Below, one piece after another: positions 1 to 64,000 of a DNA stretch of 64,000 nucleotides (positions are counted from its first letter, which is position 1; every line of letters begins with the position of its first letter). The stretch is from Anaerolineae bacterium (GTDB taxonomy: Bacteria > Chloroflexota > Anaerolineae > B4-G1 > SLSP01), in assembly GCA_035420085.1 (NCBI GenBank), contig DAOLUH010000022.1:7930-71929 (forward strand). Reading direction: 5' to 3'. The position numbers were made by a program, and so were the translations under genes. A model generated the notes under the pieces. The model saw nothing but the letters and a program-made list of their open reading frames with translations. It searched no databases and was not told the origin of the DNA.

Positions 1-1860
1 CTCCAAGCCAGCCTGCGACGCCCCCGCCGCGGCGTGGAAGGTCGTGAGGGGCATCCAACCGTGGTAACTGGCGGCGCTCCCCATCTCGACGCCTTCTCCT
101 GTCATCTGCAGGGCTAACATATAATCGCCGGGCGGCAAACCGGGCAACAGCCACAAGCCGAGCCATTCGTCCCACTGATCCGGCAACGCCTCTTGCGCCG
201 GACGGTGCAGCGGGCCGAGGTTGACCTGCTGTTGCTGCCAGACATTGCCCCCCGCGTCCAACAAACCTAGCGTCAGGCCGATATAACGATCGAGCCGCTG
301 TCCTTCTAAAGCCAATCCCACCCGCACCACGTCGCCGATCTGCCCGGATTGCCGGTCAACCGCCGCGCGGCGCAGCGTCACACGCGGACCAAGCGCCACG
401 TCTGCCTGAACCTCCATCATACGCGCAACCGGCGGCAGGTAAAGCGCAAGTCCCGCGCGTTCGTAGACGAAATGAGTATGTTCCGCCAGCCACCGGCTCA
501 CGCTGTACTGCGGATCAGCCCAATGGATCGCGCCGTAGGAGACCCAGATGCGCGGATGGTCGCGGACGATCTGCTCCAGTTGGGGGATGTCGGTTTCTGC
601 CGCAAAGCCAGGCGGCGCAGCCGGCGGCACGGCGTACACGCGGATGAAGTCCGGCGGTGTATAGTAGTACAGCAGTAGGGCCGGCCACGGACCATTCATC
701 ACCAGCGCGTCCCCAGGCTGCGCCGCGTCACGCAATGTTTGCACGCGGGTAGAGAATGTGGTGTCGGGGTCGGCGTAGAGCAGCGGCGTGCGCCACAAGG
801 CGAAAGCCCACCAGCCACACGTGGCGAGTGCAAGCAGCCAGCGCCCGCGCAGGCGCGCCAACAACGCAGCCAGTCCCAATAGCAACGCGGGGAAAAGCGG
901 CGCGAGATAGCGCGTCTCCATGTTTTCGGGGATCAGCGACGCCAGCAGCAGCGGAACACTGCCCCAGGCGGCGAGCCACGCGCCGGTCAATGGTCGGCGA
1001 CGGATGGATAAGGCCCACCCAATCGCGCTCAACCCCAAACCCACCCAACCTGTCCACACCAGTTCCGGGCGATACCCCCACACGTAAAGGTCGGTGAACA
1101 GCGCGCCCCATTCCCGGAGGCGCACCGGCGAAGCCGGAAACCGCCGCGCAACTTCCAGCGCCATCTCACGGATCCCCGGCGACACGGCGATAAAGCCGCC
1201 CACCACCACGCCGATACCCGCCGCCGTCGCCAGCCACGGCTTGCGGATGGGACGGGTGGCGCGGGGCAAAAACAGCAGCAGGAGCGCCTGCACGGGCCAC
1301 AAAAGCGCCAGGTAGTAGTGCGTCATCGCGGCAACCAATGACAGCGCGACGAAGACAAACCAACGCCGTCCATTTGGACGTTCCAGCCAACGCAGCCAGC
1401 TTTCCATCACCAAAAGCGCGAGCCACAACACCAGGCTGTACATGCGCCCCGTCCGCCCGGCCCACAAGCCAAACGGCATGATCGCGCAGAGGATGGCGCT
1501 CCACGCCTTGCCGCGCGGCCCCAACCACCGCCCCACGCGGAAGCCCCACACGACCGTCAACACGCCGATCAGGACGGAGGGGTAGCGCAGGGCAAACTCA
1601 CTCGTCCCGGCCCAACGCATCCACAGGGACATCGCCAGGTAATAGGCCGGCGGGTGCTCGCGGGCAGCGCCCATCACGTAACGCACCATCGCGCCGATGG
1701 AACGGTGCGCCACGAAGAACGTCGCCACCTCGTCGAAGGTGAGGTCCGCCGTCCCCAACTGCCAAACCCGCAGCGCGAACGCCAACAGCAACAGCAGCGC
1801 CATCCCAAAAACGTACCGGAATGGGCGCGCCCGCGCTGCATCGTGTTTCGATGAGGTCAT
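1..1860 (-). CDS. GT-C fold membrane glycosyltransferase, family 39 / ArnT-PMT_2-like; 5' end complete, 3' end runs off the window start
   Basis: Not in the ORF track because there is no in-window stop. Hand scan: plus-strand frame 1 has no tta/cta/tca triplet from 1 to 1860. ATG at c(1858-1860). N-terminus MTSSKHDAARARPFRYVFGMALLLLLAFALRVWQLGTADLTFDEVATFFVAHRS (TM1 followed by a D-E loop typical of GT39/GT83). Many hydrophobic segments. Confidence 0.75.
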   Translation of the reverse strand, partial: MTSSKHDAARARPFRYVFGMALLLLLAFALRVWQLGTADLTFDEVATFFVAHRSIGAMVRYVMGAAREHPPAYYLAMSLWMRWAGTSEFALRYPSVLIGVLTVVWGFRVGRWLGPRGKAWSAILCAIMPFGLWAGRTGRMYSLVLWLALLVMESWLRWLERPNGRRWFVFVALSLVAAMTHYYLALLWPVQALLLLFLPRATRPIRKPWLATAAGIGVVVGGFIAVSPGIREMALEVARRFPASPVRLREWGALFTDLYVWGYRPELVWTGWVGLGLSAIGWALSIRRRPLTGAWLAAWGSVPLLLASLIPENMETRYLAPLFPALLLGLAALLARLRGRWLLALATCGWWAFALWRTPLLYADPDTTFSTRVQTLRDAAQPGDALVMNGPWPALLLYYYTPPDFIRVYAVPPAAPPGFAAETDIPQLEQIVRDHPRIWVSYGAIHWADPQYSVSRWLAEHTHFVYERAGLALYLPPVARMMEVQADVALGPRVTLRRAAVDRQSGQIGDVVRVGLALEGQRLDRYIGLTLGLLDAGGNVWQQQQVNLGPLHRPAQEALPDQWDEWLGLWLLPGLPPGDYMLALQMTGEGVEMGSAASYHGWMPLTTFHAAAGASQAGLE

Positions 1861-1996
1861 TGTAACCACTCCTTCATCCTCAATCACCTACCGCGCTTGC
1901 GTCGGATTGCGCCGGACCTCGTCAAACGCTTGCGTCGGATCATAATCCGACGCTCCGTAAAAACAAGCCCCGCGATCACCGCCAGGGCCATGCCCA

Positions 1997-4168
1997 TCAG
2001 CCCCAGGCCCCAGCGCAGGGATTGAGGGGAAAACCGCATTGCCACGCGATGCGCCCCAGCCGGGACGAGGACGCCGCGGAACAACCCATCGGTGGCGTAA
2101 AGCGGCGTGTCGCCGCGCCGTCCACCGTCGCGCGCCAGCCAGGATAGAGCAGATCGCTCAACACGAGCAGCGCCGGCGCGCTCGTCTCGACGTAGAAGGC
2201 GGCGCGATTCGGGCTGTACGCCAGGACTTCGATCCGACCGGTTCCCGGCGTTTCGAGCGCCGGCCCGTCGAGCACAGTCGCGGTCACGGCTGGCGCGAAG
2301 TCGGCGGCGAAGACGCGCGCATAAGCCGCTTCGAGCGTGTCCACCGGCAGCGTGTGATAAACCAGCCAGACGCGCTGCAAGGCGTTGGTGTTCAGGTGAA
2401 TGTCAACCAGCGCGTCGTCGAAGAACACGGGCCATATCCCGTCGCCGCCGGGCAGCGCGCCTTTGGGGACGACGATGTACTTCGCGCCGAGCAGGTGATA
2501 GGCCGGCATCCCCTTGTGCGGAATCCCCCAGTAGAACTGATTGTACGTCACGATCTCCATCGGGTTGCCAGTCCCCTGCGGGACGGCGAACCCCGCCGCC
2601 ATCACCGCCGCCGGCGACCACAACCCGCGCGCCGCGCCGTCCACGTCCACGCGGAACCAGCCTTCGTCCGCCTGCAAATAGGCAATCGCCGCGCGGTGCG
2701 GATCGTTTTCCGCGTTCGAGGCCGGTTCCACGTCGGCAAAAGCGCCGGTGACGACTAACTCGGTCAACACGAGCACGATCAGCCCGGCGCGGCAAAAACG
2801 ACGTCGCAAGCCCAAACCGAGCAGCGCGGCGAACGCAAGCGCCGCCGCCGCCAGGTATAATCCCAACAGCGCGCGAGAAACGGCGGCAACATTCGGCGCG
2901 AGCGACGCCCACGCCGGCGCGCGCACGGCGATCCACGCGGCGGCGACTACCATTCCGGCGCTCCACACAGGATACGACTGGCGCAAAAGCCGTTCCGTCC
3001 CTTCCGCCGCCGCCAGCGCCAGGACGAACGAGAGCACGTAAATGGCGCGGCCCGTCTTCCACGTCGCGTCGAACAGCGGCAGCGACGACAGCAGTGGGTA
3101 AAGCGGGCCTTGCGTCCCCAACGCCAGGAGCACAGCCAGCGCACCCACGATCCACAAGAACGCCGTGCGCCCACGCGGACGCGCGATCAGCCCCAACAAC
3201 GCCAATCCCAGGGCGACGGCGCCGACGGAGCCGGTTTCCACGCGGTTCCACGGCCCCCAGAACGTCACGCGGTTGCGCCCGTGGAAGAGCGGCGTGATGA
3301 AGTCCCGCCACATCCCCAGGTGGAACTCGTATTCGCCGAGGTTCGCGGGGACGTTGGCGCGCTCGGTGTAGGGCAGGCGCTCGAATCCCGGCAGCATGGT
3401 TGGCATCACCAGAGCCACGGCGAGTAATCCCACCAACGCTAACCGCCCGACGCGGCGCGGCACGCGCTGCATCCCGCCAGCACAGGCCTGCCACAGGGCA
3501 TATCCGCCGATGGTCAACGCGCCGTAGAGCGTCGCCTGCCCGTGTCCCGAAAGCGCCAGGCACGCCAGCGTCAACGCCGCGAGCGGGATGGCGCGCCGGC
3601 GTCGCATGGCGCCATCCACCGCCCACAGCGTCCACGGAAGCCAGGCCAGCGCGTCGTTGAACTGCGGGTGGCCCAGGTGCGCCACAAACGGATCGGCGAA
3701 CATGTAGGCGAGCGCGCCGATAAGCGCCGCGGTCTCACGCAGTTTCCACACCGGGGAATAGCGGAGATAACAGTACATCCCCACACCGGCCAACCACAGC
3801 GTCGCCATTCCCCGCAACGCGACGGCCCACGCCGGAACAGGACTCAGCAGGAACAGCGGCCAGTTGAGCGGGTTAAAAATCCCATACTGTCCCTCGGCGA
3901 CGATGGGATCGCCCGCCGACATCCCCGTGTGCCACAGCGGGACGACGCCGCGCCGCAGCCATTCCGCCACGTAGGACCAGACAGGATGGAGCTGCCCCCA
4001 CAAGTCGCCGCCGCCGATGGGGAAGCGATACCCGGCTATCCACACCGGCCAGAAGAAGAGCAGCGTCGCGCCCGCCAGAAAAACCAGAATCCTCACCCAG
4101 CGCCGTACTTTCGCCGTAGTTGTCTCCTCAAGAATCAGTTTCGGATTGCAAGTTAAAAAGTCTATCAT
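1997..4168 (-). CDS. YfhO-family polytopic membrane protein (GT-C-like). The 3' end is apparently frameshifted; the expected C-terminus continues in ORF 1884..2084.
   Basis: 723-aa ORF. N-terminus WPVWIAGYRFPIGGGDLWGQLHPVWSY..GQYGIFNPLNW is YfhO-like and there are many TM segments. It ends LLYPGWRATVDGAATRR, then a non-homologous tail. The adjacent frame encodes TPLYATDGLFRGVLVPAGAHRVAMRFSPQS plus a final TM helix. Confidence 0.75.
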   Translation of the reverse strand: MIDFLTCNPKLILEETTTAKVRRWVRILVFLAGATLLFFWPVWIAGYRFPIGGGDLWGQLHPVWSYVAEWLRRGVVPLWHTGMSAGDPIVAEGQYGIFNPLNWPLFLLSPVPAWAVALRGMATLWLAGVGMYCYLRYSPVWKLRETAALIGALAYMFADPFVAHLGHPQFNDALAWLPWTLWAVDGAMRRRRAIPLAALTLACLALSGHGQATLYGALTIGGYALWQACAGGMQRVPRRVGRLALVGLLAVALVMPTMLPGFERLPYTERANVPANLGEYEFHLGMWRDFITPLFHGRNRVTFWGPWNRVETGSVGAVALGLALLGLIARPRGRTAFLWIVGALAVLLALGTQGPLYPLLSSLPLFDATWKTGRAIYVLSFVLALAAAEGTERLLRQSYPVWSAGMVVAAAWIAVRAPAWASLAPNVAAVSRALLGLYLAAAALAFAALLGLGLRRRFCRAGLIVLVLTELVVTGAFADVEPASNAENDPHRAAIAYLQADEGWFRVDVDGAARGLWSPAAVMAAGFAVPQGTGNPMEIVTYNQFYWGIPHKGMPAYHLLGAKYIVVPKGALPGGDGIWPVFFDDALVDIHLNTNALQRVWLVYHTLPVDTLEAAYARVFAADFAPAVTATVLDGPALETPGTGRIEVLAYSPNRAAFYVETSAPALLVLSDLLYPGWRATVDGAATRRFTPPMGCSAASSSRLGRIAWQCGFPLNPCAGAWG

Positions 4169-4201
4169 ACTTCATCTTCAAGTCAACAGATTTTCGACTT
4201 G

Positions 4202-4210
4202 TGGTATAAT
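4202..4210 (+). promoter_or_regulatory. Candidate extended -10 promoter element (TGGTATAAT) upstream of mtlD
   Basis: TGnTATAAT match 26 nt upstream of the ATG at 4236, in the divergent intergenic region. No clear -35. Confidence 0.35.
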
Positions 4211-4235
4211 GACGATCGAGCGACAAGGTTAGCCT

Positions 4236-5408
4236 ATGACAAAATCAGTGATTATGTTTGGCGCGGGATGCGTGGGACGCGGCTTCTTGGGGCAGCTTCT
4301 CACTGAATCCGGTTATGCGCTGACCTTCGTGGAGATTGACGATCCACTGATCGAGGCGCTCAATGCGCGCCGGGCGTACACGCTGCGGTTGGTAGATAAC
4401 GACTGGAGCCAGGATATTGTCATTCCAGTGACGCGAACGCTGTACTCGCAGGCGGATGCGCCGCTACTGACGGCGCTGGTCGAGACATCGCTCGTCACCA
4501 CGGCGGTCGGCGTCCGCTCGCTGCCCGACATTGCGCCGATCATCGCCGCTGGCATCGTCCGCCGCGCCGAGCGCAACATAGCAGCGCCGCTCAACGTGCT
4601 GATCTGCGAAAATATGCAGGACGCCTCCGCCACATTCCGGGCGATGGTGATACAGCACGTCCCCATCACGCACCACGCCTACGCCGATGCGCACGTCGGG
4701 TTTGTGGATGTCGTCATCGGGCGCACCATTCCCAAGCCGACGCCGGCGATGCGCGCCGCGGATTGCAGTTTGATCGTCGCCGATGCGTACAAAAAGCTGC
4801 CGGTGAACCGACCGCGCTTCGTCGGCCCGCTGCCGGAAATCGTAGGGCTGATCCCTACCGACAACTTCACCGCATATATCGAGCGCAAGCTGTATTTGCA
4901 CAACTGCGGGCACGCCGTGCTCGGCTATCTGGGCTACCTGCGTGGGCATCGCCTGAGCGTCGAGGCACTCGCCGATCCAGTCATTAACGGTGTGTTGACG
5001 CGCGCTTTCGGCGAGGTGCGGGCCGGCTTCCTGGGCGTGTATGGGATGGATGCCGCTGAATTGGATGAGTACATCGCAGAGCTGCTCAAGGGTTTTGCCA
5101 ACCGCGCCCTGGCGGATACCGTCGTCCGTCTGGCGCGCGATCCACTGCGTAAACTCGGCCCGCAAGATCGGCTGGTAGGGGCGGCGCGGCTGGCCGAAAA
5201 GGCCGGCGTGACGCCAGAGGCGCTCAGCCTCGTCATCGCCGCCGCGTACCGATTTGACGCCGCCGATGATCCGTTGGCTGTCGAGCTGCAACGGCGTATC
5301 GCGGTCGAAGGGTTAGCGGCGGTGATGGCGGATGTCAGCGGTATCCGGCCCAATGAGCTGCTCGGAGAGCTTGTGCAGCGACAATATACAATCCTAAAAG
5401 CAAACTAG
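4236..5408 (+). CDS. mtlD: Mannitol-1-phosphate 5-dehydrogenase
   Basis: 390 aa. MFGAGCVGRGFLGQLL Rossmann start. ICENM, HVGFVD, ERKLYLHNCGHAVLGYLG and RDPLRKLGPQDRL align along the length of E. coli MtlD as I remember it. Confidence 0.85.
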   Translation: MTKSVIMFGAGCVGRGFLGQLLTESGYALTFVEIDDPLIEALNARRAYTLRLVDNDWSQDIVIPVTRTLYSQADAPLLTALVETSLVTTAVGVRSLPDIAPIIAAGIVRRAERNIAAPLNVLICENMQDASATFRAMVIQHVPITHHAYADAHVGFVDVVIGRTIPKPTPAMRAADCSLIVADAYKKLPVNRPRFVGPLPEIVGLIPTDNFTAYIERKLYLHNCGHAVLGYLGYLRGHRLSVEALADPVINGVLTRAFGEVRAGFLGVYGMDAAELDEYIAELLKGFANRALADTVVRLARDPLRKLGPQDRLVGAARLAEKAGVTPEALSLVIAAAYRFDAADDPLAVELQRRIAVEGLAAVMADVSGIRPNELLGELVQRQYTILKAN

Positions 5409-5428
5409 TTCTAGCAAGGAGAATTTCT

Positions 5429-6532
5429 ATGAAACGGATTGTTCACATCCTTATGGCCGTGGTCCTCATGGTCACATTGGCGGTCAGTGTCGGCGCACGC
5501 ACGCAGAGCAGACCGGCTATAGCCGCTTCCGTCCCGCCAGCCCCCCAGGTCGAGAGCACAGCGACCAACCTGCTCATTAACGGCGACATGGAAATGCTGC
5601 CTTATGAGTGGTTTTACCCCAATCATTATGTTGCCCCGTACTGGAAGCGGATGTGGTATTATTATTCTGTGATCCCTGAATATGACGAGACACGCGGGGT
5701 ACGAGAGAGTTACTACTATGAGGGGGTCAATGCGCAGGTGTACTTCAAATGGGGACCGGCTTATCAGGCTGGCATGTATCAGATCGTGACAGGGCTAACC
5801 CAATGTACACCCTATGAGTTATCTGCCTATGCACGCAATCACTCAGTCATTGGCGCAGTAGCGCACGCGCGCGTCGCCCTTGATCCCGAAGGCACAAAGC
5901 TGACGCCCGATAACGACGGGGGTTTCTTTTACTTTCCACCCTATATAGCCTGGTCTGCCGAGCAGACGCAGCTCTTCGTATGGGAACGGCTGGCCGTGCA
6001 GACCGAACCCCTGGGCGACAAAATGACAGCCATCCTGTATGCAGCGCCGCAACCAGGAAGCAGCCAGGTACACTATTACGACTCGTATTGGGATGCTGCT
6101 GTTCTAACGCCGGTTTCGTTCCCCAACAACCGCCTACCGGCGCCAGGTTCCTGGAATCCATCAGGCTTCATCTACGATGTCCAGACGACGAAAGGCAGTG
6201 GTACGTTGACGGTCAATTGGAAGACCCAGGGGACAGCATCAACGCAAGTGCGATACGAGATCGTGCCCTATCAAGCGCCCATCTCGTCAACAATTTGGAT
6301 CTCACTCACCCATCACGCTTACTTGCCGTTTGTAGCCAAAGGGGTAAATCCGAACAACCTCACAAAGTACACAACGCTGAATACGACCCCGGTGACAGAC
6401 CATAGTGTCGTTATCACGGGTATACAAGCCGGCGATACGGTGTTGCTCGTGCCGTTGTCTCGCCGTCCCATAGATGGCGTCTGCACAACAGAAACTGCCG
6501 CACCAGTGGTTGTGAAGTTCGATATGCCGTGA
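5429..6532 (+). CDS. Secreted hypothetical protein (CBM-like N-domain, Fn3-like C-domain)
   Basis: AAGGAG RBS and a signal peptide (MKRIVHILMAVVLMVTLAVSVGA). NLLINGDMEM is a CBM4/9-style start. TLTVNWKTQGTASTQVRYE is Fn3-like. Stop TGA overlaps the GTG start of the next gene (GTGA, 6529-6532). Confidence 0.6.
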   Translation: MKRIVHILMAVVLMVTLAVSVGARTQSRPAIAASVPPAPQVESTATNLLINGDMEMLPYEWFYPNHYVAPYWKRMWYYYSVIPEYDETRGVRESYYYEGVNAQVYFKWGPAYQAGMYQIVTGLTQCTPYELSAYARNHSVIGAVAHARVALDPEGTKLTPDNDGGFFYFPPYIAWSAEQTQLFVWERLAVQTEPLGDKMTAILYAAPQPGSSQVHYYDSYWDAAVLTPVSFPNNRLPAPGSWNPSGFIYDVQTTKGSGTLTVNWKTQGTASTQVRYEIVPYQAPISSTIWISLTHHAYLPFVAKGVNPNNLTKYTTLNTTPVTDHSVVITGIQAGDTVLLVPLSRRPIDGVCTTETAAPVVVKFDMP

Positions 6533-9090
6533 GCGCCCCAAAAACTCGCCTCGTCACTCTGGGTTTGCTGCTCATTTTTTTCGCGCAGCTCCTTCAGGCG
6601 GCCAGGTCACTCTCAACGACGGTTGACGAGGGATTTCACATCACTAGCGGCTACGAGTATTTGAGGACGGGGAGGGTGCAACTCTTTGACGAGCATCCTC
6701 CCCTGGCAAAGGCACTGTTTGCGTGGCCACTCAAGTTCGTCCCCGACCTGCCCCCACCGGAAGAGACGCCAGGATACACGGAAGGCGACCTCATCACGGT
6801 TGCCCAGGCGACCGTGTTGGCGTACCAACCCATTGATCGGCTGGTGGTTGCGTGCCGAATTCCTGTGGCGCTACTGTGTGTACTCCTCGCCTGTAGTGTC
6901 TATCGGTGGACAGTTTCGATAAGCGGCAAAGCCGGTGCGCTACTGGCTCTGGCGTTTTTCACGTTTGATCCCAACGTCCTTGCCCACGGTAGCCTGGCAA
7001 CCACCGATTTGGGCAGCACAGCTTTCATCTTCTGGACGTTGTTCGCACTCTATATTTATCTGCAAGCGCCAGGCAAAGTACGCTGGTGGCTTGTCGCTGT
7101 GATGCTTGGGCTTGCGCAGCTAACCAAGCTCACCGCAATCATGCTTTTTCCCGTCGGCGGCATTGTCATTGTGCTCTATGCCGTGCTTCACGCGCCCGAT
7201 CATCGAGGGCGCGCTCTGTTGCGCGCGGTGATTTCTTATGCAGGTATGATCGGCATTGCGGCAGTGGTTGTGTGGGCAGGGTATGGCTTTGAGATACGGC
7301 CAATATCCACCATCGCCAACGGAACGCTGCCCTTGCCTGCCGCCAGCCATATCGAACGCTGGGAACGCCTGCGCGCCAATCTTGCGTATGGGCGGGAAAG
7401 CTATCTCCTCGGACAAAACCGAATGTACGGGTGGTGGCAGTATTTTCCCATCGCCTTCCTTATCAAGACCCCACTTCCAACGCTGATTTTGGCAGTTTGG
7501 GCAATTCTGCGTTTCACGTTGAAACGTTGGAACGTTGGAACGTTAAAACGTCTCACGTCTCATGCCTCACGGATCACAAGTCACACTTTATATCAGATTA
7601 TGAATATGGTTTGTCTGCTCCTCTTTCCACTCCTCTACGCCGCTTCCAGCCTGACGAGTACGATCAACATCGGCTATCGCCATCTGCTGCCGATTTTGCC
7701 GTTTCTCTACGTGGGAGTAGGGAGTAGGGAGTATGGAGTACGGAGTAAGAAGTGCAAGTTGCGAGTGACGAGTGACGAGTTAGGAATCAAGAATCAAGAA
7801 TTACCAATCCTCAATCCTCAGTCCCCCCTTACTCCTTACTCCCTACGCCTTACTCCTTACTTCTTACTTCTCGCCTGGCTCGTGGTTGGCACGCTCACAC
7901 TCAGCCCCAACTATCTCACATTTTTCAATGAAATCGCAGGCGGGCCGCAGAACGGTTGGCGTTTTCTGGCGGACTCCAACACGGATTGGGGACAGACGCT
8001 AAAGGCATTAGCCGCGTATCAACAGAAAAATGAGACAGGGCCAGTCCAGTTATCGCTCTTCACCTTTCTTGATCCGGCGACTTACGGGGTGGATTATGTT
8101 CCCATCGCGCCGATGACCGGGGTGGAGGTCATCCTGCCACAGCGTTTCAACCCGAAGCCAGGTCTTTACGCCATCAGTGCGACGACATTAGATGGGGTGC
8201 CGTTAGTCAATCCCGAAATGTACGATTGGTTCCGCTGGAATATACCCGACACACGAATCGCCAACGCACTTCACTACTACCACGTCACCACCGACGAGGT
8301 TGCCATCACCTGGATTGCGCAGTGCCAAACACCGGTCGCTCCGCTGAACGATGCTGCCATTGCCGAGGGGTTTGGCATCACAGCAGTACGGCGCGTGGAT
8401 TTCGACTGTACGAAAAGCTGGATCATCCCCAGCAATAATGCCATAACCGGTAGATACATTCTTCACGGTGCGCTACTGCAGGACACACTCAAATCGCGGT
8501 TGCATTATGCCGCTCCACCTGCTATAGACCCGTTTGTCGCCCGACGCCTCACAGCACTGACCATTGTTTATCGCCAGCGTATGTACCGCACCGAGCCAGC
8601 GTTCGCTATTTACGCACCTGCCGCCGACACTGTCATACCGTCATCCAACGCCTGGATTGCGCGCGCCGATACGCTATCCACAATGCTCACGACACGAGCA
8701 CCCATCGCTCACCCCATCACATTGGATGGCCCGCTGACCTTTTTAGGGGCAGCGGCTTATCAACAGCAAAACGTCCTCGATGTCGAAACATGGTGGATCG
8801 TGACCGATGTGCCGCCAACGCGCCCCCTGTCCATTATGGGGCATTTGCTCAATAAAGCGGGGGAAATCAAAGGCATTGCCGATGGACTGGGTATTCCGGC
8901 ACTTGCCTGGCAAACAGGCGATGTTCTTGTACAACGCCATGTGTTCCCGCTGGCCGCAGGCGAAACACACGCCAGTTACTTACTGCGCACCGGCGTGTAT
9001 TGGGCGGATGATGGAACACGGTGGCGCATCACAACTGACATGGAGGCAGATGCAATCTTTGTCGCAGTGATACCTACAATCACGCCATAA
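6529..9090 (+). CDS. GT39 / ArnT-PMT_2-like membrane glycosyltransferase with C-terminal beta-sandwich module; carries two in-frame repeat-array insertions
   Basis: 853 aa. TTVDEGFHITSGYEYL..FDEHPPLAKALFAWPL (GT-C D-E loop). DSNTDWGQ. Multiple TM helices. Residues encoded by 7516-7586 and 7713-7873 are low complexity. Confidence 0.8.
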   Translation: MSAPKTRLVTLGLLLIFFAQLLQAARSLSTTVDEGFHITSGYEYLRTGRVQLFDEHPPLAKALFAWPLKFVPDLPPPEETPGYTEGDLITVAQATVLAYQPIDRLVVACRIPVALLCVLLACSVYRWTVSISGKAGALLALAFFTFDPNVLAHGSLATTDLGSTAFIFWTLFALYIYLQAPGKVRWWLVAVMLGLAQLTKLTAIMLFPVGGIVIVLYAVLHAPDHRGRALLRAVISYAGMIGIAAVVVWAGYGFEIRPISTIANGTLPLPAASHIERWERLRANLAYGRESYLLGQNRMYGWWQYFPIAFLIKTPLPTLILAVWAILRFTLKRWNVGTLKRLTSHASRITSHTLYQIMNMVCLLLFPLLYAASSLTSTINIGYRHLLPILPFLYVGVGSREYGVRSKKCKLRVTSDELGIKNQELPILNPQSPLTPYSLRLTPYFLLLAWLVVGTLTLSPNYLTFFNEIAGGPQNGWRFLADSNTDWGQTLKALAAYQQKNETGPVQLSLFTFLDPATYGVDYVPIAPMTGVEVILPQRFNPKPGLYAISATTLDGVPLVNPEMYDWFRWNIPDTRIANALHYYHVTTDEVAITWIAQCQTPVAPLNDAAIAEGFGITAVRRVDFDCTKSWIIPSNNAITGRYILHGALLQDTLKSRLHYAAPPAIDPFVARRLTALTIVYRQRMYRTEPAFAIYAPAADTVIPSSNAWIARADTLSTMLTTRAPIAHPITLDGPLTFLGAAAYQQQNVLDVETWWIVTDVPPTRPLSIMGHLLNKAGEIKGIADGLGIPALAWQTGDVLVQRHVFPLAAGETHASYLLRTGVYWADDGTRWRITTDMEADAIFVAVIPTITP
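7516..7586. repeat. Phased tandem array: ACGTTGAA/ACGTTGGA/ACGTTGGA/ACGTTAAA (8-mers), then ACGTCTC x2, ATGCCTC, ACGGATC, ACAAGTC (7-mers); lies inside the GT39 CDS
   Basis: Read directly from the sequence. The same ACGTTGGAACGTT core occurs at 29555 and 47091. Confidence 0.85.
7713..7873. repeat. 23 consecutive phased heptamers in five sub-families (GGGAGTA, CGAGTGA, AGAATCA, TCAATCC, CTCCTTA); the outer blocks are reverse complements; lies inside the GT39 CDS
   Basis: Read directly. GGAGTA units (7713-7747) are the reverse complement of the TACTCC-containing units (7825-7866). Confidence 0.85.
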
Positions 9091-9130
9091 TGCTCGTGAT
9101 CCCAAAAAAAATCGCCCCAAGGAGAGAAGA

Positions 9131-10528
9131 ATGGTCAAGTCCAAATCCACGTTTTTAATCACTCTGGTTATTGTGATAGGAATTGGTTCTATGGTGATAA
9201 GTTTGCAGATAGTGCCTGCATTAACAGCCGCTAATACCATCCCTTTGAGAACATTGAATGTAACACCAAGTGATGAGGTTTACGTTCCCGCTGGAGAATT
9301 CCTTATGGGATGCAGCGGAGATACAGCGGGGCCATTAGGCTGCGATACAGATGCCTGCCCCATTCATGCCGTCTTTTTGGATGCTTTCTACATTGACAAA
9401 ACCGAAGTTACCAACGCACAATACACAGAATGTGTGAATGCAGGACAATGTCTCCCACCGCTGTCATTCAGTTCAGGCCCAAGTCGCCCTAGCTATTACA
9501 ACAACACAACATACGCCAACTACCCTGTGCTGCACGTAGATTGGCAGCGCGCCATCACTTATTGCCATTGGGTTGGCAAACGCTTGCCCACAGAAGCGGA
9601 ATGGGAAAAAGCGGCGCGCGGTACCGACCGGCGAGCTTTCGCCTGGGGAAATGAGCCACTGACCTGTGACAGAAGCAACAGCAATACTTATTATTCTAAC
9701 GAACAAGGCGAGTATAGAGAAAAACCTTGTGTCGGTGACACAACGCCCGTAGGAAGCTACCCTAATTACCCCAGCCCCTATGGCGCTCTGGATATGACCG
9801 GCAATGTCAGAGAATGGGTGAGTGATTTTTATAGCAGATATTACTATCGTACTTCGCCCTATTACAATCCTACAGTTGTCGAATACGGCGACAAGGGTGA
9901 ACATCTCGTGCGAGGAGGTTCGTGGAAAGAGATAGATCGTCAGTCAACCACCTGGGTTCGGCTTGACGAGGCCGACATATACGAAACCCAACTTATCGGC
10001 TTCCGCTGCGCCAGGACAGCAGGAGGAGGAGGAACACCTACACCTGCACCTACCGCGACACTCACGCCAACGCCAACACCGTATGCGGCGCGTAGCATTG
10101 GAGCGGAGGGGGGGGCAGTCTGGTTAACATACCCGCAACACCTCACCCTACTGACCGTCCCCGAAGGTTCTCTAAACAACCAAACAACATTTACTCTGAC
10201 CTATAATCAGCCTCGCGAAACGAAAGAGCTTCATTCCAACAATCACACTTTTTCCATTGAGGCGCAACCCCAAACCGGCAGTACGGAACTAACTCAGCAC
10301 TATCTTGAGAATCCGGTGCGTCTTGTTATGGGGTACCATGAGCTTTCAGGCATCATCTCCGGCACCCTTGATCTCTACCGGCTCACTGCTGGCGGCTGGA
10401 CCACAGCGCAAATCACAAAGGTGACGCAGGCCTCAGATTACATCGTCGCCGACATTCAATGGCTAGACATCTACGGTTTACTTGGGGAAACCAATCGCAT
10501 ATACTTGCCGCTGACGTTGCGCAAGTGA
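9131..10528 (+). CDS. Formylglycine-generating-enzyme family protein (SUMF1/FGE-sulfatase domain) with PT linker and C-terminal extension
   Basis: AAGGAG RBS and an N-terminal TM segment. FYIDKTEVTNAQY, LPTEAEWEKAARG, DMTGNVREWV and RGGSW motifs. AT-richer than its neighbours. Confidence 0.85.
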   Translation: MVKSKSTFLITLVIVIGIGSMVISLQIVPALTAANTIPLRTLNVTPSDEVYVPAGEFLMGCSGDTAGPLGCDTDACPIHAVFLDAFYIDKTEVTNAQYTECVNAGQCLPPLSFSSGPSRPSYYNNTTYANYPVLHVDWQRAITYCHWVGKRLPTEAEWEKAARGTDRRAFAWGNEPLTCDRSNSNTYYSNEQGEYREKPCVGDTTPVGSYPNYPSPYGALDMTGNVREWVSDFYSRYYYRTSPYYNPTVVEYGDKGEHLVRGGSWKEIDRQSTTWVRLDEADIYETQLIGFRCARTAGGGGTPTPAPTATLTPTPTPYAARSIGAEGGAVWLTYPQHLTLLTVPEGSLNNQTTFTLTYNQPRETKELHSNNHTFSIEAQPQTGSTELTQHYLENPVRLVMGYHELSGIISGTLDLYRLTAGGWTTAQITKVTQASDYIVADIQWLDIYGLLGETNRIYLPLTLRK

Positions 10529-10546
10529 TCCTGGCGACGTCTGACA

Positions 10547-13018
10547 TCACCGTAGCGGCAACAGCGGAAAACGCTGCGGCGGGTTGCGCGTCCCCGGTGT
10601 GACGATGTTGGGCGAATCGGCGCGCACTTCGTCGCCGGACTGTGATGCTGGCGGGTCGGCAATCCAATCTGCCAGGGCGTCGTTGCTTCCCATTCCGACA
10701 AACAACGCGCCGTCATCTGCGCCAAGTTTGCGGAACGGCCGGTCAAACGTCACGCCATCCGCGAGGATACCGAACGTGTAGGGGGTGACGGCGTAACCTT
10801 CGGCCACAAAATCAACGCCGATGTCATCGTCGAAGGCGGCGGTAGGACCGGGCGCCAACAACACGAGGTTATCGTCGCCGGTTCCCAGGCCGAAACCCGG
10901 GTCCGTCGTCACGTCGAGCGCGCCATTGCCCACGTAGAACAGCAGCCGTTTGTCGCGTGGGTCCAGATCATCTTTGGGGAAGTCATGGGCGTTGCGGTCG
11001 CTCTCCGTCGCCAGGATGAGGATAATCGTGTTGCGGGGCACAGCCGCCAGCGCATCAAGCGCCGGGAAGATGAGCGAACCTTCCGCCGCGCCGATCTTCG
11101 TGTTGTTGTCGGTGAGACGCCAGCCGCGCAGGTCAACCCCGTCGCGCTGCACGAGCAGTTCGATCCAATCGCCATCAATGGGCCGGTTGCCCACGCTGGC
11201 GTAGGGCGTGCCATTGTCGTTGATCCAGAATTCGTTGATGACAACGTCATCAGGGCGCACGTTGCCTTCGTTCGTCCTCTCTGGGGGGGCAAAATGCGCG
11301 ACAAGGCGACAGGGTCCAGCCACGGTTAGGGTGATGTTGGTGGAGGTGGACGCTGCGCCATCCATCGTGAGCATCCATCCAGTAAAGACAAATTCGCGCG
11401 CGGGGACTGCCGTGAATTGTACAGGGACGCCGGATAGAATGTCGCCTTCCCATACGCCAGGGCCCGGCAGGCGCGCACCTTCGATATACACGTACCCGGC
11501 CTCTGGCGGCTGCACTTCAAGGCTTACCGAGGCCACTTCGCCTATCGCCCATGCATTGGCCAGATGCTTCAAAACCCACGCCGGCCGGTTGACGGTGAAA
11601 TCGGTCAGGAAAGCATCCACGTTATCCGCCCACAAAAACGGCGTAGGCCAGCGCGCCGCCTCATACCGGATGTCATCATGCAGCGTTGCAACAAGCGCCT
11701 GCGCCCGGCTCTGTAGCGCCGGCGCAGCGAGTGTGGTGTTGAGCAGCATCGCCAACCGCCGGGCCAATCGCGCGCGATAACCGGGGTTTTTGAGAAGTGC
11801 GCGCAGCAGAATGGTGAAATCTGCGCGCGGTTCCTGGAACAGCGGCGCGTCGGCCCGCGAGGCAAAAGATTGGCTCCCCCCGGCGTAGAGGAAAAACCAC
11901 GGTCCGCCCGGCGGATGTGCAGCGTACATCTCGGAGGCCGGGAAGCCAAAGTAAAGCTGCAACACTGCCCAATCGGTCAAATTGTCCAGATCAACCTGGT
12001 CGGCGACGTAGGAAAAGTTGTCGGGTTCGGCCAGACTGTGCGCCGCAATCCAATCCACGAGTGCATCCCACCCTGCGTCGTCGCCTTCACGCTGTCGCCC
12101 ATTCTGCACGAGATCAGCGCCGGCGATGCCCAAATTCATATCTAGGAAAAAGCGGTCAATCCGTTCGCTCAGGCGATAAAGGCCCCAGCTTTCTCCGTTG
12201 AGGAAGAGATGCACAAACCGTCCCTGGGCGGCGGGCAATCCCATAGCGGTCGCCACGTCCACCACCAATTGATCGCGGAAGAACGTCCAACGTCCGGCGC
12301 GATCGCCGGTTTGCAGCAACAGTCGCTTGTAAGTCTGTGCGGTGTCAGGCTGTTGAGGATGCGCGGCAAAAAGCTGATATTCCAACCGCGCGGCATTGTA
12401 CTCGCTGCGGAAGTACAAGCGGAGTGATTGTTTGGCCGCGCCGGCAGGATCCGCGCCGTGGATGCGCAGACCAGCGGACAGCGCAAAACCCGGCGTCCCG
12501 TCAGGTGGGATGTAGGTCACGGCAACCGGACGTTCCCAATCAGCGCCGCGCCCCCACGTGTTGGCGAAAATGCCCTTTTCGGCGTCCCATAAAGCTGCGG
12601 GATCAGCGATGAGCGACACGATGGGGAGTTTACTCGGTACGCCCATAATGTACGTCGCGTTCACGACAGGGCCAGGGACGCCGTCCACAATCTCAACGGC
12701 GCGGATGACGACCACACGCGGCGAGACCCCGTCGAGGCGCAGGGGATGTTCGTACAGCAGGCCAATCTCCGGCGTGGGTAACGTCCCATCAATCGTGTAC
12801 ACGATCTGCCCGCGCGGATGCGTCGCCCGCAACGTCACCCGGATGCTGCGCTGGTAGACGCCTGGCGCCGGCGCAAAAGTCGGCGCGTTGATCCCCGACA
12901 CAGCGGAGAGATTGTCCGTCACATGCCCGGCCAACGCTTCACTCAGCGCGAGCAGCATCACCGCCGCTGCCAACAGCGCGGATAAGGGCAACCAGCGACG
13001 AATATGTGCGCTTATCAT
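10547..13018 (-). CDS. Exported CotH kinase-family protein with chitobiase/Fn3-like N-domain and C-terminal lamin-tail domain (CotH-3)
   Basis: Signal peptide MISAHIRRWLPLSALLAAAVMLLALSEALA. IVYTIDGTLPT. CotH core FLNGESWGLYRLSERID. LTD motif VVINEFWINDNG..DGDWIELLV..LRGWRLTD. Confidence 0.8.
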   Translation of the reverse strand: MISAHIRRWLPLSALLAAAVMLLALSEALAGHVTDNLSAVSGINAPTFAPAPGVYQRSIRVTLRATHPRGQIVYTIDGTLPTPEIGLLYEHPLRLDGVSPRVVVIRAVEIVDGVPGPVVNATYIMGVPSKLPIVSLIADPAALWDAEKGIFANTWGRGADWERPVAVTYIPPDGTPGFALSAGLRIHGADPAGAAKQSLRLYFRSEYNAARLEYQLFAAHPQQPDTAQTYKRLLLQTGDRAGRWTFFRDQLVVDVATAMGLPAAQGRFVHLFLNGESWGLYRLSERIDRFFLDMNLGIAGADLVQNGRQREGDDAGWDALVDWIAAHSLAEPDNFSYVADQVDLDNLTDWAVLQLYFGFPASEMYAAHPPGGPWFFLYAGGSQSFASRADAPLFQEPRADFTILLRALLKNPGYRARLARRLAMLLNTTLAAPALQSRAQALVATLHDDIRYEAARWPTPFLWADNVDAFLTDFTVNRPAWVLKHLANAWAIGEVASVSLEVQPPEAGYVYIEGARLPGPGVWEGDILSGVPVQFTAVPAREFVFTGWMLTMDGAASTSTNITLTVAGPCRLVAHFAPPERTNEGNVRPDDVVINEFWINDNGTPYASVGNRPIDGDWIELLVQRDGVDLRGWRLTDNNTKIGAAEGSLIFPALDALAAVPRNTIILILATESDRNAHDFPKDDLDPRDKRLLFYVGNGALDVTTDPGFGLGTGDDNLVLLAPGPTAAFDDDIGVDFVAEGYAVTPYTFGILADGVTFDRPFRKLGADDGALFVGMGSNDALADWIADPPASQSGDEVRADSPNIVTPGTRNPPQRFPLLPLR

Positions 13019-13021
13019 ACC

Positions 13022-14275
13022 CTACCGCACTTTTACTACGCGAAGCTCGATGCGTCCGGCAGGCAGAACGACGCCCCCAGCATCCGTCACGACAAGCCGA
13101 ACACCTGTCTCAGGGTCGTACATCCCCACGCAAAGGGTGTAATCGCCGCGCGGCATGTTACGATCCAGCGCCAGTATGTGCTCATCGCGGATGTATTGGC
13201 CCGGCTGCCACTGCGACGTCGGATAGGTCCATCCCAACGGCACACTGTCATCCTGCGCGGCGACAGCGCCATTGGCATCCAGCACATGGACAAAGACTTT
13301 GTAGTCGCCGGAGACAGCGGCGCGCGCATGCCAGTACAACGTCACCCGCAAGTGCTCGCCCGGCGCAATCCGTTCCGCTGCTTCGTAGCCGATCAGCGCC
13401 ACGGCGTCGCCAAGCGACCACGTACCGGCAGTTTCCGGCAGCGGCGGCGCATCCGTCACTGCGGGCAGATAGTGAAGCGTCGCCAGCGCCAGGTTTGCAG
13501 CGCCGACCGGCGCGCCATTACGCCGGTAGATCGTCAACGTCAGGGTGTAATCCCCGTAGGGAAGAGCGTCAGGAACGGCTAAGGTGTAATGCGAGGTCAC
13601 GGCATCTCCATCGCGGACCAAACCCGGCAGCAGGCCATCGTCCATGCTCTGCTCCGCCTGGGCATACACGCGACTTCCCTCAGCGCCGCGCAAGCGCAGC
13701 ACAAGCTTTTCTGCGTCGGATAGCGCGAAGAGGTCGCCAGACCAGGCCAGCGTCACGTACAGCGGCTCGCCTGGTTCCAGGCGCTGTCGGTTGACGCGCA
13801 CTGCGCGCAGTTCAAAGCCTGTTCCGCCAAGAGACTGTTGCACGGGTTGCCACACACCCTGATCGAATGGTGAAGGGGTATAGCCATAAATGCGGAGCGG
13901 CGTCAAAGTGCTGCCAGGAACCAGCAACGCATCAAGAAAACGATAGTGCGTCTGAAACCACGGCTGCGCCTGCGCACCATCCCATGCCACGCCCGGCCAG
14001 GCGATGACGTAATCAGGTTCAGCGCGTAACGTCGCCACCAGCGCCTCCGCAGCGCCGCCCTCCGGCACAGCAAGCGTAGAACGGTCGCCCAGGCAGCGCG
14101 CCAACGTTGCGGGCGCCGCCACCCGCTCCGCTGGCAACGCATGCGCCTCCAACCACGCCGCAAGCGCAGTGCATGGCGCATCATATTGTGTTTTACAGCC
14201 AGCAAGCAGAGATAGTGCAACGTAAAACGTAAAACGTAAAACGCGACTCGCCACTCGCCACTCGCCGCTCACCAT
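13022..14275 (-). CDS. Lipoprotein with two copies of the beta-sandwich module found at GT39 C-termini (alternative start 14293)
   Basis: Lipobox LLAG|C. Repeated ..LYW..GDY.VFVHVLD..W.PGQ..GDYTL.VGMYD motifs. The N-terminal region is encoded by a heptamer array. Confidence 0.6.
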   Translation of the reverse strand: MVSGEWRVASRVLRFTFYVALSLLAGCKTQYDAPCTALAAWLEAHALPAERVAAPATLARCLGDRSTLAVPEGGAAEALVATLRAEPDYVIAWPGVAWDGAQAQPWFQTHYRFLDALLVPGSTLTPLRIYGYTPSPFDQGVWQPVQQSLGGTGFELRAVRVNRQRLEPGEPLYVTLAWSGDLFALSDAEKLVLRLRGAEGSRVYAQAEQSMDDGLLPGLVRDGDAVTSHYTLAVPDALPYGDYTLTLTIYRRNGAPVGAANLALATLHYLPAVTDAPPLPETAGTWSLGDAVALIGYEAAERIAPGEHLRVTLYWHARAAVSGDYKVFVHVLDANGAVAAQDDSVPLGWTYPTSQWQPGQYIRDEHILALDRNMPRGDYTLCVGMYDPETGVRLVVTDAGGVVLPAGRIELRVVKVR

Positions 14276-14281
14276 TCGCCC
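14219..14281. repeat. Nine phased heptamers (AACGTAA x3, AACGCGA, CTCGCCA x2, CTCGCCG, CTCACCA, TTCGCCC)
   Basis: Read directly. The AACGTAA unit is identical to the array at 24723-24743. Confidence 0.85.
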
Positions 14282-16872
14282 TACTTCTTCCATTTCTCGT
14301 ACAGCGCATCCACATCTACGTCAACGCCCCAGATACGCACCCCATCCAGGTCAATCCAACTGCCGGTTTGCACCAGCGTTTGCTGGTCAGCGGATAGATC
14401 CGCAAATGTGACGCGCTCCGCCGTGATGGAGGCCGGGCCGTAGGAAGGCTTTTTGATGTAGGCGGCCAATCCGGCAATGCGCGCGCCCTGAATCGTGACA
14501 TCGGCGATGGAGACGTGCGACAGATCCTTGCTGACCACGCCAAAATCCGCGTTCTGGATGAAGACACGCTCGGCGGTGAGGCGGCTCATCTCGCCTACAG
14601 ACATGCCCTTATCGCCCAGATTAATCATCCGCGCGTCACGCACCTGAATATCCGCGCCGCTCACGTCAATCGCATCTGCACCGATGTCGTGAAAGGCGCA
14701 ACGCTCGATCACACCCTGCCCAAAGTCCACATCAATGCCGTCGGAACGGGTATTGCCGAACTCCGAATCCACAAAGGCGAAGCGCGCGCGGATGACATTG
14801 AGGCCATCTTCAGCCTGTGTGCGCAGGATGCGGCTGTGTTCGAGGCGGATGGGGCTGCGGTAGAACGTGATCCCGCCGGTCAGCATCCAGCCCTGGCGGT
14901 TAATGGCGTCGGCGGCCTCGACGGTGACGTAGCGCCACAGTGAAGTCTGCCCGGCGTCCAGGACGACGATACCGCGCCACTTCTCGCCTTGTGAACGCAA
15001 TACGACCGGCGCGCTGGCGGCGCCCTCAAAGATCAACGGGCCAGTCGCCAGCAGAAAGTTGTCGTCGCCAAAGTTGAGCGTTGTCCTCGGCGCGAGTCGC
15101 AAGCCATACCCCTCTGGCAGCAGCAAGTCGCCGACCACATCCCATTCGCCGGGCGGGATGGTCAACATTTGTGCGTCGGCGGTCTCGCGCAGATACGAGT
15201 GCTGCGCTACAGCTTCCGCCAGCGTCGGCAGTGTGGGACGCGCCGTGGCCGTCAGCGGCGCAGGATAGGCCAACAGGATCGGCTGCGTGAGGGTTTGCGT
15301 CAATCCCCACACGCGAGTTGTCAGGGTTGCCGCAGCGCTGGTGATGACGCCAGAGATCGAGAAGGTCACATACGGCAGAGTGGATGCATCCTCAGGCAGC
15401 GCCGCCAGAACCGGCGGCGCGACAGACGCCAGGCCGGTGATCGTTTGCGCCGCGCCGAGAGACAGCCGCCGATCACCGACGTTAATCCCCACTAGCTCAA
15501 CCGGCAAATCCATCAAATTGCCGACCACAAGCGCATCTCCCCGCGCTTCAGGGACATAAGCATAGACCATCTGCAGAGGTGTTAACCGCTGGCGGTTCAA
15601 ATCTTGACGACCTCGCAGCCAATCCCACGGCGGCGTCAACACATCCGCGCCGAATTCCGGCGTTAAAGCCGCCGCATAAAGCGCAAACTGCTCGCCCAAC
15701 TCGGCTTCCAACGCTTCCACATATCCCGGCTGGCTCATCCGCCACAGCTCCCGCGCGTAAGCCGACTGCAAGTACGGGTCATCGTAAAATGCCGACGCGG
15801 GCAAACCCACCTGGGCGAAGTCCAGTTCGGGCGAGAACGGATCAGAATCGAAGGAAATTGGCTCCAGTCGCCCGGTCACGGGGCTGTAGTAATAGCGCAG
15901 ATTGTGCCAAATCAAGCCGTGCGGCGCGCTCCATAAATCCGACAGCGCCAGGAATTTCGCCATCGTCTCCATATCGAAGACCTCCGGCGCGGTCAAATTG
16001 CCATCCCATAACCCGCGCAGCAGGCCCACAGCGGCAGTGCGCTGCGCCTGCAACGCTGGAGACGCGCGCACCCGCCCCGCGTTGAATTCGTCCACAATGT
16101 AAAAACGCTCGATGCCCGGCGGAATCACTTGATCGTCGTAGAAAGCGCGCGCCCGCCAGACCAGGTCTTCGGCATAGCGCACAATCACCCCTTCACGACG
16201 TTGCTGCGATTCCAGCAATTCTTTGGCAAACCCTTCTTCCACTGCGTAAATGCCCTTGTCTTCGCCGTTAAGCACCACGCGAATGAACTGATAGCCTACA
16301 CTCAAGACACCCTCGCGGCGCATCGCGCGGTGAAATAGCCACTCATTCAGATATGTGCGCATTGAGGGATCATGAATTGAGAAAACCTGCATCCCTTCAA
16401 GATAGCCCTCGCCGCGCAACTCTATGCGGAACGACCACTTGTCACTGACCAGGTGATCGGCCCAGTCACCCTTGAGGCGCACCCTGGCGGAGAGCGGCGC
16501 GCCGCGCCAATGCAGTGTCGCCGGCACAAAGTCGGCATCATCCGCCAACAAAATCCACAACGCCAACGCCTCCTGGCGTTTAGCTTCAAGCTGCGCGAAA
16601 TCAGCGGGGGCGATATCTATATAAAGCGTCTCCAACGTATCGCCCAGTTCAGGCACAGTTGGCGTGGGTGTTGGAGGTGGTGCGGACGTAGGCGCGAGCG
16701 GCGCCGGCGACTGAAGCGGGATGGCGGCCTGGGGCGTCGAAGAGGGAGAGGTCAACAGCGGCATGGCGACCAGCGCCGTCGCCAACCCGGCGGCAAACGC
16801 GAGCAGCAACAGCGTCAGCAGCACGGGCGGGCGCAAGCGGGGGTAAACTTTGCCGCGCTCATCCACTTTCAT
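14281..16872 (-). CDS. Membrane-anchored CotH kinase-family protein with C-terminal parallel beta-helix (CotH-2)
   Basis: Start chosen at MKVDERGKVY (ATG c16870-16872), which forms an ATGA overlap with the upstream stop. TM anchor LLTLLLLAFAAGLATALVA and a PT linker. CotH core VVLNGEDKGIYAVEEGF. PbH1-like repeats near the C-terminus. Confidence 0.8.
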   Translation of the reverse strand: MKVDERGKVYPRLRPPVLLTLLLLAFAAGLATALVAMPLLTSPSSTPQAAIPLQSPAPLAPTSAPPPTPTPTVPELGDTLETLYIDIAPADFAQLEAKRQEALALWILLADDADFVPATLHWRGAPLSARVRLKGDWADHLVSDKWSFRIELRGEGYLEGMQVFSIHDPSMRTYLNEWLFHRAMRREGVLSVGYQFIRVVLNGEDKGIYAVEEGFAKELLESQQRREGVIVRYAEDLVWRARAFYDDQVIPPGIERFYIVDEFNAGRVRASPALQAQRTAAVGLLRGLWDGNLTAPEVFDMETMAKFLALSDLWSAPHGLIWHNLRYYYSPVTGRLEPISFDSDPFSPELDFAQVGLPASAFYDDPYLQSAYARELWRMSQPGYVEALEAELGEQFALYAAALTPEFGADVLTPPWDWLRGRQDLNRQRLTPLQMVYAYVPEARGDALVVGNLMDLPVELVGINVGDRRLSLGAAQTITGLASVAPPVLAALPEDASTLPYVTFSISGVITSAAATLTTRVWGLTQTLTQPILLAYPAPLTATARPTLPTLAEAVAQHSYLRETADAQMLTIPPGEWDVVGDLLLPEGYGLRLAPRTTLNFGDDNFLLATGPLIFEGAASAPVVLRSQGEKWRGIVVLDAGQTSLWRYVTVEAADAINRQGWMLTGGITFYRSPIRLEHSRILRTQAEDGLNVIRARFAFVDSEFGNTRSDGIDVDFGQGVIERCAFHDIGADAIDVSGADIQVRDARMINLGDKGMSVGEMSRLTAERVFIQNADFGVVSKDLSHVSIADVTIQGARIAGLAAYIKKPSYGPASITAERVTFADLSADQQTLVQTGSWIDLDGVRIWGVDVDVDALYEKWKK

Positions 16873-17597
16873 AGCAGCATCCCCTGCACATACTTCGAGA
16901 AACGATCTACCGGCGCAGGGAAGTGCGCCAGCGCGTCGGACAACCGCCGGTAATCCACGTCCGTGGGAAACGCTTTCAACTCCACCACTAGCGGGGCTTG
17001 TGCATACGCCGGGCGCATTAGATTTGGGCAAGCTGCCGCGCGTTGATCGTAAGTGCACAGCGCAGTGTCAACCGTCAGGCGCAGCGCGTCATCCGGCGTG
17101 GCGTAATAGGCGCGCCAATAATGATTGATGAGCGTTGGGATGGCGAATACATCCAGCCATTGCCGCGCTTCCGGCAGCACGGCAGCCCGCACATCACACA
17201 CCAACGTATGCCACGTCGTCTCCGCGAGATCAAAAACCGCGGCGGCGGGACTCATCGCCTTCCACCCCACCATGCCCTGCTTGTGTTTCCGTTCGAGGTT
17301 AGCCGCCGTGATCCGCGCGGTATCTGTCCCATACCACCGCAGCCGCAGCTTGTCCCGCTCGCCGACGCCGCTGAGATTGGCGTTGAGACCCGCATAGCGC
17401 GCCGTGTCGAAGTAGACGTTGTTCACCTGGCGCGGCGGATAGGTTACGCGCCACTGCGCCGGATGAAGTCGCACCCAACTCTCCACATCCGCCAGCCAGC
17501 GCGCGGGTAGTGGAATTTTGATTTCGTAGCGGGGCGAGGTGTAAGCCAGTTGTGAGCCAGGGGTTGAGGATTGTTGGTAACTGGGCAAGTGACTCAT
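16869..17597 (-). CDS. VTC-domain (triphosphate-tunnel, polyphosphate-polymerase-like) protein; the ORF track start at 17681 lies in an octamer array
   Basis: RYEIKIPL, VNNVYFDT, RDKLRLRWYG and LERKHKQG match the bacterial VTC/CYTH-like pattern. No signal peptide. Start taken at MSHLPSYQQ (c17595-17597). Confidence 0.7.
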   Translation of the reverse strand: MSHLPSYQQSSTPGSQLAYTSPRYEIKIPLPARWLADVESWVRLHPAQWRVTYPPRQVNNVYFDTARYAGLNANLSGVGERDKLRLRWYGTDTARITAANLERKHKQGMVGWKAMSPAAAVFDLAETTWHTLVCDVRAAVLPEARQWLDVFAIPTLINHYWRAYYATPDDALRLTVDTALCTYDQRAAACPNLMRPAYAQAPLVVELKAFPTDVDYRRLSDALAHFPAPVDRFSKYVQGMLL

Positions 17598-17676
17598 TCG
17601 CTGACTCGCAGATTCGCTGATTCGCTCACTCGCTGATTCGCTCATTCGCTGACTCGCTGATTCGCTCATTCGCTCC
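17593..17676. repeat. Ten tandem octamers CTSAYTCG (CTCATTCG / CTGATTCG / CTGACTCG) spanning the CotH-1 stop and the VTC 5' region
   Basis: Read directly. GATTCGCT/CATTCGCT units recur at 45419-45446. Confidence 0.85.
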
Positions 17677-19213
17677 CCCACTCCACCGGAACGACGATGC
17701 GCGTATCGAGGCCCCAGATGCGGGTGACGAGGGTCACCGCTTCCGGCGTCCCCGGCGCGACAGCGCGCAATGCAGTCAACGGCACGCGCACAACGACGGG
17801 CTGCGCCAATTCGGTCGTCTGCGCCGGCAAGGCAATACCCTCAGCAGCGCCGCGTAGATAAGCGCGCTCCGCCTCCGTCACCCACGCGGCGTCGAGCGGC
17901 AATTCGGCGCGATCTCCGATCGCCAGTCCGAGCACTTCTACGGGAAAAGGCATAACGTTGGTGAGCGTAAGCTGCCACCCGTCCTCGACTTCCACAAGGG
18001 CGGCGCTAATCGTCCGCGACGGCGCGACCAACGCCCGCATCCGCGCCTGATGTTCGAGCAGTTCATCCAGACGCGCGCCGGCAATTGCTTCGTCCTCGCG
18101 CCATGCTTCGCTATCGCGCACCGCCGCTAAAAACTCCGGCTGGCTATACGCCGCCAGCGCCTGGACATACGCGCTTTGTAGCGCCGGGTGATTGGTGAAC
18201 GCGGAGGGCAGCGGCAGCGCAGCGCCAGGCAATGGGGCGGTTCCAAGCGGCGTGAAGCGCCGCGTCGTCGGATTGTAGAGCAAATACAGCGACCGCCAAT
18301 CCAGCGCGAAGTCGCCGCGCCAAAGCATCGTCAGCGCCATAAAGTCGGCCAGAGGTTGCGGCTCGAAGGCGACGGATGGCGCATACGTCCCCTGCTCCAC
18401 TCCGCGCAGGATGCGCGTTACGTCCGCGCGCAGCGCCGCGAGCGCCGGATCGCGTGCATTGCCAGTCGCGTTGGCAACGACGATCCGGGCATAAGCAAAG
18501 CTGTCATACGACACGACCGGTTGAGTCTCAAGATACGCGCGCCGGTCGAAATAAACCAGGGCGTGGTCGGGGAACGCCGCCAGCGCGCTGAGGGGCGTTT
18601 CTTCCATCACATACAGGCCCCAGTTCGCGCCATTGACCGTGAGCCGCACAACCTGGGAGGCCGTTGTCGGGAGGCCGCGCGCGCGCAGCGCCGCCCGGTA
18701 AGACTGGCTGAGCAACGTGCGCTGCCACGGCAAGGCGTCGTTCACGGGCCACAACGTCGCCTGGCGCATGTCATACAGCGTCTTCCCATCGCGGAGAGTC
18801 ACGACGAAAGGCCAACGGTCGCCCGTCAGCGCCGCCGCCTCGATCTCCGGCAGCGACAGATCGGTATCCACGGTTTTGTTGTCGAGGGTCAACGTTGCGG
18901 GGACAACCTCGCCATCTTCCGCCAGGTACGCGCCAAATTCCAACGCGCGCGCCCGGAGAGCCGTCAACTGCTGGAAGTTGGCAAGTTTGAGGTCAAGGTA
19001 CAACGCAGGGAAATCGGCGCGCGCTGTCCACGCTGCAAGCGTACCGCGCGGGTCGCGCCAGAAGGCCGCCGCCGATGTTCCAAGTCGCCGAAGCCATCCA
19101 CCGTTTCCCGCCAGCCAGCCCACCCCCAAAACCAGGAGCAACGCCAGCGTCCACAGCCAACGTTCGGCGTGCAAAGCGGCGCGCCCCTGCTGCCGCAACT
19201 TTGTGATGCGCAC
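17666..19213 (-). CDS. Membrane-anchored CotH kinase-family protein (CotH-1)
   Basis: TM anchor WLWTLALLLVLGVGWLAG. CotH core LTVNGANWGLYVMEE. Its start abuts the DUF4956 stop (19214/19213). Confidence 0.75.
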   Translation of the reverse strand: MRITKLRQQGRAALHAERWLWTLALLLVLGVGWLAGNGGWLRRLGTSAAAFWRDPRGTLAAWTARADFPALYLDLKLANFQQLTALRARALEFGAYLAEDGEVVPATLTLDNKTVDTDLSLPEIEAAALTGDRWPFVVTLRDGKTLYDMRQATLWPVNDALPWQRTLLSQSYRAALRARGLPTTASQVVRLTVNGANWGLYVMEETPLSALAAFPDHALVYFDRRAYLETQPVVSYDSFAYARIVVANATGNARDPALAALRADVTRILRGVEQGTYAPSVAFEPQPLADFMALTMLWRGDFALDWRSLYLLYNPTTRRFTPLGTAPLPGAALPLPSAFTNHPALQSAYVQALAAYSQPEFLAAVRDSEAWREDEAIAGARLDELLEHQARMRALVAPSRTISAALVEVEDGWQLTLTNVMPFPVEVLGLAIGDRAELPLDAAWVTEAERAYLRGAAEGIALPAQTTELAQPVVVRVPLTALRAVAPGTPEAVTLVTRIWGLDTRIVVPVEWGSE

Positions 19214-19879
19214 TCAGCCTCCCAATACTTGTTCCGGCTGCAAGAAGCTGATTTCGGTGACAGGGAACCGCGCCTTGAGCGCATCCACGAGACCGTTGAG
19301 CGTGTGGGGATCGCCACAATCAATGAAGTATGTCAACTGCAAAGCGCCATCGCGGCTATCCAGGCGGCGAAAATCCACCGCCTCCACGTGTTCCAGCAAA
19401 CAGGCGTTGACCTGCTCGAACAACGATGGGCCGGTCTCTTCAACAAAGACATTCAGGTAGAGGTTACTGTCACGGCGGCGACGGTTCAGCAACAGCCGAA
19501 TGGACATATACCCCAACAGCAACGCCACGCCGATAAACGTCGGCCAACGCTGCTCGGCGCCCATTCCCAGGCCAATCGCCAGGGCGATGAACAAGAACAG
19601 CAGCTCTTCCTGCTCCTTGACGGCGGTGCGAAAGCGCACGATGGACAGCGCGCCGACCATCCCCAACGACAGCGCCAACGATGACTTGATAATCGTGATC
19701 ACCAGCGTTGTCGTGAGCGTCAACACAGGCAGCAGATAGGCGAATTTGCGCCGGTTGGCAAGCGATTGCCCATAGTGTTCATAGTACCAGGCGACGCACA
19801 GACTCAAAACCAGTCCTAAAACCATGTTGAGCGCCACCGATGCAACCGACAGTACAGGGGGTGCAATCCAATCTCCCAT
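19214..19879 (-). CDS. DUF4956-family small polytopic membrane protein
   Basis: 221 aa, 3-4 TM helices. GALSIVRFRTAVKEQEELLFLFIALAIGLGMG matches my memory of the DUF4956 signature. Confidence 0.7.
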   Translation of the reverse strand: MGDWIAPPVLSVASVALNMVLGLVLSLCVAWYYEHYGQSLANRRKFAYLLPVLTLTTTLVITIIKSSLALSLGMVGALSIVRFRTAVKEQEELLFLFIALAIGLGMGAEQRWPTFIGVALLLGYMSIRLLLNRRRRDSNLYLNVFVEETGPSLFEQVNACLLEHVEAVDFRRLDSRDGALQLTYFIDCGDPHTLNGLVDALKARFPVTEISFLQPEQVLGG

Positions 19880-19923
19880 AAATCTCCTAATCGTCCTGAG
19901 TCAAATAGTCTGACAGTCTCAAC

Positions 19924-20445
19924 TTAGAAGCGCAATTGTAATCCAGCCTGCTCCAATTGCAACAGCGCCGCTTTGCGATCTACGCCCCCCGCGTAACCGG
20001 TGAGCGTACCGTTCCGCCCCACCACCCGGTGACAAGGGACGATAATCGCTACCGGGTTCGCGCCGTTCGCCTGCCCCACTGCCTGGAACGCGCGCGGGTG
20101 TTCGACTTCCATCGCAATCTCGCCGTAGGTCAGGGTGGCGCCATAGGGGATGGTCAGCAGTTCTGCCCACACGGCGCGCTGGAAGGGCGTACCGCGCAGG
20201 TCGAGGGGCACGGCGAATTCGCGTAAGCGGCGGTCAAAGTAATCCGCCAGTTGCGCGACGGCGGCTTCCAACAGCGGGTTGCTCCCTGGCTCCGGCGCGG
20301 CAATGCCGTAACGCGCCATACGGCGCACTTCCGCCGCGCTCGGCTGCTCGCCAAACCCCAAACCGCAGACGCCGGCTGCGGTGGCGCATATCCACAGCGG
20401 GCCGAGTGGACTCGACGTTAGCACATAGTCACAATGTTCCATCAT
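19924..20445 (-). CDS. ogt: Methylated-DNA--protein-cysteine methyltransferase
   Basis: Active-site IVPCHRVV. 173 aa. Confidence 0.9.
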   Translation of the reverse strand: MMEHCDYVLTSSPLGPLWICATAAGVCGLGFGEQPSAAEVRRMARYGIAAPEPGSNPLLEAAVAQLADYFDRRLREFAVPLDLRGTPFQRAVWAELLTIPYGATLTYGEIAMEVEHPRAFQAVGQANGANPVAIIVPCHRVVGRNGTLTGYAGGVDRKAALLQLEQAGLQLRF

Positions 20446-20473
20446 TCACCTCCACGCTGATCGCCACATACAC

Positions 20474-20491
20474 GCGGGCGTGACCGCCCGC
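20474..20491 (-). terminator. GC hairpin GCGGGCG-TGAC-CGCCCGC between the metalloprotease-like gene and ogt
   Basis: Perfect 7-bp stem. No U-tract, so the terminator role is uncertain. Confidence 0.3.
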
Positions 20492-20499
20492 GCTACGGG

Positions 20500-22245
20500 T
20501 CAGTGGCTCAATGACAACACCGTTAGCGTCCACGTGGTCTCCGACTGCGCCGCCGCCAGCACACGCTGCGTGGGCCACGCAGCGTACTCCAGCGCATCAA
20601 CTTGATAGCTGCCGTCGAGACGCGCGGTCAGACGGTACGGTTCGTACCCCTGCGCCAACGCCGCCGCGACAATGGCGCGCACATCAGCGGCTAACCCGGT
20701 TGCGGGGAAACCGCCGCCAAGCACATCGTCAACAGCCGACAGCAGATTGTCGGCCAACGCGGTATCCTCGCGCGCCAAAGCCTCGCGCGCCATCACCAGC
20801 AGCAGCTCCAACGCCACAGGCTCAGCCTCGCGTGGACGGCGCACAAAATCCGCCGTGATATGCATGGATGCGCCCGCCTGCGGGTCAAACAGAATCCCTT
20901 CCAGGAAATGCGCGCTGAAATCGTAGGCGCGTTGGTAAGCGCGCAATGTTTCCATCAGATGCACTTCCGTCTCCAATGCCGCCGTAGCGGCAGATGTGAC
21001 CGGCTGCGCCGCCAACCACGCTTCCCAGTGCGTCTGAAATACCGACAGGCGCGCCTCGCCAATAGCCTGTAATCCGGCATCGAGCAGCGTCGCGTCGTCG
21101 GGAGTGGTTTCATTCCACGCCGCGGCCTGACAGAACGTCGTCAAGCCATCCCACCCATAGTTGTCCACGAGATAGGTCACGAAAGCGCCAGCTTCCATAT
21201 AACTGACCTCGTGCTGCTGCGCATAGAAGTTATCCGCCAGCCGCGCCAGCGGGATGTAATGCTCAGAGGCGTAAATCACCGCCGCCCCCTGGACGATGGA
21301 TTTGAGCGCATAATGCCCGCCGGCGACGTAGACCGCCAACCCCTCGCGTACTAAAGACGGCGCAAGAGCGCAGCCCACTGACGCATCCAGACGGTGCGTC
21401 AGCTCATGCCGCAGCACCATACCCAGGCTGACCGGGGTGTACTGGCGGTCTGTATAGGAGACGGCGACCCATGCTGACGAAGCGTACCCGCCCTGCCCAA
21501 TCACCCGGTCTAAAAGGTAAATATCGAGCAGCGAGTCCGTCGGGCCGAACAGCGCCGTAACATCCGCATAAGCATCCGCTGCTTCTATCGTGATGGCGGG
21601 TAAATCACGCTCCGCCGCTGAATGGGTGAGATAGTGCAACCGAAAACCAGACAGTTCTGTGGACGTCCAGCGCGCTTCTGGCTCCGGTTCACGCATATCC
21701 GCGATGGGCAGTGGGGTGACGGCGACAAACAGGGTGTTGTCCGTCAGATCGGGGTCGTCAAAACCAGGCGGCAGCGCCAACGTGAAGGTGAATGGGACGG
21801 TCTCCATCGTCGAGGGAATTTGCCACGCCCAGTAAAACCGCGCCTGTAACGCGTTATTCAATCCGACATAGTCAACCAGCGTCGTCAATGTCGTGTCGGG
21901 ATTCAAGGTCCACGTGAGCGTCAGCGGGCCGGTAACGTCGTCCGGCAGACGGGGATCAATGTCAACACTGACCCAATCGCCGGCATACAACGGCCACGGG
22001 AAAAAGTGAACGCCATCCAGCTCCAACCCTGGGCCGGAGGGCGTTGCCGTCGGCGCGGGTGTCGGCGTTGGGGATGGAGATGGCGAAGCAGGTATGGATG
22101 TCGCCGTCGGCGTAACAACCACAGACGGAGTAAGGGACGGCGTCACCGCTGCCGTCTCCACCGTCGGGGGTAGCGTGGTGGGAGGGATCACAAGGTTGCA
22201 CGCCAGACTCAACGCTGCGATAAGCACGCACCAGAAACGTTTCAT
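20500..22245 (-). CDS. Secreted/lipoprotein HExxH metallopeptidase-like protein
   Basis: Signal/lipobox MKRFWCVLIAALSLAC, a PT-rich linker and an HELTH motif (RHELTHRLD). Confidence 0.55.
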   Translation of the reverse strand: MKRFWCVLIAALSLACNLVIPPTTLPPTVETAAVTPSLTPSVVVTPTATSIPASPSPSPTPTPAPTATPSGPGLELDGVHFFPWPLYAGDWVSVDIDPRLPDDVTGPLTLTWTLNPDTTLTTLVDYVGLNNALQARFYWAWQIPSTMETVPFTFTLALPPGFDDPDLTDNTLFVAVTPLPIADMREPEPEARWTSTELSGFRLHYLTHSAAERDLPAITIEAADAYADVTALFGPTDSLLDIYLLDRVIGQGGYASSAWVAVSYTDRQYTPVSLGMVLRHELTHRLDASVGCALAPSLVREGLAVYVAGGHYALKSIVQGAAVIYASEHYIPLARLADNFYAQQHEVSYMEAGAFVTYLVDNYGWDGLTTFCQAAAWNETTPDDATLLDAGLQAIGEARLSVFQTHWEAWLAAQPVTSAATAALETEVHLMETLRAYQRAYDFSAHFLEGILFDPQAGASMHITADFVRRPREAEPVALELLLVMAREALAREDTALADNLLSAVDDVLGGGFPATGLAADVRAIVAAALAQGYEPYRLTARLDGSYQVDALEYAAWPTQRVLAAAQSETTWTLTVLSLSH

Positions 22246-22291
22246 GCCCCGATTGTAACAGGATTCACCCGCGACACAATCACCCTATAGT

Positions 22292-23083
22292 TCACCTGCC
22301 TACACCGCGCTGCCGCGCCGCCTCAAAGAGCACAATGGCCGACGCCAGCGCGGCATTGAGCGAATCCACGCCGCGCGCCATTGGGATGACGACGCGCCGA
22401 TCAGCAGCAAGCGCGCGACCTTCTGGGCCAGCGCCTTCCGCCTCCCCGCCGACGATGAGCGCGACGCGACCGCGCCAGTCCACAGCATCGTAGGGCGTCC
22501 CCTGCCCCGCTTCCGCCAGCCAGACAGCGGCCTCGGCGACGAGGGCGCGTATCTCATCCCAAGCGGCGCGACGCAACGGCAGATGAAAGTGCGCCCCCAT
22601 ACCGGCGCGCACTACCTTCGGACTCGTGTAATCCACGGCGCCAGGCGGCAGGAGGACTTGCGAGACGCCCGCTGCCCACGCCGCGCGCAGCATTGTGCCC
22701 AGATTGCCGGGGTCGCGGACGTTGTCGGGGATTAAAATCAACGGGGCGTCTTCACTACAGCGTAGATCGGGGATTGGCATAACCAGGAGAATCCCTTGAG
22801 GCGTCTCAGTATCAGAGAGCGCCTGCATCACCTCAGGGGCCACTTCCCAGGCTGATATGGACCGCGTTGTACAGGCATCAACCAGCGATTGCCCCAATGC
22901 GCCGGCGGCGAACGTTGCGGTGTAAAAGGCTTCGTGGATGGGCAGTCCCGCGCCGAGCGCTTCCTGCGCCAAACGCAAGCCCTCGACCACCAGCAGGCCC
23001 TCATGATAGCGGCGGCGAGTGCTACGCTCAAGCGCCTGCACTCGCCGCACACGTTCGTTGTTCAGACTGACGATCCTACCCAC
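22292..23083 (-). CDS. TrmH/SpoU-family RNA 2'-O-methyltransferase (RlmB-like)
   Basis: 263 aa. N-terminal substrate-binding domain plus SpoU motifs (PGNLGTMLR, LIVGGEAEG, SLNAALA). Confidence 0.85.
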   Translation of the reverse strand: MGRIVSLNNERVRRVQALERSTRRRYHEGLLVVEGLRLAQEALGAGLPIHEAFYTATFAAGALGQSLVDACTTRSISAWEVAPEVMQALSDTETPQGILLVMPIPDLRCSEDAPLILIPDNVRDPGNLGTMLRAAWAAGVSQVLLPPGAVDYTSPKVVRAGMGAHFHLPLRRAAWDEIRALVAEAAVWLAEAGQGTPYDAVDWRGRVALIVGGEAEGAGPEGRALAADRRVVIPMARGVDSLNAALASAIVLFEAARQRGVGR

Positions 23084-23142
23084 CGGCTGCTTCTATGTCG
23101 AGAAACACCGCGCAATCCGGGGCGAATGTTTCTCCAACTCGC

Positions 23143-23850
23143 CTACGGAATGCGGATGACCTGGCCAACGTAGATCAACGAAGGGTTAGCGATGCCGTTG
23201 TATTTGGCAAGATAATACTGGCTGTAGTTGTACTTCAACGCGATGCGGAACAGGTTCTCGCCGGGTTGGACAACGTGAGTTCGCTCGCCGCCGCTCGGCG
23301 GGGCGGGGGTCGTCGGCGGCGTGGGCGGCGTGCCGCCAGATGCGCCAGGGATCGTCAGCACTTGCCCAACGTAGATCAGCGTGGCGTTGGTGATCCCGTT
23401 GGCCTTAGCAATGGCTTCTACCGTCGTGCCGTACCGCAGCGCAATACGGAAGAGGTTCTCGCCGGCCTGCACCACGTGCTTACCCGGCACGCCGGTAATG
23501 GCAGGTTCCGTCGTCGCTGCCACCGTCGCTTCAACGGCAACCGTCGTCGCTTCAACAGCAACCGTCGTCGCTTCCGTTGTAGCCGCCGCCGGCGTCGCCG
23601 CCTCGGTCGCAGCAGGCGCTGCTTCGGTGGCTGCCGGGGCCTCGGCTGTGGGAGCGGTGGTCGCCTCCACAGTGGCGGCTACGGTTGCCATCGCGGTGGT
23701 ATTGGCTTCAGCCTCTTTCATCTGGGCGGCAGCTTCATCTTCAGCCTGGATATCTTCGAGCTTAGGGGTGGCGGATTTCTTACAGCCAGCCAACGTCAAC
23801 GCGAGCACCACAAGAACAGTCAAAATCACGAACATAGCTTTGCGACTCAT
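23143..23850 (-). CDS. LysM-domain lipoprotein (two LysM repeats)
   Basis: Start at MSRKAMFVILTVLVVLALTLAGC with a GGAG RBS. Two HVVQxGENLFRIAL..YVGQV..IP LysM units. Confidence 0.85.
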   Translation of the reverse strand: MSRKAMFVILTVLVVLALTLAGCKKSATPKLEDIQAEDEAAAQMKEAEANTTAMATVAATVEATTAPTAEAPAATEAAPAATEAATPAAATTEATTVAVEATTVAVEATVAATTEPAITGVPGKHVVQAGENLFRIALRYGTTVEAIAKANGITNATLIYVGQVLTIPGASGGTPPTPPTTPAPPSGGERTHVVQPGENLFRIALKYNYSQYYLAKYNGIANPSLIYVGQVIRIP

Positions 23851-23969
23851 ACGAACTCTCCTTTCTTCTGGATTCATAGTTATTATACACACAAACACAA
23901 TTTGCAACAAGGTTTTGCTATCTTTATGAAGAATTATACTATAAAAATCGCAATAAGGGAAAGTTTTCC

Positions 23970-23997
23970 TTGACGATAATCGCAGCAGGGTTATAAT
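23970..23997 (+). promoter_or_regulatory. Sigma70-type promoter for efp: TTGACG, 16 nt, TATAAT
   Basis: -35 at 23970-23975 and -10 at 23992-23997. ATG at 24030 preceded by GGAGG. Confidence 0.5.
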
Positions 23998-24029
23998 GCA
24001 ACGTGGATAGTCTGCATGGAGGAAACAGT

Positions 24030-24587
24030 ATGATTGATGCCAATGAACTTCGCAAAGGAACAACTTTTATTTTAGACGGTGAACTTTACCAGGTTTTGGA
24101 GTACCAACACTATAAACCCGGACGGGGCAACGCCATTATCCGCACCAAGATTCGCAACTTGCGCACCGGCGCCTCAATCCCGCGCAACTTCCTGTCGGGA
24201 GATCGCTTCGAGGAAGCGCCAGTGGAACGCCGTGCGGCGCAATATCTGTACGAAGATGGCGAGGCTTTCTATTTTATGGATGCCCATACCTACGATCAGG
24301 TTCACGTGACCGCCGATATGATCGGCGACAAAGCCGGATTCTTGAAAGAGGGTATGGAAGTCACCCTGACCGTTTTGGAGAACGAGGTGCTTGATGCAGA
24401 CCTCCCGACTTCGGTGGAACTCGAAGTGGTCGAGTCTGAGATGGCCGTGGCCGGGGATACGGCTACCGGCGCGAGCAAAATCGTCGTCTGCGACACTGGC
24501 TTGAAAGTCCAGGTGCCCTTGTTCGTCAATGTCGGCGATACCATCCGCGTTGACACCCGCAGCGGAGAGTACCTGACCCGCGTATAA
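24030..24587 (+). CDS. efp: Elongation factor P
   Basis: MIDANELRKGTTFILDGELYQVLEYQHYKPGRGNAIIRTKIRNL. 185 aa. Confidence 0.95.
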   Translation: MIDANELRKGTTFILDGELYQVLEYQHYKPGRGNAIIRTKIRNLRTGASIPRNFLSGDRFEEAPVERRAAQYLYEDGEAFYFMDAHTYDQVHVTADMIGDKAGFLKEGMEVTLTVLENEVLDADLPTSVELEVVESEMAVAGDTATGASKIVVCDTGLKVQVPLFVNVGDTIRVDTRSGEYLTRV

Positions 24588-24676
24588 CCCGTCGTAGAGG
24601 GTTCATTCAGCAATCCACGGGAAGGTTGTACGGCCCCTGCACAACCCTCGCCAGGTCTACTGAACAAATGATCATC

Positions 24677-24712
24677 GTGCGGTACGCTCCCGGGCGTGCC
24701 GCACTCGTTTTA
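24677..24712 (+). terminator. Candidate intrinsic terminator after efp
   Basis: GTGCGGTACGC-TCCCGG-GCGTGCCGCAC stem with one mismatch, followed by TCGTTTTAT. Confidence 0.45.
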
Positions 24713-24722
24713 TAAAGACTGA

Positions 24723-24799
24723 AACGTAAAACGTAAAACGTAATGCGCGAAGAATCTCTTACGTTTTACGCTTTACATTTTACGCCTTACGCTTTACGT
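24723..24799. repeat. Eleven phased heptamers forming a hairpin: AACGTAA x3, spacer, then CTTACGT/TTTACGC/TTTACAT/TTTACGC/CTTACGC/TTTACGT
   Basis: Read directly. The arms are reverse complements. Confidence 0.85.
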
Positions 24800-24806
24800 T
24801 TAAGAG

Positions 24807-26498
24807 ATGATGATGGTGGATTTCAGTCCTTATGCAGGACGCTGGGTGGCGTTGACGGAAGCCAAAACGGTCGCCGGCGTCGGGATGACGCCCGAAGCGG
24901 CGCGCTACGCTGCCCGCGCGGCGCGTCCGAAAGAGCGATTGCGGCTCGCTTGGATCGCGCCGCATCCACCGTACATTCCCCTGCCGGAGTGGCCATTAGC
25001 GCCACTCAAGGCGATCCTCCCTACAGAAGGGATCTGGTTGGCAGGCGGACCGGTGCGCGATTTGTTGTTAGGGCGCGACCTTCACGATTGGGATTTCGCC
25101 GTCGTAGAGAACGGGTGTGGGCTGGCGCGCAGGGTTGCCAACGCGCTAAAGGCCGCCTATTATCCGCTGGATGAGGAACGAGACACCGGGCGCGTCGTCG
25201 TGACCGATCCGGCTACCCACAACCCGGTCACACTGGATTTCGCCTCGTTGCGCGGCGCGACGCTGGAGGAGGACCTGCGGCGGCGCGACTTCACCATCAA
25301 CGCGATGGCGCTCACCCTTGACGGCGCGCTCATTGACCCGACCCACGGACAGACCGACCTCGACGCCGGCCTCATCCGTATGACCGGGCCAGCCAGCTTC
25401 AAAGATGACCCGGCGCGATTGCTGCGCGCCGTGCGCCAGGCGAATACTTTGCACTTCCGCCTCGATCCACGAACCGAGATGGCGATTCGCGCGCAGGCGC
25501 TCTCCATCACCACCGTCGCCCCTGAGCGCATCCGCGCCGAGTTGCTCCAAATCCTGCACGACGTTTCGGCGGCTTATAGCCTGCAAGCTCTGGCCAACGT
25601 AGGACTGTTGAGCCACATTCTGCCGGAAATTCAGGCGCTGCAAGCGGTCCAGCAATCTCAGCCCCATCACTACGCGGATGCCCGCGTCCACACCCTGGCC
25701 GCCATTGCCGCAGTAGAAGGAATACTGGCCCTCCTCAAGGGCGAGCCGCGTCCCTCGTCAACCGACAACTATGCGCCGGTTCCCTCCTGGGCGTGGCCTA
25801 TGCTCGCCGATGTCTTGCTTCCGTTTCAGTCGCCACTCCTGAAATACCTGGAAACACCCGTCAACGCGGACATGCCGCGCGCGGATCTCCTCAAGTGGGG
25901 CGCGCTGTTCCATGACGTGGGCAAGGCCGCCACTCGCACCGTGGATGACGACGGGCGCAGCCATTTCTACGGCCATGCCGAAGCCGGTGCGGCATCAGCG
26001 GAAGCGCGGTTGGAGGCGCTGCGCTTTCCAGGAAAGGCTATTGCGTTCATCAACATCCTGGTGGCAGAACATATGCGGCTGGCCGGCGCCGACAAATCCG
26101 CGCCGACGCGGCGCGCCGCCTACCGCTTCTACCGCGCCACGGGGGAGGTTGGGGTGAGTGTTGTGCTGTTGGCACTGGCCGATGCGCTGGCGGTATGGGG
26201 ACGCGGACTGCCCCAAAATCGCTGGCGCGCACTGCTACAGCACGCCAACGTGTTGCTGAAATCGTACTTCGAGCAGCCAACCGAGATCATCGCGCCGCCG
26301 CCTCTCCTCAACGGGCACGATCTGATCGCGTTGGGCATCCGGCAAGGGCCGCAGATTGGACATATCCTGGAAGCTCTGCGCGAGGCCCAAGCCGTGGGCG
26401 AGATCAACACCAGAGAAGCCGCCGAGGCTTTCGTCAACACAATTCTGGTGGAAGGAGTCTCCATGCGGGATTCCACGTCAACGAGGACCAAAATTTAG
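24807..26498 (+). CDS. cca: CCA-adding tRNA nucleotidyltransferase / poly(A) polymerase family with HD domain and ~70-aa N-terminal extension
   Basis: GGPVRDLLLGRDLHDWDFAV, RRDFTINAM, HD-domain HDVGK. Confidence 0.8.
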   Translation: MMMVDFSPYAGRWVALTEAKTVAGVGMTPEAARYAARAARPKERLRLAWIAPHPPYIPLPEWPLAPLKAILPTEGIWLAGGPVRDLLLGRDLHDWDFAVVENGCGLARRVANALKAAYYPLDEERDTGRVVVTDPATHNPVTLDFASLRGATLEEDLRRRDFTINAMALTLDGALIDPTHGQTDLDAGLIRMTGPASFKDDPARLLRAVRQANTLHFRLDPRTEMAIRAQALSITTVAPERIRAELLQILHDVSAAYSLQALANVGLLSHILPEIQALQAVQQSQPHHYADARVHTLAAIAAVEGILALLKGEPRPSSTDNYAPVPSWAWPMLADVLLPFQSPLLKYLETPVNADMPRADLLKWGALFHDVGKAATRTVDDDGRSHFYGHAEAGAASAEARLEALRFPGKAIAFINILVAEHMRLAGADKSAPTRRAAYRFYRATGEVGVSVVLLALADALAVWGRGLPQNRWRALLQHANVLLKSYFEQPTEIIAPPPLLNGHDLIALGIRQGPQIGHILEALREAQAVGEINTREAAEAFVNTILVEGVSMRDSTSTRTKI

Positions 26499-26500
26499 GC

Positions 26501-26577
26501 CACAGAGAGCACAGAGTTCGCAGAGTTTTTTTCTCTGCGCTCTCTGTGTACCCGGTGGCTATTTTGAGAGGAGGCGT
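26501..26577 (+). repeat. CACAGAGnn / CTCTGTG 9-mer hairpin (26501-26548) followed by a conserved SD-bearing leader GGTGGCTATTTTGAGAGGAGGCGT
   Basis: Starts 2 nt after the cca stop and ends at the ATG at 26578. A near-identical cassette lies at 31306-31390 and a partial copy at 31224-31262. Confidence 0.8.
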
Positions 26578-28125
26578 ATGAGAGCACAGACGTATCGGCT
26601 TACCTGGTTGATTGCACTCCTCCTGCTCCTGGGATGCCAGACTTCCGGGCCGGCTACCCCTGCGGCAACGCTGCCTTCTGCATCCCCGGCAGCGACGCGC
26701 ACTCCCGTCCCCACCTGGACGCCCACCGCCACCGCTATGCCGGCAACGCCGCTCCCCACACGGACGGCGACCGCGACGCCGCGCCCTACTGCGACCCTCA
26801 CCCCGTTCCCGGTGTGCGCCGCCGTCTGGCAACGCCCGTTCCCCAAAACTGCGCCGCTGCGCGACGTGGTCCTCTTCACCAGCGCCATCCCCGCGCCGTT
26901 TGCGCCGGCATCGGCCACCCAGAGAAGCAGCGACACACACCTGTGGGCCGTCGCCGCCGATGGACGCCGCAGCGAACGGCTTTCTGCCGGCGGAAACATC
27001 CTGTATATCCGCCCCACAACCGGCGCAGTCTCGGTTGATCTTCTGGTCACCCGGCCATTTTCGCTAGAGACAGAGTTTGTCCGCCAGCACGTGCTCAGCC
27101 CCGCATGTACGAAGTCCGAGGTTCCATGCGACAAGTTTACGTTTTCACCCGGCGGCGCGTGGGTGGCCTATTTTTGGGGCGCAGAAATTTGTGGACGCGG
27201 TATTGCTGCTCTGAATTTGCGCACCGACGAGACGCTCATCCTCGTCGAAAAAGGCGGGCACAGTTTCACCTTCCTCTCCGACGAGACCATGCTCATCGGC
27301 GCCGGACATTGCGAAGGCGGGATTTTGATGACCGTGGACCTGCAGAGTGGCGCGGAGACCACCCTCGGCGCAAGCAGCGCGGTGCAGTGGAACGCGACAC
27401 GGACGGCCTTCGCCGTCAACGCCCATCCTTATATGGGCTGGGGAAGCGACGTGTGGGGGTACAACGTCGCCCAAGCCAGGCATTTCATCGCCGCGTCAGA
27501 GGAAGTCGCTGCCGAGGAGCTACAAACGGTTTGGACGCCTGCCGGCGATTATCTGCTGTACCAACAGCGCACGATTTCCTTTACCACACCCACCAAAGCC
27601 GAACTCACCCTCAGCCCGCAGCAGATTATCATCGCCAACGTTGCCACCGGCGAACAGCGGACCTTGCTCACCGATCCAGCCTATGACTATCACTTGTGTA
27701 CAGCTTACGACGTATGTCCGTGGGAAGGCGACTACATCGAAGTCCGGCGGATTCCTTACCAGCAGCGCGTCTTCGATCAGGAACCCGATTTCTACACTGA
27801 TGCAGTCAATTGCGCTGTGTATGGCTTCCGCTGCCCTGATCCGGTGGAGCGCTTCGCCCTCAACTGGCGCACCGGCGAACTCGTACCCTGGGATCAACGG
27901 CCCGCAGCCCTGGAGACGCCGACTGTCACACCGACGCCGACGCCAGCCGCAACGGCAGCGACGCCCAGCGCGCCGGATTTAGCGCGTCCGGCCTTCTTCA
28001 CTGCGCCGGACGGGACTTACGCGCTGCACCTCGGCGCGGACGAACGCAGCTTGTGGTGCATTCCCGCCGCCGGGGAACCGGTATTGTGGGTCAACAACGG
28101 CGCGAATTTCACCTATATCCCATAG
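26578..28125 (+). CDS. Lipoprotein with PT-rich linker and PD40/TolB-like beta-propeller repeats
   Basis: Start at MRAQTYRLTWLIALLLLLGC (lipobox) after GAGGAGG. FSPGGAWVAYF and WTPAGDYLLYQ repeats. The longer track ORF (26356) overlaps cca. Confidence 0.65.
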   Translation: MRAQTYRLTWLIALLLLLGCQTSGPATPAATLPSASPAATRTPVPTWTPTATAMPATPLPTRTATATPRPTATLTPFPVCAAVWQRPFPKTAPLRDVVLFTSAIPAPFAPASATQRSSDTHLWAVAADGRRSERLSAGGNILYIRPTTGAVSVDLLVTRPFSLETEFVRQHVLSPACTKSEVPCDKFTFSPGGAWVAYFWGAEICGRGIAALNLRTDETLILVEKGGHSFTFLSDETMLIGAGHCEGGILMTVDLQSGAETTLGASSAVQWNATRTAFAVNAHPYMGWGSDVWGYNVAQARHFIAASEEVAAEELQTVWTPAGDYLLYQQRTISFTTPTKAELTLSPQQIIIANVATGEQRTLLTDPAYDYHLCTAYDVCPWEGDYIEVRRIPYQQRVFDQEPDFYTDAVNCAVYGFRCPDPVERFALNWRTGELVPWDQRPAALETPTVTPTPTPAATAATPSAPDLARPAFFTAPDGTYALHLGADERSLWCIPAAGEPVLWVNNGANFTYIP

Positions 28126-28135
28126 AGGAAGTTTT

Positions 28136-29545
28136 GTGTTGATGAAAAAGTTATTGTTTGTTGGTCTTGTACTTCTGTTGATCGTCACATCCCTCACCGG
28201 CTGCGAGACGCCCACCATCGCCCCCACCCCCACGCCGACGCGCACGCCGGTTCTCCCCACCCCCACACCGACGCACACCCCCACCCCCACACCGACCGCC
28301 ACCCCCTCTATCACCCCCAGCCCCACGCCAACGCTGCCGCCGGGACTGCTCTTGCCGCCGCAGCCAGCGGAGTTGCCGGGCTGGCCGGCGTTGCCTGTTG
28401 ATCTCTACTTTATGCGCGATGGGAAAATCTGGTCGTGGTTGGCGGAAGGCGGCGCAGTGGAAAGTGTGCCAGTTGCGGTGGAAGGGGAGACCGTGCTCAC
28501 CTACCAGATAACGCAGGACGAACGCTACGTGCTGTATGTGACCGACGCTGGCAAACTGTACGTTTTCGACCGCGCCCAGTGGCAGCACACGCACATCCCC
28601 ACCGCGGGCCGGTTGATTGACGACCGGGGCATTTATTTCGACGTGACGCCGGACACACGTTACCTGGTCTACCTGGCATGGGGCATCCAACCAACAGCCG
28701 AGATGACCACCAATAACACGCTCATCGGGACTATCCTGACAATCGAATTGCCCAAACTGCGGCAGGCACAGCGAACATTGGGGTTTTGCGGCAGCGACGG
28801 CGATGCTGGCTGTATGGGCGTCCACCTCGCGCCAGATGGCAACCTTGTCGCCTACGAAGATGGCGCAGGGTTGTGGCTGACCGCGCTCGACAGCCCCGAA
28901 CCCCGCCTGGCACTGCCTTCCTCCAGCACACCGCCCTGGCGATTCAAGGCCTGGTCGCCCAACAGCCGTTGGTTAATCCTGGAAGTGCAATCGGCGGAAG
29001 GGACGCTCATAGGACTGCTCAATGTAGCAACAGGACAAATCACCCCCATCGGCGACGTGGCCTGTGTGGAAGGCTGCGACATCGGGCTGAGTTGGGGAAC
29101 GCAAAGCCTGTGGCTGTTTACCGATACGCCACAGCAGGGCTGCCTCTTCCAGATACAGCCAGCCTTCGGCGATACGCCAATGAGTATGCCTTACGAGATG
29201 TGTGCGCTAGGTGAGTGGGCACTGCACCCCGCGTCTCCGTTGGCGCTGCCCGACGGGTGGGTCGCGTTCGTGCATCGCGGCTGCGGCGAGGGTTGCCCCG
29301 GCCCGGCGCCTGGCCTCTACTTCCTGGGTCCCGACGAAGCCGCGCATCCCATCGCCTTGCTTGACCGCAACGACGGTTCCGCCCTGTGGGCGCCCGACGG
29401 TTCGGCCTTCCTCTACTTCGACGCGGAGAATCGCCCCTATCGCCTGGGTGTGACCGGCGGCGCAGGTTTCTGGGATGTGAGCCGCGCCCTCGCAGGCGCA
29501 CACACATTCCACTGGGGTACACGCCTTGAGTCGCCGGAACAGTGA
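28136..29545 (+). CDS. Lipoprotein with PT-rich linker and PD40-like beta-propeller repeats
   Basis: MKKLLFVGLVLLLIVTSLTGC lipobox (the ATG at 28142 is likely the true start). LAPDGNLVAYE, WSPNSRWLILE and WAPDGSAFLYF. Confidence 0.65.
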   Translation: MLMKKLLFVGLVLLLIVTSLTGCETPTIAPTPTPTRTPVLPTPTPTHTPTPTPTATPSITPSPTPTLPPGLLLPPQPAELPGWPALPVDLYFMRDGKIWSWLAEGGAVESVPVAVEGETVLTYQITQDERYVLYVTDAGKLYVFDRAQWQHTHIPTAGRLIDDRGIYFDVTPDTRYLVYLAWGIQPTAEMTTNNTLIGTILTIELPKLRQAQRTLGFCGSDGDAGCMGVHLAPDGNLVAYEDGAGLWLTALDSPEPRLALPSSSTPPWRFKAWSPNSRWLILEVQSAEGTLIGLLNVATGQITPIGDVACVEGCDIGLSWGTQSLWLFTDTPQQGCLFQIQPAFGDTPMSMPYEMCALGEWALHPASPLALPDGWVAFVHRGCGEGCPGPAPGLYFLGPDEAAHPIALLDRNDGSALWAPDGSAFLYFDAENRPYRLGVTGGAGFWDVSRALAGAHTFHWGTRLESPEQ

Positions 29546-29546
29546 G

Positions 29547-29622
29547 ACGTTTGAACGTTGGAACGTTCAAACGTGTTAACGTTGAAACATTCCAACACTG
29601 GCGTTTGGCGTTTGACGTTTGA
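29547..29622. repeat. Phased array ACGTTTGA/ACGTTGGA/ACGTTCAA/ACGTGTTA/ACGTTGAA/ACATTCCA (8-mers), then ACACTGG/CGTTTGG/CGTTTGA/CGTTTGA (7-mers)
   Basis: Read directly. Begins 2 nt after the stop at 29543-29545. Confidence 0.85.
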
Positions 29623-29640
29623 CATAAGCCGTTGTATAAA
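29612..29640 (+). promoter_or_regulatory. Candidate promoter TTGACG, 17 nt, TATAAA. The -35 lies inside the heptamer array and the predicted TSS is at or next to the ATG at 29648 (leaderless).
   Basis: -35 at 29612-29617 and -10 at 29635-29640. No SD between the -10 and the ATG. Confidence 0.4.
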
Positions 29641-29647
29641 ACACGGC

Positions 29648-31222
29648 ATGAAGCTATCCATATTCACACAACCCAAATCCTGTCGTTTGCTTGGCGTCAT
29701 ATGCGTCACGCTGGCGGCGCTGAGTGTGCTGCTGGCGGCGTGTGTCGTCCCGCCCTCGCCCACCGAACCTAATCGCGTGACGTTGGTGGTTGACGGCGAG
29801 CAGCGCCTCATCGTCACCGCATTGGGCACCGTGCGCGATCTCTTGACCGCCGAGGGCGTCACATTGGGCGAATTCGACCGGCTGACGCCGCCAGAAACCG
29901 CCGCGCTGCGCAACGGTATGATCATCACCATCGTGCGCGTGACCCGGCTGACGGAAACCATCTCCGAGACGCTGCCGTTTGGACGGCAAGTTGTGCGCGA
30001 CGCCGCCGTCCCTGAAAGCGAGACGCGCTTGCTGCAATCGGGGCGGGCGGGCGTCTTAGAACGCGCTTACCGCATCACATTCGAAGACGGCGTGGAGGTG
30101 GAACGCACGCTGATGCAGGAGGCGGTCACCCAGCCGCCACAGGACGAGATCCGCCTCGTGGGCACGCGCCCCAAAGTCGAAACGGTCATCATCACCGGCA
30201 CACTGGCCTACCTCAACAACCAGGATGCGTGGATTTTGCGCGGCAGCAATCGCGCGCGCCGCCGTCTCACCGCGTTGGGCGATCTGGATGGGCGCGTCTT
30301 CAGCCTCTCGCCAGATGCATCGAAGTTGCTCTTCACCCGCGGCGTCACCGAAGCGGAGCACATCAACGAGCTGTGGCTCATCCGCACCGCCGAGGCCGAT
30401 CCCAACCCGATCCCGCTCAACGTCAGCGACGCGCTATGGGCCGGGTGGCATCCCGATGGCAAGACCATCGCCTGGACCACGGCGGAGGTCATCGCACAAG
30501 CGCCCGGTTGGCGCGGGCAAAATGATCTGTGGACGGCGCAACTGACCGCGCAGTTCACGCTCGTCACGCGGCGCAAAATCCTCGCGGCGGAAGCTGGCGG
30601 CGGATACGGCTGGTGGGGCACGCGCTACGCCTGGTCGCCCGACGGCGAGGCGCTGGCCTACTCGCAGCCCGATAGCGTGGGCGTGGTCAATCTGCGCAAA
30701 GCGGAGCGCGTCCCGCTGCTCACCTTCCCCACGTACCGCACCTACAGCAGTTGGGCGTGGAACCCTTCGGTGGTGTGGTCGCCCGACGGCAACTTCATCG
30801 CCACGGTTATCCACACGCCATCGCCCAACATTGATGATCCAGAGGAAAGTCCTATCTTCGACGTGTGGCAGATCGCGGCGACGGGCGCGTACAGCGCCGA
30901 ACTTGCCTCCGAGACGGGGATGTGGGCCACGCCGGTTTACGCGCCGGATGGGACGACGCTGCTCTTCGGGCGCGCGCTCATCCCCTACAAGAGCGACACC
31001 AGCCCGCACAAGCTTTGCCTGATTGACCGCGACGGCTCCGATCAATTCTGCTTCGACCCGCCCGGCGAAACCGGCATCGAACTACCGGTGTGGCGCTGGA
31101 GTCCCGACGGGCGACAGATCGCCTTCATCTACCTCAACAATATCTACTTGCTCGCGCCGGAGGATAGGAACATCATCCCGCTGGTGGATGATGGGGGGAT
31201 TACGTGGGTGGATTGGCGATAA
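29648..31222 (+). CDS. Lipoprotein with DUF348 + G5 domains followed by a PD40-like beta-propeller
   Basis: MKLSIF..LAACVVPP. VTLVVDGEQRLIVT (DUF348-like). ETRLLQSGRAGVLERAYRITFEDGVEV (G5-like). WHPDGKTIAW, WSPDGEALAY, WSPDGNFIAT, YAPDGTTLLF and WSPDGRQIAF. Confidence 0.7.
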   Translation: MKLSIFTQPKSCRLLGVICVTLAALSVLLAACVVPPSPTEPNRVTLVVDGEQRLIVTALGTVRDLLTAEGVTLGEFDRLTPPETAALRNGMIITIVRVTRLTETISETLPFGRQVVRDAAVPESETRLLQSGRAGVLERAYRITFEDGVEVERTLMQEAVTQPPQDEIRLVGTRPKVETVIITGTLAYLNNQDAWILRGSNRARRRLTALGDLDGRVFSLSPDASKLLFTRGVTEAEHINELWLIRTAEADPNPIPLNVSDALWAGWHPDGKTIAWTTAEVIAQAPGWRGQNDLWTAQLTAQFTLVTRRKILAAEAGGGYGWWGTRYAWSPDGEALAYSQPDSVGVVNLRKAERVPLLTFPTYRTYSSWAWNPSVVWSPDGNFIATVIHTPSPNIDDPEESPIFDVWQIAATGAYSAELASETGMWATPVYAPDGTTLLFGRALIPYKSDTSPHKLCLIDRDGSDQFCFDPPGETGIELPVWRWSPDGRQIAFIYLNNIYLLAPEDRNIIPLVDDGGITWVDWR

Positions 31223-31223
31223 G

Positions 31224-31262
31224 TCTCAGCACTCTGTATCCTCGGTGGCTATTTTCAAGGAG
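31224..31262 (+). repeat. Partial copy of the CTCTGTG hairpin arm plus leader (CTCTGTATCCTCGGTGGCTATTTTCAAGGAG)
   Basis: Aligns to 26540-26572 and 31354-31386. No start codon follows it. Confidence 0.6.
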
Positions 31263-31305
31263 TGCAACCGAACCTACGGTACAGCGCCGATAATGAAAAT
31301 TTTAC

Positions 31306-31390
31306 CGCAGAGCACGCGGAGAGCGCAGAGTATTTTTTATTTTTCTCTGTGAACTCTGTGTTCTCTGTGGCTATTTAGAGAGGAGGCGCT
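31306..31390 (+). repeat. CGCAGAGnn x3, T-rich loop, CTCTGTGnn x3 hairpin plus leader GCTATTTAGAGAGGAGGCGCT, ending at the ATG at 31391
   Basis: Read directly. Second full copy of the cassette seen at 26501-26577. Confidence 0.8.
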
Positions 31391-31753
31391 ATGTTTCTGC
31401 TGCGAATGTTGGTTGAAGCGGTTTTGAGCATCGCCGCCGCGTTGGCGGGTAACTGGTTAGGCGGCGAGCTGCGCTCCCGTCTGACGGGCAAGCCGGTGCA
31501 GTCCTTACGTTTCCACTACACCACCCCCGAGGGCAGGACGATCAGCAACATGCCTGTCGTGACGAAATTTTACCCGGCCCTACTCGTCGGATTGCTGCGC
31601 AAGCCCCATTGGCTCCGCGCATTTCTGGCCGGCGTGGCAACAGGCGCGCTGGTTGATGACCGGCTGGAACACCTGATGTGGGAGCGGTTCGAGAAAGTGC
31701 TGCTCTCAAGTCATGCAGGGGAAAAGAACAGTGCCGAAGCGCTGAATGTGTAA
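31391..31753 (+). CDS. Small hypothetical membrane protein
   Basis: 120-aa ORF with a strong SD from the repeat cassette and two hydrophobic segments. No recognisable family. Confidence 0.4.
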   Translation: MFLLRMLVEAVLSIAAALAGNWLGGELRSRLTGKPVQSLRFHYTTPEGRTISNMPVVTKFYPALLVGLLRKPHWLRAFLAGVATGALVDDRLEHLMWERFEKVLLSSHAGEKNSAEALNV

Positions 31754-31962
31754 AATTGGCGTTCAATTAAGCTAATCGCTGACTACCCACAGGGTTGACA
31801 GGTTATGTGGAGGATGATCAACGTCTCACACAAGAACGCGAGTACAACAAAGTCGCGCAGTGGCAAACATGGCTTGCACAAACAAACGCACTGGCGGACA
31901 CAATACTGGCGCGCAGAGGCGGCATATTTATTCCTGTTTCCAATCTCTCATTTGGAGCTTTC

Positions 31963-32730
31963 ATGAACATCCTCGATCAATTCAAGCTAGACGGGAAAAC
32001 CGCGCTCGTCACCGGCTGCCGGCGCGGGATTGGGCGCGGGTACGCGCAGGCGCTCGCCGAAGCTGGAGCGGACATCGTTGGCGTGAGCCTCACGTTGCAA
32101 CCGGGCAGCGAGGTAGAACAAGACGTCGTTGCCCTGGGACGTACATTCACGGGATATGCCTGCGACTTCGCCGACCGTGAGGCGCTCTACGCCTTCATCG
32201 CGCGGGTGAAGGAAGAATGCCCGCCCATTGACATCCTCGTGAACAATGCCGGTACGATCTTCCGCCAACCCGCGGCAGAGTATCCCGACGACAAATGGGA
32301 CGAGGTCATCGAGACGAATCTCAGCGCGCAGTTCATCGTCGCGCGCGAATTCGGGAAGGATATGCTGGCGCGCGGGCGCGGCAAGATCATCTTCACCGCC
32401 TCGCTACTCACCTTTCAAGGCGGGATTACCGTGCCGAGTTACGCCGCGAGCAAGGGCGGCATCGGCCAACTGGTGATGGCGCTATCCAACGAGTGGGCGG
32501 GCAAGGGCGTCAACGTCAACGCCATTGTGCCCGGCTACATCGCCACCGATCTCACCGAGGCGCTGCGCCACGATCCCGTCCGCAGCGAGCAAATCCTGGC
32601 GCGCATCCCCGCCGGACGCTGGGGGACCCCCGCTGACTTCAAAGGCGCGGTCGTCTATCTGGCCTCCGAGGCCTCAAATTACGTCAACGGCATTACGTTA
32701 ATTGTTGATGGCGGTTGGATGGGGAGGTAG
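31963..32730 (+). CDS. kduD: 2-dehydro-3-deoxy-D-gluconate 5-dehydrogenase-like SDR
   Basis: Start MNILDQFKLDGKTALVTGC with a GGAG RBS. LSFQGG-type SLLTFQGGITVPSYAASK and IPAGRWG..YVNG..VDGGWM align closely with E. coli KduD as I remember it. Confidence 0.8.
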   Translation: MNILDQFKLDGKTALVTGCRRGIGRGYAQALAEAGADIVGVSLTLQPGSEVEQDVVALGRTFTGYACDFADREALYAFIARVKEECPPIDILVNNAGTIFRQPAAEYPDDKWDEVIETNLSAQFIVAREFGKDMLARGRGKIIFTASLLTFQGGITVPSYAASKGGIGQLVMALSNEWAGKGVNVNAIVPGYIATDLTEALRHDPVRSEQILARIPAGRWGTPADFKGAVVYLASEASNYVNGITLIVDGGWMGR

Positions 32731-32825
32731 TTTTCATAACCGCTGATGTGATTGCCGATTTTCGGCCTTGCGTTATACTGTGGCGTATTCGCAAGGTTTT
32801 CAAAGCATGTTCAGAGGGGGAGATT

Positions 32826-34106
32826 ATGGTCAAGACAAGAAACAAAAAACTCGCAATCCTGGTCGGCGGTGGGCCAGCGCCAGGGATCAATGGCGTCATC
32901 CACTCCGCCACCATCGAAGCCATCGTCAATGGGATCGAAGTCACGGGACTGTATGAAGGATTCAAGTACCTCATGCAGGGCCGCATCGTCGGCAAACAAC
33001 TGACTATCGCCGACGTAAGCCGCATCCACCGCGACGGCGGCTCCATCCTGCGCACGTCGCGCGCCAACCCGACCAAGTCGGAGAAGGACCTCGAAATGTG
33101 CAGCCGCACGTTGATTGACGCGGGCATCAACTGCCTGCTGGCTATTGGCGGCGACGACACTGCCTACTCTGCCTACCGCGTCGCGCGCTACGCCGATGAG
33201 CACATGAACGTTCGCATCCAGACGGTTCACGCGCCCAAGACTATTGACAACGACCTGCCGCTGCCAGAAGGCATTGTCACCTTTGGGTTCGAGACGGCGC
33301 GAGAGCTAGGAACGCGGCTGGTGATGAACCTGATGGAAGACGCGCTCACCAGTCAACGCTGGTACCTCGTTGTGGCAATGGGACGCAAGGCCGGCCATCT
33401 GGCGCTGGGTATCGGCAAAAGCTCCGGCGCGACCGTCACCCTCATCCCCGAGGAGTGGGGAAACCGGGAGATTCGTCTGCAAGAAGTCATTGACATTCTC
33501 ACGACGACCGTCATCAAGCGCTACGCTGAGGACAAACCGCATGGCGTGGCGGTCGTCGCTGAAGGCGTGGTGGAGCAGATGTTCCCCGGAGACCTGGACG
33601 GCCTGGAAAACGTCGAGCGCGACGCGCACGGCCACATCCGTCTGTCGGAGGTCAACTTCTCGGACATCCTCAAGGATGAACTGCGCAAGCAGCTCAAGGG
33701 TCTGGGGATCAACACCAGCATCATCAACATTGATCAGGGCTACGAACTGCGCTGCGCCGATCCCATCGCCTACGACATTGACTATACGCGCAGTCTGGGC
33801 GAAGCCGCCGTGGATTTCCTGCTCAACGAAGGCAGCCACGCGACAGTCACTATCCAGCAAGGGCAGATGGTCCCCATCCCCTTCGCGCAAATGATGGACC
33901 CCACCACCGGGCGCACTGAAGTCCGCAAGGTCAACACCGATTCCTTCGTCTTCCGTTCGGCGCGCAAATTCATGATCCGCCTCATGCCCGAAGATGCTGA
34001 GGACGAGATTCTGCTCGGCAAGATGGCCGCGCAGACGAATCTGTCGCTGGACGAATTCAAGGCCAAGTTTGGCTATCTGATCGGCATCGCGCCGCGGCCA
34101 TTTTAA
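32826..34106 (+). CDS. pfp: 6-phosphofructokinase, predicted pyrophosphate-dependent
   Basis: MVKTRNKKLAILVGGGPAPGINGVI. GGDDT and PKTIDND (Asp/Lys at the positions that are Gly/Gly in ATP-PFKs). Confidence 0.85.
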   Translation: MVKTRNKKLAILVGGGPAPGINGVIHSATIEAIVNGIEVTGLYEGFKYLMQGRIVGKQLTIADVSRIHRDGGSILRTSRANPTKSEKDLEMCSRTLIDAGINCLLAIGGDDTAYSAYRVARYADEHMNVRIQTVHAPKTIDNDLPLPEGIVTFGFETARELGTRLVMNLMEDALTSQRWYLVVAMGRKAGHLALGIGKSSGATVTLIPEEWGNREIRLQEVIDILTTTVIKRYAEDKPHGVAVVAEGVVEQMFPGDLDGLENVERDAHGHIRLSEVNFSDILKDELRKQLKGLGINTSIINIDQGYELRCADPIAYDIDYTRSLGEAAVDFLLNEGSHATVTIQQGQMVPIPFAQMMDPTTGRTEVRKVNTDSFVFRSARKFMIRLMPEDAEDEILLGKMAAQTNLSLDEFKAKFGYLIGIAPRPF

Positions 34107-34181
34107 GTAGACGGTAGACAGTAAACGGTAGACAGGGGATTCTTCCTGTCTACCGTTTTTGTTTGCTGTCTACGGTTCTAC
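34107..34181. repeat. GTAGACG/GTAGACA/GTAAACG/GTAGACA heptamers, loop, then TGTCTAC-type heptamers; starts at the first nt after the pfp stop
   Basis: Read directly. Confidence 0.85.
34123..34165 (+). terminator. Intrinsic terminator built from the heptamer array: AAACGGTAGACA / TGTCTACCGTTT 12-bp stem followed by TTGTTTG
   Basis: Perfect 12-bp stem, 12-nt loop and a T-rich tail, 17 nt after the pfp stop. Confidence 0.6.
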
Positions 34182-34225
34182 GACCGATGGTTTGAATACT
34201 TCAATAGCCCGGGCTTTTCTGCTCC

Positions 34226-34253
34226 CGTCTACTGTCTACCGTCTACTGTCTAC
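34226..34253. repeat. CGTCTAC/TGTCTAC x4 heptamers, the inverted copy of 34107-34134; overlaps the xylB stop codon
   Basis: Read directly. The TAG stop (c34250-34252) lies in the last unit. Confidence 0.85.
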
Positions 34254-35746
34254 CATAAAGCGTGATACGTGGGCGCGAGGGCGGGATAGAGCGCGGCAAA
34301 TGTATCGGCGAGCGCCGCATAACGCGCAACATTCTCCGGGTTGGGCGTGACCACCTCATCGGCGTATCGCACGGCCTGGGCGGCCGCGTCTGCCACATCT
34401 GTGTAGACGCCGCTCCCCACCCCGGCCAGCAACGCCGCCCCCACCGCCGCCGCCTCGACCGTCCGCGTCTGGTACAGCGGGTGATTGAACATATCCGCCT
34501 GCAATTGCAGCCACAATGGATGCTGCGTCGCGCCGCCCGACGCGATGATGCGCTCCGGCGCTACGCCGAGATCGAGCATCAGCTCAAGCCCCTGGCGCAT
34601 CCCGAAGACAACGCCCTCCATCACCGCCCGCGCCATGTGCGCGCGCCCGTGGCGCAGCGTCAGCCCGACAAAGCTGCCGCGTGCGCGCGAATCCATGTGC
34701 GGCGTGCGCTCGCCCGCGAGATACGGCTGGAAGAACAATCCTTCCGCGCCGGGCGGGATAGTTGCCGCGGCGTCGGCTATCGCCTGGTATGAAAGACCGG
34801 ACATCACACTGTCGCGCAGCCACTTGAGCGCAAGCCCCGCCGCGAGCATCGCCGATTCGAGGTGCCACATATCTGGCATAGCGTGGCAGAAGCAATGCAG
34901 GCGCGCCTGTGGATCATAAGCCGGCTGCGCGCTGGGGGCGAAAAGCTGCCCGCCGGTGCCGATGGTGGATGAGAGCACGCCCGGGGCGACGACGCCGTGT
35001 CCCACAGCCTGCATCGCCTGATCGCTGCCGCCGTAGATGACGGGCGTGCCAGGACGCAGACCCGTCGCCGCCGCGATCTCCGGCAACAACCCGCCTGCCA
35101 CTGCCGCCGACCCGAACACGGGCGGGAGCACTCGCGCATCGAGCGCCAATGCAGCGAGCAGCGGCGCGCTCCAGCAACGATTCGCCGTGTCGAAGAGCAA
35201 CGTTGAGGAGGCGTCGCTTGGCTCCGCGCCGATCTCGCCGGTGAAACGGTAACGGACGTAATCTTTCGGCAACAACAAATACGTGGTTGCCGCAGCGACG
35301 TCGGCTGCATGCTCGCGCAGCCAGAGCCACGTCGCCAACATAAAGCCGGTTGCCAGCGGATTCGCCGTCCACGCGGCCAACTGTGCGCGCCCGATGCGCG
35401 CATACACCTCCGCCACCTGCGCCGCCGACCGCTGATCCGCCCAGATGATTGCCGGACGCAGCGCGCGCCCGTGTGCATCGAGGCATACCGTTCCGTGCAT
35501 CTGCCCGGAGAAACCGATAGCCTGCACCTGATCTGCCGGGATGTCTGCCGCGACCACGGCGCGACGCAGCGTGTCCAACGCCGCCTCCAGCCACGTCTCT
35601 GGGTTCTGCTCGGCCCACCCGGGGCGCGGCGTTTCCACGGCGTATTCGCGCGCTGCCATGCCTAACAGCGCACCATCCGGGCTGATCATCACTGTTTTGG
35701 CACTGGATGTTCCGATGTCAATGCCTATCAAAGTCGGGGTTGCCAT
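34250..35746 (-). CDS. xylB: Xylulokinase (FGGY carbohydrate kinase)
   Basis: LIGIDIGTSSAKTV, GWAEQNPETW and FGGY C-terminal motifs. 498 aa. Confidence 0.85.
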   Translation of the reverse strand: MATPTLIGIDIGTSSAKTVMISPDGALLGMAAREYAVETPRPGWAEQNPETWLEAALDTLRRAVVAADIPADQVQAIGFSGQMHGTVCLDAHGRALRPAIIWADQRSAAQVAEVYARIGRAQLAAWTANPLATGFMLATWLWLREHAADVAAATTYLLLPKDYVRYRFTGEIGAEPSDASSTLLFDTANRCWSAPLLAALALDARVLPPVFGSAAVAGGLLPEIAAATGLRPGTPVIYGGSDQAMQAVGHGVVAPGVLSSTIGTGGQLFAPSAQPAYDPQARLHCFCHAMPDMWHLESAMLAAGLALKWLRDSVMSGLSYQAIADAAATIPPGAEGLFFQPYLAGERTPHMDSRARGSFVGLTLRHGRAHMARAVMEGVVFGMRQGLELMLDLGVAPERIIASGGATQHPLWLQLQADMFNHPLYQTRTVEAAAVGAALLAGVGSGVYTDVADAAAQAVRYADEVVTPNPENVARYAALADTFAALYPALAPTYHALW

Positions 35747-35824
35747 TGTTCTGCACCTCCTTGAAGACCACCATCTGGACTATACTCCCTTTCCCGGCGC
35801 AGCGCAATCCCTACTCCCAACTCA

Positions 35825-35833
35825 TGCTATAAT
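35825..35833 (+). promoter_or_regulatory. Candidate extended -10 (TGCTATAAT) for the gene at 35875
   Basis: TGnTATAAT 42 nt upstream of the ATG. No clear -35. Confidence 0.3.
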
Positions 35834-35874
35834 ACACAGCACGTCAGCAGAAAAGAGAAACTGAGGAACGGAGT

Positions 35875-37254
35875 ATGACGTTCATAGACATTCGCGGTCA
35901 GCTTGTACGCGGTATCGCTGCCGCTAAGGCCGGGGATAAAGCAGAGGCCAAACGTTATCTGGAGCGCGTGCTGCTGGATAGCGCCGCAACGCACGACGAA
36001 AAAGCGCAGGCGCACATCTGGCTGACCGGCCTCACCGACGCCCCAGCGGAAAAGCGCGAACATCTGGAACACGCGCTGGCTCTTGATCCGACCAACGCCG
36101 GAGCGCGACGCGGCCTGGCGATCCTCGACGGGCGACTGAAAACCGAAGACATCATCAACCCGGACCGCCAGGCTGCCCCCCAACAACCCGAAACGCCGAA
36201 ACCGGTCGCTGCCCGGCGCTTCGTTTGCCCGCAGTGCGGCGGCGTGATGCAGTTCGAACCCGGCGGAAAGATGATCCGCTGCGCGCATTGCGGACATCGC
36301 CAGACGATCTTCACCGCGCTCAAGGATGGTCTGGCCGTGGAAGAACACGACTTCGCCGTCGCCCTCGCCACGACGAAAGGTCACGCGCTGCCGGCCGGGC
36401 TGCACAGCTTCCAATGCCAGGGCTGCCAGGCAAAGTTACTGCTCTCCGGGGGAATCTCGACGCAGTGTCCGTACTGTGGGTCCCCTCACGTCGTGCAAAT
36501 TGAAACGCAGGAGATGGTGCAGCCAGAGGGCATCATCCCCTTCGCCGTCACCGCAGAAGAAGCGGAGAAGACTTTCCACCGCTGGCTTGATAAAAACGTG
36601 CACAGCGATCAAATCCGCACGACCCGCGTGCGCGGCCTGTACCTGCCCGCGTGGACGTTCGATATCAGCGGGGAGATGCGCTGGCGCGGCACTGAACCGA
36701 GCAATAACCGATCTTCCAGGTCAGGCTTCGGTCTGACCATCAGCGAAGGCGGCATCGGTTTTGGCGCGACAGGGGGCGGCTATGGCGGATCGCAGAAGCG
36801 CATCCACGAAGGCAGTCACTATGTCCTCGAAGACGATATTCTTATCCCGGCGACGCACACCCTGCCCGAGGATTTGAGTGAGGTCTTCCACAAATTCCTG
36901 CTCAAAGAGGCCGTGCCTTACGATAGCGCCTACCTTGCCGACTGGCCCGCCGAAATCTACACCATTTCGACGTCGGATGCTTCCCTCACAGCCCGGCAGA
37001 TCGCGCTCAAAAAGGGGGAAAAGGCCGCGCGTATGCAGGCGACGGCCAGGGTTCCCAACATCCAGAACTTGCAGACATTTCCGACCAATATGTCGGCGCT
37101 CTCGTACAAACTGCTGCTGCTTCCCTTCTGGATTGCTAACTATCGCTACGAAGGGAAAATCTATACCGTTGCCATCAATGGGCAAACGAACAAAGTGTTT
37201 GGACAAAAACCGGCCGGCCTGCTCAAAAAGCTTTTCGGCAGCATCTTCGACTAG
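35875..37254 (+). CDS. Hypothetical protein: N-terminal TPR-like helix pair, two zinc-ribbon pairs, conserved C-terminal domain
   Basis: CPQCGG..CAHCGH and CQGCQA..CPYCGS. No catalytic motif recognised. Confidence 0.5.
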   Translation: MTFIDIRGQLVRGIAAAKAGDKAEAKRYLERVLLDSAATHDEKAQAHIWLTGLTDAPAEKREHLEHALALDPTNAGARRGLAILDGRLKTEDIINPDRQAAPQQPETPKPVAARRFVCPQCGGVMQFEPGGKMIRCAHCGHRQTIFTALKDGLAVEEHDFAVALATTKGHALPAGLHSFQCQGCQAKLLLSGGISTQCPYCGSPHVVQIETQEMVQPEGIIPFAVTAEEAEKTFHRWLDKNVHSDQIRTTRVRGLYLPAWTFDISGEMRWRGTEPSNNRSSRSGFGLTISEGGIGFGATGGGYGGSQKRIHEGSHYVLEDDILIPATHTLPEDLSEVFHKFLLKEAVPYDSAYLADWPAEIYTISTSDASLTARQIALKKGEKAARMQATARVPNIQNLQTFPTNMSALSYKLLLLPFWIANYRYEGKIYTVAINGQTNKVFGQKPAGLLKKLFGSIFD

Positions 37255-37318
37255 CATGACAACACAATTTACATTTCACGTTTCACGCTCTGCCCATCTT
37301 TTTCATTTGGAGGATTAA

Positions 37319-39106
37319 ATGACAACATCAAATAACGTTTCACGGCCTGAATATCCGCGCCCGCAGTTCCGGCGCGATCCGTGGATCAACCTCAATGGCC
37401 CGTGGACCTACGCCTTCGACTTCGGCAAATCGGGTATGCAGCACGGTTTTGCCAACAGCAACGGCTTCGACGGTGTGATCATGGTTCCGTTTTGTCCGGA
37501 GAGTCCACTGTCTGGCGTCAATTACAAAGATTTCATCGAGATGATGTGGTACCAACGCACCATCACCATTCCCGCCGCGTGGGCCGGCAAGCACGTGATT
37601 TTGCACTTTGGCGCGGTGGACTACGAGAGCGAGGTCTTCATTGACGGCGAATCCGTGGGACGGCACTGGGGCGGCACCGCCAGCTTCAGTTACGACATCA
37701 CGGCGCACGTCAAACCGGGCCATACGCACAACCTCGTCGTCTACGTGCGCGACGAAGTGCGCTCTGGCGTCCAGCCCAGCGGCAAGCAGTGTCCGGCCCT
37801 CAAGTCGTTCGGTTGTCTTTACACACGCACGACCGGCATCTGGCAGACGGTGTGGCTGGAGGCCGTGGCTGAGTGCGGTCTGCGCGACTGCCAGATTACG
37901 CCCGACGTGGACAACGCGCGATTTATCGTCACGCCGCGCTTTTACGCGCTCAAAGCCGGCTTGCGTCTCCGCGCGACGCTCAAGGCTGGCGACGCCGTCG
38001 TCAGCCAGGCCGAAAGCATCGCCGCCAATGGAACGCCGTTGATCCTGCCGGTCACGTCGCCAAAACTGTGGTCGCCCGTGTCGCCTTTCTTGTACGACCT
38101 GACGTTCGAGGTGCTTGACGGCGACGCCGTGGTGGATACGGTACAGAGCTACGCCGGTCTGCGCAAGGTTCACATCGAGGGTCATCGCATTTTCCTCAAC
38201 AACGAACCGTTCTACCTGCGGCTGGTGCTCGATCAGGGTTTCTACCCCGACGGCATCTGGACCGCGCCGACGGACGACGCGCTCAAGCGCGACATCGAAC
38301 TCTCGCTGGCGGCGGGCTTCAACGGCGCGCGCCTGCACCAGAAAGTGTTTGAGGAGCGCTTCCACTACTGGGCGGACAAACTCGGCTATCTCACCTGGGG
38401 CGAGTCGTCGAGTTGGGGCATTGACGTGAAGGATGTGGTCAGCGCGCGCAACTTCCTGGCGGAATGGCGCGAGATTGTGACGCGCGACCGCAACCACCCC
38501 TCCATCATCGCGTGGACGCCCTTCAACGAGACGCACGACACCGGCGACACACGCCAGCACTATCGCCTGCACCGCGACGCCGCACAGCTCACCCGCGACC
38601 TTGACCCGACGCGCCCGGTCAACGACGCCAGCGGTTACGTCCACGTGGATACCGACCTGTGGACGGTGCACACCTACCAGCAAGACCCGGCGCTCCTGCG
38701 CGACCAGCTCAAGCCGCATCCACAACACGGACCTTTCCGCAACTTCCCTGACCGGGAAGTCACCTATACCGGGCAACCCTATCTGGTAGATGAATACGGC
38801 GGCATCAAGTGGATTCCGCGCGATGACCTGGTCTACGCCGACGATTCGTGGGGTTACGGCAACGCGCCGCAAACCCTGGAGGAATTCTACACACGCCTGG
38901 AAGGACTGACTGACGTGCTCTTGAGCTACGAGCACATCGTCGGCTTCTGCTACACGCAGCTCACCGACGTCGAACAGGAACAGAACGGCATCTACAATTA
39001 CGACCGGACGGAAAAGTTTGATATGGCGCGCATCAAGCGCATTTTTGAGAAGGGTAAGCAAATAACGAGTAATCAGTCATCGGTGTATGGATACCAGCTA
39101 ACCTAG
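37319..39106 (+). CDS. Glycoside hydrolase family 2
   Basis: GGAGGA RBS. EYPRPQFRRDPWINLNGPW, GIWQTVWLE and NHPSIIAWTPFNE. Confidence 0.85.
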   Translation: MTTSNNVSRPEYPRPQFRRDPWINLNGPWTYAFDFGKSGMQHGFANSNGFDGVIMVPFCPESPLSGVNYKDFIEMMWYQRTITIPAAWAGKHVILHFGAVDYESEVFIDGESVGRHWGGTASFSYDITAHVKPGHTHNLVVYVRDEVRSGVQPSGKQCPALKSFGCLYTRTTGIWQTVWLEAVAECGLRDCQITPDVDNARFIVTPRFYALKAGLRLRATLKAGDAVVSQAESIAANGTPLILPVTSPKLWSPVSPFLYDLTFEVLDGDAVVDTVQSYAGLRKVHIEGHRIFLNNEPFYLRLVLDQGFYPDGIWTAPTDDALKRDIELSLAAGFNGARLHQKVFEERFHYWADKLGYLTWGESSSWGIDVKDVVSARNFLAEWREIVTRDRNHPSIIAWTPFNETHDTGDTRQHYRLHRDAAQLTRDLDPTRPVNDASGYVHVDTDLWTVHTYQQDPALLRDQLKPHPQHGPFRNFPDREVTYTGQPYLVDEYGGIKWIPRDDLVYADDSWGYGNAPQTLEEFYTRLEGLTDVLLSYEHIVGFCYTQLTDVEQEQNGIYNYDRTEKFDMARIKRIFEKGKQITSNQSSVYGYQLT

Positions 39107-39152
39107 CCATCACCGATTACCAATCACCACTCACCCATAAAGGAGGAAAACG

Positions 39153-39635
39153 ATGAACAGCGATCTGACCCTGATTATTGACATAACTGAGCGGGAATAC
39201 CATGGTATGTCGTTCAATGCGCCGCCGTTGCGGACAATGCTCAACAAGTTGACGTTGGAGGAGGTCACGTCAACCGACACTTACGAAGGGTACTCGGTAT
39301 GGGGTATCGTGCTGCACGTGCTCTTTTGGAAATACCAGTTGACGGCGTCGCTGGGTTTGTCGGATTTGCCGGACTATCCTTATCAAAAAGCGAACTGGCC
39401 TGCGCTCCCTGAAATCCTCTCCCAAGAAGCCTGGGAGGAAACGCTCACTGTGCTCGACGCATGCCACAACGCTTACGTGGCTGCATTGCGCACCCTTCCT
39501 GCCGGCAAACTGGATGAGAAATCGGAATTCAACTGCTCCTGGGCCGAGGCCATCGCCTGGATGAGCACACACGACACGTACCACATTGCCCAAATTCGCA
39601 ACATGGGCCTCAAACACTTCGCTGAGGGGGAATAA
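39153..39635 (+). CDS. DinB-family protein
   Basis: 160 aa, AGGAGG RBS. Four-helix DinB pattern with H..H (GIVLHVLFW, THDTYHIAQI). Confidence 0.7.
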   Translation: MNSDLTLIIDITEREYHGMSFNAPPLRTMLNKLTLEEVTSTDTYEGYSVWGIVLHVLFWKYQLTASLGLSDLPDYPYQKANWPALPEILSQEAWEETLTVLDACHNAYVAALRTLPAGKLDEKSEFNCSWAEAIAWMSTHDTYHIAQIRNMGLKHFAEGE

Positions 39636-39639
39636 GGTT

Positions 39640-40200
39640 GTGGAAAGCAAAATCCTCTACTTTGAAAAATCAGGGATAGCCAATACGGACGTCACACTGC
39701 GCCTTGCGCGCGAGCGCGCCGAAACGCTAGGTATCCGGCAGATTGTCGTCGCCTCATCCCACGGGTACACGGCCAAACGCGCCCACGCGATTTTCGCGGG
39801 ATTGGATGTACAGATCATCGCCGTCACCATCTGCGGCGGTTTCCAGAAGGAAGGCTGGGTGATGACACCCGACGAGCGCGCCGCACTGGAGGCCCTCGGC
39901 GTCACCGTGCTCACCTCGCTCCACGCGCTCGGCGACGACGTCAGCGACGCCTTCGCCGGTAATCCGCCCAACAAGATCGTCCGCGAGACACTGTATCGCT
40001 TCTGCCAGGGGATGAAGGTCGCCGTCGAGGTCGCGCTGATGGCGGCGGATGCTGATTTGCTGGACATGTCCCGCGAGATCATCGCCGTCGCGGGAACCGG
40101 CGAGGGCGCAGATACGGCGCTTGTCCTCAAACCCGCCTACGCGCGCAAGTTCAAGCAACTGGAAATCCGCGAGATTCTGGCAAAGCCCAGAGAAGCGTGA
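39640..40200 (+). CDS. Pyruvate kinase C-terminal (alpha/beta) domain-like protein of unknown function
   Basis: KILYFEKSGIANTDVTLRLARERAETLGIRQIVVASSHGYTA. GTG at 39640 avoids the 50-nt overlap implied by the TTG at 39586. Confidence 0.5.
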   Translation: MESKILYFEKSGIANTDVTLRLARERAETLGIRQIVVASSHGYTAKRAHAIFAGLDVQIIAVTICGGFQKEGWVMTPDERAALEALGVTVLTSLHALGDDVSDAFAGNPPNKIVRETLYRFCQGMKVAVEVALMAADADLLDMSREIIAVAGTGEGADTALVLKPAYARKFKQLEIREILAKPREA

Positions 40201-40205
40201 GAATT

Positions 40206-40264
40206 GGACAGGATGAACAGGATTTTTCATTGTCTCCATCCTGAAAATCCTGTTAATCCTGTCA
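40206..40264. repeat. 9-mer hairpin array GGACAGGAT/GAACAGGAT, loop, ATCCTGAAA/ATCCTGTTA/ATCCTGTCA
   Basis: Read directly. Lies between the stop at 40198-40200 and the ATG at 40274. Confidence 0.8.
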
Positions 40265-40273
40265 AAAAAAACG

Positions 40274-41491
40274 ATGAACATACAACAAGAAAGGGATTAC
40301 GTCCGCGAGTTAGCCCGGCATGTGGCGGAGATCGCCGCCAGCGACGAAAACGCCGCCATCCAACAACGCTGGCGCGACGTCAACGCGCTGCGTACACCCG
40401 ACCGCGCGCCAGTGTGGTGTCGCCCCGTCGGTGCATGGGACGAAATCCTGCCTGACGCTGCGCTGGAATGTACCGATCCCTGGCTACGAGACCTGGAACG
40501 CCACTTTCGCCAGATCCTCATCAAACACGACATCGCCGATGATAGCCCGATTTCGCCGAGCTTCGGCATCCACGCTCATTTCGACATCACACCAGCCAAT
40601 ATCTGGGGCGTAGACATCGCACACGAAGAGAGCGGCGTCGAAGGCGGCGCGTGGGGCTACGATCCCCCGCTCAAGACGGCGGCGGACTTCGACAAATTGA
40701 CGCTGCCCGTCTTCACCTACAACGCAGCGAAAACGCAAGCCGCCCTCGACCGCGCCCATGATCTGCTTGGCGACATCCTCGACGTGCGCCTCACCTGCGG
40801 CGCGCCCCTCGGCGCGACGTTGGGCACGCCCGCCGCCGACCTGCGCGGCCTCACGCAAATGATGCTCGACATGGTGGATGCGCCAGAGTTGATGCACCGG
40901 CTCATGGCCTACCTACGCGACGCCACCCTCGCCGCGATGGCCCAGGTCCGCGCGACGGGCCTGCTCACGCCCAATCCCTGCGATCCCATGACGTGCAGCG
41001 ACCCAATCGGCAAACCGGCGGCGGACGGCAGAATCGGCTACGAAAACCTGTGGATGATGGCGAATAGCCAGGAATTCGAGGGCGTCTCGCCACGGATGTG
41101 GCGCACGTTCTGCCTCGAATACCAGCGCCCAATCATCGAGCAATTCGGACTGAGCGCCTACGGCTGCTGCGAGAATCTCACGCATAAAATTGCGGGCGTA
41201 CTTGCACTGAAAAATTTGCGCATCTTCGTATGCAGCGCGTGGACGGATCTGGCGAAGGTGCAAGAGGCCGTGGGACAGAATTACGTCATTATGTGGCGGC
41301 AGAAGGCCAGCGACGTGGTCTTCCCAGACGACACTGCTGTCATCCGGCGCGACCTTGAGAACGGCGCGCGGCAGTTGCAAGGCTTCCATTACCAGATTGT
41401 GCTGCGCGAATTGCAGACCCTTGCCGGACACCCGCGCCGTCTGCACGACTGGACCCGCATCGCCAAAGAGATGGCCGCGAAGTATGCCTGA
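40274..41491 (+). CDS. Hypothetical protein, possibly a URO-D/MtaA-like TIM barrel
   Basis: 405-aa ORF with consistent codon bias. The C-terminal region pattern resembles URO-D-like proteins. Family call is weak. Confidence 0.45.
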   Translation: MNIQQERDYVRELARHVAEIAASDENAAIQQRWRDVNALRTPDRAPVWCRPVGAWDEILPDAALECTDPWLRDLERHFRQILIKHDIADDSPISPSFGIHAHFDITPANIWGVDIAHEESGVEGGAWGYDPPLKTAADFDKLTLPVFTYNAAKTQAALDRAHDLLGDILDVRLTCGAPLGATLGTPAADLRGLTQMMLDMVDAPELMHRLMAYLRDATLAAMAQVRATGLLTPNPCDPMTCSDPIGKPAADGRIGYENLWMMANSQEFEGVSPRMWRTFCLEYQRPIIEQFGLSAYGCCENLTHKIAGVLALKNLRIFVCSAWTDLAKVQEAVGQNYVIMWRQKASDVVFPDDTAVIRRDLENGARQLQGFHYQIVLRELQTLAGHPRRLHDWTRIAKEMAAKYA

Positions 41492-41559
41492 GTAGCGCAA
41501 CCGGGAATGACTATATGACTAACGACAACTAGACTTATTGGAAGGAATCTGAATATAGT

Positions 41560-42507
41560 ATGACGACGGGCTATGTATGTAACATCCAGCGGTTCTCCGT
41601 CCACGATGGGCCGGGGATCCGCACAACGGTCTTCCTCAAGGGCTGCACGCTGCGTTGCTTCTGGTGTCACAACCCCGAAAGCATCCGCCCCAAGCTGGAA
41701 ATCCAGTTCTTCCCCAACCGCTGTATCGGCTGCGGCGCGTGTGTGGAAGTGTGTCCCGAAGGCGCGCAGGCGTTTGACGAGAATGGCGCGCGCGTCTTCT
41801 ACCGCGAGAAGTGCATCGTGTGCGGGAAGTGCGTGGACGTCTGCTACGCCGAAGCCCTCGTCTTCAGCGGTAAAGCGATGACCGCCGAGGCCGTCGTGAA
41901 CGAAATCCTGCTCGACCGCGCGTTCTACGAGAACTCCGGCGGCGGCGTGACGCTCTCCGGCGGTGAACCGGCGCTGCAGGTCGAGTTCTCGCGGGAGATT
42001 CTGGAACGCTGCCGGGCGGCGGGTCTACACACCGCCATCGAGACCGCCGCCAACGTGCCGTGGGATAGCCTGGCGGCGCTCCTGCCGCTCACCGACCTGG
42101 TCATGATGGACATCAAACACATGGACTCCGACAAACATCACGGCGCTGTCGGCGCGCCCAACGCGCTGCTGCTGGCGAACGCGCGGCGCATCGTCGAAAG
42201 CGGCAAGCCCATCATCTTCCGCATCCCCGTCATTCCTACCGTCAACGATACGCCGGAAGAGGTCGCGGCCATCGCCGCCTACGTGCGCGAGTTGCGCGAC
42301 TTGCGCGCTGCACAGCACGACGGCGCGTCCGGCGACCCCGCGCCCATCACGCTTGAGCTGTTGCCGTTCCACCGTATGGCCGGGGACAAGTACAACAGCC
42401 TGGGACTGGTCTACCGCGCCGCCGACTTGACTCCGCCCACCAAAGAGCATATCGCGATGCTGGTAGAGGCGGCGCAGTCCCAGGGCATCCCCGTCCACGG
42501 CAGGTAA
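41560..42507 (+). CDS. Glycyl-radical-enzyme activating protein family radical SAM enzyme (two extra ferredoxin-type clusters)
   Basis: NIQRFSVHDGPGIRTTVFLKGCTLRCFWCHNPES (CX3CX2C). CIGCGACVEVCP and CIVCGKCVDVC. Confidence 0.85.
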   Translation: MTTGYVCNIQRFSVHDGPGIRTTVFLKGCTLRCFWCHNPESIRPKLEIQFFPNRCIGCGACVEVCPEGAQAFDENGARVFYREKCIVCGKCVDVCYAEALVFSGKAMTAEAVVNEILLDRAFYENSGGGVTLSGGEPALQVEFSREILERCRAAGLHTAIETAANVPWDSLAALLPLTDLVMMDIKHMDSDKHHGAVGAPNALLLANARRIVESGKPIIFRIPVIPTVNDTPEEVAAIAAYVRELRDLRAAQHDGASGDPAPITLELLPFHRMAGDKYNSLGLVYRAADLTPPTKEHIAMLVEAAQSQGIPVHGR

Positions 42508-42510
42508 TCC

Positions 42511-43722
42511 ATGCTCGACTTGCTCAAATTTGCCGTCATCCTCAGCGTGACGATCTTTCTGCTGACGCGCAAATGGGATCTCGGCCTCATCCTGCTGCTG
42601 GATACAGGATTGGCCGCGATCCTGTTCAGCTATCCCTTCCTGAGCCTGGTCCGGTCCATCTTTCGTGGATTGACCGCCAAAGACACCTGGAATCTCGCTG
42701 GGGCCGTCTTCCTGGTGTTGCTGCTGGCCGAATTGATGCGGCGCACGCACGCGATGGAACGCATGGTCGCCTCGCTGCAAGTTGTTGTGCCCGACAGTCG
42801 CGTCGTGCTGGCGCTCATGCCCACGATGATTGGGCTAATGCCGATGCTCGGCGGCGCAATGTTCTCCGCGCCGATGGTCAACGAGATCGGCACGCGGCTC
42901 GATCTGACGCCCAGCCGCAAAACGTACATCAATTACTGGTTCCGCCACTCGATGGAGTACGTCTTCCCGCTCTACTCCTCGCTGCTGATGGTGTCGGCGT
43001 TGCTCGGCGTTTCCGTGTACGCCTTCGTGCGCGCATCGTGGCCGCTCACCATCGCCGCAATGCTCGGCGGCGTAGTCTGGGGACTAGCAGGCATCCGCCA
43101 GGAGAAACACGAGGCCAACGGGCAGAACAAGCGCGCAGCGTGGCGCGCCTTACTCGGCAGTACGTGGCCGATGCTGTTGGTGATTACGGTTGTCGTCGTT
43201 TTACAGTTCAATATGCTCATCAGTCTGGCCGTCATCAGCGCGCTGTTTGCCATCGTCAAGCGCATCGGGCCAGACCAGTGGCGCGACGTGCTCGCGCGCA
43301 GTCTGCCGGTGCAGACGTTCTCATCCATCTTCGGCGTGATGATCTTCAAACAAGTGCTGCAAGACGTTGGCGCGGTCGAACAAATCCCGCAGGCGTTAGG
43401 GACACTTGGCCTGCCACCGCTGATCGTCGCCTTCGTCGTGCCGATGCTGGTGGGCCTGGTGACGGGAACCGCGCCCGCGGCGATGGCGTTGAGCCTGCCA
43501 TTGGTCGCGCCGCTGCTGACGGGGCTGCCCATTGAGGCCATGGCCTCCGGCGTGTGGATGTTCGTCGGCTGTTTCAGCGGCATTATGCTCTCACCGATGC
43601 ACCTGTGTCTGGCGCTCACCCACAACTACTTCGGCGCGAGTTGGGGCGCACTCTACAAGGCGCTGTTGCCCTCGGTCAGCGTCATCATCGCCACCGCCGT
43701 AGCTATCGTATTGCTGCGATGA
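42511..43722 (+). CDS. DUF401-family polytopic membrane protein (putative transporter)
   Basis: 403 aa, about 10 TM segments. Starts 3 nt after the activase stop. Confidence 0.55.
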   Translation: MLDLLKFAVILSVTIFLLTRKWDLGLILLLDTGLAAILFSYPFLSLVRSIFRGLTAKDTWNLAGAVFLVLLLAELMRRTHAMERMVASLQVVVPDSRVVLALMPTMIGLMPMLGGAMFSAPMVNEIGTRLDLTPSRKTYINYWFRHSMEYVFPLYSSLLMVSALLGVSVYAFVRASWPLTIAAMLGGVVWGLAGIRQEKHEANGQNKRAAWRALLGSTWPMLLVITVVVVLQFNMLISLAVISALFAIVKRIGPDQWRDVLARSLPVQTFSSIFGVMIFKQVLQDVGAVEQIPQALGTLGLPPLIVAFVVPMLVGLVTGTAPAAMALSLPLVAPLLTGLPIEAMASGVWMFVGCFSGIMLSPMHLCLALTHNYFGASWGALYKALLPSVSVIIATAVAIVLLR

Positions 43723-43771
43723 GTGAGTTTTTTGTCAACGGATTGAGCAGACTTGAACGGATTAGGAATTT

Positions 43772-43806
43772 GACTTTCGACGTTGGACTTTAGACTTTCG
43801 ACTTTC
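43772..43806. repeat. Heptamer array GACTTTC/GACGTTG/GACTTTA/GACTTTC/GACTTTC immediately upstream of the degV SD
   Basis: Read directly. Confidence 0.8.
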
Positions 43807-43820
43807 AAAAGGAGGGGACG

Positions 43821-44681
43821 ATGCCAGACTACAAGATAGCGTTGATTACAGACAGCACATGCGATATTCCACAGGCTTTGCGGGAACAGTACGCGATCAA
43901 CGTCGCGCCACTGTCGATCATCTGGGGGCACGAGCAGTTACGCGAGGGTGTGGACATCCAGCCGGATGAATTCTACGCGCGGCTGGTCGCCGATCCGACC
44001 TACCCGACGACTTCCCAGCCCACGCCGCAGGATTTCCTGCACCTCTACCAGCAAGCGCAGCATGATGGCGCACAGGAAATCGTCGCCATCACCATCAGCA
44101 GCGCGATGAGCGGGACTTACGAATCGGCGCGGCTGGCCTCGACGATGATCGACACGCCCGTCCATCTCGTCGATTCCAAGTCAAACTCGATGAGCCTGGG
44201 CTGGCAAGTGCTGGCAGCGGCGCGGGCGCGCGAAGCTGGCGGGGACGTCGGGGCGATGGTCGCCGCTGCCGATGCAGCCCGCAAGAGCATGGTCTACATC
44301 ATCACGCTGGATACGCTGGAATACTTGCGCAAGGGCGGTCGCATCGGCGGCGCGAGCGCGTTTATCGGCACGTTGCTCAACTTCAAGCCGCAAATTTTGG
44401 TCAACCACCAGACCGGCATGGTGGAAGCCGGACGGCGCACGCGGACCCGTCAGAAAGCGATCCAGGCGCTATACGATGACTTCTTCGCGCAACTCGACAC
44501 CCGCAAGAAGATGCACATTGCTGTGCTGCACAACGCCGCGCTGCCGGAGGCCGAAGCGATGGCCGCGCGCGTGCAGGTCGAGTTCGCCCCGGCAGAGTTG
44601 ATCATCAGCATCGTCTCGCCCGTGCTCGGCGTCCACACCGGGCCGCGCGCCATCGCGTTGTGCGGTTACACGGACAACTAA
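43821..44681 (+). CDS. degV: DegV-family fatty-acid-binding protein
   Basis: IALITDSTCDIP, TSQPTPQDF and LDTLEYLRKGGRIG. Confidence 0.85.
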   Translation: MPDYKIALITDSTCDIPQALREQYAINVAPLSIIWGHEQLREGVDIQPDEFYARLVADPTYPTTSQPTPQDFLHLYQQAQHDGAQEIVAITISSAMSGTYESARLASTMIDTPVHLVDSKSNSMSLGWQVLAAARAREAGGDVGAMVAAADAARKSMVYIITLDTLEYLRKGGRIGGASAFIGTLLNFKPQILVNHQTGMVEAGRRTRTRQKAIQALYDDFFAQLDTRKKMHIAVLHNAALPEAEAMAARVQVEFAPAELIISIVSPVLGVHTGPRAIALCGYTDN

Positions 44682-45382
44682 TGGCCTCTCTGGAAACGAC
44701 ATCTGCGCTGCGGTGGGCATGGCTGCGCGGTGTGACCCGGGCCACGCCGATTGTAATGGGTTACGTTCCCATCGGCTTCGCGTATGGCGTACTCGCGCAG
44801 CAGGCGGGCCTTTCAATCCTGAACACCGTGCTGATGTCGCTGCTGGTGTACGCGGGGTCGGCGCAGTTGATCGCGGTGGGGCTGTTTGCGACCGGCGCGC
44901 CGGCCCTGTCGCTCATCCTGACGACGTTTGTGGTGAATCTGCGCCACCTGCTGATGTCGGCGGCGCTGTCGCCATATATGCAGCACTGGCGCAAAGGCGA
45001 GCTGGCCGCTTTCGCCTACGAGCTGACCGACGAGAGTTTCGCCGTCCACATCGCGCAGTTTGCCGAAAGCGCGTCGCCCAAAGCCGAAGTCTTCGCCGTC
45101 AACGTCACCGCGCAGCTCTCGTGGATCCTGGGATCGTGGCTCGGCGCAGTCGCCGGACAGTTGATCGCCGACGTGAAGCCGTTGGCGCTGGACTACGCCC
45201 TGCCGGCGATGTTCATCGCGCTGCTGGTGATGCAGATCAAGGACAAGCGGCACATCATCGTCGCCGCCGCCACCGGCCTGCTTGCCGTTGTGTTGGCTCT
45301 GGGCGGATTGGGACACTGGGCCGTCATCATCGCCGCACTTATCGGCGCAACGCTCGGCGTGGTGCTGGAGATTGGGGATTAG
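44681..45382 (+). CDS. azlC: AzlC-family branched-chain amino acid exporter subunit
   Basis: Start MASLETT (TAATG overlap with the degV stop). GYVPIGFAYGVLAQQAGLS. 233 aa. Confidence 0.8.
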   Translation: MASLETTSALRWAWLRGVTRATPIVMGYVPIGFAYGVLAQQAGLSILNTVLMSLLVYAGSAQLIAVGLFATGAPALSLILTTFVVNLRHLLMSAALSPYMQHWRKGELAAFAYELTDESFAVHIAQFAESASPKAEVFAVNVTAQLSWILGSWLGAVAGQLIADVKPLALDYALPAMFIALLVMQIKDKRHIIVAAATGLLAVVLALGGLGHWAVIIAALIGATLGVVLEIGD

Positions 45383-45446
45383 GGATTAGGGATTAGGGAT
45401 TGGGGATTGGGGAATGGGAATTCGCTGATTCGCTCATTCGCTGATT
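45370..45446. repeat. GATTGGG/GATTAGG x3/GATTGGG x2/GAATGGG heptamers, then AATTCGCT/GATTCGCT/CATTCGCT octamers; fills the whole azlC-azlD spacer
   Basis: Read directly. Covers the azlC stop (45380-45382) and ends at the azlD ATG (45447). Confidence 0.85.
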
Positions 45447-45773
45447 ATGTTAGACCAAAACGCAATTCTGCTCACAATGCTTGGGATGCTCGTCGTGACG
45501 TACATCCCGCGCCTGCTGCCGGTGTGGGTGTTGACGTCGAAGCCGCTACCGCCGCTGGCAGTCGCGTGGCTGCGCTACGTGCCCGTCGCGGTGCTGGCGG
45601 CGCTGCTCTTGCCGGCGCTCGTCGTCACAGAGAACCGGCTCGACGTGAGCCTCGGCAACCTCTTCCTGTGGGCCGCCATCCCCACATTCGTCGTCGCGTG
45701 GAAGACGCGCAGCCTGTTTGGCCCGGTCATCGTGGGGATGGGGATCGTCGCAGCGGTCCGTTTCATAATGTAA
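45447..45773 (+). CDS. azlD: AzlD-family membrane protein
   Basis: 108 aa. LLTMLGMLVVTYIPRLLPVWVL. Confidence 0.8.
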   Translation: MLDQNAILLTMLGMLVVTYIPRLLPVWVLTSKPLPPLAVAWLRYVPVAVLAALLLPALVVTENRLDVSLGNLFLWAAIPTFVVAWKTRSLFGPVIVGMGIVAAVRFIM

Positions 45774-45788
45774 CCAGGAGACTGAAAA

Positions 45789-47090
45789 ATGAAGAACAAG
45801 TTAAGCGCCATTGTCATCATTACAGTCGCCATGATCGGCCTTGCGCTGAACGCGCCAGCGCCGCATACCATTGACGCGCGCGCAGGCGTTCCGGCGCATA
45901 GCGATGTCATCACGTCCACGGTCGCGCCGCGCAACGTCATCCTCTTCATCGGGGATGGGATGGGACCGGAACATGTGCGCGCCGCCGGGATGTATCTGAA
46001 TGGCAGCGCGGGGACGCTGGTGATGGAATCGTTCCCCTACTCCAGCACGATGACCACTTATTCAGCCGACAACGCCATCACCGATTCGGCGGCAGGAGCG
46101 ACAGCGATGGCGACAGGGCACAAGGTCGCCAACGGCGTGCTTTCCGTCGCCTGGCCCGGCGACGAGAGCGAACTCGAAACGCTGGTCGAACGGTTTCATA
46201 CCTATTGCAAGCGCGCCGGACTGGTCACCACGACGCCAGCCACCCACGCCACACCCGCGGCCTTCGGCGCGCACGAATTTTCCCGCACCTATTACAACAA
46301 CATCGCCAATGATTACCTGACGCAGACCCGCCCCGACGTGATCTTCGGCGGTGGGGGCTATGGCCTGAATCCGTCCAACGCCACCCTCGCCGGCTACACG
46401 GTGATCCTGGATCGTGCCGGTATGCAGGCGCTCACGCCGCCGTTTACGGAGCGGGTGTCCGGACAATTCGGCCTCACCAATCTGCCCTACGAGTATGATT
46501 ATGTCATGGGGCTGGATCCAGGCTACACCACTCTACCCCACCTCTCAGAAATGGTCAGCACGGCGCTCAAGCTTCTCGAAAACACGCCTAACGGCTTCTT
46601 CCTGATGGTGGAAGGCGGGCGCATTGACCACGCCGGGCACGCCAACGACATCGCGCGCGACGTCTTCGAGGTGCTCGAATTCGATCATGCTGTCGAAATC
46701 GCCTACACGTGGGCTATGTCGCGCACGGATACGCTCATCATCGTCACGGCGGATCACGAAACCGGCGGGCTGCAGGTCATCGCCAATAACGGCGTGGGGC
46801 AATTCCCCACCGTCACGTGGACCTCGACCGCACACACTGCCGCTGCCGTCCCCGTTTACGCCTGGGGTGTGAACGCCGACCTGGCGACGCAAGTAGCCGA
46901 TAACACGGACATTCACCAGTTGGCGTTGGCGGGCCTGACCGGGACGCCACAATGCACCCCCAGTGCAACGCGCCTCGTGACCTTCCGCAGCCGTACCCGG
47001 CAGATCGGGCGACTCATCCTCGTTGGCATTACCGTCAGCGTCGGCCTGTATTCCCTTTTAGAAGCGCATCCACAACCCATAGCGCGTTAA
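45789..47090 (+). CDS. Alkaline phosphatase (PhoA family) with C-terminal TM anchor
   Basis: ILFIGDGMGPEH, TDSAAGATAMATGHK and VEGGRIDHAGHAND. Confidence 0.85.
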   Translation: MKNKLSAIVIITVAMIGLALNAPAPHTIDARAGVPAHSDVITSTVAPRNVILFIGDGMGPEHVRAAGMYLNGSAGTLVMESFPYSSTMTTYSADNAITDSAAGATAMATGHKVANGVLSVAWPGDESELETLVERFHTYCKRAGLVTTTPATHATPAAFGAHEFSRTYYNNIANDYLTQTRPDVIFGGGGYGLNPSNATLAGYTVILDRAGMQALTPPFTERVSGQFGLTNLPYEYDYVMGLDPGYTTLPHLSEMVSTALKLLENTPNGFFLMVEGGRIDHAGHANDIARDVFEVLEFDHAVEIAYTWAMSRTDTLIIVTADHETGGLQVIANNGVGQFPTVTWTSTAHTAAAVPVYAWGVNADLATQVADNTDIHQLALAGLTGTPQCTPSATRLVTFRSRTRQIGRLILVGITVSVGLYSLLEAHPQPIAR

Positions 47091-47117
47091 AACGTTGGAA
47101 CGTTCAAACGTTCAAAC
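47091..47117. repeat. Octamer array AACGTTGG/AACGTTCA/AACGTTCA starting right after the phosphatase stop
   Basis: Shares the 19-mer ACGTTGGAACGTTCAAACG with 29555-29573. Confidence 0.8.
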
Positions 47118-47120
47118 AAT

Positions 47121-48026
47121 TTGTTCCCAAGGAAACCCAATTTGTCTATTCACTACGGCACCCATTGTTACCTGTTTACCGACAGTTGGTCAAACGACCG
47201 GCTGCCCATTTTGGACACGGCCAAAGCGGTCGGGCTGGACGTGTTCGAGGTCGTCGTCGGCGACGACGTGACGTACACACCGCGCCTCACTCGGCAACGC
47301 GCGGAAAGCCTGGGACTGACGCTCACCGTCAGTCCTGGCGGCGCATGGCCGGTGGCGTGCGACCTTTCCGCCGACGATCCAGCGGACCGCGCGCGGGGAC
47401 TGGCGTGGCACCAGCGCCAGGTCGATATCGCCGCCGAACTCGGTGCGGTGGCTTACACCGGCGCGCTCTACGGCCATCCGGGGACGGTACTCCGCCGTCT
47501 CCCGCCCGCCGACGAATTCCCGCGCACTGCTGAGGGTCTGCGCGCGCTGGCCGAATACGGCGCGCAGCGCAATGTCGCCATCGTCATCGAACCGATGAGC
47601 CACTTCCGCACGCATCTGGTCAACACGCCGGAGCAAGCAATGCGCCTCATCGCGCTGGCTGACCATCCCAACCTGCGCGTGCTGCTCGATACCTACCACC
47701 TCATCACCGAAATCCGTGACTATGCGAAAGCGATCCATACTGTCGCGCCGAGACTGTGGGGCCTGCACGCTTGCGAGAGCGACCGGGGCGTGCCCGGCGG
47801 CGGTCTCGTGCCGTGGGATGCGGTCTTTGCCGCGCTCAAGGCCATCGCTTTCGAGGGCTACGTACTGCTGGAGACTTACAACTCGTCCATCGGTGATCCG
47901 CCCGGCGCGTTCGCTGTCCAACGAGGGATGTTTCACGATCCGTGCCCGGATGGGGAGGCGTTCGTGCGGCAAGGAATCGCATTTTTGAAGGCGGGGATGA
48001 GCAATAAAAACCCTTGCGAAGGTTAG
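47121..48026 (+). CDS. Sugar phosphate isomerase/epimerase (xylose-isomerase-like TIM barrel; ketose 3-epimerase-like)
   Basis: IEPMSHFRTHLVNTPEQAM..LLDTYHL, CESDRGVPGGG. The start is uncertain (TTG at 47121 or TTG at 47142 after AAGGA). Confidence 0.75.
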   Translation: MFPRKPNLSIHYGTHCYLFTDSWSNDRLPILDTAKAVGLDVFEVVVGDDVTYTPRLTRQRAESLGLTLTVSPGGAWPVACDLSADDPADRARGLAWHQRQVDIAAELGAVAYTGALYGHPGTVLRRLPPADEFPRTAEGLRALAEYGAQRNVAIVIEPMSHFRTHLVNTPEQAMRLIALADHPNLRVLLDTYHLITEIRDYAKAIHTVAPRLWGLHACESDRGVPGGGLVPWDAVFAALKAIAFEGYVLLETYNSSIGDPPGAFAVQRGMFHDPCPDGEAFVRQGIAFLKAGMSNKNPCEG

Positions 48027-48042
48027 GAAACCTTCGCAAGGG
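48011..48042 (+). terminator. Perfect 14-bp hairpin CCCTTGCGAAGGTT-AGGA-AACCTTCGCAAGGG. The left arm encodes the last five codons and the stop spans the arm/loop junction.
   Basis: Read directly. Related copies at 57458-57482 and 61188-61235. Confidence 0.6.
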
Positions 48043-48055
48043 TGGCGATATTCGT

Positions 48056-48083
48056 TTGACGTTTGCCGGATTCTGCCTATCAT
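48056..48083 (+). promoter_or_regulatory. Candidate promoter TTGACG, 16 nt, TATCAT upstream of the defence islet; the -35 lies in a CGTTTGA heptamer pair
   Basis: -35 at 48056-48061 and -10 at 48078-48083. The ATG at 48127 is preceded by GAGGAAAGAGG. Confidence 0.3.
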
Positions 48084-48126
48084 AACTCTGTTTCATTCGT
48101 TCAATCCGTTGAGGAAAGAGGTCGCT

Positions 48127-48495
48127 ATGGCTGAAACCCGCGCACTCCAGAATGTTCAACAAATAGAGACATTAGTCAGCATCATTGCCCAAACGGCTGA
48201 TCCAGAACAAGTGATCCTGTTTGGTTCACAGGCCAGCGGTGCTGCACACGCAGATAGCGATTATGACTTTATGGTCGTCATGCGCGACGTAGAAAACGAG
48301 CGGCTGATTTCACGCCGCATCTACCACGCTTTGCTAGAACGGCACATTGGCGTTGCGGTAGATATTATCGTGGTCGATGCCGAAAAACTCACCAAGCGCC
48401 GGTATACTCCGGGCCTGATCTACCGGCGCGCACTGCAAGAAGGCAAGGTATGCTATGACCGAACAACCTGGCGATTATTTCCCGGTCAGCGATGA
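48127..48495 (+). CDS. MNT-type nucleotidyltransferase (antitoxin-like component of HEPN/MNT modules)
   Basis: ILFGSQASGAAHADSDYDFMVV (GSxxxG..DxD). About 122 aa from MAETRAL. Confidence 0.75.
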   Translation: MAETRALQNVQQIETLVSIIAQTADPEQVILFGSQASGAAHADSDYDFMVVMRDVENERLISRRIYHALLERHIGVAVDIIVVDAEKLTKRRYTPGLIYRRALQEGKVCYDRTTWRLFPGQR

Positions 48496-48568
48496 AGAGT
48501 ATGAACGAGCGGTTGAGTTGGCTGCGCGCGCGGTCGAGTGGGTGGCAGCACAGCTCACAATGAAATAA
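48455..48568 (+). pseudogene. 37-codon ORF overlapping the NTase 3' end; possible remnant of the cognate HEPN gene (C-terminal helix only)
   Basis: MTEQPGDYFPVSDEEYERAVELAARAVEWVAAQLTMK. It sits where a HEPN gene would be, but is far too short and has no Rx4-6H motif. Confidence 0.2.
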
Positions 48569-48608
48569 AGCCAGTTCTCTAAAGGCACAAACCTTAAAGA
48601 TCTGTCTC

Positions 48609-50168
48609 ATGAACGTAGTTTACACAAGTCTGCTCGAACAGTTCAGCAAGGCCAAAACCTATCCCATTCCAGTTGATATGCAGCAAGTTTTTGCACCGGC
48701 CAGTCGCTGTCTTCTGGAATGGGAAGATTACTGGGTTGAGATACCTGAGGCAGATACACTCCGTGTTGGTACAATGTGGTATACCCCGAAATTGGGACAT
48801 TACTTCAATGTGTGCTTTGAGAACCAGCTAGGGTTGACCGAAATCCAACCTTATGCAAGAGGTTATGCGCTTTGTCCCCCGCTGCACGTTGAAGTCATAT
48901 CCCCAAAATTCGCCACCACTGCGTTACACTTGAATTTTTACCAGGGTTTGCTAGAAGACCTCTTTATTCGCGCGACTCGGCTGCCCTTCACGATTCAAGC
49001 GGAAACCCAGCGCGGCGTGACCGAATCCTTACGCCCGCCCACGCCGCTCTTTATGCTGCACTTTCTCTGTCAGTACGCGATGCAACTGCGAGATGCCCTC
49101 GCGTTGATACAGTTTGCCCCTCACCGTAACCTGATCGAATTTGCCGAGCGAGTCCCGTTAGCGATGGCGGTGGAAGCGGACGCCGACGTGCTGTTAAGCA
49201 TTGTCGCCGCGACGGAAGAATGGCAACCCACAGAACAACGTCTACCGCTAGTATCCAGGTTACAAGGACACGCCCCCGCGCACGTCTGGCAACGACGTTC
49301 CGAAGAGACCTGCAATACACCGGAAAACCGTTTCGTGCTGCATTTCCTGCGCCAGTTACTTGTCGCGGCAGAGAGTCTACCACGCCAACTCTGGTGGAAA
49401 AACGTTCCACCCAAGCGCCAGCGGCTCGTACTCGAAAGCATCAGTCTGGTGCGCCAAACTATCGAACATCCTATGTTCGACGAAGTCGAAGCCATGCACA
49501 TCCTGCCCTTAACGTCACAGGTATTGCTGCGGCGCGATGGCTACCGCGAGATGCTGGAACTATGGCAGCAATTCCAGCGCGCGCGTCGCCCGCTCTTCGG
49601 CGCATTGGCCCATGCTATCGAAGTGCGCGATGTGGCAACGCTTTACGAGATATGGGCCTTCTTCGCCCTGATCGAAGAGATTGCCGTGATTGTCAAAGAA
49701 TCACCCACAGTAGCTATAACGATTTCAACCGAGCAAGGCGTAGAATACGGCGCAAAGGCGCACTTTGGCCGCGCCGGCGCGTTGGTGTACAATCGCGGAT
49801 TCAGTTACCCCACTTCCTATTCCGTACCCTTGCGCCCTGATTTCACCTGGATGCGCGATGGCAAACCCGAGGTGGTGCTGGACGCCAAGTTCCGTCTGGA
49901 ACACTTACCGGGGGCCGATGAAGAGGACATAGAAGTGACAACAACGCCAGGAGCTACCGCCAAGCGCGCTGATTTATACAAGATGCATACCTACCGGGAT
50001 GCGTTGGGCGTGCGGAGCGCAATAGCGGTTTATCCTGGTGATCAGACCGTGTTTTACGGCTATCAACGCAGGCATATAACCAATATGATGCTACCTGAGA
50101 TTTTTCTAGAGAATCTTCCCGGTATCGGTGCCTTGCCGATGAGACCCAGTGATAGTGGAGGTAGATAA
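48609..50168 (+). CDS. McrC-like PD-(D/E)xK nuclease with DUF2357-type N-terminal region
   Basis: NTPENRFVLHFLRQL. RPDFTW..VVLDAKFR..ADLYKMHTYRDAL at the C-terminus. Lies 4 nt upstream of the McrB-like gene. Confidence 0.75.
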   Translation: MNVVYTSLLEQFSKAKTYPIPVDMQQVFAPASRCLLEWEDYWVEIPEADTLRVGTMWYTPKLGHYFNVCFENQLGLTEIQPYARGYALCPPLHVEVISPKFATTALHLNFYQGLLEDLFIRATRLPFTIQAETQRGVTESLRPPTPLFMLHFLCQYAMQLRDALALIQFAPHRNLIEFAERVPLAMAVEADADVLLSIVAATEEWQPTEQRLPLVSRLQGHAPAHVWQRRSEETCNTPENRFVLHFLRQLLVAAESLPRQLWWKNVPPKRQRLVLESISLVRQTIEHPMFDEVEAMHILPLTSQVLLRRDGYREMLELWQQFQRARRPLFGALAHAIEVRDVATLYEIWAFFALIEEIAVIVKESPTVAITISTEQGVEYGAKAHFGRAGALVYNRGFSYPTSYSVPLRPDFTWMRDGKPEVVLDAKFRLEHLPGADEEDIEVTTTPGATAKRADLYKMHTYRDALGVRSAIAVYPGDQTVFYGYQRRHITNMMLPEIFLENLPGIGALPMRPSDSGGR

Positions 50169-50172
50169 GATT

Positions 50173-52962
50173 ATGGATCAGCAACGTTTACAGGAATTGG
50201 TGACACTCTTTTATCAAGAGATGCAGAATTCAACCCTACTGCAAGACCATATCGAAGATCATCGCAGGCGCAGTGAGCGCGTACACAGACTGCTGACCAC
50301 ACAGTATATCCCACAACTAACTGAAGATGAGTTGCGTGAGTTATTCTTCGATTCCGATGCCTTCGGCTTTTGGGGAAACAAAGAATGGGAGTTCAATGAC
50401 CGACTTCAGAAAACAGGTCTGGAAGAGATGCACAATATCCTCCTGGAACTTATTACGCGAGCGGAACAAGGATTAAAACCTGAGGATTTGCGCGCTATAT
50501 GGGAGATGAAAGGCCTGGGCACTTTGCTCTCCACTGAATTTTTGGCCTATCGCTATCCTGACCGCTATTGGACATATTCTGCCAATGTAACACTGAGCGC
50601 CCTGCAAAAACTCGGTGACAATGTACGTGATCAAATGCCGCGCGGACAAAAGTCCGATGCCTACCTGTATTTCGCCCTAGAATCGCGGCTTGCAGAAATA
50701 CGATCAGCTCTGCAAAATGTGGGGTTGCCGAATGTAGACAATTTGGTAGCAGATATCTTTTTATGGTGGGTTAACAAAAAAGAAAAGATGCCACCACTCC
50801 CAACAAATGAAACCTCTGAAAACATAGGAAACCAATCAGCAACTAACTTACCCACATCCCCACATCAGATATGGCTTTTCCAAGCAAACCCGAAGTATTT
50901 TGACTTAGTTGCTGCTCTATCCAAAGCAAAACCTGGGGAGATAGTAGATTGGACGGTAACAACCCACCGAGACGAAATGCAAGCTGGTGATATCGTGGTA
51001 CTTTGGCAAAGTGGTAGTCAAGGTGGCATTTGTGGTATCGCCGAATTGATCGATGAGCCTTACCAAAGAAAATCAACACCGAATGAGACAGAACTAAAAG
51101 AAAAACCATATCGTAAAGCAGATTGGTGGGTAGACCTTCGCATACTAACGACTCTTGCTACGCCGATTTCTAGATCTGAAGCTAAAGCAAATCCAGTATT
51201 ACAAAACCTGGGGGTTTTAAAATTCTCTCAGGGAACCAATTACCCGGTTCTACCCGAGGAATGGCAAGAAATTCGTCGGCTAATACAACAGAAATCCGCG
51301 CCTGTAGATACCGACAATGAAAAACAACTCATTGAGGCATTATTGCCTGATCCCCAAACGCGGTTTTCACACTTGCAATTGTCACTAAACTTCGAATTAG
51401 CAGACGTGTTAACCAATCACATAGCTTGCGAGAACTTATATTTCACCCCCTGGCAAATCGCCACCTTCTACACCGCCCTGCAAACCAAAGGCTTCGTCAT
51501 CCTCAGCGGCATCAGCGGAACGGGCAAAACCAAACTGGCGCAAGCGTTTGCGGATGCGCTGCCGCAACCGACGCAACGTGAGATAGCACTCGCAGATGAC
51601 GTTATCGCCGTGACGGTACAGCCGTATATGCGCAAGTATGGACGCCTCATTATCCCCAAACAAGCCACCCGTCTTTTCGACCCTCCGCCGCCCGGCGAGT
51701 CACAAGATGTAACGCTCAGATTTGAAAATACCAGCCAGGTATGCCGGTTTGTCCATGCCAGCTACGCTAATACGGACTATCTTTCTTTGATGTTTCGGGG
51801 CAAAGCACGCCAATGGTTCGTCAACACATTTGCCGAGGGCGATACGGTTGTCTTACAGCCAGAACTCAACAAAGAAGATACACTGGCCGGTTTCCAAATA
51901 AGCACGCAGGAGATGTTGGCGGCGCAAACGCCGACCAAACCGACCGGCGACGGGCAACGCAACGTGTTATTCGTCCCCGTCCGCACCGATTGGCGCGACA
52001 GCAAGAGTTTGCTCGGCTACTACAACCCGCTCACCGGCACGTATGAATGGACGCCGTTCCTGCGCTTCCTACTGCGGGCTGTCCAGAGCTATCGTGTCAG
52101 GGATGGCCTTGCCTGGTTCGTGATCCTCGATGAGATGAACCTGGCGCGGGTGGAGTACTACTTCGCCGACCTGCTCAGTGTCCTCGAATCGGGGCGCACC
52201 GCTGAAGGATGGACACGCGAGCCGTTGCGCCTGAGTTATCCCGATACGGCGGTAGGCGACTTGCCGCCGAAAGAACTCCCACTCCCGCCCAACATTTATG
52301 TCATCGGCACGGTCAATGTGGACGAGACGACGCACGCCTTTAGCCCTAAAGTGCTCGACCGGGCTTTTACGTTGGAATTGACCGACGCGGATTTTTCACG
52401 TTATCCGGCGACTACACCGACGCCCTTAGCCGATCTCGACGACGCACAGCGCCAGGCATTACTGCAAGCCTTCACCAACAACGGATCTTTTGCGCGCATT
52501 GACAAAGCCGCGATTGCCGCGTACGTCGCAGGCCATCCCAACACGCGGGAGCACTTGCGCATGTTGAATGCGCTCCTGCACCCCTACGACATGCATTTTG
52601 GTTATCGCGTGTTCGACGAGATTATCGCCTTCTTGCTGAACGCGGAGCGCAATAGCCTGTACGACAACACATTGCCTGGCGACGATCCCGCCTTTGACGC
52701 GGCGGTGCTGATGAAAATCCTGCCCAAATTCCACGGTTCACGCGGCAAGCTGGAACAACCGCTCAAGCAAGTATTGGCCTGGTGTTTGGATCCAGATGCG
52801 CCTTCCGAGGAGACCATCACGGATACGTTCAAAGATTTGGAAACTGGCGGTGATGTCACCCAAACACTCGCCAACTTGAACTATCGCTATCCCCGCACGG
52901 CAACGCGTGTGCAGCGGATGTTATGGGCGCTCTACACATCCGGTTTTGCGGCATTTGGATAA
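50173..52962 (+). CDS. McrB-like AAA+ GTPase fused to an unknown N-terminal domain and an EVE (PUA-like) module, with a ~135-aa insertion after Walker A
   Basis: ATG at 50173 after GGAGG. EVE-like IWLFQANPKYFDL..GDIVVLWQSG..GICGIAEL. Walker A GISGTGKT (51508-51531). VLFVPVRTDW..LLGYYNP. Walker B FVILDEMNLA. NVDETTHAFSPKVLDRAF. Confidence 0.85.
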   Translation: MDQQRLQELVTLFYQEMQNSTLLQDHIEDHRRRSERVHRLLTTQYIPQLTEDELRELFFDSDAFGFWGNKEWEFNDRLQKTGLEEMHNILLELITRAEQGLKPEDLRAIWEMKGLGTLLSTEFLAYRYPDRYWTYSANVTLSALQKLGDNVRDQMPRGQKSDAYLYFALESRLAEIRSALQNVGLPNVDNLVADIFLWWVNKKEKMPPLPTNETSENIGNQSATNLPTSPHQIWLFQANPKYFDLVAALSKAKPGEIVDWTVTTHRDEMQAGDIVVLWQSGSQGGICGIAELIDEPYQRKSTPNETELKEKPYRKADWWVDLRILTTLATPISRSEAKANPVLQNLGVLKFSQGTNYPVLPEEWQEIRRLIQQKSAPVDTDNEKQLIEALLPDPQTRFSHLQLSLNFELADVLTNHIACENLYFTPWQIATFYTALQTKGFVILSGISGTGKTKLAQAFADALPQPTQREIALADDVIAVTVQPYMRKYGRLIIPKQATRLFDPPPPGESQDVTLRFENTSQVCRFVHASYANTDYLSLMFRGKARQWFVNTFAEGDTVVLQPELNKEDTLAGFQISTQEMLAAQTPTKPTGDGQRNVLFVPVRTDWRDSKSLLGYYNPLTGTYEWTPFLRFLLRAVQSYRVRDGLAWFVILDEMNLARVEYYFADLLSVLESGRTAEGWTREPLRLSYPDTAVGDLPPKELPLPPNIYVIGTVNVDETTHAFSPKVLDRAFTLELTDADFSRYPATTPTPLADLDDAQRQALLQAFTNNGSFARIDKAAIAAYVAGHPNTREHLRMLNALLHPYDMHFGYRVFDEIIAFLLNAERNSLYDNTLPGDDPAFDAAVLMKILPKFHGSRGKLEQPLKQVLAWCLDPDAPSEETITDTFKDLETGGDVTQTLANLNYRYPRTATRVQRMLWALYTSGFAAFG

Positions 52963-52987
52963 ATCATTCAACTCAAGGAGCGGAACA

Positions 52988-54079
52988 ATGGACTCTCCGT
53001 CTTTACGCGACAAATTCTTCGGCTGCATCGCCGGCGTGCACATCGGCTCGGCGATGGCGGCGCCGGTGGAGGGCTGGCCTTATGAGCGCATCGAGGCCGA
53101 GTACGGCACGCTGGACCGCTTCTTGCCCTACCATCACTACCGCGCCACCACCGATTGGGTGCGCGAGCCGGGCACGACGGAGGACGGCGTGGAACGGCAG
53201 AAGCTCATCATCACGGCCATCATACGCAAGCAGGACCGCATCACGGCGGAAGACTTGCGCGCCGTGTGGGTGACGGATATGAACCCCAACGGCGCCGGCG
53301 TCGTCTCCGAGCCGTTCGAGGGGCCGCTGTTGGCGATGGCGAAGACGCCCATCCCCGCGCGCGACCTGGGCCGCTATTGCGACTACGCCGGGCTGGTCTC
53401 GTTCGCCCGCTCGTGCCATCCCGTGGGACTGATCAATGCAGGCGACGTGGAAGGCGCGCTGGAGGACATTCTGGAGGTCGGGCAGGTCTACCAGACCGCC
53501 AACAGCCGGGGCTTGCAGTGGGCCGCCGTCACCGGCGTCGCCATCGCCGCCGCGACCAAACCAGAGGCGACGGTGGATAGCGTGCTCGGCACGGTCTTCG
53601 ATGTTTGCGGGACGTTCCAGGCGCGCGTGGGTCAGGATGCCGGCGTCGTCCGCGAGCTTGACCGCGCGCTCAAGCTCACCGCCACCTGCCAGGACTTCCG
53701 TGAGCTGCGCGCGGCCTTCGACCCCCTCTACAGCGGGACGGGTATCCCCTACGCGCAGAGCTACGCCAATGAGGTTGTCACGAAAGCGGTGTGCATCTTC
53801 CGCATGGTCAAGGGCAATCTGCGCGAGGCGATTGTGGCGGGCGTCAATATGGGGCGCGATACCGACTGTATGAGCGCCGTCGCCGCCGGGATTTCCGGCG
53901 CGCTCACTGGCAACGCGGGCCTGCCGGAGGCGTGGGTACAGCAGGTGGATTACGCCACAAGCGTCAACCCGTACACTAACTCGCAGCGCACCCTGCGCGA
54001 GCACGCGGATGGCCTCTACGAAGCATTCCAGGCGCGCGTGAAGAAGCTCCGTGCCTTTACCCAAACAATGGATTACTGA
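52988..54079 (+). CDS. ADP-ribosylglycohydrolase family protein
   Basis: AAGGAG RBS. FFGCIAGVHIGSAMAAPVEGW and GVNMGRDTDCMSAVAAGISGALTG. 363 aa. Confidence 0.8.
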   Translation: MDSPSLRDKFFGCIAGVHIGSAMAAPVEGWPYERIEAEYGTLDRFLPYHHYRATTDWVREPGTTEDGVERQKLIITAIIRKQDRITAEDLRAVWVTDMNPNGAGVVSEPFEGPLLAMAKTPIPARDLGRYCDYAGLVSFARSCHPVGLINAGDVEGALEDILEVGQVYQTANSRGLQWAAVTGVAIAAATKPEATVDSVLGTVFDVCGTFQARVGQDAGVVRELDRALKLTATCQDFRELRAAFDPLYSGTGIPYAQSYANEVVTKAVCIFRMVKGNLREAIVAGVNMGRDTDCMSAVAAGISGALTGNAGLPEAWVQQVDYATSVNPYTNSQRTLREHADGLYEAFQARVKKLRAFTQTMDY

Positions 54080-54086
54080 AGCGCTT

Positions 54087-54122
54087 CAGACCTGACAGGT
54101 TTTCTGAAACCTGTCAGGTCTG
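54087..54122. terminator. Perfect 16-bp hairpin CAGACCTGACAGGTTT-TCTG-AAACCTGTCAGGTCTG between convergent genes
   Basis: Read directly. Lies 8 nt after the ARH stop and abuts the GT39 stop (54123-54125). Confidence 0.6.
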
Positions 54123-55757
54123 TTATTCACCGCCCCACGCTTGCGCTCGCGCGCTCAACAAAAACACGTACACCCGCGCCCCGTTCTCGCGGAATTCGAG
54201 CGGGTCGTAGGCGTTCTCGAAAGCCAGATAGGGAACGCTAGCAAACAGCGCATCGTAGAAAGCTTTCTCCTGCGCGTACACGTCCGGGGTCGCGTAGAAG
54301 CGGTTGAACATCCCCGATCCGGCGATGACCACGTCGTAGCCACGCCGCTGAAAGTAGGCCAGGTCGGTGGAGAGCGTGGTGAGGGTGGCGATGTATTCCA
54401 CGTCGGCGCAGGCCGGGTCAACGTAGACGGTGTACGACTCGGCCACACTCTTGAGTGTGTCCAAAGCACGACAGCCCTCCGCGGTCGCCAACCGCTGGTC
54501 GAACCAACGTTGCGCCTGCGCGCGGCCGCTCGGTTTGGGGCTTTGCAGGAGCGGTGGCAGCTTCACCAGCGAGGGGAGCAGCAGAATCAGCGAGAAGAGA
54601 ATCAGTGAAGAGAGAATCGGCGATGGCGGGAAGGAGGGCTTGCGGCTGGATGCCCGCAGGTCTGCCAGCACATCCACCGCCGCCCCCACCCCGGCGATCA
54701 GCAGCACGAGCGCCGGCAGCACGTTGCGGTCGAAGTGGACGGCTTGCCCGCCGATCAACACGAAGTAGAGGATAACGAAAGCCGTCGGCGGCGCGGCAAT
54801 GCGTTTTATCCGCCACAACGCCAGCGCGATGCCGGGAACGCCCACCAGCAGGTAAAAGGGATTGCTCCGCCACAGGTAGCCCAGATACCAGAGGAAACTG
54901 CTGCCGGTCACGCCCAGATGCCCCGTGGCGTAGTGGCGTATCTCGCTGCGGATGGCGGGGAACGCCGCGCCCGCGTCCAGCAGCACAAACGGCGAGGTGA
55001 GGGCGAAGGCGGCGCAAAACAGAACGCCGCTTAACAGCACGCGCTTTGCTTTCTCGCGCCAGGCTCCGGTCAGTAACAGGCCAGTGAATCCCACTGAAAC
55101 GGCTAACACGGCGTAGTTGTACTTGCACGATGTCGCCAGCCCGCCGCAGATTGCCGCCGCCCACAGCCAGCGGCGTGCGCGGACGCCGTCGTCGCACGCC
55201 AACGCCTCAGCGCACGCCGCCAATGTCGCCACGACGAAGGCCGTAGCGATTACGTCCACGGTCATATAGTGCGAGAGCTGCACGTGCGGCAGCGAGACCG
55301 CCAGCAATAGCGCGGCCAGCAACGCGCCCCATATCCGCCGCGTCAAGCGCCGCGCCAACGCGAAGAGCAGCGCCACCGTCGCCGTTCCAATCACCGCGGT
55401 AACGGCGCGCCCCAGGAGCAACAACGCCGGCGTCCCCACCCGTCCCACCGACATCTGCAACGTGTGAATCGGCTGCACGTCGGCGAGCGAGGTGAACGCG
55501 CCGGTCAAGCGCCCCACCCCATAACCCACGTAGAAGACCGCCGCGTTCAGGTAAATGGTCAGGCTCGGATAGTTAAAGAAATGCGGGTTCAGGTCGCCGG
55601 TCGTGACAATGTTGATTGCGGGGTTGTACTGCGTCGGTTCGTCCGTGTGCGCCAGATAGGGCAGTTCCATACCAAAATCCAGCCGCCACAGGCGCAGAAG
55701 GAGCGCCAGGACGAAAATGAAAATAAGCCATACGCGCGTTCGGTGTTCTTTAGTCAT
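54123..55757 (-). CDS. GT39 / ArnT-PMT_2-like membrane glycosyltransferase
   Basis: LRLWRLDFGMELPYLAHTDEPTQY (D-E loop after TM1). About 12 TM segments. 544 aa. Confidence 0.75.
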   Translation of the reverse strand: MTKEHRTRVWLIFIFVLALLLRLWRLDFGMELPYLAHTDEPTQYNPAINIVTTGDLNPHFFNYPSLTIYLNAAVFYVGYGVGRLTGAFTSLADVQPIHTLQMSVGRVGTPALLLLGRAVTAVIGTATVALLFALARRLTRRIWGALLAALLLAVSLPHVQLSHYMTVDVIATAFVVATLAACAEALACDDGVRARRWLWAAAICGGLATSCKYNYAVLAVSVGFTGLLLTGAWREKAKRVLLSGVLFCAAFALTSPFVLLDAGAAFPAIRSEIRHYATGHLGVTGSSFLWYLGYLWRSNPFYLLVGVPGIALALWRIKRIAAPPTAFVILYFVLIGGQAVHFDRNVLPALVLLIAGVGAAVDVLADLRASSRKPSFPPSPILSSLILFSLILLLPSLVKLPPLLQSPKPSGRAQAQRWFDQRLATAEGCRALDTLKSVAESYTVYVDPACADVEYIATLTTLSTDLAYFQRRGYDVVIAGSGMFNRFYATPDVYAQEKAFYDALFASVPYLAFENAYDPLEFRENGARVYVFLLSARAQAWGGE

Positions 55758-55869
55758 TCTTCAGGACAAAGTCCCTTTGAGAGATTGGAATCCAGCCCGC
55801 AGGGCTTCGCGCTTTCAGCGCAGCGGCTTCAGCCCGGCGCATCATCCCGGCAGCCCAGCGCGCGCGACC

Positions 55870-57429
55870 TCAGGCATTACGCTTGCGCAGCACCATCCCC
55901 ACTACCTGTTTCAATTCTTCGATGCGCAACGCCAGCGCGAGCACAGCGTAGACGAGGACGCCCACAACCACCCCACCCACGCTCTGCACGAGCGCGCTTT
56001 CCGGCGCGATACGCATCCAGCCCCACAGCGCGATGCCCATGCCCACGGAGGCGAGCAGGACGCGCAGCGCCTGCCCTGCCAGACCGCGCGCGTCGAAGCC
56101 GCCGATGCGCCGGTAGATCAACGCCAGCAGCAACGACATCTGCACCGTCAACGCCAGCGCCATAGCCAGGGCGAGACCGCCATGCGCCGCCCGGCCACAT
56201 GCAGCGAAGAGCGACGGCAGCGTCAGCCCCAAAGCCAGGTTCAACGCCACGGAGAGCAGCGCCGCCAGCGCGGGGGTCCACGTGTCGTGCAGCGCGTAGA
56301 AAGCCCGCGCCAGCACCTCGATGGCTGACATCCCCACCAGGCCAACGGCGTAGAAGATCAACGCCCAGGCCACGGCCTGCGTCGAGGCTGCATCGAATTC
56401 GCCGCGCTGGAACATCACCGCGATGATGGGTTGGCCCAGCGTCATCAGCCCCACCGCCGCGGGCAGCGTCACGGCGACAATGACGCGCAACATCAGGGTG
56501 AGCGTCTGGCGGAGCGCTCCGGTCTCGCCGCGCGCAGCCTGCGCCGCGAACGTCGGAAAGACCGCCGTCCCCACGGCCTGCGCGAACACGCCCTGCGGTA
56601 GCAGCATAATTAGCCAGGCATATTCCAGCGCCGCAATCGCGCCCGCCCCTAAGCGCGAGGCCAGGTTATTGGTGACGAGCATGTTCACCTGCACCGCCGC
56701 CACGCCCAAAACGCGCGGGGCCATCAACGCGCCCACTTCGACCACGCCGGGATCGCCGCGCCCCACAATCGGCCAATAACGCGCGCCATAGCGGATAAGG
56801 CCCGGAACCTGGATCAGCAGGTGCGCCACTGCGCCAACGACCGTCCCAATCGCCGGCCCCATTGGCCCCAGGCCGGTCTCGCCGCCCCAGATCCCGCCGC
56901 CGATGAGCGCCAGGTTGTACAGAATCGGCGCAATCGCCGGGAGCAGAAAATGTTGGTGCGCGTTGAGGATGCCCATCACTACGCCGCTGACACCAAAAAT
57001 CGCCGTCGAGAGCAGCATCACCCGCATCAACGCCGCGATCTGCGCTTGCACGTCGGGCGCAAGCGCGGGCGCGATCAACGTCCGCACCAGCCACGGCGCA
57101 AAGGCGATGCACAGCAGGCTCAACGGGACGAGGACAATCAGGAGGATGTTGATCACCGCTGAGGCCAGCTTCCACGCGGATTCGGTCTCGCCGCGCGCCA
57201 ACCGCCCGGTGAACAGCGGGATGAAGGCCGAGCCGAGCGCGCCGCCAGCCACGACGAAGAAGATCGCTTCGGGGATGCGTTGCGCCGCGACGTAGGCATC
57301 CATCGCCGCGCCCGTACCGAAGTAGCGCCCAAAGACGATCTGCCGCACCAGCCCCAAAACCCGGCTGACAGCAAATGCCGCCATCACCAGGACGGCGGCC
57401 CGCGCAACATGGCGTTGTGTGTTTTCCAT
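55870..57429 (-). CDS. murJ: Lipid II flippase MurJ
   Basis: Start MENTQRHVARAA. SRVLGLVRQIVFGRYFGTGAAMDAYVAAQRIPE. 14-TM pattern. Confidence 0.9.
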   Translation of the reverse strand: MENTQRHVARAAVLVMAAFAVSRVLGLVRQIVFGRYFGTGAAMDAYVAAQRIPEAIFFVVAGGALGSAFIPLFTGRLARGETESAWKLASAVINILLIVLVPLSLLCIAFAPWLVRTLIAPALAPDVQAQIAALMRVMLLSTAIFGVSGVVMGILNAHQHFLLPAIAPILYNLALIGGGIWGGETGLGPMGPAIGTVVGAVAHLLIQVPGLIRYGARYWPIVGRGDPGVVEVGALMAPRVLGVAAVQVNMLVTNNLASRLGAGAIAALEYAWLIMLLPQGVFAQAVGTAVFPTFAAQAARGETGALRQTLTLMLRVIVAVTLPAAVGLMTLGQPIIAVMFQRGEFDAASTQAVAWALIFYAVGLVGMSAIEVLARAFYALHDTWTPALAALLSVALNLALGLTLPSLFAACGRAAHGGLALAMALALTVQMSLLLALIYRRIGGFDARGLAGQALRVLLASVGMGIALWGWMRIAPESALVQSVGGVVVGVLVYAVLALALRIEELKQVVGMVLRKRNA

Positions 57430-57457
57430 AAGAGGGATTATAACCGATTTTTCACGC

Positions 57458-57482
57458 CCTGGCGAAGGAAACCTTCGCCAGG
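57458..57482 (-). terminator. 11-bp hairpin CCTGGCGAAGG-AAA-CCTTCGCCAGG between the MBL gene and murJ (variant of the CTTCGCAAGG family)
   Basis: Read directly. Confidence 0.45.
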
Positions 57483-57497
57483 ATCGCGTCAAGGGTC

Positions 57498-58280
57498 TCA
57501 CCAGGGGTAGAGCTTGAATTCCTCGGCCAGTTCCACCGGACCGCTGAAGGTTTTCGCAGCTTCAGAGAGCGCGTAAGCCATTGCAGCAGGGGTTGTATGG
57601 TAGTGGATCAATACCAAACGCTCCACACCCGCCCGCGTCGCCAATGCGCCGGCTGCGCCAGGCCGGGTGTGATTTCTGTCCGAATCCGTCGCTTCGTGGA
57701 AGAGCAACGCGGCCCCGTTCGCCAGGCACTCCACTTCGGGGCACGGGAACGTATCGCTCGAATAGACAAACGCGCGCCCATTATCGCGCCGGGTAAAGCG
57801 CAGCGCAATGGAAGGGACAGAGTGGAACGTCGGCGCTGCCGTCACCGTGAAATCTGCGTCTTCTGCCACCAGCGCGCCGACTTCCAGCGGGATGTCGTGG
57901 TACGCAAGCGCCAAAGGCGCGATCCAGCTCTGGCCGGTGTACAGCCCGATCATATCGCGCACCAACGGCGACACCTCAGGACGCGCGTAAATCGTCAGCG
58001 GCTCGGAGCGGGGCTGCCCATCCGCCAACATAAATAAGCCCAGCAAAAAGGCAGGCAAACCATACACATGATCCGGGTGGAAATGTGTGAGGATGACGCC
58101 GCGCACGGTCAGGGGATCAATGCCCGCACGTTGCAAGCGTCCGATGGGGCTATCGGCGCAATCAACCAGCCAGTAACCGTTGCGTCCGGCCACAGCCAGA
58201 TAAGAATTGGCATATCCGGCATCGGCCAACGCCGCTGCAACACCCAGGGGGACGATGTAGGGGCAGTACGTCTCAGTCAT
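57498..58280 (-). CDS. MBL-fold metallo-hydrolase
   Basis: Start MTETYCPYIV after GGAGGG. HFHPDHVYGL. Confidence 0.8.
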   Translation of the reverse strand: MTETYCPYIVPLGVAAALADAGYANSYLAVAGRNGYWLVDCADSPIGRLQRAGIDPLTVRGVILTHFHPDHVYGLPAFLLGLFMLADGQPRSEPLTIYARPEVSPLVRDMIGLYTGQSWIAPLALAYHDIPLEVGALVAEDADFTVTAAPTFHSVPSIALRFTRRDNGRAFVYSSDTFPCPEVECLANGAALLFHEATDSDRNHTRPGAAGALATRAGVERLVLIHYHTTPAAMAYALSEAAKTFSGPVELAEEFKLYPW

Positions 58281-58327
58281 CCTCGCCCTCCATATTCGAC
58301 GGATAAAACAGAAAAATGATCGCCAAT

Positions 58328-59503
58328 CTACCGGGTGTTGAAAGTGAGTCCGGCGCGCACGGCAGCCGCCTTCATCACCAGCGTCGCATAACACCCGGAT
58401 TGTAGCGTGAAGTTCACCGTAATAGCCTGACGACCGGGCGCATATTCGTCGGCGAAAGGTTCAGAGATGGCGACATCTGCGGGCGCAAACCAGACCGCAC
58501 GCTCGCCTTTGGCGAGATAGACACGCCGCAGGATACGCGCCTTGAAATCGTGCAACGTCAATCCTTCCACTGCAAAAACAGCCTCCGCCGCCTCGCCAAC
58601 CTCGCCTTCATAACGCGCCGTCAACCTCGGCAGATCAATTTCCAACGCTCGCACGCTGCCGGGTACTTCATGCGATGCGGGCAAGGGGAAAGGTGTATTG
58701 ACAATGTCAAGCGTGGGCGATACGGGGACGGCGCGCTCCAGGCAACGCGCGGCGATGTGATTCCACACCCAGGATTGGTAAGCCGCCAGGTAAATCGAGA
58801 GCAGGCGATCCTGGATCAAGTTGACGGTCTTGCCGTAGTCGTGAGGATGATCCTTGAGGTAAGTGATCACGCTGCGCAGATTCGAGGGACGCGGAGCCTG
58901 ATGCAACAAAAACCCCCACTGTCCCCAATGGCTCTTCACCAACGCCTTGAATTCGCGGATGTCGGCGGGGTCGCCGAGCATGGGTTCTTCCAGGTACAGG
59001 CGCACGACTTGCTCGGCATCGCGCAGCAGAATTGCCTTGCCGATGAAGCCGTTTGCAGTCCACGAGCCAAACCGCTGCTCGTCGAAATAATTGGGGAGAC
59101 CCTCGGCCTCCAGCTTGCGCAGCGCGTCCGTCAGCGTGAGCGCCTCTTCTGCCGACAGGTCGCGCGCGACGACGGTAAAGCGGTTATCCAAAACATCCTT
59201 GGGTTGCAGGGCGCGCGGTCCCCATTGCACCCGCTGCGCGACAAAACCCTTGTCCTTGATCTGCTCCGGCCCGCGTTTGCGCACGCTGGCATACTGAATC
59301 GCCACGGCGCTGGCATCCTTGAGCGCCGGAAATACGACCATGCTCGGTGTGAGTTTTAGCCGCGCCGCAAGCCGATCGCGCACAGCCAACGTGGACATAT
59401 CGCGCTTCTCGACGCGGTAATAAGCATACGCGCCGCGGTCTCCGGGCAAATGAATGTGTTCCTCGACCTGGAAATCTTCGGGAATATGCTTGATACGCAT
59501 CAA
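58328..59503 (-). CDS. truD: tRNA pseudouridine(13) synthase
   Basis: IKHIPEDFQVEE and PNYFDEQRFG. 391 aa. Confidence 0.9.
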   Translation of the reverse strand: MMRIKHIPEDFQVEEHIHLPGDRGAYAYYRVEKRDMSTLAVRDRLAARLKLTPSMVVFPALKDASAVAIQYASVRKRGPEQIKDKGFVAQRVQWGPRALQPKDVLDNRFTVVARDLSAEEALTLTDALRKLEAEGLPNYFDEQRFGSWTANGFIGKAILLRDAEQVVRLYLEEPMLGDPADIREFKALVKSHWGQWGFLLHQAPRPSNLRSVITYLKDHPHDYGKTVNLIQDRLLSIYLAAYQSWVWNHIAARCLERAVPVSPTLDIVNTPFPLPASHEVPGSVRALEIDLPRLTARYEGEVGEAAEAVFAVEGLTLHDFKARILRRVYLAKGERAVWFAPADVAISEPFADEYAPGRQAITVNFTLQSGCYATLVMKAAAVRAGLTFNTR

Positions 59504-59516
59504 CAGTATCCTCAGA

Positions 59517-60194
59517 CTAAGGTGTTGTTGTAGCCGCCGAAGTGGGCAGCGGGGCCGGAGTCGGCGTAGGCATCTCTTTAACGAAGATGACGTGCCGGAA
59601 TCCCAGGCTCAAGATGAGCGAACGCAGCACATTGCGCGCATTATCCTCCGCCGTTTCCAGCAAACCGTTCTCAATCGCCGCCTGGAGCATCAACCGCTCA
59701 GCTTCCTGACGCGCGGACGTCTCCAATTGCGCGTTCATCCCTGCCACCCCAGTACGCCGGTCATACACATACGTGCGGCTATTATCCAGAGTGGCAACGA
59801 AGACCTCTGCCGGCGGCAGACGCACATAAACCGTTCCGTCATCGGTCGTTTGCAAGTCACTGGGACCGATTTGGGATAGATCAACACCGGCGATCATCTT
59901 GCCGTAGGCAATGAGAAGCAATTTGTCGCCGAACAGAAACCCCAATGGCCCCTGACCGGATTCGGCGGTGATGACCTTCTCGATCTGGTACGAAGCGGTC
60001 TCCAGGCGGCTCAACGCCTGCACGCCTTCGATCACCGTCGCCGCGCTCGGATAGATGGTGGGGGTCGGTTGTGGCAAGAGCTTTTGCGGATCAAGAGTGA
60101 CCCGTGGAGTCCGTGAGAGCATAAATAGCCATATCCCGACAATGACGATTGTTACCGCCCCCACCCACATCAAAACACGTCCGAGTTTCGACAT
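59517..60194 (-). CDS. DUF4230-like membrane-anchored protein
   Basis: Start MSKLGRVLMWVGAVTIVIVGIWLF. SRLETASYQIEKVI pattern. Confidence 0.55.
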   Translation of the reverse strand: MSKLGRVLMWVGAVTIVIVGIWLFMLSRTPRVTLDPQKLLPQPTPTIYPSAATVIEGVQALSRLETASYQIEKVITAESGQGPLGFLFGDKLLLIAYGKMIAGVDLSQIGPSDLQTTDDGTVYVRLPPAEVFVATLDNSRTYVYDRRTGVAGMNAQLETSARQEAERLMLQAAIENGLLETAEDNARNVLRSLILSLGFRHVIFVKEMPTPTPAPLPTSAATTTP

Positions 60195-60372
60195 AAAATC
60201 TGCCCCTTCTTGCAAAGCGAATCGGCAACTCGCTCTACAAATACCGGATAAACTACTGCAAGCATACTACGATTTAGCCACTCCGTCAACAGGCCCAAGC
60301 CATGATCGCCACGCCCCCCGCAACTTTTGTCTATCCCATCCGTATTACTCCATATATAGTTGAAGGGAGGTT

Positions 60373-61182
60373 ATGATGAAGAAGATAGAACTGACGCGAC
60401 TGGCAACCCTGGTGGTCATCCTGCTCCTCACTCTGGGGTGTGCGACCACCAGTATCAGCGTCAATACTGTTACTGTGGAGGAACTGAAAAACGAATCGCA
60501 GACCGTGGAATTGGGCGACGCCGAACAGGTCAAGGTGATCGTCAAGATGGGCGCCGGCGACCTTAACATAGACCAGGGTGCGGACGCGCTCATGCAAGCA
60601 GATTTCACATATAATGTGGCGGGATGGAAGCCAGAAGTCAGCTACGACGTTGCCGATGGAACGGGACGGCTCACCGTCCGCCAGCCCAACGCCGAGCAGA
60701 TCTCGATGCGCAGCGACGCCCGCTACAAATGGAAGCTCGCGTTCAACGCGGAAGTCCCCTTGGATATGCGCATTGAGCAAGGCGCAGGAACCGGCGATGT
60801 TGACCTGGGTGCTCTCAACGTCACGCGGCTAGACGTACAACTGGCAGCCGGCGACTTTACGCTCGATCTGAGTGGCAATCGCAGCCTGAGAAATCTGGAA
60901 TTCGATATGGGCGCCGGGAACATCACCCTCGATCTGAACGGCGACTGGACAGAGAATGTCAATGCTGACCTGCAGGGCGGCATCGGACAGACAACCCTAC
61001 GTCTGCCCAAAGACATCGGCGTCCGCGTGACGGCCAACAAGGCGCTCGGACGTATCCACGTGACCGGTTTGAGCCAACAGGGCGACGCCTACGTCAACGA
61101 AGCCTACGGCAAATCTGATGTGACGCTGGAAATCAACATCCAGGCTGGCGTCGGTCGGATCAATCTGGAAGTTGTAGATTGA
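60373..61182 (+). CDS. Toast-rack / DUF2154-like lipoprotein
   Basis: GGGAGG RBS. LLLTLGC lipobox. Repeated G.GD..LDL beta-strand units. Confidence 0.55.
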   Translation: MMKKIELTRLATLVVILLLTLGCATTSISVNTVTVEELKNESQTVELGDAEQVKVIVKMGAGDLNIDQGADALMQADFTYNVAGWKPEVSYDVADGTGRLTVRQPNAEQISMRSDARYKWKLAFNAEVPLDMRIEQGAGTGDVDLGALNVTRLDVQLAAGDFTLDLSGNRSLRNLEFDMGAGNITLDLNGDWTENVNADLQGGIGQTTLRLPKDIGVRVTANKALGRIHVTGLSQQGDAYVNEAYGKSDVTLEINIQAGVGRINLEVVD

Positions 61183-61187
61183 TTTCT

Positions 61188-61235
61188 AACCTTGCGAAGG
61201 TGTGCGAACAAGTTCGTCTAAACCTTCGCAAGGTT
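61188..61235. repeat. Hairpin AACCTTGCGAAGGT - 19-nt loop - AACCTTCGCAAGGTT between convergent genes. The right arm encodes the last five codons of the minus-strand gene and is directly followed on that strand by its stop.
   Basis: Read directly. Same core as 48011-48042. Confidence 0.7.
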
Positions 61236-64000
61236 TGAGGAATTTTCGTCGAGCCACACCGTCAGCGCCAGCGACAAGAAGAAGACGAACGCCAGATCAA
61301 TCACGAAGTACGCCGCGTCCACCATCCCGTGCGCGAGGAAATCCACCATCGAGGCCATCACGCCCAGCGCCAGCGCCCGCGATTCGGGGCTGGCGCTGGC
61401 GCGCAGCGGCCACACTTTGCGCCAGAACGACGCCTGCAATCCCACAAACACCAGTAGCCCCAAAATGCCAAGCCGCGACGCAAAATCCATAACGACGTTG
61501 TGCGGATGCGCGAGGTTGAACTCTTCCCAGGCCGTGGGCAACACGTAGCGGGTGCGATAGGCGTAGAGGAAGTTATCCGGCCCAACGCCTAGAAGCGGAT
61601 AGTCGCGGATCATTCCCCACGCGCTGTGCCACAGCGAGAGCCGGAAGCCGGTTGTGCCGCCGCTCAGATCGAACATCCCGGCAAAACGTGGCGTGCGCAG
61701 CAGCGGGATCAGCGCCACGCCGCCAATGAGCAACACAACCGCCGTCGCCCGCCGCCACTTTGGCCCGCCGAGGACGCCCAACAGCAGCAGCGCCGCCGGG
61801 ATGCCCAAGACAATCGCGCCGCGCGAGAGGCTCAGCAGCAACGCCGCCCCCACCGGCGCGCACGCCAGCGCGTATAACCAACGCCGTCCCTGCGTAGTCA
61901 CCACTTCAGTGGTTCCAGAACGGCTGAAACCGTTACTACACGCACCGCCGCTGAAGAACACTATCGCCAGCATCAACGGCAACGCCCGTCCCAAATACAG
62001 CCCCACGTTGTTGGGCGAACCATAGATGCTGCGCAACCGCTGCACCCCGCCCTCCGCCGTGATCACGTCGCCCAGGACAAAATACTGCACCAATCCCACC
62101 ACCGCCACCAGCACCGCGCTGCACACGAAGGCGTCAATGATGCGCCAACGCTCGCGCTTCTCCAACGGCAGAGTGATCAGCGCCAGGTAAAACAGCGCCG
62201 GTTCGAGAATCACCAGGCGCAGTTCGCGCAGCGCCTCGCGGGGATGCTGCGCGAAAAGCGTCGAGAGCGCCGCCACAACGACGAACGCCGCCACCCACAT
62301 CACCTGGCGACGCGGGAGACGCGGGCGTTTGCCCTCCCGCCACAGCCCCACAACCTGCACGAAGCTCCCCGCCAGCGTGGGCAGCAGCACCAGTTCCGCC
62401 AGCGAGAACGACTTGCCGAGCAGCGACAGCGGGTGCATATACAGCGGCGCGGCGAACATCGTGAGCATCAGGCCCAGGCCAGGCCGCAGGAAGACGATGA
62501 GCGAGACCAACGCGCCCGCGCCAAGCGTCAGCAACAGCCACGGCGAGAAGTAGTACATCCCCGCCGCCAGCAGCAGCACGACCGACTCGCCGCCATCCCC
62601 CAGACGACGGAAGACGCCCTGCCCCATCATCACTTGCCACGCGGCGAAGAGGTAGACCGCGCTCAACGCGCCGGTGAACACGATCTGCCCGCCGGCGCGC
62701 AGCCAACGCCAGACTTTGAGCGCACCGTGACCCAGACGGCCCCAATCCACACGCCGCCCGGCGAACACAGACACAGCCAATCCTGCCAGACCGAGCACTG
62801 TCAGCGCCGCATACCCACGCGCGAAGACGGCGGTTTCAGGCTGATTGGCCACGCGCCAATCGGCAAGCGCCCACTGCCCCCACCCCCGTTCAGCGATCAC
62901 TTCGACGGTATGACGCCCGTAGGGGAGATATTCCGCCAGCGGGACGGTCGCCACGGCAGCCAGCGGATCGTAGAGGACGACGTAGGCGCGGCCATCGCGG
63001 TCGCGGGGGAGCGAAGGGGCCGACGCGCCATCCACGGCGACGAAGAGGAATGCGCGGTACGGCCCGCGCCGCACCGTCAGCGCGACGCCCGTGCCCTCGA
63101 AGGTCAGCGTCACGCGGTCGCCGCTTTGGCCGATGTCCGCGCCTTGCGGGCCGAGCGTCCACGTGCCCGCGAAATCCGCCAGTGCTGTGCCGGCGTTGTA
63201 ACCGCCGGGCGTCGCCACACGCGGGCGCGCGTTCCACGCGCGCAACGCCGCGTAGACCGGGCGCAACGCGCCGTCTGGCTCCGCCAACGCGAAGCCCCAG
63301 TGTTCCTCGGCGTTGGGGACGCCGCCAGCGACGCCACTCTCCGGGCGCGGCTGGAAACCGTTGACGCACATCACGCCCAACCAGGGCCACTCGCGCTCGG
63401 CCCGCGCCAGCGCCGCGACGGTGTAATCCGCCTGGGTCGTCTCGTCCACACTGCCCCAGATCGAAGCGGGACCGGGCCAGTCGGCGGGTTTGCTGTTCCA
63501 CCCGAAATGGCTGATCCACACCGCCTTGCTCCCATCGCCGTGCGCTTGCAACGCCTCGCGGATCAGGATCGCCCGCGAGAAGTTGAACGTGTCACGACCT
63601 GCTGTGCGATCTTCCGGGCTGGCGGAAAAGCCATAGGGCTGCGCGGCGACCACATCGAAATACGGTTGCGCGCCAGCGACGTAGAGCATTTCCAGGAAGA
63701 TGTCTTCGGCGTAGTTGCGGTCGCCCGTTTCGACGGTGGGCGCGAGGCTGCCGAGGACGATGCGCGCGTCGGCGTCGGCGGCGCGGATGGCCTCTGCTGC
63801 ACCCGCGAGCAGTGTGGTGTAGGCGTAAGCGTCGGCGTGACCGCCCCAGGCGTCGCCGAGGTTGGGGTTGTGCCAGATTTGATAGTAGGTGAGGGTATCG
63901 CCGTAGCGGCCAGCGAACGCGCCGGCAAAGTGGGCAAAAGCCGCAGGGTCGGGCGGCATCCCGGCCCACGCAGGCGCGGTATCGAGGACGGCGATCAAGC
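61218..64000 (-). CDS. Fusion protein: N-terminal glycoside-hydrolase-like TIM-barrel region plus beta-sandwich plus C-terminal O-antigen-ligase (Wzy_C) polytopic domain; 5' end probably outside the window
   Basis: The ORF is open to the window edge. YYQIWHNPNLGDAWGG..ISHFGWN (GH-like). LSLSRGAIVLG..LSLWHSAWGMIRDYPLLGVGPDNF..AHPHNVVMDF (O-antigen ligase). Confidence 0.7.
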   Translation of the reverse strand, partial: LIAVLDTAPAWAGMPPDPAAFAHFAGAFAGRYGDTLTYYQIWHNPNLGDAWGGHADAYAYTTLLAGAAEAIRAADADARIVLGSLAPTVETGDRNYAEDIFLEMLYVAGAQPYFDVVAAQPYGFSASPEDRTAGRDTFNFSRAILIREALQAHGDGSKAVWISHFGWNSKPADWPGPASIWGSVDETTQADYTVAALARAEREWPWLGVMCVNGFQPRPESGVAGGVPNAEEHWGFALAEPDGALRPVYAALRAWNARPRVATPGGYNAGTALADFAGTWTLGPQGADIGQSGDRVTLTFEGTGVALTVRRGPYRAFLFVAVDGASAPSLPRDRDGRAYVVLYDPLAAVATVPLAEYLPYGRHTVEVIAERGWGQWALADWRVANQPETAVFARGYAALTVLGLAGLAVSVFAGRRVDWGRLGHGALKVWRWLRAGGQIVFTGALSAVYLFAAWQVMMGQGVFRRLGDGGESVVLLLAAGMYYFSPWLLLTLGAGALVSLIVFLRPGLGLMLTMFAAPLYMHPLSLLGKSFSLAELVLLPTLAGSFVQVVGLWREGKRPRLPRRQVMWVAAFVVVAALSTLFAQHPREALRELRLVILEPALFYLALITLPLEKRERWRIIDAFVCSAVLVAVVGLVQYFVLGDVITAEGGVQRLRSIYGSPNNVGLYLGRALPLMLAIVFFSGGACSNGFSRSGTTEVVTTQGRRWLYALACAPVGAALLLSLSRGAIVLGIPAALLLLGVLGGPKWRRATAVVLLIGGVALIPLLRTPRFAGMFDLSGGTTGFRLSLWHSAWGMIRDYPLLGVGPDNFLYAYRTRYVLPTAWEEFNLAHPHNVVMDFASRLGILGLLVFVGLQASFWRKVWPLRASASPESRALALGVMASMVDFLAHGMVDAAYFVIDLAFVFFLSLALTVWLDENSSNLAKV

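Follow-up and report, generated by a model that had tools for sequence, protein, structure and literature searches.

Organization of the Locus

A McrBC-type gene pair was found in an islet of low GC content within a metagenome-assembled genome of Anaerolineae; the window of 64 kb is the whole stretch of DNA analyzed. The two genes are intact, lie on the + strand and are separated by a 4-nt gap (Table 1). The upstream gene encodes a McrC-like nuclease, and the protein identical to it at NCBI is HOU13692.1, named "DUF2357 domain-containing protein". The downstream gene encodes a McrB-like AAA+ NTPase, named "EVE domain-containing protein" (HOU13693.1). The genes are adjacent and co-oriented as in other McrBC operons, but their order is C then B, whereas B is usually upstream of C. 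The spacing of the two genes and the nuclease-first order agree with the initial annotation of this DNA.

Table 1. Genes, domains and motifs of the McrBC-type module (positions in the 64-kb window).
Feature	Position	Strand	Residues or size	Basis or remark
McrC-like nuclease gene	48609..50168	+	519 aa	ORF; TAA 50166-50168
DUF2357 (McrC N-terminal, McrB-interacting)	48927..49565	+	107-319	Pfam, E 7.6e-26
PD-(D/E)xK nuclease domain	49638..50042	+	344-478	Pfam PDDEXK_7, E 4e-11
GGAGG Shine-Dalgarno of McrB-like gene	50157..50161	+		sequence read; 11 nt before ATG
McrB-like AAA+ NTPase gene	50173..52962	+	929 aa	ORF; start ATG 50173
N-terminal all-helical domain	50173..50787	+	1-205	predicted Ogg2/EndoIII-like HhH-GPD fold, AF2 + Foldseek
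EVE (PUA-like) modified-base reader domain	50869..51279	+	233-369	Pfam, E 3.8e-16
Walker A GISGTGKT	51508..51531	+	446-453
B3-like DNA-binding pseudobarrel	51604..51927	+	478-585	predicted fold, AF2 + Foldseek
Remaining AAA+ core and lid	51961..52959	+		contains Walker B, NVDE and LDRAF; PDB McrB matches
Walker B FVILDEMN	52117-52140	+	from 649
Signature NVDE	52315-52326	+	from 715

The GGAGG of the McrB-like gene sits within the McrC gene, at its 3' end, a position consistent with translational coupling of the two genes. The N-termini of homologs (MDxxRL...) favor ATG 50173 over the alternative GTG at 50149. The GC content is 0.43-0.58 over approximately 48.0-52.0 kb, compared with approximately 0.61-0.69 in the flanks. 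A MntA-like nucleotidyltransferase adjoins the module, and no ORF with methyltransferase motifs was found in the window.

The McrC-Type Nuclease

The upstream protein combines DUF2357 with a C-terminal PD-(D/E)xK domain, the composition of McrC. The NTPEN motif is at residues 236-240 within DUF2357, and its TPEN residues are kept by 95% or more of the 22 homologs compared. The catalytic D...D/ExK of the nuclease core consists of D411 and D425-A-K427, and the RPD and LDAK motifs around these residues are kept in at least 95% of the same homologs. The Pfam McrBC model scored 15.3, below its cut-off of 23.9, and no PADLOC model matched the protein.

The McrB-Type Motor

The downstream protein has the AAA_5-type core with both Walker A and Walker B that characterizes McrB, and LDRAF follows at residue 728. 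AAA_5 of Pfam was recognized with an E-value of 7e-7 (29.8 bits; cut-off 22). The sequence search against PDB retrieved McrB 6ut3 (E 2e-4), the alignment to solved McrBs covering about 85 residues.

In place of the canonical NxxD signature of McrB, the motor has N-V-D-E, and in an ungapped alignment to TgMcrB, its Glu occupies the position of the Asp of NTAD. NxD is strictly conserved in the "NxD" branch of McrB, where E or D usually follows (PMC11090510). Judged from this motif, the motor belongs to the NxD branch; 119 of its 120 closest clusters have the pattern GT[VI]NxDE. To our knowledge, no McrB of this branch has been characterized so far. The PADLOC candidate-system model PDC-M26A matches the motor in three stretches with the E-value 1.9e-46.

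The identification of the two proteins made from the letters alone, a McrC/DUF2357-type nuclease and a McrB-type AAA+ core with its Walker A, Walker B, NVDE and LDRAF, is borne out by these searches; each of DUF2357, PDDEXK_7, EVE and AAA_5 exceeds its Pfam cut-off. Comparison with the PADLOC models gave a match for the motor and none for the McrC homolog.

EVE Domain and the Insert in the AAA+ Core

The EVE domain (PF01878) scored 59.8 bits (cut-off 23), and the EVE protein 2gbs was matched in the PDB sequence search (E 7e-6). The initial annotation had recognized this module but ended it at 51190, about 90 nt short of its 3' boundary. It had also noticed a large insertion inside the AAA+ core. 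This is confirmed by the distance from Walker A to the DWRDSK strand, which is about 158 aa here and 33-53 aa in 12 close relatives that lack the insert.

The insert is flanked by the post-Walker A helix on one side and by the next strand of the core (NVLFVPVR) on the other. It was modeled by AF2 with pLDDT 87 (core 96). The top 10 PDB matches with Foldseek are all B3 domains (probability 0.97-1.0, target-normalized TM 0.48-0.69), among them VAL1 6fas (E 5.6e-4, probability 1.0), FUS3, LEC2, VRN1 and TEM1. The match to Pfam B3 is weak (E 0.036, 14.4 bits; cut-off 30.1). The predicted structure resembles the seven-stranded DNA-binding pseudobarrel of plant B3 domains, EcoRII-N and LlaJI.R1-N, and by this model, the insert is a B3-like domain with the fold of the N-terminal domain of LlaJI.R1.

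The Predicted N-Terminal HhH-GPD-Like Domain

The N-terminal region, earlier described as about 230 helical residues without a recognized motif, is modeled by AF2 with pLDDT 94.7. Its top Foldseek matches are MjOgg, SsOgg and Tm1821 (probability 0.96-0.97, E ~0.1, TM 0.38-0.46), followed by Qng1, MutY, EndoIII and MagIII. The best profile match in PDB is the Ogg 9o01, with the weak E-value of 0.06. Pfam OGG (PF21790) matches 8 of 90 distant members of the domain family, and the matches inspected one by one do not reach the gathering score. All three comparisons point to the same fold, although each of them is weak. The domain is likely to have the HhH-GPD fold without the Lys/Asp dyad of glycosylases. 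With the N-domain, EVE and the insert, of which the first and the last have predicted nucleic-acid-binding folds, the earlier label of "three sensors" is a fair one.

The loss of the catalytic residues is read from the weak alignment to Ogg, in which L118 and S136 stand where glycosylases have the catalytic Lys and Asp. Across the family, the Lys position is A, L, S or G, and 49 of 58 members have N or S at the Asp position. Y166 is invariant, and G116, E122 and P129 are present in at least 90% of the sequences. The family comprises 102 representative clusters among 1.84 billion proteins; its members are recurrently fused to EVE and AAA_5 motors and, in short proteins, to restriction-endonuclease-like domains.

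By analogy with iEndoIII domains, which are described as catalytically inactive sensors (PMC12191111), the N-domain is predicted to be a modified-base sensor of the iEndoIII type. It could instead be an active non-canonical glycosylase or lyase, whose abasic site or nick licenses cleavage by McrBC. The fold is within the glycosylase superfamily, the four family-specific residues could form a pocket, and the defense glycosylases Brig1 and Brig3 are a precedent (PMC13160076). Such an activity is quite improbable given the residues at the Lys- and Asp-equivalent positions and the inactivity reported for the related iEndoIII domains.

Conservation of Architecture and Gene Order

The motor was compared with its 120 closest protein clusters at 90% identity. 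The B3 insert is present in 103 of them (~85%), and all four parts occur together in 21. Only B3 and the AAA+ core are present in 56 clusters, some of which look complete at about 520 aa. The initial annotation considered the architecture unusual; within its clade, it is not.

Among 35 GTDB loci, 25 have upstream sequence and a recognizable McrC, complete or truncated at a contig end, and in all 25, McrC is upstream, on the same strand and immediately adjacent. The McrC copy is fragmented in three further loci. The same order was found on the Thermococcus barophilus plasmid pTBMP1. The nuclease-first order is a conserved trait of the clade. Only the two module genes are conserved across the 35 loci, and no methyltransferase cluster recurs beside them.

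The module is a member of a recurrent, still uncharacterized subgroup, mostly from Chloroflexota. This sub-clade of the NxD(E) branch is defined by the nuclease-first order and the domain inserted into the AAA+ core. Its distribution is patchy, crosses phyla and includes plasmids. Signals of mobility and defense are the low-GC islet, the MntA-like neighbor, the occurrence on plasmids and the decay of related loci.

Several related loci (L026, L028, L032, L033 and L035) are decayed or fragmented, and oxidative damage is the classical target of sensing by Ogg-like domains. The module could be a housekeeping damage-response nuclease or a non-working remnant. Very little probability is given to either, as both ORFs are intact here with every motif present, the GC content is foreign, the distribution is patchy, cross-phylum and in part plasmid-borne, and a candidate defense model of PADLOC matches the motor.

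Comparison with Known Restriction Systems

Each of the three modules has been reported with McrB-type motors. EVE-McrB fusions are known (Bell et al. 2020, PMC7641849), an iEndoIII-McrB fusion class is listed in the preprint on END nucleases (PMC12191111), and B3 is found at the N-terminus of LlaJI.R1 (PMC7680126). The motor itself is already matched by the candidate model PDC-M26A.

The GTP-dependent Type IV systems McrBC of E. coli and Thermococcus gammatolerans likewise consist of two genes, with a partner protein having the DUF2357 finger and PD-(D/E)xK, and an AAA+ motor having Walker A, Walker B and the sensor-1 Asn and fused to DNA-reader modules. The present module differs in the reversed gene order, in NVDE instead of NxxD, and in having three readers instead of one, with one of them inside the AAA+ core. 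EVE senses modified cytosine (PMC7897488, PMC6765204), and in EVE-McrB fusions and EVE-HNH enzymes such as VcaM4I it is the part of the restriction system that senses modification, as proposed here; the present module has additional sensors, another motor clade and the reversed gene order.

END nucleases are fusions of an iEndoIII/Ogg-like sensor to PLD or PD-(D/E)xK nucleases. Their iEndoIII domains were shown experimentally to set the targeting of hypermodified phage DNA, and they recognize hypermodified bases, modified G above all (PMC12191111). The N-domain is predicted to resemble them as a PF21790-related Ogg/EndoIII-like HhH domain without catalytic residues. It is instead on a motor predicted to be multi-subunit and NTP-driven, alongside EVE and B3.

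Inserts in the GTPase domain are frequent in NxD-branch McrBs and are regarded as "likely encoding specificity domains" (PMC11090510). That study makes no mention of B3 or of domains resembling glycosylases, and it deferred the non-CoCoNuT NxD systems to later work (Bell et al. 2024, PMC11090510). CoCoNuTs share with the module the NxD followed by Glu and the insert-bearing GTPase domain. They are distinguished by long coiled-coils on CnuB/CnuC together with HEPN or a further nuclease, and by CSD and helicase components; Pfam and the structure models show none of these domains in the module, only two genes are conserved, and its nuclease is predicted to be active. The module was therefore not assigned to CoCoNuTs. 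It is the least probable of the readings considered here that the module targets RNA in a similar way, with EVE reading modified RNA. In favor of it are the NxD(E)-type motif and the presence of RNA readers in the EVE superfamily (PMC7641849), EVE domains being able to bind modified RNA, but the missing components, the intact and conserved PD-(D/E)xK site, and the binding of double-stranded DNA by B3 and HhH-GPD folds argue for DNA.

LlaJI.R1 of H. pylori (PDB 6c5d), which is among the top 10 Foldseek matches of the insert, also carries a B3-like pseudobarrel on a McrB-type NTPase. B3 domains of restriction enzymes (EcoRII-N, BfiI-C and LlaJI.R1) recognize specific unmodified sequences, so the logic of these domains fits Type II better than Type IV. 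The module could be a sequence-specific enzyme of this kind, in which B3 reads an unmodified site, a methyltransferase encoded at another site of the genome protects the host, and EVE and the Ogg-like domain are accessory or inhibitory. The apparently complete proteins with B3 and AAA+ only are in line with this, as are the linkage of many NxD-branch McrBs to methyltransferases (Bell et al., PMC11090510) and the N6 methylase that neighbors a less closely related NVDE-type EVE-McrB of a Chlorohelix plasmid. This alternative is nevertheless unlikely. No methyltransferase is kept beside the module in the 35 loci or detected in the 64-kb window, the same protein carries two putative modified-base reader folds, and a lone module in a horizontally acquired islet would be lethal as a sequence-specific enzyme without a methylase. 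In LlaJI, B3 is N-terminal and two methyltransferases are present; with B3 inside the AAA+ core and no linked methyltransferase, the module was not classified as a LlaJI-type restriction-modification system.

Proposed Function

The two genes probably constitute a self-contained anti-phage restriction module of the McrBC family that acts on DNA, most likely in a modification-dependent (Type IV) manner, in a Chloroflexota-centered sub-clade of the NxD(E) branch. McrB of McrBC is a GTP-dependent hexamer, stimulated by McrC, with DNA translocation as its activity. By homology to McrBC of E. coli and T. gammatolerans, the 929-aa motor would assemble into an AAA+ ring and hold the DUF2357 finger of its nuclease partner. 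Foreign DNA would be read by up to three appended modules of the motor. The inactivated Ogg2/EndoIII-like HhH domain would act as a sensor, as in END nucleases, and EVE as a base-flipping reader of the 5mC/5hmC type, as in VcaM4I and related enzymes. The B3-like pseudobarrel may be the basal double-stranded-DNA anchor of the clade, because it is the sole DNA-binding module in the shortest members. NTP hydrolysis would then drive translocation, and the PD-(D/E)xK site would cut DNA. The NTP specificity, translocation and nucleic-acid target of the module are extrapolated by analogy. A methyltransferase would be unnecessary, since the host DNA is presumed not to carry the marks. It is a matter of speculation that the module recognizes a composite or novel nucleic-acid mark. 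The sensors at the N-terminus resemble interchangeable accessories, which may broaden the range of modifications detected.

A two-gene McrBC-type module in an islet of foreign composition

The gene pair is best interpreted as a self-contained Type IV (modification-dependent) DNA restriction module of the McrBC type with several sensors. The initial annotation had placed a McrC/DUF2357-type nuclease gene 4 nt upstream of a McrB-like gene, and both ORFs, the stop codon and the spacing are exact in the sequence (see the table). The ATG start of the McrB homolog is favored over an alternative upstream GTG by the N-termini of homologs (MDxxRLxxL...). The proposed domains were likewise recovered with Pfam. 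The McrC homolog matches DUF2357 (E 7.6e-26) and PDDEXK_7 (E 4e-11); the McrB homolog matches EVE (residues 233-369, E 3.8e-16) and AAA_5 (E 7e-7), and its quoted McrB-type AAA+ motifs lie at the positions reported. In the PDB sequence search, the best matches of the McrB homolog were EVE proteins and the McrB proteins of T. gammatolerans and E. coli. Identical proteins at NCBI come from an Anaerolineae MAG and are named just "DUF2357 domain-containing protein" and "EVE domain-containing protein".

Features of the module and its surroundings in the window
Feature	Position	Strand	Description
Rejected C5-methyltransferase candidate	28151-28825	-	PCQ/ENV motifs
Inverted repeat	48010-48043		perfect, 15 bp, 4-nt loop
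Promoter-like sequence	48056-48083		TTGACG-16-TATCAT
MntA-like nucleotidyltransferase	48127-48495	+	Pfam Polbeta E 9e-11
Short ORF	48454-48567	+	37 aa, MTEQPGDYFPVSDEEYERAVELAARAVEWVAAQLTMK
McrC homolog	48609-50168	+	519 aa
Ribosome-binding site of McrB homolog	50157-50161		GGAGG
Stop codon of McrC homolog	50166-50168		TAA
McrB homolog	50173-52962	+	929 aa, ATG start
ADP-ribosylglycohydrolase	52988-54079	+	Pfam E 2.7e-29

The GC content is 0.43-0.58 at ~48.0-52.0 kb and ~0.61-0.69 on both sides, and thus the module is located in a small islet of foreign composition. The search for repeats flanking the islet returned chance-level matches only, and the promoter and terminator scan gave counts not above those of shuffled sequence. 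Where the GC content changes at the upstream edge of the islet, an inverted repeat separates the nucleotidyltransferase gene from a sugar-phosphate isomerase-like gene. It is flanked by a run of A and, on its opposite side, a run of T (read on the - strand). It resembles a terminator that acts in both directions, and a promoter-like sequence follows it.

Conserved motifs of the nuclease and the motor

Among 22 aligned McrC homologs, RPD (409-411), LDAK (424-427), KMHxYRD and the TPEN of NTPEN are conserved in at least 95%. For residues 1-106 of the McrC homolog, Pfam gave no match. [quoted passage not shown] Judged by these motifs, both the nuclease and the motor look functional, and homology supports the predicted assembly and cleavage logic of the module.

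Of the 120 closest 90%-identity clusters, 119 contain GTxNxDE. A major McrB branch was defined by "NxD, usually followed by E", in which no GTPase has been characterized (Bell et al. 2024, PMC11090510). The motif could be read equally as NxxE, since aligning it without gaps to TgMcrB puts the Glu of NVDE opposite the canonical Asp.

A B3-like domain inserted in the AAA+ core

The distance from Walker A to the conserved DWRDSK strand falls into two length classes, ~155-180 aa in ~100 of the 120 clusters and 33-53 aa in 12. This shows that the insert is a discrete insertion of ~125 aa, located after the helix following the P-loop. Structure prediction, proposed for this insert by the initial annotation, gave a confident AlphaFold2 model from 37 homologs (mean pLDDT 87, ~96 in the core). 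The ten top-ranked PDB structures for this model are, without exception, B3 DNA-binding pseudobarrels, among them VAL1, FUS3, LEC2, VRN1 and TEM1 (E 5.6e-4 to 4.6e-3, prob 1.0), followed by the N-terminal domain of H. pylori LlaJI.R1 (prob 0.97), a McrB-family motor (PMC7680126). Weak sequence matches to Pfam B3 and to one plant B3 PDB chain were also obtained for residues 480-566. An RNA-directed, CoCoNuT-like role of the module is the least probable of the alternatives considered.

Some relatives hold an unrelated insert at the same site, so this position in the AAA+ core is a hot spot of domain insertion, in line with the statement that inserts are frequent in McrB GTPase domains, "likely encoding specificity domains" (Bell et al. 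2024, PMC11090510). The alternative insert is ~160-175 aa long (e.g., ...YWWTYPIRDD...LYIYH...) and was observed in the relative clusters P0014 and P0119 and in the homolog on Thermococcus barophilus plasmid pTBMP1 (locus L036, 2894-5770); those of T. barophilus and P0014 have no Pfam match.

An Ogg-like N-terminal domain

The N-terminal region, in which the initial annotation had recognized no motif, is helical as described there and can now be assigned, through weak structural matches, to an Ogg2/HhH-GPD-like fold. With HMMER at full sensitivity, 1.84 billion representative proteins yielded only 102 clusters at E ≤ 1e-3. The N-domain represents a genuine but rare family without a Pfam model of its own. 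The structure, predicted very confidently from 58 diverse members (pLDDT 94.7, pTM 0.88), consists of 13 helices. Its closest PDB structures are 8-oxoguanine glycosylases of the Ogg2 type, MjOgg, SsOgg and Tm1821 (prob 0.96-0.97), followed by Qng1/DUF2419, MutY, EndoIII and MagIII, all of the HhH-GPD superfamily; these matches are weak (E ~0.1, TM-scores 0.38-0.46). Two independent sequence lines agree with the assignment: the top PDB match of the family profile is the Ogg2 enzyme 9o01 (E 0.06), and Pfam OGG (PF21790) matches 8 of 90 distant family members, covering the N-domain region in the cluster P0179.

In the profile alignment, a GxG hairpin of the N-domain is aligned with the Ogg2 HhH motif. 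Where the catalytic Lys would lie, the protein has L118 and the family has A, L, S or G; the catalytic Asp corresponds to S136, a position at which 49 of the 58 members have N or S. With both residues replaced, the N-domain is predicted to be a non-catalytic reader, and it is quite unlikely to be an active, non-canonical glycosylase.

The putative reader appears to be the same kind of domain as that in END nucleases, in which an inactivated EndoIII/Ogg-like domain (iEndoIII), related to PF21790, sets the targeting of phages with hypermodified DNA (preprint, PMC12191111). The archaeal-Ogg-like version, END-Mag, specifically targets modified G, and iEndoIII fusions to McrB-like GTPases were noted explicitly (PMC12191111). 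The partners of the N-domain family fit a role as a defense sensor: EVE plus AAA_5 motors of other McrB lineages, DUF2461, TIR and RVT. They also include short family proteins with a Type II REase match in their C-terminal half.

These short proteins of 350-400 aa (clusters P0179, P0184, P0186, P0190, P0195 and others) combine the Ogg-like N-domain with a restriction-endonuclease-like C-terminus, and one is encoded on a Monoglobus plasmid (locus L038, 4001-5080). Their C-terminal domain has D...ExK-type motifs, matches the PADLOC model REase_II in P0179 (E 2.9e-8), and has no PDB relative in the profile search. They are probably single-chain END-type modification-dependent nucleases.

Distribution of the architecture and its loci

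The initial annotation had considered the architecture unusual. When each query segment was searched for in the 120 closest clusters, the full layout (N-domain, EVE, B3 and AAA+) was found in 21, so this claim is not supported within the clade; the layout recurs in metagenomes. N-domain, B3 and AAA+ are combined in 13 clusters, EVE, B3 and AAA+ in 13, and B3 and AAA+ alone in 56; 17 lack B3. Many relatives are larger proteins of up to 1258 aa, with extra domains such as PF28530 between the N-domain and EVE. One such domain lies between the N-domain and the motor in P0016 (residues 216-369); it matches the PADLOC candidate model PDC-S02 (E 1e-11) and shows weak similarity to EVE (E 0.016). The relatives flagged by PF28530 carry the same kind of domain, which is likely another PUA-like reader.

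Some B3-only proteins of ~520 aa are seemingly complete, which points to B3 as the basal DNA-binding module, to which the N-terminal readers would have been added. The query gene itself shows a GC step, from 43-49% in 50173-51450 (N-domain, EVE and linker) to 51-62% in 51450-52960 (B3 and the AAA+ C-terminal half), which hints at a mosaic gene whose N-terminal sensors came from another source of lower GC content.

A scan of GTDB species genomes revealed 35 related loci, most of them from Chloroflexota (Anaerolineae, Roseiflexaceae, Thermomicrobiales and Sphaerobacteraceae), and the others from Deinococcus pimensis, Armatimonadota, WOR-3 and a few more. The McrC homolog is immediately upstream on the same strand in all 25 loci with upstream sequence and a recognizable McrC, whole or cut by the contig end; in three more loci, McrC is fragmented. 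The two genes frequently overlap or abut. The C-then-B order is likewise found on the archaeal plasmid pTBMP1. On a Chlorohelix plasmid, a less closely related EVE-McrB of the NVDE type shows the canonical B-then-C order, preceded by an N6 methylase.

McrB and/or McrC are fragmented in the loci L026, L028, L032, L033 and L035, and McrC is reduced to a remnant in L001 and L008, which suggests that the module decays frequently. A non-defense or decayed role of the module in the window is very improbable.

Neighboring genes

All-against-all clustering of neighboring ORFs revealed neither a third conserved gene nor a recurrent methyltransferase, and a simple motif screen found no DNA methyltransferase in the window. 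One ORF with PCQ/ENV motifs was rejected as a C5-methyltransferase, being a spurious antisense ORF within a real + strand gene. A LlaJI-like, sequence-specific enzyme with its methylase encoded far off is an unlikely reading of the module.

The nucleotidyltransferase gene directly upstream also matches the NCBIfam MntA antitoxin (E 3.6e-10) and the PADLOC candidate model PDC-S09. It is overlapped by a 37-aa ORF without a Pfam match, at the place expected for the HEPN toxin partner; this ORF may be what is left of a HEPN gene after its deletion. Downstream, the ADP-ribosylglycohydrolase gene starts 25 nt past the McrB stop with its own AAGGAG site. It could be co-transcribed with the module, since no terminator intervenes, and the link is probably incidental. 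It was rejected as a BapA-like partner: BapA is a different protein, the GC content of the gene (0.62-0.69) is host-like, and its adjacency to the module is not kept elsewhere.

Interpretation

The four alternatives, namely a LlaJI-like enzyme, an active glycosylase, a non-defense or decayed role, and an RNA-directed role, each contradict at least one observation. For the multi-sensor restriction module, this analysis shows the folds of all three appended modules, that of the N-domain through weak but concordant matches. Their ligand specificities were deduced by analogy: that of EVE from VcaM4I (PMC7897488), that of the N-domain from iEndoIII of END nucleases (PMC12191111), and that of B3 from LlaJI.R1, EcoRII and BfiI (PMC7680126, PMC3973309). 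A tentative, rather speculative extension is that the motor is a broad-spectrum modification integrator. The Ogg-like reader would account for hypermodified purines, 7-deazaguanines among them, the EVE reader would account for modified cytosines, and B3, embedded in the AAA+ ring, would couple DNA engagement mechanically to the NTPase cycle. Such a layout is not known from any AAA+ restriction motor.

Every ingredient of the module has a precedent. The PADLOC candidate model PDC-M26A matches the motor (E 1.9e-46), and no paper on "PDC-M26" was found. In the literature searched, no description was found of B3 as an intra-AAA+ insert, of a near-universal intra-AAA+ B3 in a clade with C-then-B order, of the NxD(E) motif of this clade, or of iEndoIII, EVE and B3 stacked on one motor. 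Since neither the single parts nor the overall logic are new, the existing picture is refined rather than overturned.

As the McrB proteins of the NxD branch have yet to be studied, a compact, intact two-gene representative with a predicted active nuclease would be a good entry point. Such enzymes are also candidate tools for the detection of modified DNA. If the readers work as predicted, one restriction motor would cover several chemically different phage DNA modifications, and it would show how an intra-AAA+ DNA-binding domain contributes to target engagement. If the motor does integrate these signals, the clade would be the first tractable model for the NxD branch of McrB.
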